From an uncultured Erysipelotrichaceae bacterium (GTDB taxonomy: Bacteria; Bacillota_I; Bacilli_A; Erysipelotrichales; Erysipelotrichaceae), in the NCBI GenBank assembly GCA_942493105.1, contig OW818668.1, forward strand, positions 480,001-512,000: 32,000 nucleotides of DNA. The letters run 5' to 3'. The number at the start of each line of letters is the position of its first letter. Position 1 is the first letter of the stretch. A model generated the notes under the pieces. It saw only the letters and a list, made by a program, of their open reading frames with translations, had not been told where the DNA came from and searched no databases. Position numbers and translations under genes: made by a program. This document shows, in pieces, positions 1 through 32,000 of the stretch.

Positions 1-308
1 ACCAGGGCTATATTCACTGTAAAATTACCGTTGTGTTTGATGAATTCTTTGGTTCCATCCAGCGGATCGACAATAAAAAGCCATTCATGTCTTAAACGAT
101 TAAGATCATCTTTGGTTTCTTCAGATAGGATCAAGATATTAGGATAATGCTTCTTGAGTTCTTTGAGGATGAAGGCATTGGAAACTAAATCAGCTTTGGT
201 TACAGGAGATTGATCTTCTTTAGTTTTGACCTCATAAGATGAATCATAAATCTCCATAAGCAATGCGCCAGCTCTGATCGTGATTTCCTTGATTTGATGA
301 AGATCCAT
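1..308 (-). CDS. cysQ: 3'(2'),5'-bisphosphate nucleotidase CysQ / inositol-monophosphatase family, N-terminal part (gene runs off the left edge)
   Basis: Own minus-strand translation from the ATG at 308: MDLHQIKEITIRAGALLMEIYDSSYEVKTKEDQSPVTKADLVSNAFILKELKKHYPNILILSEETKDDLNRLRHEWLFIVDPLDGTKEFIKHNGNFTVNIALV. The SEE and DPLDGTKEF metal-binding motifs and the N-terminal length fit CysQ. Absent from the ORF track because it is edge-truncated. There is an alternative in-frame ATG at 323. Confidence 0.8.
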   Translation of the reverse strand, partial: MDLHQIKEITIRAGALLMEIYDSSYEVKTKEDQSPVTKADLVSNAFILKELKKHYPNILILSEETKDDLNRLRHEWLFIVDPLDGTKEFIKHNGNFTVNIAL

Positions 309-452
309 TAAGGACAGTTCCATATACCCACATTATAGGTGATAAATTATCTTTCGAAAATGTTTTACAAATTTTAAGAAAATGTTTTTTCGCAACACTT
401 TTGGCACATTTAAGGTCTAATCTATGAAGCATAGAGGAAACTCTAGGAGAAA

Positions 453-1175
453 ATGATGAAAAAATATCTTATTCCAATTCTATTCGCAGGTGGGTTATTG
501 GCCCTTACCTTGGTGATCTTTGCCTTAGACAGACCTGTAATTGCAGGTTATCGAGTCAATGGTACCAATGATCAATCTTTATTGGGTAATCAGAACCAAG
601 TCAATGGACGTGGTGGAAGAGGCGGTATGATGGGTGGTTACAATAACCAACAAGTGACCATCTCAACTGATCTTAGTGGAAGTGATTATGATGCAGCTGA
701 GCTTAAAGCAGCACTTGATGTCTTATTGATGGATGAATACAAAGCCAGAGCTGAGTATGAGGCCATCGTTGAGAAGTTTGGGGATGAAAATCCTTATGTG
801 AATCTGATCACTGCTGAAACAAGACATATTGAAGCCTTGACTAGAATCTATGATGCGTTTGATTTTACGGTTTTAGCTGATACAGGCAAAGATTATGTTG
901 CCTTACCTACAAGTTTAGAAACATCTTATCAGATCGGAATCGATGCTGAAAAAGCCAACATTGCTTTATATGAAACTTACTTAGATACAGACTTACCGGA
1001 TTCAGTAGAACGTATATTCCAGAATCTACAAAATGCTTCTGAGAATCATTTGGCGATCTTCACAGCTTATCAAAATGGTGATGAGATCTTGCCTTATCAA
1101 AATGGGACTCAGAATACAAATGGTTATAATTGCCCAATGGTTAACGGTAGACAAGGCCGTGGTTATCGCAACTAA
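453..1175 (+). CDS. DUF2202 (ferritin-like) domain protein with N-terminal membrane anchor and Gly/Asn-rich linker
   Basis: 240 aa ORF and the only plus-strand gene. Has an N-terminal hydrophobic helix (ILFAGGLLALTLVIFAL). LLMDEYKARAEYEAIVEKFG...ITAETRHIEAL and IDAEKANIALYE...ASENHLAIF are the paired ferritin-like repeats typical of DUF2202. AGGAG at 445-449 favours the second ATG (456) slightly. Confidence 0.75.
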   Translation: MMKKYLIPILFAGGLLALTLVIFALDRPVIAGYRVNGTNDQSLLGNQNQVNGRGGRGGMMGGYNNQQVTISTDLSGSDYDAAELKAALDVLLMDEYKARAEYEAIVEKFGDENPYVNLITAETRHIEALTRIYDAFDFTVLADTGKDYVALPTSLETSYQIGIDAEKANIALYETYLDTDLPDSVERIFQNLQNASENHLAIFTAYQNGDEILPYQNGTQNTNGYNCPMVNGRQGRGYRN

Positions 1176-1177
1176 TG

Positions 1178-1209
1178 AAAACACCCTTCACAAGAAGGGT
1201 GTTTTTTTT
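1178..1209. terminator. Bidirectional rho-independent terminator between convergent DUF2202 gene and pullulanase gene
   Basis: Stem ACACCCTTC (1181-1189), loop ACAA, stem GAAGGGTGT (1194-1202). Followed by T7 on the plus strand and preceded by A-run, so it gives a U-tract on both transcripts. Confidence 0.85.
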
Positions 1210-4200
1210 AAGCATGTTTTCTTTTCTTATAGACTAGGAAGTAGTACAAGGCAAGAGCTCCTGCTAGAATCAAGAATCCACTGACATAAATAAGTGTCCA
1301 GTTGATCCCATAATAGGAGTTACTATCAACAAGGACCATCAGACTATGCGCTGCGATGGTCACAGTTTTACCAGAGATATCATTGATTTTCTTGGTCCCA
1401 GCTTTATTACTGTCGACGACGACGACCCAACCTGATTTTTCTAAGGTTGCGGTGACTTCAGTTTCATTGGCATTCATCAAGACTGTTATTGTGTCCCATT
1501 TATCCCCATTGGCGTTGTTGAGCAATTGATATGCCACAACGTTGGGTTCATTGGTTTCTATGAAACTTAGATTGGCTCTAATGTCTGCAGTGGTCGTCAT
1601 TCTAAACGCAGGATGCGCTTGTCTAAGATCGATCAAACCTGCAATATAGGTCGTGTAGTCTTCATATTCTGCTTTTCTTAACCAATCTAGTTGGTTGACA
1701 GCATCAGAAGCATTATAGGAGTTTTCATTGCCTCCTTTGGTTCGATAGAACTCAGCACCAGCATGAATGAATGGGACCCCTTGTGAGGTCAATACGATCG
1801 CATTGGCCATTCTGTGCATCGCCATACGCTCTTCATCACTGGCATCCGGATTGGTCAAGAATAATTTATCCCATAAGGTTAAGTTATCATGGGCTTCTAT
1901 GTAGCTTATGACTTGTGTGGGTGCTGTTGCATAAGCCCCTTTTGAATATTTGACCAAAGAATAATCAATACCCTTGGTCGCAACAGATGCAACGATTCCA
2001 AATTTAAGACTTTCTTCTAAATTTATACCACCATTGACGAAACCTTTATCGAGTTTCGTGAAGACATGACCCTTGATCGCATCTCGAATATCATCTGAGA
2101 AAACAGCGATGTCATCAAGCTTAGCGACGTTCACTTTAAGTGCTTTTTGGGCATCAGGTAAAGGTGATGTTCCACCGGTCCAACCTTCGCCATAGATGAT
2201 CGCATTAGGATTGATGGCTTCTACAGCAGCTTTGATTTCATTCATCGTATCGATGTCATGAAGTGCCATTAAGTCGAAACGGAAGCCATCGATATGGTAT
2301 TCTTTGACCCAATAGGCTACAGAATCAACCATGAACTTTCTAACCATGGCCCGCTCAGAAGCGATCTCATTGCCAACACCAGATCCATTAGAGAATTTTC
2401 CTTCCGCATCATAACGGTAATAATAACCCGGTACGATTTTACTGAAGTCAGAATCTGATGATGCTCCGGTATGATTGTAGACCACATCCATGACGACAGC
2501 GATTCCTGCATCATGAAGCGCCTTAACCATCTGTTTAAATTCACTGATTCTTGTTTCTCCGTGATATGGATCCGTAGAGTAAGAGCCTTCTGGAACGTTA
2601 TAGTTCTGCGGATCATAACCCCAGTTGAAACTGTTGTTTTCAAGTTTGGTCTCATCGATGCTTCGATAATCAAATGTAGGCAGTAAATGAACATGCGTAA
2701 CACCGAGTTCTATCAGATGATCGATCCCAATCTTTGATCCATTTAAGGTCAAGCCTTTTTCTGTGAAGGCAAGATATTTTCCTGGATTCTCAAAGTCTGC
2801 ATCAGGATCACTTGAAAAATCTCGGATATGAAGTTCATAAAGAATCGCATCTGTATTATTATCTAGTTTGATGTATTTATCTTGAGCCCAGCCTGTTGGA
2901 TCGGTTTTATCCAAATCAATGATCATGGCTCTTTTCCCGTTGACCCCAACAGCTTTGGCGTAAGGGTCGACCGCTTCATTGATTTTACCATTCGCGGTTA
3001 CACTGAAAGTATAATAGACTTTATCCAAATCTTGACTGATCGTGAGTTCCCAGACCCCCTTCGCAACACGAACCATCTGGAAAACAGATGAAGGTTGACC
3101 TGTTGGGACAAAAACTTCTGCGCCATCACCATTCTTGAACAGATTTAGTTCAACAAATGATGCTGTCGGTGCCCACAATCTAAAAGTCGTTGATTCTTTA
3201 GCGTAAATGGCACCTAATTCATCTGTATACGTGAATTCAGTCTCAAAGGCTTCTGACTTGAAGACACTGCTGAATTGAACCTGGATCACATTGTACCCTG
3301 CATAAGACAACGTATAAGATTCTTTAAGATCTAAAGGATCTTGAGTAAACACTGTAAAATTACTGGAAGCTCCAGCTGCCGCACCTTCCGATACAAACAC
3401 ATAACGGATGGGCTGGTTGACCCCTTTACTATTTTTAAGGATCAGTCCTTCTAGTTTCTCATTGGTGAGTGGTATAGGGACAGTGGTCCTCACACTGATA
3501 AAATCTAATCCATTTAAGTTTGCACTTAAGAATTTCGGAGACATATCAATATCACTAAAGCGGGTATATACACGAGGATCCCCTTGGACGAGCCATACTT
3601 CCAGCTTGCCGTCTTTAGCTTTGGTGAGATCGATAAAACGATCGGTATCGATATCTTTCGCTAACCATTCGTTGAGTCGAATGAGGAAGCCTACTTTTGT
3701 GATGCCCTCTTCTGGTTTGATGTTGATGTTTAAAATCTGACCAAACGCATCAGAACCATTAAAGGTTTGGGCAGCTCCATCAAAACCAGGTTGCCACATC
3801 CATAAGTTCCACCCTGTATAAATCTTATCAAAACGATAATAGTGGATCTTAAGGGCGATTTCACCCAACTGCGGAGGAGGTGTCGTATCTAGCGAAGGTT
3901 TTGATGTATAAACGGTCGCATCGCCTTGTTTAAGCCATATTTCTGCTTTGCCATCGGTAATGTCGATAAAACGATCATCTGCGATGTCTTTGGATTCCCA
4001 ATCATTAAGTCTTACGATAAAGCCAAAAGATGTGGCTGTACTATCGATGGTGAGTTTAGCAGTCTTCCCAAAATCATCGGTGCCATCATTAAAAGTATAA
4101 GCTTGCCCATCGGCACCAGCTGGCCATACCCATAGATTCCATCCTTCATACGTATTGTCTGTGCGATGATAGTGGATCGTGATCGACACATTCGTCGCTG

Positions 4201-4282
4201 CTTTCACAGTTTGGATAAATCCACTGAGCGGCATCAAAACCAATAGTAACGCAGTCAACCCTTTCAGTATTTTCTTGATCAT
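1208..4282 (-). CDS. pulA: Type I pullulanase (GH13), secreted, two N-terminal CBM41/PUD repeats, C-terminal membrane anchor
   Basis: GH13 regions are present: VMDVVYNHT, GFRFDLM, YGEGW, YIEAHDN. The type I pullulanase motif FNWGYDPQNY is also present. Signal peptide is LLVLMPLSGFIQTVKA/AT. Start moved to the ATG at 4282 because GGAGA (4291-4295) abuts the ATG at 4288 but sits 6 nt from 4282. Confidence 0.93.
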   Translation of the reverse strand: MIKKILKGLTALLLVLMPLSGFIQTVKAATNVSITIHYHRTDNTYEGWNLWVWPAGADGQAYTFNDGTDDFGKTAKLTIDSTATSFGFIVRLNDWESKDIADDRFIDITDGKAEIWLKQGDATVYTSKPSLDTTPPPQLGEIALKIHYYRFDKIYTGWNLWMWQPGFDGAAQTFNGSDAFGQILNINIKPEEGITKVGFLIRLNEWLAKDIDTDRFIDLTKAKDGKLEVWLVQGDPRVYTRFSDIDMSPKFLSANLNGLDFISVRTTVPIPLTNEKLEGLILKNSKGVNQPIRYVFVSEGAAAGASSNFTVFTQDPLDLKESYTLSYAGYNVIQVQFSSVFKSEAFETEFTYTDELGAIYAKESTTFRLWAPTASFVELNLFKNGDGAEVFVPTGQPSSVFQMVRVAKGVWELTISQDLDKVYYTFSVTANGKINEAVDPYAKAVGVNGKRAMIIDLDKTDPTGWAQDKYIKLDNNTDAILYELHIRDFSSDPDADFENPGKYLAFTEKGLTLNGSKIGIDHLIELGVTHVHLLPTFDYRSIDETKLENNSFNWGYDPQNYNVPEGSYSTDPYHGETRISEFKQMVKALHDAGIAVVMDVVYNHTGASSDSDFSKIVPGYYYRYDAEGKFSNGSGVGNEIASERAMVRKFMVDSVAYWVKEYHIDGFRFDLMALHDIDTMNEIKAAVEAINPNAIIYGEGWTGGTSPLPDAQKALKVNVAKLDDIAVFSDDIRDAIKGHVFTKLDKGFVNGGINLEESLKFGIVASVATKGIDYSLVKYSKGAYATAPTQVISYIEAHDNLTLWDKLFLTNPDASDEERMAMHRMANAIVLTSQGVPFIHAGAEFYRTKGGNENSYNASDAVNQLDWLRKAEYEDYTTYIAGLIDLRQAHPAFRMTTTADIRANLSFIETNEPNVVAYQLLNNANGDKWDTITVLMNANETEVTATLEKSGWVVVVDSNKAGTKKINDISGKTVTIAAHSLMVLVDSNSYYGINWTLIYVSGFLILAGALALYYFLVYKKRKHA

Positions 4283-4312
4283 GTTCATTCTCCTGATGGT
4301 TTAATTGTAGAC

Positions 4313-4327
4313 TGTAAACGGTTTCAT
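4313..4327 (-). promoter_or_regulatory. Catabolite-responsive element (cre, CcpA/HPr-Ser-P operator) upstream of pullulanase gene
   Basis: Minus-strand sequence ATGAAACCGTTTACA matches the cre consensus WTGNAANCGNWNNCW at every constrained position. It lies 25-40 nt upstream of the pulA start codon. Confidence 0.65.
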
Positions 4328-4345
4328 TGCAATAATCAGGACCGT

Positions 4346-4373
4346 AGAAAAACAACCTCCACAGGAAGTTGTT
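4346..4373 (-). terminator. Probable rho-independent terminator after the glycosyltransferase operon
   Basis: Minus-strand RNA reads AACAACUUCC-UGU-GGAGGUUGUU, a 10 bp stem with one G-U pair, followed by UUUCU. The U-tract is short. Confidence 0.5.
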
Positions 4374-4384
4374 GATATAAGGGT

Positions 4385-5296
4385 TTATTTTCTCTTTAAT
4401 TGTCTTAATCTGCGTTTATTTAGTAACCCTAATCTAAAGACAGGAATATGTTCTCGTCTAAGCTGTTTATAGACCCACAGCGCTTTCTTTAAGCCTAAAT
4501 GATATTGGAAGGCCTGTATCACATACACTAAGGCAGGAAGTTCTAGTTGGCCGTAACGCTGAGCTGATATTTTCTCTTTGAGATAACGATGCAGATTTAA
4601 ACCGATCTCAAAGCGTTGATCAAAATTCTTTTCTACACGGCTCATCGTCAATGAACCTGGAGATCTTGTGAGACAATAGATGGACTCTGATGAAACTTCG
4701 ATCTTCTGTGCTTCTGCTCCAACTTTGGCTGAAAACATCACATCGTTAGAAACCATGGTTTCATCAAATCGTATCTGATGTTGCTTGATTAAGTCATGCT
4801 TAATTAACTTTGAAGTAGGGACATAGTAGGTAAAGCGTAAAGCATCTTCAGTTTTCTGTGATGGTTGATCCAGATACGCTTTTATCAAATCAATGAACTT
4901 GTCAGCACGATGCGCATCTTCTTGTGTGCCTATAAAGCGACTGATTGGCGTAAAATAAACCAGATCGATGTTTTTCTCTAAATATGGTTCTAAACATGTT
5001 CGATAGTCAGGCAACAAATAATCATCCGCATCACAAAATAGTAACGATTGACCGATAGCCAAATCCAATCCTTTATTTCGAGCTGAACCTGCGCCTTTTT
5101 TCCCAAAGTCATTTAAAACAAAAGTCACGTGGGCATAGGCAGGATCTTGACTTAAAGAAGTATAATTTTCTAGTTGTTTGGTGCTGTGATCATCCACCAC
5201 AATGATTTGGGTATCTTCATAAGACCCAATGGAATCTAAAAGTACTTTTAGCAATTCTGGTGAATTGTAGTGAGGAATAATGATACTGATCTTCAT
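4385..5296 (-). CDS. Family 2 glycosyltransferase (paralog A)
   Basis: 303 aa. N-terminal GT-A fold signature SIIIPHYNSPELL...VVDDHS...CDADDY (DxD). ATGA start/stop overlap with the upstream gene. Confidence 0.88.
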   Translation of the reverse strand: MKISIIIPHYNSPELLKVLLDSIGSYEDTQIIVVDDHSTKQLENYTSLSQDPAYAHVTFVLNDFGKKGAGSARNKGLDLAIGQSLLFCDADDYLLPDYRTCLEPYLEKNIDLVYFTPISRFIGTQEDAHRADKFIDLIKAYLDQPSQKTEDALRFTYYVPTSKLIKHDLIKQHQIRFDETMVSNDVMFSAKVGAEAQKIEVSSESIYCLTRSPGSLTMSRVEKNFDQRFEIGLNLHRYLKEKISAQRYGQLELPALVYVIQAFQYHLGLKKALWVYKQLRREHIPVFRLGLLNKRRLRQLKRK

Positions 5297-6240
5297 GAGT
5301 TATCCTTGGGTGCCGATTTGTGTTTAAGGCGGTAATACTTTAGATGACTTAAGAAAACGTTTGGATTAAAAATATCTTTTGGTATACGTCTCAATCCGTT
5401 TTTCTTCATGAGTTTGGATGTCGCTAAAATTTTACTTAGGGGTAAATGGTTTTTAAAAGCACTGATCAAAATAGATATTGATTCGAAACGTAAGGTGTCA
5501 AATCGTTCTTTGGGCAATCTTTCTTTTAAGAATGTGACTTTGCGAATTAAGACATCCAAGCGGATATCAAAAATGGCTTCACTAAACGTCATGGTTTGAG
5601 AGCCTTTAGAACGGGTCACCACATACAATACACGAGGATCTACAATCATCTTCTTGGCATAATAACCAACTTTGGTTGCGAATAAGACATCTTCAGAGTG
5701 TCTGATCATATCAAAACGGATTTTATTTTCTTCTAAAAGTGTTCGCTTTATCAGTTTTGGATAAGGGGTAGGATGCATGAAACGCAAGGCATCTTCATTA
5801 TCTTGAGTAGGTGAAGCAAGGAAGTTGTCGATCAAGGCACTATATCGATCACTACGATGTGCATCCGTGTTGGTGTTGAGATATACAGAGGTAAACTTGA
5901 AAATAACCAGGTCTTGTTCCTGTGATAAATAAGGTTCGATTAAATCCCATACTTTTGGTACAAAATAGTCATCTGCATCTGCACATAAAACATACTTCCC
6001 TTTCGCAAGATCTAAAGCTTGATTACGAGAAGCACCAGCACCTTTAACCTCTGAACCATTTGTGATAAACGTTACTTGAGAATATGTTTTTTTAAGCTTA
6101 TCCAATTCTTCCAGATTCTTCGTGCTGCGATCGTCACATACAATGACTTGAATCGCATCTGAAAAAGGATTACTGTCCAACAGGATTTTTAAAAGATCTG
6201 GAGTATTATAGTGAGGGACAATTATACTGAGTTTGATCAT
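5293..6240 (-). CDS. Family 2 glycosyltransferase (paralog B, tandem duplicate of 4385-5296)
   Basis: 315 aa. SIIVPHYNTPDLL...VCDDRS...ADADDY. Shares many identical blocks with the downstream paralog: KGAGxxRNxxLDLAxG, EPYL, DAHRxD, EDALRF, KLIK, IRFD, TRSxGSxTM. Confidence 0.88.
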   Translation of the reverse strand: MIKLSIIVPHYNTPDLLKILLDSNPFSDAIQVIVCDDRSTKNLEELDKLKKTYSQVTFITNGSEVKGAGASRNQALDLAKGKYVLCADADDYFVPKVWDLIEPYLSQEQDLVIFKFTSVYLNTNTDAHRSDRYSALIDNFLASPTQDNEDALRFMHPTPYPKLIKRTLLEENKIRFDMIRHSEDVLFATKVGYYAKKMIVDPRVLYVVTRSKGSQTMTFSEAIFDIRLDVLIRKVTFLKERLPKERFDTLRFESISILISAFKNHLPLSKILATSKLMKKNGLRRIPKDIFNPNVFLSHLKYYRLKHKSAPKDNS

Positions 6241-6989
6241 AGTTTAACTCCGTATTTTTTTAGTGCATAAAAGGCATATTGAATAAAATAGAAACAGCTT
6301 TGAAAGAAACCTAAGCCTAGTGCTTTTCTATAATTGAACCATTGTCTTTTAGCAGCTTTTAATTTATTGCCTGAAAGTGATCCAGCATTGCCTTCAGTAT
6401 ATGTCGCCAAGATTTCATTGAGACCCTGTGCTTTATGACCACGTTTCATCAACATCAACCAAGTCAAATGATCTTGGCCTTTTCGATAATCCGGCATCAC
6501 AAAATCTCCGGTCATTCTACGATCAACGATGACTGTCAAACATCCAATCTTATTATCGACAATCAATTGTTTATAGTCTAAAACTGGATCCGCCTTTATA
6601 ATGCGTCCTTTATTGGTTCGATAAGCAGTAAATGTAAAGGCATAGGCATGGTCCTTCATAAAACTGACTTGTTTCTCAAGTTTGGTGGAATCCCAGACAT
6701 CATCCGCATCCAGAAATGCAATATATTGACCACGAGCTCGATCGATCGCCAAATTACGAGCTTTGGCTGCCCCGACATTTTGTGTCAGATCGATCCATTG
6801 GATCCGTTTATCTTTACTCAGATAGGTTTTTGCGATCGTGGCACTTTGATCACTTGATGCATCGTTGACCATGATCAATTCCCAATTCGTATAGGTTTGA
6901 TTAAGAATACTGTCTAGGGTTGTTTTTAAGGTCGTTTCTGCATTGTATACAGGGGTAATGATCGACACTAAGTCCTTGATTGGGTTCAT
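6237..6989 (-). CDS. Family 2 glycosyltransferase
   Basis: VSIITPVYNAETTL...NQTYTNWELIMVNDASSD...FLDADDVW. The ORF-track N-terminal extension (to 7067) overlaps the upstream gene. The ATG at 6989 forms an ATGA overlap with the upstream stop, so it was chosen as the start. Confidence 0.88.
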   Translation of the reverse strand: MNPIKDLVSIITPVYNAETTLKTTLDSILNQTYTNWELIMVNDASSDQSATIAKTYLSKDKRIQWIDLTQNVGAAKARNLAIDRARGQYIAFLDADDVWDSTKLEKQVSFMKDHAYAFTFTAYRTNKGRIIKADPVLDYKQLIVDNKIGCLTVIVDRRMTGDFVMPDYRKGQDHLTWLMLMKRGHKAQGLNEILATYTEGNAGSLSGNKLKAAKRQWFNYRKALGLGFFQSCFYFIQYAFYALKKYGVKL

Positions 6990-7573
6990 TGTCGCTTCCC
7001 TTCTTGGATGCCTTCTGAACGAAGTACTTTGAATATGGTGAGAAAGAAGATTTTGGTGTCTAACCAAAAGTTCATATCCTTAACATACTGACCATCTAAT
7101 TGTGCTTTAAGATCGATGGGCAATTCATCTCGGCCATTGATTTGAGCCCAACCTGTTAATCCTGGAAGAATATGATTGGCACCGACTTTTTCGCGTTCTG
7201 CGATCAAATCATCTTGATTCCATAAAGCTGGTCTGGGTCCTACGATACTCATGTCTCCACGTAAGATGTTGATGAGTTGAGGCAATTCATCCAAACTTGA
7301 TTTGCGTAAAAAAGCACCTGAGCGTGTGATGAATTTTTCCGGATGATCGAGTAAATGTGTTGGCATATCTTTAGGGGTAGTCGAAAGCATGGTCCTGAAT
7401 TTATAGATGTTGAAAAGACGTTTGTCTTTTCCGATCCTTCTTTGTGTAAAAAGAATTTTTCCTTTAGATTCACACTTGATGATGATGGCAATCAACAGTA
7501 AAATCGGACTCAGAACAAGCAGTCCGATCAAAGACAAAATAAAGTCTATGCATCGCTTAATGGGTTTATACAT
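6986..7573 (-). CDS. Small monotopic phosphoglycosyl transferase (bacterial sugar transferase, PglC/EpsL/WbaP C-terminal type), initiating enzyme
   Basis: MYKPIKRCIDFILSLIGLLVLSPILLLIAIIIK...LFTQRRIGKDKRLFNIYKFRTM...LDELPQLINILRGDMSIVGPRP is the PF02397 pattern. Start set at the ATG at 7573, an 8-nt overlap with capD. The track start at 7606 would overlap by 41 nt. Confidence 0.88.
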   Translation of the reverse strand: MYKPIKRCIDFILSLIGLLVLSPILLLIAIIIKCESKGKILFTQRRIGKDKRLFNIYKFRTMLSTTPKDMPTHLLDHPEKFITRSGAFLRKSSLDELPQLINILRGDMSIVGPRPALWNQDDLIAEREKVGANHILPGLTGWAQINGRDELPIDLKAQLDGQYVKDMNFWLDTKIFFLTIFKVLRSEGIQEGKRQ

Positions 7574-9464
7574 TTTTAGTTCGGTTGGGTTGATAAGTAG
7601 GGACACATTTGATCAAAGCTTGGATGATGGATTCATCATCAAGATCAACTACAGATTCCAAATGTTTAAGATCTTCTTCAATGGTTTTTGGATCGACCTT
7701 TATTGGAAGTGTGATAAAAATCAATTGATTGGGGGTAGAACTGACTTCTTCTTTGCTTAAGTGAAGCTCTTCATACAGTTTCTCGCCTTGTCTTAAGCCA
7801 ACTTCTTTGATGTCGATATCCACATATGGTTCATAACCAGCCAATCTGATCAAATTTTTCGCAAGATCTAAGATCTTAACCGGTTTACCCATATCTAAGA
7901 CGAAGATTTCTCCGCCTTTGGCGTAAACAGCTGCTTGAAGAACTAAAGAAACCGCTTCAGGAATGGTCATGAAGTAACGGATGATGTCTTTGTGGGTCAA
8001 GGTCAATGGTCCACCTGCTTCGATTTGGCGCTTAAACAAAGGTATGATCGATCCATTAGAACCCAATACATTCCCAAAACGTACAGCCATGAATTTTGTT
8101 TCACAAGAATTGGGATCGATCGATTGAATGATTTGTTCAATGAATCGTTTAGTGGCTCCCATGACATTGGTAGGATTAACTGCTTTATCGGTAGATATGG
8201 TCACAAAACGCTGGACCTTATATTTCTTGGCCACTTCAATCAGATTGACTGAACCAAAGATGTTGTTTTTTACAGCTTCTGAAGGCATATCTTCCATCGT
8301 AGGGACATGTTTATGAGCTGCCGCATGGAAAACCAAGGAGGGCTGATACTTTGCGAATAAGTGCTCTAATTCACTGCGTTCACGCATGTTTACGATCAAA
8401 GGAATCAGTTTGGTTTTATGATCTGGATTCTTTTTCATTAAGAAATCTTGGTGTTGATCATAGATCCCGTTTTCATTGATGTCGATCAAGATCAATATCT
8501 TAGGTTCATAGGCATAGACTTGACGAGCAAGTTCACTGCCGATCGATCCTGCAGCTCCCGTGATCAAAACCACTTGATCATGGATAAATTCATTCAAAGC
8601 TGAATTATCTAAAGTAATCGCATTTCTGCCCAACAGGTCTTCAATATTCAAGTCATGCAGATTGTTTTTGATTCCGCTTGAACTCATCATATCTTGGGTA
8701 GACGATAAGACCTTTACTTTACAGCCTGTGTTATAACATTGCTGAATGATGGCTTTTTGAACTTGTAAAGAGACGCTGGGCATGGCCACATAGATTTGTT
8801 GGATATCGAGTTTTTTGACCAACTCTTCAAGCTTATCTATGGTTCCCATGACTTTGACACCACCGATGCTTTTACCAGTTTTTGTTGGATCATCATCGAT
8901 GAAGCCTAATATTTTGCTCTTATAGATATGATTTGTACTGACTTCTTTGAACAGTAAAGATCCGGCTGCACCAGCTCCAATGATGATCGTATTCAAATCA
9001 TCTGCACTGCCGTTTTTTGATTTGACCGTGACCAGTTGTGTCATTCGTTTATAGAAACGGATGAATTCCAGAAACATGATCAAAAGTAATGCTTGGATCG
9101 GATAGATCCCAAAACGTAAACGAGGAATCAAACCTGTATATGAAATCAAAAAGTAGATGATGGCTCCTAATATGGCAGCGATGATGACCCGGGTAGCTTC
9201 ATAAACAGAAGCTAGGCCTTGGATGGTTTTATCTAACTTAAACACTTTAAACACAATGAGATAGACCAATATAATGATCCAGCTTTGTTGAACCAAAAGC
9301 TGTAGGTAACGTTCTGCGGTAAATCCTAAGAAATCCTTTTGATAAAGCGAAAAATCAAAACGAACCAGAATTGAAAAGAAATAGGCGACAAGCACAGAGA
9401 CAAGATCTGCGATGAGCCCGCTGTTTCTTTTGAGTTGATTGACAAGATCCTTCATTGATTTCAT
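7566..9464 (-). CDS. capD: Polysaccharide biosynthesis protein CapD/PglF/EpsC type (membrane-anchored NDP-sugar 4,6-dehydratase/epimerase)
   Basis: 632 aa. Four N-terminal TM helices, two Rossmann motifs (IIIGAGAAGS and VLITGAAGSIGSEL), and SDR catalytic region FVTISTDKAVNPTNVMGATKR. Confidence 0.9.
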   Translation of the reverse strand: MKSMKDLVNQLKRNSGLIADLVSVLVAYFFSILVRFDFSLYQKDFLGFTAERYLQLLVQQSWIIILVYLIVFKVFKLDKTIQGLASVYEATRVIIAAILGAIIYFLISYTGLIPRLRFGIYPIQALLLIMFLEFIRFYKRMTQLVTVKSKNGSADDLNTIIIGAGAAGSLLFKEVSTNHIYKSKILGFIDDDPTKTGKSIGGVKVMGTIDKLEELVKKLDIQQIYVAMPSVSLQVQKAIIQQCYNTGCKVKVLSSTQDMMSSSGIKNNLHDLNIEDLLGRNAITLDNSALNEFIHDQVVLITGAAGSIGSELARQVYAYEPKILILIDINENGIYDQHQDFLMKKNPDHKTKLIPLIVNMRERSELEHLFAKYQPSLVFHAAAHKHVPTMEDMPSEAVKNNIFGSVNLIEVAKKYKVQRFVTISTDKAVNPTNVMGATKRFIEQIIQSIDPNSCETKFMAVRFGNVLGSNGSIIPLFKRQIEAGGPLTLTHKDIIRYFMTIPEAVSLVLQAAVYAKGGEIFVLDMGKPVKILDLAKNLIRLAGYEPYVDIDIKEVGLRQGEKLYEELHLSKEEVSSTPNQLIFITLPIKVDPKTIEEDLKHLESVVDLDDESIIQALIKCVPTYQPNRTKNV

Positions 9465-10876
9465 TGAGGAATGACCATATTATCCATTAAAGCTTTACGA
9501 GCAGCCAAAATCGATGATGGATCAAGTTTAAGGACATATAGATTTCTGTCATAACCCATGGTCAATGTGCCTTCATAAGCACTTGTGCCTGTTAAATCAA
9601 ATGAACTGAGTTCCCATTTAAAGCTGAGATTTTGAATCTGAGTTCTGGCAATGGCCATAACTTCAGCTGGTAACATGTTGGTATCAATAGAACCTTGAAT
9701 GGCGGTAACGATCGATTCGATCTTGGTCAAAGTCGAAAGTTCGGTTAGTTTAGCGATGATGCCTTTGATGACTTCTTGTTGATTCTTTACACGTTGTAAA
9801 TCGCCCATCAAGAATCCATGACGTTGTCTGGCAAAATACAAAGCTTGGGCGTCATTAAGTTCGATGATGCCTTTGTCATAGTGATATTTCTTACCGCTGA
9901 CATCTTCGGTAAATTCTTGAGCGTTATAAACCGTGATGGTCCCAAGTGCTGCAACGATTTTTCTGAATGAACTAAAATTCATTTGGAGATAATAGTCAAT
10001 GTCGATGTTGAAGACTTTTTCAAGTGTGCCGATAACACAGTTGACCCCTGTTGATTTCAAACCTGCATGGGTCAATTTATCGAGAGTATTGGTTAATCCA
10101 CTGTTTAAATTACAAGTTGGCTTATCCAAAGGTACATAGGAGTCACGAGGGACTGAAACCATCTTGATGGAATGGGTAATGGGATTGACTGTCATGATAA
10201 TATTGACATCATTGCGTCCCTTGGTTTGAAGCTCACCATAAGCATCATTGCCTTCAATATAAACCGTAAAGGCTTCTTTTAAGACATCTTTTTCTGATAC
10301 GATGGGTACCCGTTCAACGGTATTCTTGATGGCCCATATGACTTTTGTTTTATTTAGAAATTCTTCATCGATGGTTAAGATGGTATCGATATATGCTTCA
10401 TCCATGACCAAAACATCGATCGTTCCTTCATAGAGCTGTGTAACACCTTCATAGATGCCTTCAAATGTTCCAAGGGTTTGTTTGTAGCCTTGTTTTTCTA
10501 GCTCTTTTTGGATGACCAAATTGAGTTCAGTTTCAACCAAACTGGATGATGAAATCTTTTTATTGATGGCACTCTTGACGGTCAAGATTGAAGAATTCTT
10601 AAGTGTAAAGAATGAGACAGAGTTGGTTTGCAGCGGATTATAAGTAACCAGTCTAGCGATGATGTTTTCTGAATACAAGAGTCCAAATGAACTGATGATC
10701 ATAAGGATCACCACAAATATCTGGATGACTTTCCTTCTCCAAACCAAAAGCAGAAGTAGGATCTCTACAGCACCAATGACGATCAAATAGGTGACAGGCA
10801 AGATATGGTTACTAAACAACGCAACCAGTAATAAGATCAAAGCTAATGTTTTCATTAATAAACGAACATATTTCAT
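9461..10876 (-). CDS. LytR-CpsA-Psr (LCP) family glycopolymer-peptidoglycan ligase with N-terminal TM region and accessory domain
   Basis: LCP core: RNDVNIIMTVNPITHSIKMVSVPRDSYVPL...DKLTHA...YYLQMNFSSFRKIVAALG...ALYFARQRHG...GDLQRVKNQQEV. Start set at the ATG at 10876, which is preceded by AGAGGA. The track start at 10912 has no RBS. Confidence 0.88.
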   Translation of the reverse strand: MKYVRLLMKTLALILLLVALFSNHILPVTYLIVIGAVEILLLLLVWRRKVIQIFVVILMIISSFGLLYSENIIARLVTYNPLQTNSVSFFTLKNSSILTVKSAINKKISSSSLVETELNLVIQKELEKQGYKQTLGTFEGIYEGVTQLYEGTIDVLVMDEAYIDTILTIDEEFLNKTKVIWAIKNTVERVPIVSEKDVLKEAFTVYIEGNDAYGELQTKGRNDVNIIMTVNPITHSIKMVSVPRDSYVPLDKPTCNLNSGLTNTLDKLTHAGLKSTGVNCVIGTLEKVFNIDIDYYLQMNFSSFRKIVAALGTITVYNAQEFTEDVSGKKYHYDKGIIELNDAQALYFARQRHGFLMGDLQRVKNQQEVIKGIIAKLTELSTLTKIESIVTAIQGSIDTNMLPAEVMAIARTQIQNLSFKWELSSFDLTGTSAYEGTLTMGYDRNLYVLKLDPSSILAARKALMDNMVIPQ

Positions 10877-10957
10877 AGGATTCCTCTTTTTTTGGTTTGG
10901 TAGCCAAAGCATTAACCCATACTCAAATCTTCAAATGTTGACAGGTCAACACCTATT

Positions 10958-11878
10958 TTACACCATTCCCATCAATTTGGTGAGACGATGTTTGATCCCT
11001 GACTTACTAATCGCATTCCCTGTTTCTTCTTCATAGAGCTCACAGAGTTCATTGAGGTTGGCTTCTGGGTTATCAAGACGTAAACGTGCAACAACCGCAT
11101 ATCGTTCATCCAAACGCTCAATAACGCCTCTTTTGATCAATCTTTCAATCACGGCGATTTGTTTAGATGCGGCAGCTTGAGTTTTCATCTCATTGGCGAC
11201 TTCACAGTTATCTAGGCGCGTCAATGAATTATGAAAGTCTCTCTGAATGCGGATCTCTTCAAAATCTAGTACTGCAGAATTAGCACTGACGATCCTTAAA
11301 AAATCTGATATCTTATCTGATGCCTTTAAGTAAGTGACATGCTGATGTCTGCGTAGGATCGTTTTGGCAGGCAAATCAAAGCGTTTCATTAAGAATTCTA
11401 TGAATTGGGCATGTTCTTCCTGTTGAGTCACGATTTCTAAATGATAATTTGATTTTTGGGGAGAATTGACACTGCCTGCCGCTAAGAAAGCTCCAGCCAA
11501 ATAAGATCTTGCGCAACATTCTTTACTGACGATCTTTTTTGCAGGATGAGCTTGAATCCCTTTATCCGTCATCAGTCCTAAATCATTGAGGATCTCTTTG
11601 ACTTTGGTTTTGATTTCTAATTCATAGATGTTGTTTTTCTTCAAGCGTGCTTTCTTTAGCACATTGAGTTCCATTTCAGGGGCATAGCTGTCTTTAAGCA
11701 ACTTAAAAATACGCTTTGCGGTAGAGGCATTTTCAGAATGGATCATGAGTTGAAGCTGTTGTTCATGAATGATCAAAGAGGCATTGAGTTGAATCAATGC
11801 CGATAATTGAGCTTTATGACAGCACACTTTGATGGGCTGTTGGGTGATCTCTGTTTTGACTTCAGTAGTAAAAGACAT
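10958..11878 (-). CDS. whiA: DNA-binding sporulation/cell-division regulator WhiA
   Basis: MSFTTEVKTEI... N-terminus, LAGAFLAAGSVNSP (degenerate LAGLIDADG region) and a C-terminal HTH (ISKSGIKHRL). The track start at 11887 is a TTG. The ATG at 11878 gives the canonical MSF N-terminus. Confidence 0.92.
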   Translation of the reverse strand: MSFTTEVKTEITQQPIKVCCHKAQLSALIQLNASLIIHEQQLQLMIHSENASTAKRIFKLLKDSYAPEMELNVLKKARLKKNNIYELEIKTKVKEILNDLGLMTDKGIQAHPAKKIVSKECCARSYLAGAFLAAGSVNSPQKSNYHLEIVTQQEEHAQFIEFLMKRFDLPAKTILRRHQHVTYLKASDKISDFLRIVSANSAVLDFEEIRIQRDFHNSLTRLDNCEVANEMKTQAAASKQIAVIERLIKRGVIERLDERYAVVARLRLDNPEANLNELCELYEEETGNAISKSGIKHRLTKLMGMV

Positions 11879-11879
11879 A

Positions 11880-12842
11880 TCAATCAAGTTCCTTTATGAT
11901 ATCTGTAATGGCTTTTTGGATGCGTGAAGAATCATGACGTATCAGATCATTTTGATAGGTCAACAGTTTTCTGCGTAATACTTTATAAGGATGAACCTTA
12001 TCTTTGATGATGACTGGGAAAGCATTTTGAGTTGCATATTTTTCTCTTAACTTTTGAGGGATTTCATCACTATACACCAAGACTTCATCAATGGTGATCC
12101 CTGAATGTGTTTCTAGTTTAGATACATGATCTTCCATCGTATAGTTATCTGTTTCACCTTTTTGGGTCATCGCATTACAGAGATAAACTTTCTTCGCCTG
12201 CGTCTTTTGGAGGGCTTTACGGATGTCTGGAATGATGAGGTTAGCACAGATGCTGGTATACAAAGAACCAATCCCAAACACGATCAAATCGGCTTGTTCA
12301 AGAGCCTTGATGGCTTGTTTAGTGGCTTCAACAGGTTCATTATAGAAAACATCTTTGATGATATTTTTAGTTTTAGGAATGTTGTTTTCACCTTTGACAA
12401 TGGTTCCATCTTCCATATGAGCGTATAAAGTAACAACTTGAGTGGTCGAAGGAATGATGTCTCCTTTGACATTGAGCACCTTAGAAATCAAGGTAATGGC
12501 TTCCATAAAGGATCCACTCTTGGTGGTCAGTGCCGTTAAAATAATGTTGCCTAAATTATGGCCGGCTAAATCATTTTCAGTCTGTTCTTCATTGGCTTCA
12601 AATCGATATGACATGAGCTCATTTAAAAGACTTTCACTTTCAGCTAAAGCCAACATGACATTTCGGATATCACCCATCGCTGGGATCTGATACGCTCTTC
12701 TCAGTCTTCCGGTCGATCCGCCATCATCCGCAACCGTCACGATCGTCGATAATTTGATATCAGGAATCTGTTTTAAACCTCTTAAGATAATGGATTGACC
12801 CGTGCCCCCACCAATCACCACCACTTTCTTGTGTGCTGTCAT
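11880..12842 (-). CDS. yvcK: YvcK/GlmR family (CofD-like, UPF0052) gluconeogenesis/cell-shape factor
   Basis: KKVVVIGGGTGQSIILRGLK...VTVADDGGSTGRLR signature. The ATG at 12842 forms an ATGA overlap with the rapZ stop. Confidence 0.92.
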   Translation of the reverse strand: MTAHKKVVVIGGGTGQSIILRGLKQIPDIKLSTIVTVADDGGSTGRLRRAYQIPAMGDIRNVMLALAESESLLNELMSYRFEANEEQTENDLAGHNLGNIILTALTTKSGSFMEAITLISKVLNVKGDIIPSTTQVVTLYAHMEDGTIVKGENNIPKTKNIIKDVFYNEPVEATKQAIKALEQADLIVFGIGSLYTSICANLIIPDIRKALQKTQAKKVYLCNAMTQKGETDNYTMEDHVSKLETHSGITIDEVLVYSDEIPQKLREKYATQNAFPVIIKDKVHPYKVLRRKLLTYQNDLIRHDSSRIQKAITDIIKELD

Positions 12843-13684
12843 TGTAGATCTCTGTGCTCCTTGAAACAATGATATTTCTGTTTGTAAATCTCAAAGAATT
12901 CATCGACCAAGACGACTGAACGATGTTTGCCACCTGTACAGCCAATACCAACTGTAAAATGATTCTTGCCTTCTTTAACATATTCTTTAAAGGCATAATC
13001 TAAGAAACTTTTAAGCTTCTTTATGAAGATCTTTGTTTCTTCTTGTTTCATGACGAAGTCTTTGATGATGGGCTCTTCTCCAGTATATTCACGTAAAGTT
13101 TCATCCCAAAAAGGATTAGGCAAGAACCTCACATCAAATAAAAGATCGGCATCTAAAGGTACCCCATTCTTATAACCAAATGAAACAAAACTGATCGAAA
13201 AAGTTGGTTTTGAATTCAGACTAAACATCTTATTGAGTCGGCTCTTAAGTTCTGTGCCTTTTAGGAAAGTTGTGTCAATGCCTGTAAATGAGGTGTCTTT
13301 TAGTTTCTTTAAGTTTTCTTCTTCATAAGTCAAGGCTTCTTCTAAAGTCGTGACTTTATTGGAGATCAACAATGGATGATTGCGTCGAGTCGACTTATAG
13401 CGCTTCAACAGTTCATCGTGGGATGCTTCCAGAAAAACGACCCGCAGATCAATATCTAATCCACGAAAGGTTGAATAATAACTATCAAAATCTTGAAGGG
13501 TCATAGAAATGACCACATTATCAAAACGCGGATCTGATCCTTTTACGATCAAGTTTCGCAGGTCTTTTAATAAACTGATGGGGAATTGATCGATACAGTG
13601 ATAACCCATATCTTCTAGGACTCCCATGGTGGTCGTCTTACCAGCACCAGAAATCCCAGTCAATAAAATGACGCGTCGTTTCAT
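12839..13684 (-). CDS. rapZ: RNase adapter / nucleotide-binding protein RapZ (YvcJ)
   Basis: Walker A motif LLTGISGAGKTT and C-terminal IGCTGGKHRSV motif. Start set at the ATG at 13684, preceded by GAGGT with an 8-nt spacer. The track start is at 13717. Confidence 0.92.
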   Translation of the reverse strand: MKRRVILLTGISGAGKTTTMGVLEDMGYHCIDQFPISLLKDLRNLIVKGSDPRFDNVVISMTLQDFDSYYSTFRGLDIDLRVVFLEASHDELLKRYKSTRRNHPLLISNKVTTLEEALTYEEENLKKLKDTSFTGIDTTFLKGTELKSRLNKMFSLNSKPTFSISFVSFGYKNGVPLDADLLFDVRFLPNPFWDETLREYTGEEPIIKDFVMKQEETKIFIKKLKSFLDYAFKEYVKEGKNHFTVGIGCTGGKHRSVVLVDEFFEIYKQKYHCFKEHRDLQ

Positions 13685-13870
13685 AGGTCTTACCTCAAAT
13701 TTCATTGTACCACGCATCCTGGTGTTTCACAAGAACCCCCTCTTGTCTTCATGACTCCTGTTACTTTATTATAGCGATGACACTTCAGGTTTACTACACA
13801 CGATGAGTGTGATATCTATACAATGTAAGTGTGTTAATACTTTAATTATTTCAAGAATCAATATTCATTA

Positions 13871-13909
13871 TAAAAAGAGGATAAATCATAAAACACTGAT
13901 TTATCCTCT
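13871..13909 (-). terminator. Rho-independent terminator after rpiR-family gene (left edge of the sugar island)
   Basis: Perfect 13 bp stem: AGAGGATAAATCA (13876-13888) pairs with TGATTTATCCTCT (13897-13909). 8-nt loop, followed on the minus strand by UUUUAU. Confidence 0.85.
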
Positions 13910-13948
13910 ATTGATATGCTGTTAAAACTATTGAGTATGGAGCAGAAT

Positions 13949-14764
13949 CTAGTCAACCATTTTTTCTTGAATCGCTTGGAATGTTTTCTTATTCATTTCC
14001 AATGTACGATCTTCATTCAATAAGGAATACCCAGTTGTCAAAACATCCCCAATAAATATTTGATTAATTTCGCCGACAAGATTACCTCCTGTCAGAGGTG
14101 TGCTTAGCATTGACGTTAGTAAAATGATATCAGCCATTTTCGCTAAGGGAGATTTTTTAAAATTTGTAATTGCTATTACTTTTGAGCCATTCTTTTTTGC
14201 TATGCACACTGCGTGTATAAGGTCTTTTGATCTACCTGTACGACTAAATGCTAAAATTAAATCAGATTCATTTGCAGATACTGAATACATTGCTTGAAAG
14301 TGTGGATCTGATATCCCTTGGCACTTTTTCCCAACTCTGACGAAACGCCTTGCAATGATTTCTGCTGCTAGTCCTGAATCCCCAACTCCATAGCACAATA
14401 GTTTATTTGTTTCATTGATAAGTTTTATTGCAGCGTTTACATTATTTAACTCTAATATTTCAATTGTTCGGCTTATAGTATTCGTTATATTACTTTCTAT
14501 TTGAGTTATAAAACTTTGTCTCTTTATATCAACCCTGTCAACACTCTCAATGTTGATTTGTAATCTTACATCCTGAAAACTGAGAAACCCAATTTTCTTA
14601 CAGAACCTAACAATCGTTGCCTCACCGACACCGACATCTTCAGATATATCAGCTAAGGTTTTTTCCACTATATTATTTCCACATACGATATAGTAGTCAG
14701 CAACCTTTTTTTCACCATTCGTTAAGCTGTCATATTTGCTTTCTATAATGCTGATTACTTTCAT
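13949..14764 (-). CDS. MurR/RpiR family transcriptional regulator (HTH_6 + SIS domain)
   Basis: 271 aa. N-terminal HTH (LADISEDVGVGEATIVRFCKKIGF) and C-terminal SIS phosphosugar-binding domain (CYGVGDSGLAAE...LILAFSRTGRSKD). RBS is AAGGAGA. Confidence 0.9.
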   Translation of the reverse strand: MKVISIIESKYDSLTNGEKKVADYYIVCGNNIVEKTLADISEDVGVGEATIVRFCKKIGFLSFQDVRLQINIESVDRVDIKRQSFITQIESNITNTISRTIEILELNNVNAAIKLINETNKLLCYGVGDSGLAAEIIARRFVRVGKKCQGISDPHFQAMYSVSANESDLILAFSRTGRSKDLIHAVCIAKKNGSKVIAITNFKKSPLAKMADIILLTSMLSTPLTGGNLVGEINQIFIGDVLTTGYSLLNEDRTLEMNKKTFQAIQEKMVD

Positions 14765-14955
14765 ACAATTCTCCTTTTAAGACTCGACATAACGGAGCAT
14801 AAACACATGATGTCAACCCTCCTAGTGTGAGTTTAATTTTCATAAACATTTATTATCATTATTTTAAATCATTATCTGAATTTTTGTGAATAATTTTGAA
14901 AATCGACATAGGTTGAATATGATATTTTATATTAAAATCTTTATCAATTTAAAAA

Positions 14956-15462
14956 CTAACCAACTTTTTTTGTTAAATCGGTTATAAAGTTTACAGGATC
15001 AGCATTTTCAAAAAGTCTTCTTGGTAAACAAATAACATCTTTCTCTACAAATATTAGGAGAATTTTATCTAGTAGAACGAAGTGCTCAATCCCTTTAACA
15101 CTATACTTTTGTTCAAATGATTCACTATTAACACATATATCTTCAGAACCAAAATCAACATATGTGTCAACAAATTTAACTTTTTCTAAAATACTGGTTT
15201 TCATTCGTGAAACTTTGTTTTTTATCACAGCTTTCCAAACTTTTGAATATATCAAAAACCACAAAACTACAGTAATGATCAAGATAATTAACAAATCAAA
15301 GTCTAAGTATATCTTAAAGATGAGAACTAAAAGAATAATCAGCAATGGAACTGATAATCTTAGCCAAATTCTTATGGTTCTCAGTGATCTTGAATTTTCA
15401 AACTGAAAAAATACATGTTCTAAATACTCTTCGGGGGTTAATATAAATTCGAATCTTCTCAT
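14956..15462 (-). CDS. YcxB-like small membrane protein (two TM helices + C-terminal soluble domain), function unknown
   Basis: Two adjacent hydrophobic helices: LSVPLLIILLVLIFKIYL and LLIILIITVVLWFLIY. The overall layout resembles the YcxB family. The ATG at 15462 is preceded by GGAGAGG, whereas the track ATG at 15480 has no RBS. Confidence 0.6.
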   Translation of the reverse strand: MRRFEFILTPEEYLEHVFFQFENSRSLRTIRIWLRLSVPLLIILLVLIFKIYLDFDLLIILIITVVLWFLIYSKVWKAVIKNKVSRMKTSILEKVKFVDTYVDFGSEDICVNSESFEQKYSVKGIEHFVLLDKILLIFVEKDVICLPRRLFENADPVNFITDLTKKVG

Positions 15463-15574
15463 AGTTCGTGCCCTCTCCATATATATTAATTTATATCTTA
15501 TTTATGCCTTTATTTACTTCGTTCATTATATCCTTTAAATTTAGGCATATGCTAAAAGGAAATGTGCAATTAAA

Positions 15575-15614
15575 TTAAAATGAGAAAAGATAAGAATCCA
15601 TCTTATCTTTTCTC
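15575..15614 (-). terminator. Rho-independent terminator after nanE / PTS operon
   Basis: Perfect 14 bp stem: GAGAAAAGATAAGA (15582-15595) pairs with TCTTATCTTTTCTC (15601-15614). 5-nt loop, followed on the minus strand by AUUUUAAUUU. Confidence 0.9.
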
Positions 15615-15621
15615 GGTACAA

Positions 15622-16347
15622 TCAACTATCTTTTGACGAAAACCAACTTGTGTTAAATTTGGTAAATCTTTCCGTAACGAGATGTGGACGTGTTATCGCT
15701 GTTCCGATTGTTACCATATCCGCACCTGCCTCTAACACTTTTTCGAAACCTTCAATATCCCAAATTCTGCCTTCAGCATTTATGGGTAAATTGATTTTTG
15801 ATTTCAATTCTTTGACTAAGTCAATATCAGGCCCTGGTCCTAATACGCTCTTATCATTTTTGAATCTTCTCCCAGATAGAGTAGTTGATATGATATCTAT
15901 CATTCCACTTTCAGCCATTTTAATTCCTTCTTCAAGTGTCGAAATATCTGCCATCAATGCAATATTGGGATAATTCTTCTTTATCTTATTAATCTCAATC
16001 ATAACTTCTTCATAAGATCTGAATTCAAATGAACAATCCATTGCTACAATATCAGCTCCGGCTTCTATAATGCTTATAGCTGATTCATAGGTTGGGGTAA
16101 TAAACACATTATTCTTTTTTCCTGAATCATCCACTAACACTTTATTTATGCCAATAATTGGCAAATCAGTAATTGAACGAATTGCTTCAATATCTTGTTT
16201 CCAACAAGCTCGAATACCGTTTGCTTTTCCGAGAATTGCACATTCTGCCATGATCTTCATGTTTTCTGGACCATATAAAGGTGTGTCCTCGTAAGCTTGG
16301 CATGAAATTATAACGCCATGAAGCAACCTCTCAACACTTTTATTCAT
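15622..16347 (-). CDS. nanE: N-acetylmannosamine-6-phosphate 2-epimerase NanE
   Basis: 241 aa. LHGVIISCQAYEDTPLYGPENMKIMAECAILGKANGIRA...IIGINK...ADIVAMD...MADIST...IISTTLSG follows the NanE TIM-barrel pattern. RBS is AAAGGAGA. Confidence 0.88.
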   Translation of the reverse strand: MNKSVERLLHGVIISCQAYEDTPLYGPENMKIMAECAILGKANGIRACWKQDIEAIRSITDLPIIGINKVLVDDSGKKNNVFITPTYESAISIIEAGADIVAMDCSFEFRSYEEVMIEINKIKKNYPNIALMADISTLEEGIKMAESGMIDIISTTLSGRRFKNDKSVLGPGPDIDLVKELKSKINLPINAEGRIWDIEGFEKVLEAGADMVTIGTAITRPHLVTERFTKFNTSWFSSKDS

Positions 16348-16359
16348 AAATTTCTCCTT

Positions 16360-17196
16360 TTAAGAAACTACTCCTACAATCTTTGTAAAATAACCAATAA
16401 TCGAAATAATTAGGAATAATAACATAATTTTCGTTACTTTCCACTTTTTGGTTTTCAACAAATAAAGCGTTAAAAACGCCATGCCTAGTACTGGTAGTTT
16501 TGGCATAATAGCATCTAGCATAGTCTGCAATTTAATGGTTAAATCACCAGATTTGAAGACAAAACCACTTTCAAGTTTTGAATACTGTGCACTAATATAT
16601 CCGACTACTGTTAAGCCAACAATATCAATAGCATTTGTAACCTTATCTTTTAATCCACCAGCTAAAATCATTTCTGCTGCCTTAGCACCCAGGCTTACAC
16701 CTGATGAGAATAGGAACCAAGTTAAAGGTAGCATGATTCCAAGGAACACAACGACGTAGAATATAGGACCAACGACTGAGCCGTCGGTTGATAAGCCTAA
16801 AGCAATCGCTAATAATATTGGAATTAAGGTTCCAGGAAGCAACGAATCACCGATACCAGCAAACGGACCCATCAAAGCTGCTTTAATGCCTGTGATCAAA
16901 TCATCTGGAACATCTCCGCCTTTTGCTTTTTCTTTTTCCATACCAAGCACGATACCAGGAACAATTGCTCCTAAGTAAGGTTCAGTATTGAAGAAATTTG
17001 TGTGTCTTTGTAGTAATGCTTTTTGTCCAGCGGGATCATTTGGATATAATTCTTCTCTTACTGATGCAAGCATCTTTATGATTGATGGTCCTTGCATGCG
17101 TTCCTGATTCTGAACAGTAAGATTCCACTGCATCCATGATAGATATGCTTTTATAGCGCCTTTACGTGATAGAGTACTATCTCCTTTGTATGCCAT
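16360..17196 (-). CDS. PTS mannose/fructose/sorbose family EIID component
   Basis: SWMQWNLTVQNQERMQGPSIIKML and the multi-TM C-terminus are typical of EIID. The ATG at 17196 is preceded by AGGAGG. The track extension to 17241 overlaps EIIC. Confidence 0.9.
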   Translation of the reverse strand: MAYKGDSTLSRKGAIKAYLSWMQWNLTVQNQERMQGPSIIKMLASVREELYPNDPAGQKALLQRHTNFFNTEPYLGAIVPGIVLGMEKEKAKGGDVPDDLITGIKAALMGPFAGIGDSLLPGTLIPILLAIALGLSTDGSVVGPIFYVVVFLGIMLPLTWFLFSSGVSLGAKAAEMILAGGLKDKVTNAIDIVGLTVVGYISAQYSKLESGFVFKSGDLTIKLQTMLDAIMPKLPVLGMAFLTLYLLKTKKWKVTKIMLLFLIISIIGYFTKIVGVVS

Positions 17197-17197
17197 A

Positions 17198-17962
17198 TTA
17201 AACTCTTGCCTCCTTTTTACTGTTACTTGTTTTGAAATCAATATATGCGAGAACAGCCGAGAAAGCTACGGTTGGTATAATCGCCCAACCTAAAGCAGCT
17301 CTTAATATAAATCCAAATACGAAATAAATTAAATCAATTTTTTTCTTAAGAATTAAACTTAACAGGAGCATGAAACCTGTCAATGGTAACAATCTACCAA
17401 AAATATTTAAAATATCATTTAGCCATGCTGGAACCATTGAAACTAAGGTCGGAACGATTGAAGCTCCAACGAAACAGACAATAAATATCGCAAAGAATCT
17501 ATATGTGAAGTTAGTGACTTGTCCGTAGACTGGAAGTCTTTCGGCCAATACTAAATTACCCTTCTCAATAGCATCATCTTGTTTGTGTACGAAATACAAA
17601 TTACCAGCCTTAACCAATTGACTCCCAAACATGCCTACAACAGCTAACGGAACAGCTATCGAAACTGCATATTCAACAGGTGCTCCACTAACTAATGCTA
17701 AAGGTATTGCGCACCAAGTTGCTAAGTTCATATCTGGAGACATGGACCCACCTGGAGTAACGAGTCCAATATACAAAGCTTGAACAGCAGCCCCATACAT
17801 TATTCCTGATTTAACATCTCCTAAAATTAATCCAATTATTGTCCCAGCAATTAACGGTCTTCCCATTGTATACCATCCACCAAGTCCTCCAAGCCAAACA
17901 GGAGCCCAAATGGATGTAGACCAACCAAAAAACGCGATTAATAAAGCCTGAAATATATTCAT
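17198..17962 (-). CDS. PTS mannose/fructose/sorbose family EIIC component
   Basis: 254 aa polytopic membrane protein with the EIIC-Man pattern (GRPLIAGTIIGLILGD...GAAVQALYIG). Confidence 0.9.
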   Translation of the reverse strand: MNIFQALLIAFFGWSTSIWAPVWLGGLGGWYTMGRPLIAGTIIGLILGDVKSGIMYGAAVQALYIGLVTPGGSMSPDMNLATWCAIPLALVSGAPVEYAVSIAVPLAVVGMFGSQLVKAGNLYFVHKQDDAIEKGNLVLAERLPVYGQVTNFTYRFFAIFIVCFVGASIVPTLVSMVPAWLNDILNIFGRLLPLTGFMLLLSLILKKKIDLIYFVFGFILRAALGWAIIPTVAFSAVLAYIDFKTSNSKKEARV

Positions 17963-18003
17963 TTTTCCCTTTCTTTCGATTTCTATCGATTTTGTTTAAC
18001 TAT

Positions 18004-18489
18004 TCAGTCAAATTTTGACGCGAGATCTTTCCATTCAATCAATGGATTGCTTTGAGTTTGTTTAAAAAATACACGTACACCACTATTAACTAATTCTTTT
18101 ATTGCTGCAACCTCTTCAGGAAGTAAATGTGCCCATCCTGTTGCAGGCGTTGCTCCCTTTTTACTACTCATTGGACCGATGTTAAAGTTATTTGGAAGAC
18201 CATCAATCACTTTTCTCAATTCAACATAAACTTGTGGTGTCTTCATCAATATAAGTGTATTTTCATTGTTGATCATTGCTTCTTTTATAGGATCAATAGC
18301 TTGTTCAAGTGTATAGCATGATGCTTTCATATTGGAAGGTACAGCTGTTTCGAATACAACACGTAGAATAGCATTTGATGCTGTAAAATTATCCACAACA
18401 ATGATCCGTTTGATATCATATTCTTTTGTTACTGAAATCATACATTGACCATGAATCAGTCGATCATCACATCTCGCTAAACTAATCAT
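18004..18489 (-). CDS. PTS mannose family EIIB component
   Basis: MISLARCDDRLIHGQ carries the phospho-histidine motif (DDRLIHGQ). The ATG at 18489 is preceded by AAGGAG. The track extension to 18567 overlaps EIIA. Confidence 0.9.
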   Translation of the reverse strand: MISLARCDDRLIHGQCMISVTKEYDIKRIIVVDNFTASNAILRVVFETAVPSNMKASCYTLEQAIDPIKEAMINNENTLILMKTPQVYVELRKVIDGLPNNFNIGPMSSKKGATPATGWAHLLPEEVAAIKELVNSGVRVFFKQTQSNPLIEWKDLASKFD

Positions 18490-18490
18490 T

Positions 18491-18916
18491 TTATTCTCCT
18501 TTTTTGAACATCTCACTGATGTCAGTAATCTTAAGGCTGTCTCTAGCACTCTCAAGAGATGATTCAATTAACGCCTTATAGTCGGTGGCAAATTCTCTCT
18601 GTGTAACCAATTCTAACAACAAAGGCAAATTCACACCAGAAACCAATAAACAGTTTGTGTTTGCTAAAGCAACTGCACTTGTGTTAAATGGAGTTGCTCC
18701 AAATAAATCTACTAAGCAAACAACTTCATCTCCTTGCTCAAGATACTGGTAAACCGAAGTTTTTATTTTTTCACTAAATTCAAGAAAATCGTCACCTTCT
18801 TGAAATCCAAATACCTCAAAACCCTTTTGTATACCACAAATCATTTCAGTTGCCTCCTTCAAACCTTGAGCAAAATTTGAGTGAGTGCAAACAATTATAT
18901 CTAAGACAGCTAACAC
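18491..18916 (-). CDS. PTS mannose family EIIA component
   Basis: IIVCTHSNFAQGLKEATEMICG carries the active-site His, and the rest follows the EIIA-Man fold pattern (LVDLFGATPFN). The only upstream in-frame start is the GTG at 18916, which directly abuts GGGAGG, so the exact start is uncertain. Confidence 0.85.
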   Translation of the reverse strand: MLAVLDIIVCTHSNFAQGLKEATEMICGIQKGFEVFGFQEGDDFLEFSEKIKTSVYQYLEQGDEVVCLVDLFGATPFNTSAVALANTNCLLVSGVNLPLLLELVTQREFATDYKALIESSLESARDSLKITDISEMFKKGE

Positions 18917-18931
18917 CTCCCTTTATTATAC

Positions 18932-18955
18932 CCAAATACGAGCGCTCTTATTTGG
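18932..18955. promoter_or_regulatory. 24-bp near-perfect palindrome (candidate operator) just upstream of the PTS operon
   Basis: CCAAATACGAGCGCTCTTATTTGG is self-complementary at 22 of 24 positions. It overlaps one copy of a 13-nt direct repeat, TTTGGAGTATTTC (18951-18963 and 18979-18991). Confidence 0.45.
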
Positions 18956-19126
18956 AGTATTTCCCATTTTAATTAATTTTTGGAGTATTTCACTCCACTT
19001 TCTAAAGTATAACATATTTTTAAATAAACCACACATATTTTCACATTTTCCACATCTAGAATTAGCTCTCTATGGAAAAAGGAAATGAGACTTGAAGATA
19101 AACGACCAAAAGATACATCGCTTGAA

Positions 19127-19167
19127 TAAAAAAAGACCCTCTGAACTTTTGCCGGTAAAGAGAGTCT
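19127..19167 (-). terminator. Rho-independent terminator after trxB (right edge of the sugar island)
   Basis: AGACCCTCT (19134-19142) pairs with AGAGAGTCT (19159-19167), a 9 bp stem with one mismatch. Followed on the minus strand by UUUUUUAUU. Confidence 0.7.
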
Positions 19168-19177
19168 TTTTCTTTGT

Positions 19178-20098
19178 CTATTTAATGCTTTGGATATACA
19201 AGAAAGCCATTTGAGCTGCGACTGCACCATCTGAGACCGCAGTAACGATTTGTCTTAAAGGTTTGACACAGACATCGCCTGCACCATAGACTCCAGGTAC
19301 TTTCGTAGCCATCTTTTCATTGACGATCATATAACCTAAGTTATCCAAGACATCCAGATGCGCAACCGAAGATGTGCTGGCTGTCGCACCGATATAAGGG
19401 AAGATACCATCTGTTGGATAATCAAATTCTTCTTTGGTGATGAGATCTTTTAATCGAATCGCAGTTACGTGATCTTCACCGATGACAGCTACTGGTACTG
19501 TATGACGAATGACGTGGATTTTTGGATGATTTAAGGCATGGTCTTGGGCAACTTTATCAGCTCTGAAGACATCTCTGCGTATGATGATGGTGACCTTTGT
19601 GGCAAACTGAGTCAAATAAACAGCTTCTTCTAATGCCGCATTACCGCCACCGATGACCACAACTTCTTTTTGTCTATAGAAAGCACCGTCACATACCGCA
19701 CAGAAACTGACACCGTGACCTGTTAAACGATCTTCATTAGGGACTTCCATCTTATTCTCAATGGTTCCTGTGGCTAAGATCACAGCTTTGGCTTTAAAGG
19801 TTCGATCATCTTCGGTTTCTAAGGTTTTGATGATCCCATCATTTATTTTTTTGATCCCAACGAATTCTGTTTCAATCTCTAAGTTGGTGGTATGTTCATA
19901 CATCTTCAAAGCCAAATCAACACCGGATACACGAGATTCTCCTGGCCAGTTGTCGATCTCAAATGTCTTGACTAACTTTCCGCCTGGGGCAGAATTTTCA
20001 AACATGATGATGTCTAAACCGGCTCGTTTGGCGTAAATCCCTGCGGTCATGCCTGCAGGACCAGCACCGATGATGGCTAAATCGTAGATCTTGTCCAT
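19178..20098 (-). CDS. trxB: Thioredoxin-disulfide reductase
   Basis: 306 aa. FAD motif IIGAGPAGMTAG, redox-active CAVCDG, NADPH motif VIGGGNAALEEA with RRDVFRA, and C-terminal GAGDV. Confidence 0.93.
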   Translation of the reverse strand: MDKIYDLAIIGAGPAGMTAGIYAKRAGLDIIMFENSAPGGKLVKTFEIDNWPGESRVSGVDLALKMYEHTTNLEIETEFVGIKKINDGIIKTLETEDDRTFKAKAVILATGTIENKMEVPNEDRLTGHGVSFCAVCDGAFYRQKEVVVIGGGNAALEEAVYLTQFATKVTIIIRRDVFRADKVAQDHALNHPKIHVIRHTVPVAVIGEDHVTAIRLKDLITKEEFDYPTDGIFPYIGATASTSSVAHLDVLDNLGYMIVNEKMATKVPGVYGAGDVCVKPLRQIVTAVSDGAVAAQMAFLYIQSIK

Positions 20099-21537
20099 GA
20101 GATGTCCTTTTCTAGGATGGGCAATAATTCCATTAAATCGTGGATCGCGATATTAGGTTTGGCATTTAAGATCGCATCTTTACGTTCAGGATGCGTAATC
20201 AAAGCCACACTATACATACCAGCTTTAGCGGCAGCCAACATATCGGTGTCGGTATCTCCGACATAGATCACATCGTCGTGATATTCTTTTAGATTCTTAC
20301 ACGCTAAGAGTAAGCCTTCTGGATCAGGTTTGAATTTTTTTACTTCATCATAACCCACGATGGTTGAGAAGTAATGATCCATTTGAGTCAATCTCAGTCC
20401 TAATTCAACCACATCTTTCTTCTTGGAAGATACGATACCCATCGTATAGCCTTTGGCTTTAAGCGCTTCTATGAGTTCTTTGGCGTTAGGCATCGGTCTG
20501 ATGTATTCAGGATGAAGTTTGATGTTGAGCTCACGATAGTCATTAAAGGCGCTCTTGGCTTCATCTTCAGGTAAATACTTCGCTAAGGATTCATGAAGAG
20601 TAGGACCTAAGAAAGCAATTTCTTGATCACGGGTCAATTTTAATTCTGGTCTGTATTTCTTAAATATCTGTTTGAAGGTTTCGATGATGACAGGTTCGGT
20701 ATCGAGTAAGGTCCCATCCAAATCAAACAGGATGATAGGTTTTTTCTTCTTGGTGAGTTTTCTAAAGACTCCTGCCCAACCCAATAATCCAATGAATACA
20801 AAGAGGATCGATAAGACTTGGGCTGTACGAATGAGGGTTCCCCAGACATACAAACTGTCACTTCTTAAGCCTTCCACAAAGAAACGGGTAATTCCATACC
20901 ATACCAAATAACCATAGAACTGATCTCCACGTTTAACCTTGATGAGGTATTTTAAACCATAGGTAATGGCGAAGAAGCCAAGCACATTGAGGACTGATTC
21001 ATATAAGAAAGTCGGTTCTCTATAGGCTCCTTCAATATACATCATGTCTTTGATGAAGGCAGGAAAATAAGTATAGAAAGATTCTGGTACGATACGACCA
21101 AAAGCTTCTTGGTTAAAGAAATTGCCCCATCTACCCATGGCTTGAGCTAAAAGTATGGCCGGTACGATCGCATCAGCAGCCCGTAAGAAGTTGATCTTGC
21201 GATATTTTACATACACATAACCAAAGATGACCCCCAGCATCAATCCACCTTGGATGGCCATTCCTCCATTCCAAGTCATGAAGATCGAAATCGGATCAGC
21301 TAAGTAAGAATCTAGGTTATAAAACAGGACATACCATAAACGTGCTCCGATGATGCCTGAAACCAGAGCACCAAAGAAGATATCTTCAGCATAAGATTTA
21401 GGATAGCCCATCTTTGATAGTTTATGTTCAGAAATAAAATAGGTAATGAATGCGCCAATTAAGATACATACCGCATACATCTTAATGGATAAACCTCCGA
21501 TTTGGACGAATGTCGATATGTCTGGAAAGAATGTCAT
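20077..21537 (-). CDS. lgt: Fusion protein: prolipoprotein diacylglyceryl transferase Lgt (N-terminal) + HAD-superfamily phosphatase, PpaX/Gph-like (C-terminal)
   Basis: 486 aa. Residues 1 to about 262 form a polytopic Lgt with the GRWGNFFNQEAFG signature. Residues about 266-486 carry HAD motifs I ILFDLDGTLLDT, II VSSKKK and III/IV K...YVGDTDTDMLAA. The start forms an ATGA overlap with the hprK stop. Confidence 0.9.
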   Translation of the reverse strand: MTFFPDISTFVQIGGLSIKMYAVCILIGAFITYFISEHKLSKMGYPKSYAEDIFFGALVSGIIGARLWYVLFYNLDSYLADPISIFMTWNGGMAIQGGLMLGVIFGYVYVKYRKINFLRAADAIVPAILLAQAMGRWGNFFNQEAFGRIVPESFYTYFPAFIKDMMYIEGAYREPTFLYESVLNVLGFFAITYGLKYLIKVKRGDQFYGYLVWYGITRFFVEGLRSDSLYVWGTLIRTAQVLSILFVFIGLLGWAGVFRKLTKKKKPIILFDLDGTLLDTEPVIIETFKQIFKKYRPELKLTRDQEIAFLGPTLHESLAKYLPEDEAKSAFNDYRELNIKLHPEYIRPMPNAKELIEALKAKGYTMGIVSSKKKDVVELGLRLTQMDHYFSTIVGYDEVKKFKPDPEGLLLACKNLKEYHDDVIYVGDTDTDMLAAAKAGMYSVALITHPERKDAILNAKPNIAIHDLMELLPILEKDISWTRSTI

Positions 21538-22484
21538 TTTGCCTCCTTGTTTTGCTTATTGATGAAGTCATAGACACGTTGTTCAAATTCTTTAGAACTG
21601 TTGATGCCTTTTTGTTTAAGATTGAAATTGGTGACTGCAGATTCTACCAAGACGGCGATGTTTCGACCTTCTTTGACAGGAATCGTTTGCATAGGGATCT
21701 TGACTCCTAAGACTTCATAAAACTGGTCCTCGTCTTCAATACCTACGCGTGTGTATTGTTTTTCTTCGTTCCATTTTTCTAGGGCGATCACAAAATCGAT
21801 ATCTGATTGAGCTAAAGTTGCGGAAGCACCAAACATCATATTGACGTCAATGATTCCAATGCCTCTTATTTCAAGCATGCCGGCTAAGAGTTCTGTTGAT
21901 TTACCAAACACTGCATTATGATATTTATAGACATCAACGCGATCATCAGCGACTAAGATATGACCTTTTTTAATGAGTTCTAGAGCAGTTTCTGATTTAC
22001 CCATTCCAGATTCACCGGTGATGAGAATGCCTTTCCCATAGACTGAAATCAAGACACCATGGACATTGGTATTAGGCGCCAGTCTTTCACTTAAGAAAGA
22101 TATGACGTCAACCATCAATTGATACGTTGGTAACTGTGATCTAAAGATGGCGAAGTTCTTATAGTTTCCAAGTTCAATCAAAACTTCAGGGATTTCCACA
22201 TCTTTGGAGAAAATCATACAGGGCGTATATTCATCGGTTAGTTTTTCGAAACGATCTTTAAGAAGTTCAGGAGACAAGGTTTTCATAAAGGAAGATTCCT
22301 TGTTGCCCATGATGATGATCCGTCGTGGTTCACTGTGGATAAAGTATCCGCTGAGTTCTAAACCAGGACGATTGATGTCGGGGATGATGACCCAGCGTTC
22401 AAGGGCTTTTTCTCCGCCAGAAACTTGTTCAAACTTAAAGAAATCTTGAAGATCTTTGATTAAGGCTTTGCCGAATTCTTCCAT
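21534..22484 (-). CDS. hprK: HPr kinase/phosphorylase
   Basis: 316 aa. Walker A GESGMGKSETALELIKKGH, then LVADDRV and LEIRGIGIIDV signature blocks. Confidence 0.95.
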   Translation of the reverse strand: MEEFGKALIKDLQDFFKFEQVSGGEKALERWVIIPDINRPGLELSGYFIHSEPRRIIIMGNKESSFMKTLSPELLKDRFEKLTDEYTPCMIFSKDVEIPEVLIELGNYKNFAIFRSQLPTYQLMVDVISFLSERLAPNTNVHGVLISVYGKGILITGESGMGKSETALELIKKGHILVADDRVDVYKYHNAVFGKSTELLAGMLEIRGIGIIDVNMMFGASATLAQSDIDFVIALEKWNEEKQYTRVGIEDEDQFYEVLGVKIPMQTIPVKEGRNIAVLVESAVTNFNLKQKGINSSKEFEQRVYDFINKQNKEAK

Positions 22485-22488
22485 AGGG

Positions 22489-25308
22489 TTACCTTAGTAC
22501 TTTCTGCAGGTATTGACCTGTCACACTTTTTGGATTTTTACTGAGGACTTCAGGTGTTCCTGTGCCGATCAGATAACCGCCTTCATCGCCGCCTTCAGGA
22601 CCTAAGTCGATGATGTTGTCGGCATTTTTGATGATGTCGAGGTTATGTTCAATGACGATGACGGTATCCCCGTTATCGACGATACGTTGTAAGACAGGCA
22701 AGAGCTTCCCAACATCGAAACTATGAAGTCCAGTAGTCGGTTCATCTAAAATGAACACTGTTTTGCCGGTTGCACGACGTTGAAGTTCACTGGCCAGTTT
22801 GACACGTTGTGCTTCACCGCCGGATAAAGTCGTGGCGGATTGGCCCAGTTTGATGTAGCCTAAGCCAACATCTTGGAGGGTCTTTAAACGATGATGAATC
22901 TTATGGATGTTGATGAAGAAAATCAAGGCTTCATCAACGGTCATCTCCAAGATATCATAAATATTCTTACCTTTATAGGTGACTTCTAAAGTTTCGTTGT
23001 TATAGCGTTTTCCTTCACACTCTTCGCAAGGCACATAGACATCTGGTAAAAAATGCATGGAGATACGTTTGACCCCATCTCCTTGGCATAGTTCACAGCG
23101 TCCACCTTTGACATTGAATGAAAAACGAGATTTATCATAGCCTCTTACTTTAGCTTCTGGACTTAAGGCGAAAAGATCTCTGATATCATCAAATACCCCA
23201 GTATAGGTCACAGGATTTGATCGTGGAGTACGTCCAATCGGATCTTGATCGATCTCGATCAGTTTATCTATTTCTTCCATGCCTTCGATTTTTTCGACAG
23301 CCCCTGGTTTTACTTTAGGACGGCCTAAAAAATGTGCCAAGGATTTACCTAAGATGTCGTTGACCAAGGTGCTTTTACCACTACCTGATACGCCAGTGAC
23401 ACAATTAAACACACCTAAAGGAAAATCAACTGAGATTTTTTTAAGGTTATTTTCTGATGCACGGGTGATACGGATTGACTTCCCATTGCCTTCACGTCGT
23501 TTTTCAGGATAAGGATTGGTCAGAATTTTTGCGAGATACTTACCGGTTATGGTGGTCGGATTAGCGATCAGTTCTTGAGGTGTTCCTGCCGCAACGACTT
23601 CTCCGCCTTCTTTACCGGCTCCTGGTCCAATATCAATGATGTAGTCTGATTCCATCATTGTTTCTTCATCATGTTCCACAACGATCAAGGTGTTCCCAAG
23701 ATCACGCATTTGTTTCAAGGTATTGATCAGTTTCATGTTATCGCGCTGATGTAGTCCGATAGAAGGCTCATCCAACACATAAAGGACACCTGTTAAGCGT
23801 GAACCGATTTGAGTCGCTAAACGTATGCGTTGGGCTTCTCCACCGGATAATGATCCTGCGATACGATCTAAGGTCAGATATTCTAGACCCACATCTTTTA
23901 AGAAATTGAGACGTTCTCTAATTTCTTTTAAAACAAGATGGGCTATTTCTGTCTGCATGGGTTTTAAAGCTAGGGAATCCATATAAATCAAAGCTTGTTT
24001 AACCGACATCCTTGTCCATTCATTGATGTTTTTAGGACCCACTTGAACACTTAATGCCATAGGATTTAAACGCTTGCCTGCGCATACAGGACAAGCACTT
24101 TCAGCCATAAAGGTCTGATACCATTCTCGAGCCATCGATGAAGTGGTTTCTAAATGACGTCTTTGAATCAAGGATTGAACCCCTTCGATGAAGTCGTTTT
24201 TACTGTATGAGTTACCAGAACGGGTTTCTATAGAATACTTGATGGGTTCGGGAGAACCGATAAGTAAGATCTGAAGTTGTTTATCTGAAAGTTGATTGAT
24301 CGGTTTATTCAGATCGATCTTATAGTGTTTGGCTAGGGTTTCAAAGACTTGCCATTCTATGTTTTCAGTATTGAGTATATTTTTATAGTATACGATCCCG
24401 CCTTGCATGACCGATTTACTGCGATCAGGAATCAAATAATCGACATCGACCATTTGGATCGATCCTAAGCCTTTGCAGTGTTCACAGGCTCCTAAAGGTG
24501 AATTGAAGCTGAATAAACGAGGTTGAAGTTCAGGGATAGAGAAACCACATTTAGGACAGGCATAATTGCTTGAGAATAGCAGTTCTTCTCCAGAACTCAC
24601 TACCACAGCTAAACCTTTGGCTAACTTTAGTGCGTTCTCAAGGGAGTCATATAAGCGAGATGTACTGTCGGCTTGTTTAACGATACGATCGACTATGACA
24701 TCGATGGTATGCTTCTTGTTTTTCTCTAAGGTGATCTCGTCTTCCAACATTTTACTTTCGCCATTGACGCGAACTCTGACATAGCCTTCTTTACGAAGTT
24801 TATCCAAAACTTCTTTATGCGATCCTTTTTCAGCACGGATGATGGGTGCTAAGATCTGCAGGCGTTCTCCATCGGGTTCTTTCATGACCCGATCGACCAT
24901 TTGACGAACGGTTTGAGCAACGATTGGTTCATGGTGGGTTGGACAATAAGGGGTTCCTACTCGAGCATATAAAAGTCTTAAGTAGTCGTAGATTTCGGTA
25001 ACGGTACCTACCGTAGAGCGAGGATTGTGTGAGGTCGTTTTTTGATCAATAGAAATACTTGGGGATAAACCTTCTATGACATCAACATCCGGTTTTTCAG
25101 TATTGCCTAAGAATTGACGGGCATAGGCGCTTAACGATTCAACGTATCGACGTTGGCCTTCAGCGTAGATCGTATCGAAGGCCAAGGAGGTTTTTCCACT
25201 GCCTGAAAGACCGGTCATGATGACAAGTTTGTTTCTAGGAATGGTCAGTGTAATGTTTTTCAGGTTGTTCTCGCGAGCACCCTGAATGTAGATAACGTCT
25301 TTTTGCAT
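22489..25308 (-). CDS. uvrA: Excinuclease ABC subunit A
   Basis: 939 aa. Two ABC ATPase modules (GLSGSGKTSLAFDT and GVSGSGKSTLVND; LSGGEAQR twice) and zinc-finger Cys clusters (CPKCG...CEHCKG, CELCQGDG...CEECEG). Confidence 0.97.
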   Translation of the reverse strand: MQKDVIYIQGARENNLKNITLTIPRNKLVIMTGLSGSGKTSLAFDTIYAEGQRRYVESLSAYARQFLGNTEKPDVDVIEGLSPSISIDQKTTSHNPRSTVGTVTEIYDYLRLLYARVGTPYCPTHHEPIVAQTVRQMVDRVMKEPDGERLQILAPIIRAEKGSHKEVLDKLRKEGYVRVRVNGESKMLEDEITLEKNKKHTIDVIVDRIVKQADSTSRLYDSLENALKLAKGLAVVVSSGEELLFSSNYACPKCGFSIPELQPRLFSFNSPLGACEHCKGLGSIQMVDVDYLIPDRSKSVMQGGIVYYKNILNTENIEWQVFETLAKHYKIDLNKPINQLSDKQLQILLIGSPEPIKYSIETRSGNSYSKNDFIEGVQSLIQRRHLETTSSMAREWYQTFMAESACPVCAGKRLNPMALSVQVGPKNINEWTRMSVKQALIYMDSLALKPMQTEIAHLVLKEIRERLNFLKDVGLEYLTLDRIAGSLSGGEAQRIRLATQIGSRLTGVLYVLDEPSIGLHQRDNMKLINTLKQMRDLGNTLIVVEHDEETMMESDYIIDIGPGAGKEGGEVVAAGTPQELIANPTTITGKYLAKILTNPYPEKRREGNGKSIRITRASENNLKKISVDFPLGVFNCVTGVSGSGKSTLVNDILGKSLAHFLGRPKVKPGAVEKIEGMEEIDKLIEIDQDPIGRTPRSNPVTYTGVFDDIRDLFALSPEAKVRGYDKSRFSFNVKGGRCELCQGDGVKRISMHFLPDVYVPCEECEGKRYNNETLEVTYKGKNIYDILEMTVDEALIFFINIHKIHHRLKTLQDVGLGYIKLGQSATTLSGGEAQRVKLASELQRRATGKTVFILDEPTTGLHSFDVGKLLPVLQRIVDNGDTVIVIEHNLDIIKNADNIIDLGPEGGDEGGYLIGTGTPEVLSKNPKSVTGQYLQKVLR

Positions 25309-25354
25309 AACTTATATTATACACCATGAACAAATTCAAAGGTAGTCTGTGCCC

Positions 25355-25383
25355 ATAAGAAAAACCTCACATTGATGTGAGGT
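25355..25383 (-). terminator. Rho-independent terminator after the PfkB kinase gene, separating it from uvrA
   Basis: Stem ACCTCACA (25364-25371), loop TTGA, stem TGTGAGGT (25376-25383). Followed on the minus strand by UUUUCUUAU. Confidence 0.8.
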
Positions 25384-25388
25384 CTGAT

Positions 25389-26276
25389 TTAAACGTGTTG
25401 GAGAGCACTTAATACTTCATCCAGTGACGGGATGGAAAGACTGCCTCCGCGCCGTGTCACTGAGATACTTGAAGCCATGGAAGCTAAACGTAAACCTTCT
25501 CTTAAACTCAAATTATGAACTAAGGCATAAACGAAAGCCCCATGGAAGATATCACCAGCCCCATTGGTATCAATGGCTTTGGCAGGAAAGGCACTGAGAT
25601 GATGGATCTTGCCTTCTTCTTCATAGAGACACCCTCTTTCACCTAAGGTGACGATAGGATGAGGATTGAGTTCATGGAGTCTTTCAAACATAGAGTTCCA
25701 GGTTTTTGGATCTTGAATATCGATCGTGACGCCTGAGTAACCACTCGCAAAGGTTTCAGATGAAACCAACCAGGTCACATGTTTTGCGACTTCAACGGTG
25801 TTAGGACGAAATCCACCCGCATCCAGTATAGAAATGGTTTTAGGATGTTGGGCTATAAAACGCAAGGTGATTTCGGGTTCATGAGCATCCGTCAGCATAA
25901 ACTTCACATCTTCTTCGATACTTAAGTCACTTGATGCAATGTTTCCCGGGCAATTAAAGATCGTTCTTTTCCCATTGGATTTATTGGTTAAAATGACGCT
26001 GATCGGGGTTGAGAATCCAACACAAGGTATATGGTTATGTTTAACCCCTGCTTTAAGCAATTTGCCTGCGATGTGATGACCATAAAGATCATCTCCCAAA
26101 CGAGAAAACAAACTGACATCTTCACCCCACAGACCTAAAAGAAGTGATGCGGTGGTCGCAGGTCCGCCCGCTGATTCAAGTTTATCGAAAACGCGAAATT
26201 TTTCGTTCTCAATAATATCTTGGTCTAAAGGTAAACTGATGTCTAAAGTGGATTGTCCGATACATAAGATGTTCAT
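25389..26276 (-). CDS. PfkB/ribokinase-family carbohydrate kinase (substrate unknown)
   Basis: N-terminal ILCIGQSTLD with GGPATTAS, and C-terminal PfkB signature DTNGAGDIFHGAF. The ATG at 26276 is preceded by AGGAG with a 6-nt spacer. The track start at 26294 is a TTG. Confidence 0.88.
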   Translation of the reverse strand: MNILCIGQSTLDISLPLDQDIIENEKFRVFDKLESAGGPATTASLLLGLWGEDVSLFSRLGDDLYGHHIAGKLLKAGVKHNHIPCVGFSTPISVILTNKSNGKRTIFNCPGNIASSDLSIEEDVKFMLTDAHEPEITLRFIAQHPKTISILDAGGFRPNTVEVAKHVTWLVSSETFASGYSGVTIDIQDPKTWNSMFERLHELNPHPIVTLGERGCLYEEEGKIHHLSAFPAKAIDTNGAGDIFHGAFVYALVHNLSLREGLRLASMASSISVTRRGGSLSIPSLDEVLSALQHV

Positions 26277-26431
26277 AAAGTTCTCCTGATTCAATCATTG
26301 TTTATTGACTGCTAGGGTTGTTTCAATAAATCCATGATATATATCATATTATCATTTATCTAATCCAATAAGAATTTTCACTATGTAAATATTTCTAAGA
26401 TACTATTGAAATGTTATGTCCATCGATCCTA

Positions 26432-26677
26432 TTATTCAGCGAGATATACCATCTTCAAGCGGTTCATTGTTTCTTGGATCGATGTGTTTTCTATTCCGAG
26501 TTCATTTAACTTTTCATCATGATCCATGCAATTTTCTATAAAAAATACAACGTCATCTTTAATCAGAACAGGGACATCCTTTAAAGATTTGGCGGTCAAA
26601 AGTTGAACAAGTAAGTACACATCATTTTTATGCTTTTGAATATCGCCTTCCCTAATTTTAAGCCCTAATGCCTTCAT
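26432..26677 (-). CDS. C-terminal fragment of the interrupted nucleotidyltransferase (as called in the ORF track; the frame is open back to 26719)
   Basis: 81 aa with no recognisable RBS upstream of its ATG. It is in the same frame as the 26720-27190 ORF, separated only by one TGA plus 14 sense codons (LIPLKIRAWIDLSK). Confidence 0.5.
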   Translation of the reverse strand: MKALGLKIREGDIQKHKNDVYLLVQLLTAKSLKDVPVLIKDDVVFFIENCMDHDEKLNELGIENTSIQETMNRLKMVYLAE

Positions 26678-26719
26678 TTTGGACAGGTCAATCCACGCTC
26701 TGATTTTAAGGGGGATAAG

Positions 26720-27190
26720 TCAAATCGCATCCGCAACCGGTAATCCTTCAATAATCATCGTGTTGTTTCTCAAAAAAGTATAAAGTTCGATGTTCATAAC
26801 GATCGCTGAAAGACTAATTATCTCTTCTTCGATGCTCATTCTCGTAATACTTCCTGGATGAAGATACTCAAAAGAATCATTGACCTTAGAAAGGATTTCT
26901 ATCATATAGGGATAGTCTGGATTTTGTGGTTTTGCGAATCGATAGAAACATGGTTTACCATCAGATTTTTGACTTATCTTGTATTCACCATCTCTTATGA
27001 ATTGATGAAAGGCTATCGTAAATTCATGACTTAGTGTCTCGACGATCAAGACAATGTCTAAATCTTTTGTAGGACGAAAAGGTAATCCCACTTTGTTCAT
27101 GACGACCCAACATGCACTTCCTCCAATCAATACATACTGATCTTTAAATCTCTCAAATCGCATTCTGAAGAGGTCAAGCCCCTTAATCAT
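26720..27190 (-). CDS. N-terminal fragment of a pol-beta-superfamily nucleotidyltransferase, AbiEii/AbiGii-like by motif pattern
   Basis: 156 aa. YVLIGGSACWVVMNKVGLPFRPTKDLDIVL fits the hG[GS]...DxD minimal NTase motif in the spacing seen in the AbiEii (DUF1814) family. 8-nt overlap with the upstream HTH gene suggests translational coupling. Confidence 0.6.
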   Translation of the reverse strand: MIKGLDLFRMRFERFKDQYVLIGGSACWVVMNKVGLPFRPTKDLDIVLIVETLSHEFTIAFHQFIRDGEYKISQKSDGKPCFYRFAKPQNPDYPYMIEILSKVNDSFEYLHPGSITRMSIEEEIISLSAIVMNIELYTFLRNNTMIIEGLPVADAI

Positions 27191-28181
27191 ATCTACTTAG
27201 TTCTTGATCAAGTACATTTTCTAAAACCATTTTTATTCGTTCGTTTTTATGGTTCAGCATGGTTAAAACCAATGCAAACGGACTCACAATTCCGTTTTCA
27301 CTCGGCACAGGGATTGACCATATTTCCACAATGAGTGAGTCATTCTCAAGATGAGGAATTGTGGTAAATTCATGCTTGATATTATTCCAATCTGAAACGT
27401 AAATTGCATACGATTCATTGAGTGGATCAGCCATTTCGCTTAATTCTTGTAGTGCACTTTCAGAAGTCTTAAAAAACACCAAGTTACTTAAAACAGGGTG
27501 ATTTGAGCCATCAATGTAAATGAGCCGTTTAATCGGATTTTTGAATTTTGCACAGTTGTCTTTGAAAGTAGTTCTCCAGTTCTCAGGCAGAGTCATTTTT
27601 TTACTATTATCAGACTTAATGATTATTTTTTCTCGCATCAATTCTTTATACGCACGATGTAGTGTCATTCTTGAAATTCTTAATTGATTCGCAATATCAT
27701 TCTGCTTAGAAGTAAAGCCACTCTTTATCAAAAAAAGATAAACTAAAAATGTAGAAGGAGAGAGTTTGGTAGAACTAGTCGTATAGGATGGGATATTACT
27801 GATGTAAGCTTGTCTTGATCTATTGGAGTAAATAACTCCTAAGAAAGGAGCAAACATTTGCTTGCCTGAAATGATGAATGCAATTTTGTATTCAATGAGT
27901 CTTTTGTTAATGTAAGGTGATGATTTTGATAATATAAAGATAATTTTATAATCGTTGTGCAAAGTTGTTTCTAGATTTCTATAGGTATTGAACAATTTTG
28001 AAAAAGTTACTGGTCCTATAGGAATAACAGCTAGAATGAATCCAAGATCTGTGCTAGCACTATAAAAATTAAAATTTGATGTTATGAACAATGGCATTGG
28101 TGGTACAGAATCCCATGGCTCAAAATGCATCTCTAATCCAGAGTAGTCATAGATATATTTCTGTGCATTTTGGATTTCCAT
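27183..28181 (-). CDS. HTH-containing protein: unknown N-terminal domain (~150 aa) + winged-HTH + C-terminal domain; putative AbiEi-like antitoxin/regulator
   Basis: 332 aa from the ATG at 28181 (RBS AAGGTGA, 6-nt spacer; the track start at 28184 is a GTG). Central HTH is SKQNDIANQLRISRMTLHRAYKELMREKII. The C-terminal segment (SESALQEL...VSPFALVLTML) is AbiEi-C-like by pattern only. Confidence 0.6.
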   Translation of the reverse strand: MEIQNAQKYIYDYSGLEMHFEPWDSVPPMPLFITSNFNFYSASTDLGFILAVIPIGPVTFSKLFNTYRNLETTLHNDYKIIFILSKSSPYINKRLIEYKIAFIISGKQMFAPFLGVIYSNRSRQAYISNIPSYTTSSTKLSPSTFLVYLFLIKSGFTSKQNDIANQLRISRMTLHRAYKELMREKIIIKSDNSKKMTLPENWRTTFKDNCAKFKNPIKRLIYIDGSNHPVLSNLVFFKTSESALQELSEMADPLNESYAIYVSDWNNIKHEFTTIPHLENDSLIVEIWSIPVPSENGIVSPFALVLTMLNHKNERIKMVLENVLDQELSRYD

Positions 28182-28229
28182 CACTTTTCACCTTGCTTAT
28201 CTGGTGAAAGTGTATCATATTTTATTATT

Positions 28230-28272
28230 TGTAACAACACACTATGTTACATATAATTTATACTGTTACATA
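28230..28272. promoter_or_regulatory. Operator-like repeat set in the promoter region of the HTH/NTase module
   Basis: Inverted repeat TGTAACA (28230-28236) - N8 - TGTTACA (28245-28251). TGTTACATA is also repeated directly at 28245-28253 and 28264-28272, a 19-bp period. Confidence 0.5.
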
Positions 28273-28292
28273 CTACAATAATAATGTATCAA

Positions 28293-30266
28293 TTAAAGTT
28301 GAGATTTCAATTCAAGTAAGATGTCTCTGAGTTCAGCGGCACGTTCAAAGTCTAGGACTTTGGCCGCATCTTTCATTTCTCTCTCTAAATTTTCAATCAA
28401 ACGTAATTTTTCACCCTTGCTTGTTTTTTCGTGTTTGCCTAGATATTCTTTCGCCATGGCTTTGGTTTCTTTGCCTCGTATGACGTCGTGGATTTCTTTT
28501 TTGATGGTGGTAGGGGTGATGTTGTTGGCTGTGTTATGGGCGATCTGAATGTCACGACGACGTTGTGTTTCTCCGATTGCTTTTTCCATAGAGTCGGTTA
28601 TGCGATCCGCATACAGGATAACTTTTCCGTTTGAATTACGGGCAGCACGTCCAATCGTCTGAATCAAAGAACGATGTGATCTTAAGAATCCTTCTTTATC
28701 CGCATCTAGGATACAAACCAAAGAAACTTCAGGAAGATCTAATCCTTCACGAAGTAAGTTGATCCCAACTAAGACATTGTATTTACCTTTACGTAAATCA
28801 TGCAGGATTTCAATGCGTTCTAACGTTAAGGTTTCATGATGAAGGTAAGCCACTTTTAAATCCAATCGTTTTAGATATGAGGTCAGTTCTTCTGCCATTT
28901 TAACAGTTAAAGTGGTGATGAGAACACGTTCGTCACGATCGATTCGCGCATGAACTTCAGAGATGATGTCGTCAATTTGACCGCGTGAAGGACGAATGAT
29001 GACTTCAGGATCGACAAGACCTGTCGGTCTGATGATTTGTTGAACGACATCGCCTTGGGTCAGAGCCAACTCATAATCGCCTGGTGTAGCTGAAACGAAG
29101 ATGACTTGGTTGATGATTTCTTCAAATTCGCTGAATCTTAAAGGGCGATTATCAAGGGCTGAAGGTAATCTGAAACCATATTCAACCAAGGTCGTTTTTC
29201 GTGAACGATCACCGTTATACATGCCTCGTACTTGTGGTACAGAAACATGCGATTCATCGATGACCAATAAATAATCATCTGGGAAGTAATCAAACAAGTT
29301 AAAAGAACGTTGGCCTTCTTTACGTCCATCAATGTGTCGTGAATAATTTTCAATACCTGGACACATCCCAAATTCACGTAAAGCTTCTAGGTCATATAAA
29401 GTTCTTTGTTTAAGACGCTGTTCCTCCAAAAGCTTATTTTCGTTATGTAAAACTTCAAGTCTTTCTTTGAGTTCTTCTTCGATGCGATCACAAGCTTCCA
29501 GCATTTGTTCTCTGGAGCGTGCATATTCGTTGGCTGGAAAAATGTTGTATACAGAATAAGCATTTTGGATCTTACCTGTGACTCGATCGACTTCGGTGAT
29601 GCGTTCGATCTCATCCCCAAACATTTCGATGCGTAGATTGAATTGGTCCGTAAACCCTAATGAAATCTCGATGACGTCCCCATGGACTCTAAAAGTCCCT
29701 CGTTTTGGATCGATGTCATTACGCATGTATTGACGATCGACGAGTTTACGTAAGAGTTCTGCTCTTTTGATGTTTTCGTGAACTTTGATGGTGAAAAAGA
29801 GCTGACGGTAAAGTTCAGGATCAGATGATGCATAAATACAGGCTACAGAGGCTACGATGATGGTGTCTCGTCTTTCCAAGACTGCATTGAGGGCACTCAT
29901 TCTAAGCATGTCAAGTTCTTCATTGATCATGGATGCTTTTTCGATATACAGATCTCGTGTTGGTAAGTAAGCTTCAGGCTGATAATAATCAAAATTAGAA
30001 ACAAAATATTCTACTCTGTTTTCTGGAAAGAGTTCTTTGAATTCAGAATAAAGCTGACCGGCTAAGGTCTTATTATGGACAAAAACCAAAGTCGGACGAT
30101 TGACTCTTTCGATGACCTTAGAAATGGTAAAAGTCTTACCTGTGCCGGTAGCACCCAGTAAGACTTGAGCTCGCTTTTGCTGGTTCAACCCTTCCACCAA
30201 AGCTTCTATGGCTTTGGGTTGATCGCCTGTGGGGCTGTAAGGTGAAACCAGCTTAAATTCATTCAT
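28293..30266 (-). CDS. uvrB: Excinuclease ABC subunit B
   Basis: 657 aa. Walker [14 protein letters not shown] box (VIDESHV), helicase motif VI (QTIGRAARN) and C-terminal UVR domain ([11 protein letters not shown]). 8-nt overlap with the ctpA stop. Confidence 0.97.
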
Positions 30267-31734
30267 TCATGATCTCCAAGGCTTTGATCATTTGCAGATC
30301 TTTAACATCTTTATTGAAATGCCAAGTCTTGATCATGGTGGACTGCAGAGAAGCTAAGACTTCTTTGGTTAAGATGCCATCAACACTAAAGCCCATATCC
30401 GTCTTGTATTGATTTAGAGCAGTTTGGGTTTGAACTGAGAAATAACCATCTGTTCGATCAACGGCATATCCAATGAAATCTAAACATAACTGAGCATCTT
30501 TTGTTGCTTCAGATACGGAATCTAAGGCAAAGGTTTCATTGCCTTCAAATTCATAGAAACTTGTGGTCAAGACAGGATGAAGTGATATATCGAAATCAGG
30601 GATGACACCGATCCCATGGATCGATTTTCCACTAGGGCTTAGCCAAGCGGCTTGGGTATACTTTAAAGCAGATCCATCTGAGAATTGGGCCATGGTTTGA
30701 ACCAAGCCTTTCCCATAAGTGGTCTTACCGATCACAATGGCTCCTGCTGATTCTTGTAGGGCAGCGGCTAAGACTTCTGAAGCTGAGGCTGAATTATTAT
30801 TGACGAGAATGATGACCTTATCGTAGGTATCAATGATGGTTCCTCTTGATTTGTCTAAGCTAATGTCTCCATCAACATCTTTCTGTTGAAGGATGACTGA
30901 ATTGGCAGGTAAGAAATAACTGGCAATCCCCACAAGTGCAGTTAAGGATCCACCACCATTGTCTCTTAAATCGATGATGATCTTTTTGATGCCTTTAGCT
31001 TTGAAGTCTCTTAGATAGGCTTGGAATTCAGCACTGCTGGTTTCCCCAAAACTAGCCAATTCGATATAACCGATTTTATCTTCGATGGTTTTACCAAAAG
31101 CTGTATTACTGATTTTTCCACGAGTAATTTCTTTAGTGACTTCTTGATTGTCTCTAAGAAAGACAATGGTGACTTTAGAGCCTGCTTCACCTTTAACTAA
31201 GGCAACGAGTTCATCTGATGTTTTACCTGTTACAGTGACTCCGTTGACTTTATAGATGATGTCTCCAGATTGAACATCGGCTTTGAAAGCAGGTGAATTG
31301 ACAAAGACCCGATCGACGATATATGAACCATTGTTTTCAAAGAAACTGACACCTATGCCTTCATAACCCAAATTGATCGAATTACTGAATTCTTCAAGTT
31401 CTTCTTTGGTGAAATAGGTGGTATATTTATCGCCAAGTTCATTGAGCATGCCTTTGATGGCATCATTGATCATGTCGCTTTCTAGATCATTGTGTTCATT
31501 TCCAAAATACCAGTTGGTTTCCAACACATCCATGATTTGTTGAAGACGAACCATTTTGTTGTCTAACACAACAGGTTTAGGTGCAAAAGCACTTGATAAT
31601 ACAAAACCAAAGACAAAAGACATCACTATTGCAGAGATGATTAATGCTGATTTAGCTCGCTTAGCTCGTCTGGCTCTGATTTCATCTGGCCAGAGATATT
31701 TCTTTAAGCGAATACGTGATTTGTTATCTTCCAT
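30259..31734 (-). CDS. ctpA: S41 family C-terminal processing peptidase with PDZ domain and C-terminal peptidoglycan-binding domain
   Basis: N-terminal TM anchor. PDZ region ([21 protein letters not shown]). S41 catalytic region ([11 protein letters not shown]...[16 protein letters not shown]...GKTTYGKG). PG_binding_1-like tail ([27 protein letters not shown]). The ATG at 31734 is preceded by GAGGTG; the track start at 31746 is a TTG. Confidence 0.9.
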
Positions 31735-31766
31735 AAGGCACCTCAATCTAACTTATTTTAACACAA

Positions 31767-31790
31767 AGCCAGTCACACGTGCGACTGGCT
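31767..31790 (-). terminator. Probable terminator between the M23 peptidase gene and ctpA
   Basis: AGCCAGTC (31767-31774) pairs with GACTGGCT (31783-31790), with an 8-nt loop. Followed on the minus strand by UUGUGUU, a modest U-tract. Confidence 0.5.
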
Positions 31791-31794
31791 GCTT

Positions 31795-32000
31795 TTAATA
31801 TGATTTACCGACTTGAACATTGAAGAAGGTAAGCGGATTTTCTCGACATGGTGGAGTGTGTCCATTATACTCACAGCGATAATTGAGCCCAGTTGAACCA
31901 TTACGGGTCCCAAAAGTCAGATCACCTTTCCATGCATTGGCATAATATCCAACTGTGTTGGTTCCTAAATAGATGATTTCAACATGGACATGAGGTCCAG
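31795..32000 (-). CDS. M23 family metallopeptidase, C-terminal part (gene runs off the right edge)
   Basis: Own minus-strand translation: GPHVHVEIIYLGTNTVGYYANAWKGDLTFGTRNGSTGLNYRCEYNGHTPPCRENPLTFFNVQVGKSY-stop. GPHVHVE is the HxH zinc motif (GPHLHFE type) of LytM/M23 peptidases. Confidence 0.7.
   Translation of the reverse strand, partial: GPHVHVEIIYLGTNTVGYYANAWKGDLTFGTRNGSTGLNYRCEYNGHTPPCRENPLTFFNVQVGKSY

Follow-up and report, generated by a model that had tools for sequence, protein, structure and literature searches.

Point mutations that inactivate the toxin genes of chromosomal toxin-antitoxin (TA) modules are a general phenomenon. Among the described systems that resemble the locus examined here, AbiEi/AbiEii of Streptococcus agalactiae and Lactococcus, a type IV TA and abortive infection system (DUF1814, COG2253-COG5340), is bicistronic with overlapping genes, and has a winged-helix protein encoded upstream, repeats in the promoter and a Pol-beta nucleotidyltransferase (NTase) downstream that carries hGG...R-x3-D-x-D, a Lys motif III and a C-terminal acidic motif (PMC3985639). 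The motifs of DUF1814 were defined by Dy et al., with motif IV as a +DxxD pentad and KLxAaxxR as the COG4849 form of motif III (PMC3985639). In AbiEii, the substitutions K173A and R180A in motif III and D192A in motif IV each abolish toxicity, and D192A also severely reduces GTP binding (PMC3985639). MenT1, assigned to COG4849 by a 2026 preprint, has a small antitoxin without an HTH as its partner. Larger winged-helix (wHTH) partners encoded upstream are described for COG4861, in predicted COG4849-COG4861 pairs such as Rv0836c-Rv0837c (MenT2-MenA2) of M. tuberculosis, and MenT2, whose partner is a COG4861 protein, had no detectable activity (PMC11375011).

The locus described here lies in a 32-kb window (the whole stretch of 32,000 nucleotides that was analysed) and likewise consists of two overlapping genes, with a winged-helix protein (the partner) encoded upstream, repeats at the promoter and, downstream, a Pol-beta NTase with hGG...R-x3-D-x-D, a Lys motif III and an acidic motif towards the C-terminus. 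It differs from AbiEi/AbiEii in several ways. The wHTH of AbiEi is N-terminal, whereas the partner has ~330 aa and a central, MarR/ArsR-like wHTH; KHKND stands in place of the +DxxD of motif IV; the score of the NTase against Pfam PF08843 is 15.3 bits, under the gathering cut-off of 22.5; and the NTase gene is broken. MenT1 (8an5_A) is the best structural match, and the K-h-x-A-aromatic segment of the NTase fits the COG4849 form of motif III, but the small antitoxin of MenT1 is unlike the partner found here. The larger upstream wHTH partner fits COG4861 as described. Matched in this way to descriptions in the literature, the NTase and its partner look like the COG4849-COG4861 class of DUF1814 modules. 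The locus also resembles inactivated chromosomal TA toxins in that one nonsense mutation has hit the toxin-like gene and the antitoxin-like gene beside it is intact. The window allele is a further instance of these, in a poorly annotated family of a known kind.

On the minus strand, 27190 to 26432 is a single 253-codon frame with the TGA at codon 157 as its sole internal stop (Table 1); the plus-strand base at 26720 is T. The first-pass annotation had described the 156-aa and 81-aa ORFs called here as one frame interrupted by one stop, which our translation of the 253 codons bears out, and the peptide it gave across the junction (A-I-stop-L-I-P-L-K-I-R-A-W-I-D-L-S-K-M) proved exact on re-translation. 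The Met172 start of the 81-aa ORF is 14 codons past the TGA, and the 25 nt upstream of this ATG (CAGAGCGTGGATTGACCTGTCCAAA) hold no GGAGG-like element at Shine-Dalgarno (SD) distance, in line with the earlier statement that the piece has no ribosome-binding site. Chance does not explain the open frame past the TGA: its 95 codons give gap-free alignments with the C-terminal regions of hundreds of homologues of ~252 aa and share 72% identity with the syntenic orthologue described below. The 81-aa ORF is an artefact of the way ORFs are called and no gene, even though it is entered as a separate protein in a public collection, as is the 156-aa piece. For annotation, the two ORFs are best joined into a single entry, marked as a pseudogene of an AbiEii/MenT-like NTase (Cys157 to stop).

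Table 1. Coordinates of the NTase gene, its partner gene and the promoter region in the window.
Feature	Position	Strand	Remarks
In-frame TGA	26720..26722	-	codon 157 of the nucleotidyltransferase gene; orthologous codon TGT (Cys)
N-terminal 156-codon piece	26720..27190	-	alpha/beta NTase core, motifs I and II
Rest of frame	26432..26719	-	codons 158-252 and TAA; C-terminal five-helix domain, motif III and KHKND
81-aa 'ORF'	26432..26677	-	starts at Met172, without SD, without motif III
Motifs I and II	27056..27124	-	L-I-G23-G24-S ... R39-P-T-K-D43-L-D45
Motif III	26684..26719	-	L-I-P-L-K162-I-R-A-W166-I-D-L
KHKND motif	26621..26635	-	K186-H-K-N-D190
Partner gene	27183..28184	-	intact; 333 aa from GTG, or 332 aa from ATG at 28181
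Operator-like repeats	28229..28271	-	ATGTAACA at 28264-28271 and 28245-28252; inverted TGTAACA at 28229-28236

Of the features by which DUF1814 is recognised, the joined frame has motifs I and II (hG[GS], DhD and an Arg four before the first Asp) and a motif III with its Lys in a hydrophobic context. No variation is seen at G23, G24, R39, D43 and D45 among 21 homologues or among 42, and the residues invariant across the family in the C-terminal part are K162, A165, L169, K186, H187 and D190. K186-H-K-N-D190 is invariant or nearly so as a whole, and lacks the second Asp of the +DxxD pentad. The downstream piece had earlier been noted to contain what look like conserved Lys/Asp motifs, and K162, K186 and D190 are indeed among the invariant positions. 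The weak AbiEii match of the window's NTase spans residues 7-72 and the PADLOC AbiEii match is sub-threshold as well (E = 0.006), while PF08843 is matched at E <= 0.1 by 26 of the 42 family members (best 9e-6); a profile of the family gave only noise against PDB sequences. Modelled with AlphaFold, the intact orthologue (pLDDT 84, pTM 0.84) has an alpha/beta core at residues 1-153 and a five-helix domain at 155-248, with helices above pLDDT 90. Foldseek searches of the PDB with this model gave MenT1 (8an5_A, E = 4.4e-5) as the best match, then 5uvd, an NTase-like protein of Paracoccidioides brasiliensis (E = 2.2e-4), and also ANT(2'')-Ia, LnuA and MenT3/TglT entries (E ~1e-2 for MenT3/TglT), with modest TM-scores of 0.35-0.51. 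Since the motifs match, PF08843 is found below threshold in those family members, and MenT1 and MenT3/TglT are recovered by structure, we assign the NTase, which is of Pol-beta type, to the AbiEii/MenT (DUF1814) superfamily of TA and abortive infection systems, in a branch that is distant and without annotation, and the earlier identification as a nucleotidyltransferase holds. The label 'toxin' would follow from this homology, and we use 'toxin-like' below.

A search with the joined NTase sequence returned 3,967 homologues. Among the best 120 listed, lengths are 249-270 aa and 98-100% of the query is covered in nearly all cases, the one exception being the 156-aa fragment from the window itself. 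The closest homologue among those listed (P0001) is an intact protein of 252 aa with 76% identity, from an Erysipelotrichaceae MAG, and a scan of genome contigs for the NTase locus gave two loci only (L002 = L003). The window and the MAG have the gene order ctpA-uvrB-partner-NTase-pfkB-uvrA-hprK-lgt in common, and five flanking proteins are 87-97% identical, so the MAG is from a close relative and P0001 is the true orthologue of the NTase. The two NTase genes align codon for codon without gaps, and the TGA stands opposite TGT (Cys). Column 157 of the protein alignment is Cys in the ten closest aligned homologues and V, Y, H, Q, R or G farther out. Metagenome contigs were scanned with a degenerate pattern (TGN, then L-I-P-L-K-x-R-A-W-x-D-L), and the 83 contigs matched have TGC in 59, TGT in 23, TGG in one and TGA in none; TGA is likewise absent at this codon from the 21 aligned homologues. 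The orthologue's TGT, together with TGY in 82 of the 83 relatives, indicates that a T-to-A transversion altered a Cys codon, and among the sequences compared the TGA is unique to the window genome. The first-pass annotation had suggested a transition from TGG and asked whether orthologues have Trp here; the ancestral codon is instead TGT, and the residue is Cys in the orthologue and the ten closest homologues. The sole TGG is in L066 (~800-837), within T-W-L-I-P-F-K-A-R-A-W-L-D-L, and shows that Trp is tolerated at this position. An exact 30-mer, looked for in metagenome contigs to recover further strains of the species, gave 0 matches. One family member elsewhere (L056, ~4900-5650) is apparently truncated at its C-terminus, with 206 codons ending in LYQLLSPPLVTRRT and a stop; short repeats follow (..AMRSE.. 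twice), so that the gene may have been disrupted by insertion of a repeat element.

We conclude that the TGA is probably a genuine and recent nonsense mutation, truncating a toxin-like NTase encoded by the downstream gene of a two-gene operon. The winged-helix regulator gene comes first in the operon and the NTase gene second; in the mechanism we propose, TGT (Cys157) would have become TGA by T-to-A on the coding strand, that is, A-to-T at plus-strand position 26720. Translation would then stop after residue 156, leaving the Pol-beta core with motifs I and II, and the product would be without the C-terminal helical domain, hence without motif III (KIRAW) and KHKND. Codon 157 falls where the first helix of this domain begins, with both motifs downstream of it. 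As the equivalents of these motifs are essential in AbiEii, by this analogy we expect the 156-aa product to have neither activity nor toxicity. The intact NTase would presumably be toxic, with the truncation abolishing its activity.

Both halves of the NTase are under purifying selection: against the orthologue, dN/dS is 0.09 in the part before the TGA (codons 1-156) and 0.14 in the part after it (codons 158-252). In both halves most changes are at third positions, no second-position change is seen against the orthologue in the 14 codons past the TGA, and every family-invariant residue is still present. Given this selection on both halves, the retained residues and an intact partner gene, the mutation is recent relative to the divergence of the window genome and the MAG. 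A lesion this recent leaves a dead gene and a leaky allele indistinguishable from sequence alone.

Several other explanations of the in-frame stop have to be weighed against a nonsense mutation. A code in which TGA is sense (table 4 or 25) is ruled out, as TGA terminates 10 other ORFs of the window at their expected length and 81 in-frame TGG codons are present; hprK, for one, ends in TGA at 316 aa, equal in length to its orthologue. TGA is thus a real stop in a standard genetic code, and the earlier remark that a Mollicutes-type recoding does not apply was correct. An error of sequencing or assembly, with TGT in the true genome and an intact gene, would fit a single-base substitution seen in a single genome. 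We nonetheless regard it as unlikely, with quite a small chance of being right. Consensus substitution errors are rare, and an independent assembler gave a contig (Logan, run SRR22388090) that is 100% identical to the window over 1,552 bp with the TGA included, although this only second source may share reads with the deposited genome and a systematic base-calling error is conceivable. There was also no second damaged gene seen among the ORFs checked in the window, with 8/8 further ORFs intact when scanned against Pfam. Two places where frameshifts were suspected, 6237-7606 and 18004-18916, turned out to hold separate intact genes, for a GT2 and a sugar transferase and for PTS IIB and IIA, respectively. 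A UGA paired with a Cys in homologues is the classical signature of a selenoprotein, and this pairing is what would favour selenocysteine (Sec) at codon 157. A SECIS-like hairpin, for which we took a stem-loop ~11-37 nt past the UGA as the criterion, was not found: shuffled sequences fold as well as the 71-nt stretch that spans the UGA and what follows it (z = +0.36), the best hairpin nearby is a 5-bp stem of -4.4 kcal/mol, and folding at least this good is seen in 23% of 60-nt windows of the neighbouring genes. Rfam and tRNA scans of the whole 32-kb window gave no matches and no tRNA-Sec. Furthermore, Cys157 is neither conserved across the family nor catalytic, and this variability and the absence of TGA from the 83 relatives speak against Sec as well as against a programmed read-through that is conserved, leaving Sec an extremely improbable reading. 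It is also very improbable that the 156-aa and 81-aa pieces are made separately and assemble into a functional split enzyme. Such an arrangement would agree with their being called as separate proteins, but no SD precedes the 81-aa ORF, and motif III (K162, R164) is located between the TGA and Met172 and so is missing from it. No split homologue was found among the best 120 listed, the 83 contigs or 53 loci with the upstream region, and the downstream frame aligns to the same family, so that the earlier view of one gene, as opposed to two separate ones, is upheld.

The remaining alternative is a leaky stop, in which near-cognate tRNA-Trp or tRNA-Cys reads through the UGA to give a little full-length, active enzyme, making the allele a fortuitous or selected hypomorph. 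The 95 codons that stay open, with their invariant residues and low dN/dS, would suit such a leak, but a recent knockout would equally show an open and conserved downstream frame. The base after the UGA here is C, which makes for weak termination; it is, however, simply the base with which a conserved Leu codon opens, and the genuine TGA stops of the window are followed by A in five, T in three and C in two of the 10 cases, a spread that is not informative. The site itself is permissive (C, V, Y, H, Q, R and G are all tolerated at 157), and with Trp there in one natural homologue (L066) a Trp-containing read-through product might be active. Against this, the marks of programmed read-through are missing: the orthologue has TGT, 0/83 relatives have TGA, and no stimulatory structure is seen downstream. 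We therefore hold a leaky stop to be doubtful, and more doubtful still the idea that a UGA-C leak inserting Trp or Cys at 157 was selected as a dose-reducer for a toxic NTase with the winged-helix partner retained. Among the three options first put forward for the split, nonsense inactivation fits best, the read-through throttle is unsupported and a sequencing error is unlikely. On this reading, the inactivation of a toxin-like gene at this locus is an ordinary one, neither a recoding nor a regulatory device.

The ATG of the NTase gene overlaps the stop codon of the partner gene by 8 nt, and an upstream ORF overlapping by 1-17 nt is present in 53/53 loci with a complete upstream region. These upstream ORFs have 326-358 aa in 51 of the loci, 387 aa in one and 445 aa in one, and a 16-member subset aligns over the full length as one family. 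The window's partner gene is intact and aligns with this family from end to end. The partner is 66% identical to its orthologue, and its central MarR/ArsR-like winged helix is at ~residues 140-198 (27591..27767). MarR_2 is matched by 10/16 members of the subset and a profile of the partner family matches AdcR/ZitR at ~4e-4; no sequence match was obtained between the partner and the solved AbiEi/Rv2827c structures. The partner is presumed to be an antitoxin or autoregulator, and as such it would neutralise the NTase. The ORF as called begins with GTG at 28184. Since the orthologue begins at the adjacent ATG (MEIQN...) with AAGGTGA upstream, the true start is probably the ATG at 28181, giving 332 aa. 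Upstream of the partner gene, ATGTAACA is present as two direct copies and one inverted copy within 43 nt and has no further exact copies in the 32 kb. All three repeats are kept in L002 (~4925-4975) with different spacers, and the inverted copy overlaps a -35-like TTGTTA with TACACT 17 nt downstream. These repeats at the operon promoter are probably the operator of the winged-helix partner.

The module is in synteny with that of the MAG but far more diverged than its flanks, with 66% identity for the partner and 76% for the NTase against 87-97% for five flanking genes. The dS of the NTase between the window and the MAG is 1.2-1.4 vs 0.64 for uvrA, uvrB and hprK (26432-28184 vs 21534-25308 and 28293-30266). 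This divergence could be due to fast evolution or to allelic replacement in place. At least 3,967 proteins make up the NTase family, hardly any of them assigned to a Pfam entry, and carriers of the family include 49 plasmid records (32 conjugative) and 3 phage-like contigs from human faeces. In the RefSeq plasmid copies listed, the NTase is a 'hypothetical protein' in nearly all and without annotation in two, and the partner is a 'helix-turn-helix domain-containing protein' in some records. The more useful by-product of this work is the NTase family itself, strictly paired with a ~330-aa winged-helix protein and similar to the COG4849-COG4861 class, which is not known to have been characterised. 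The broken allele and the intact orthologue are a natural pair for testing whether the class is toxic. Elsewhere in the window, 20077-21537 on the minus strand encodes a 486-aa fusion of Lgt (prolipoprotein diacylglyceryl transferase, residues 10-254) and a HAD-family hydrolase (268-470), and a Lgt-HAD fusion of the same 486 aa is found in the related MAG (L002).
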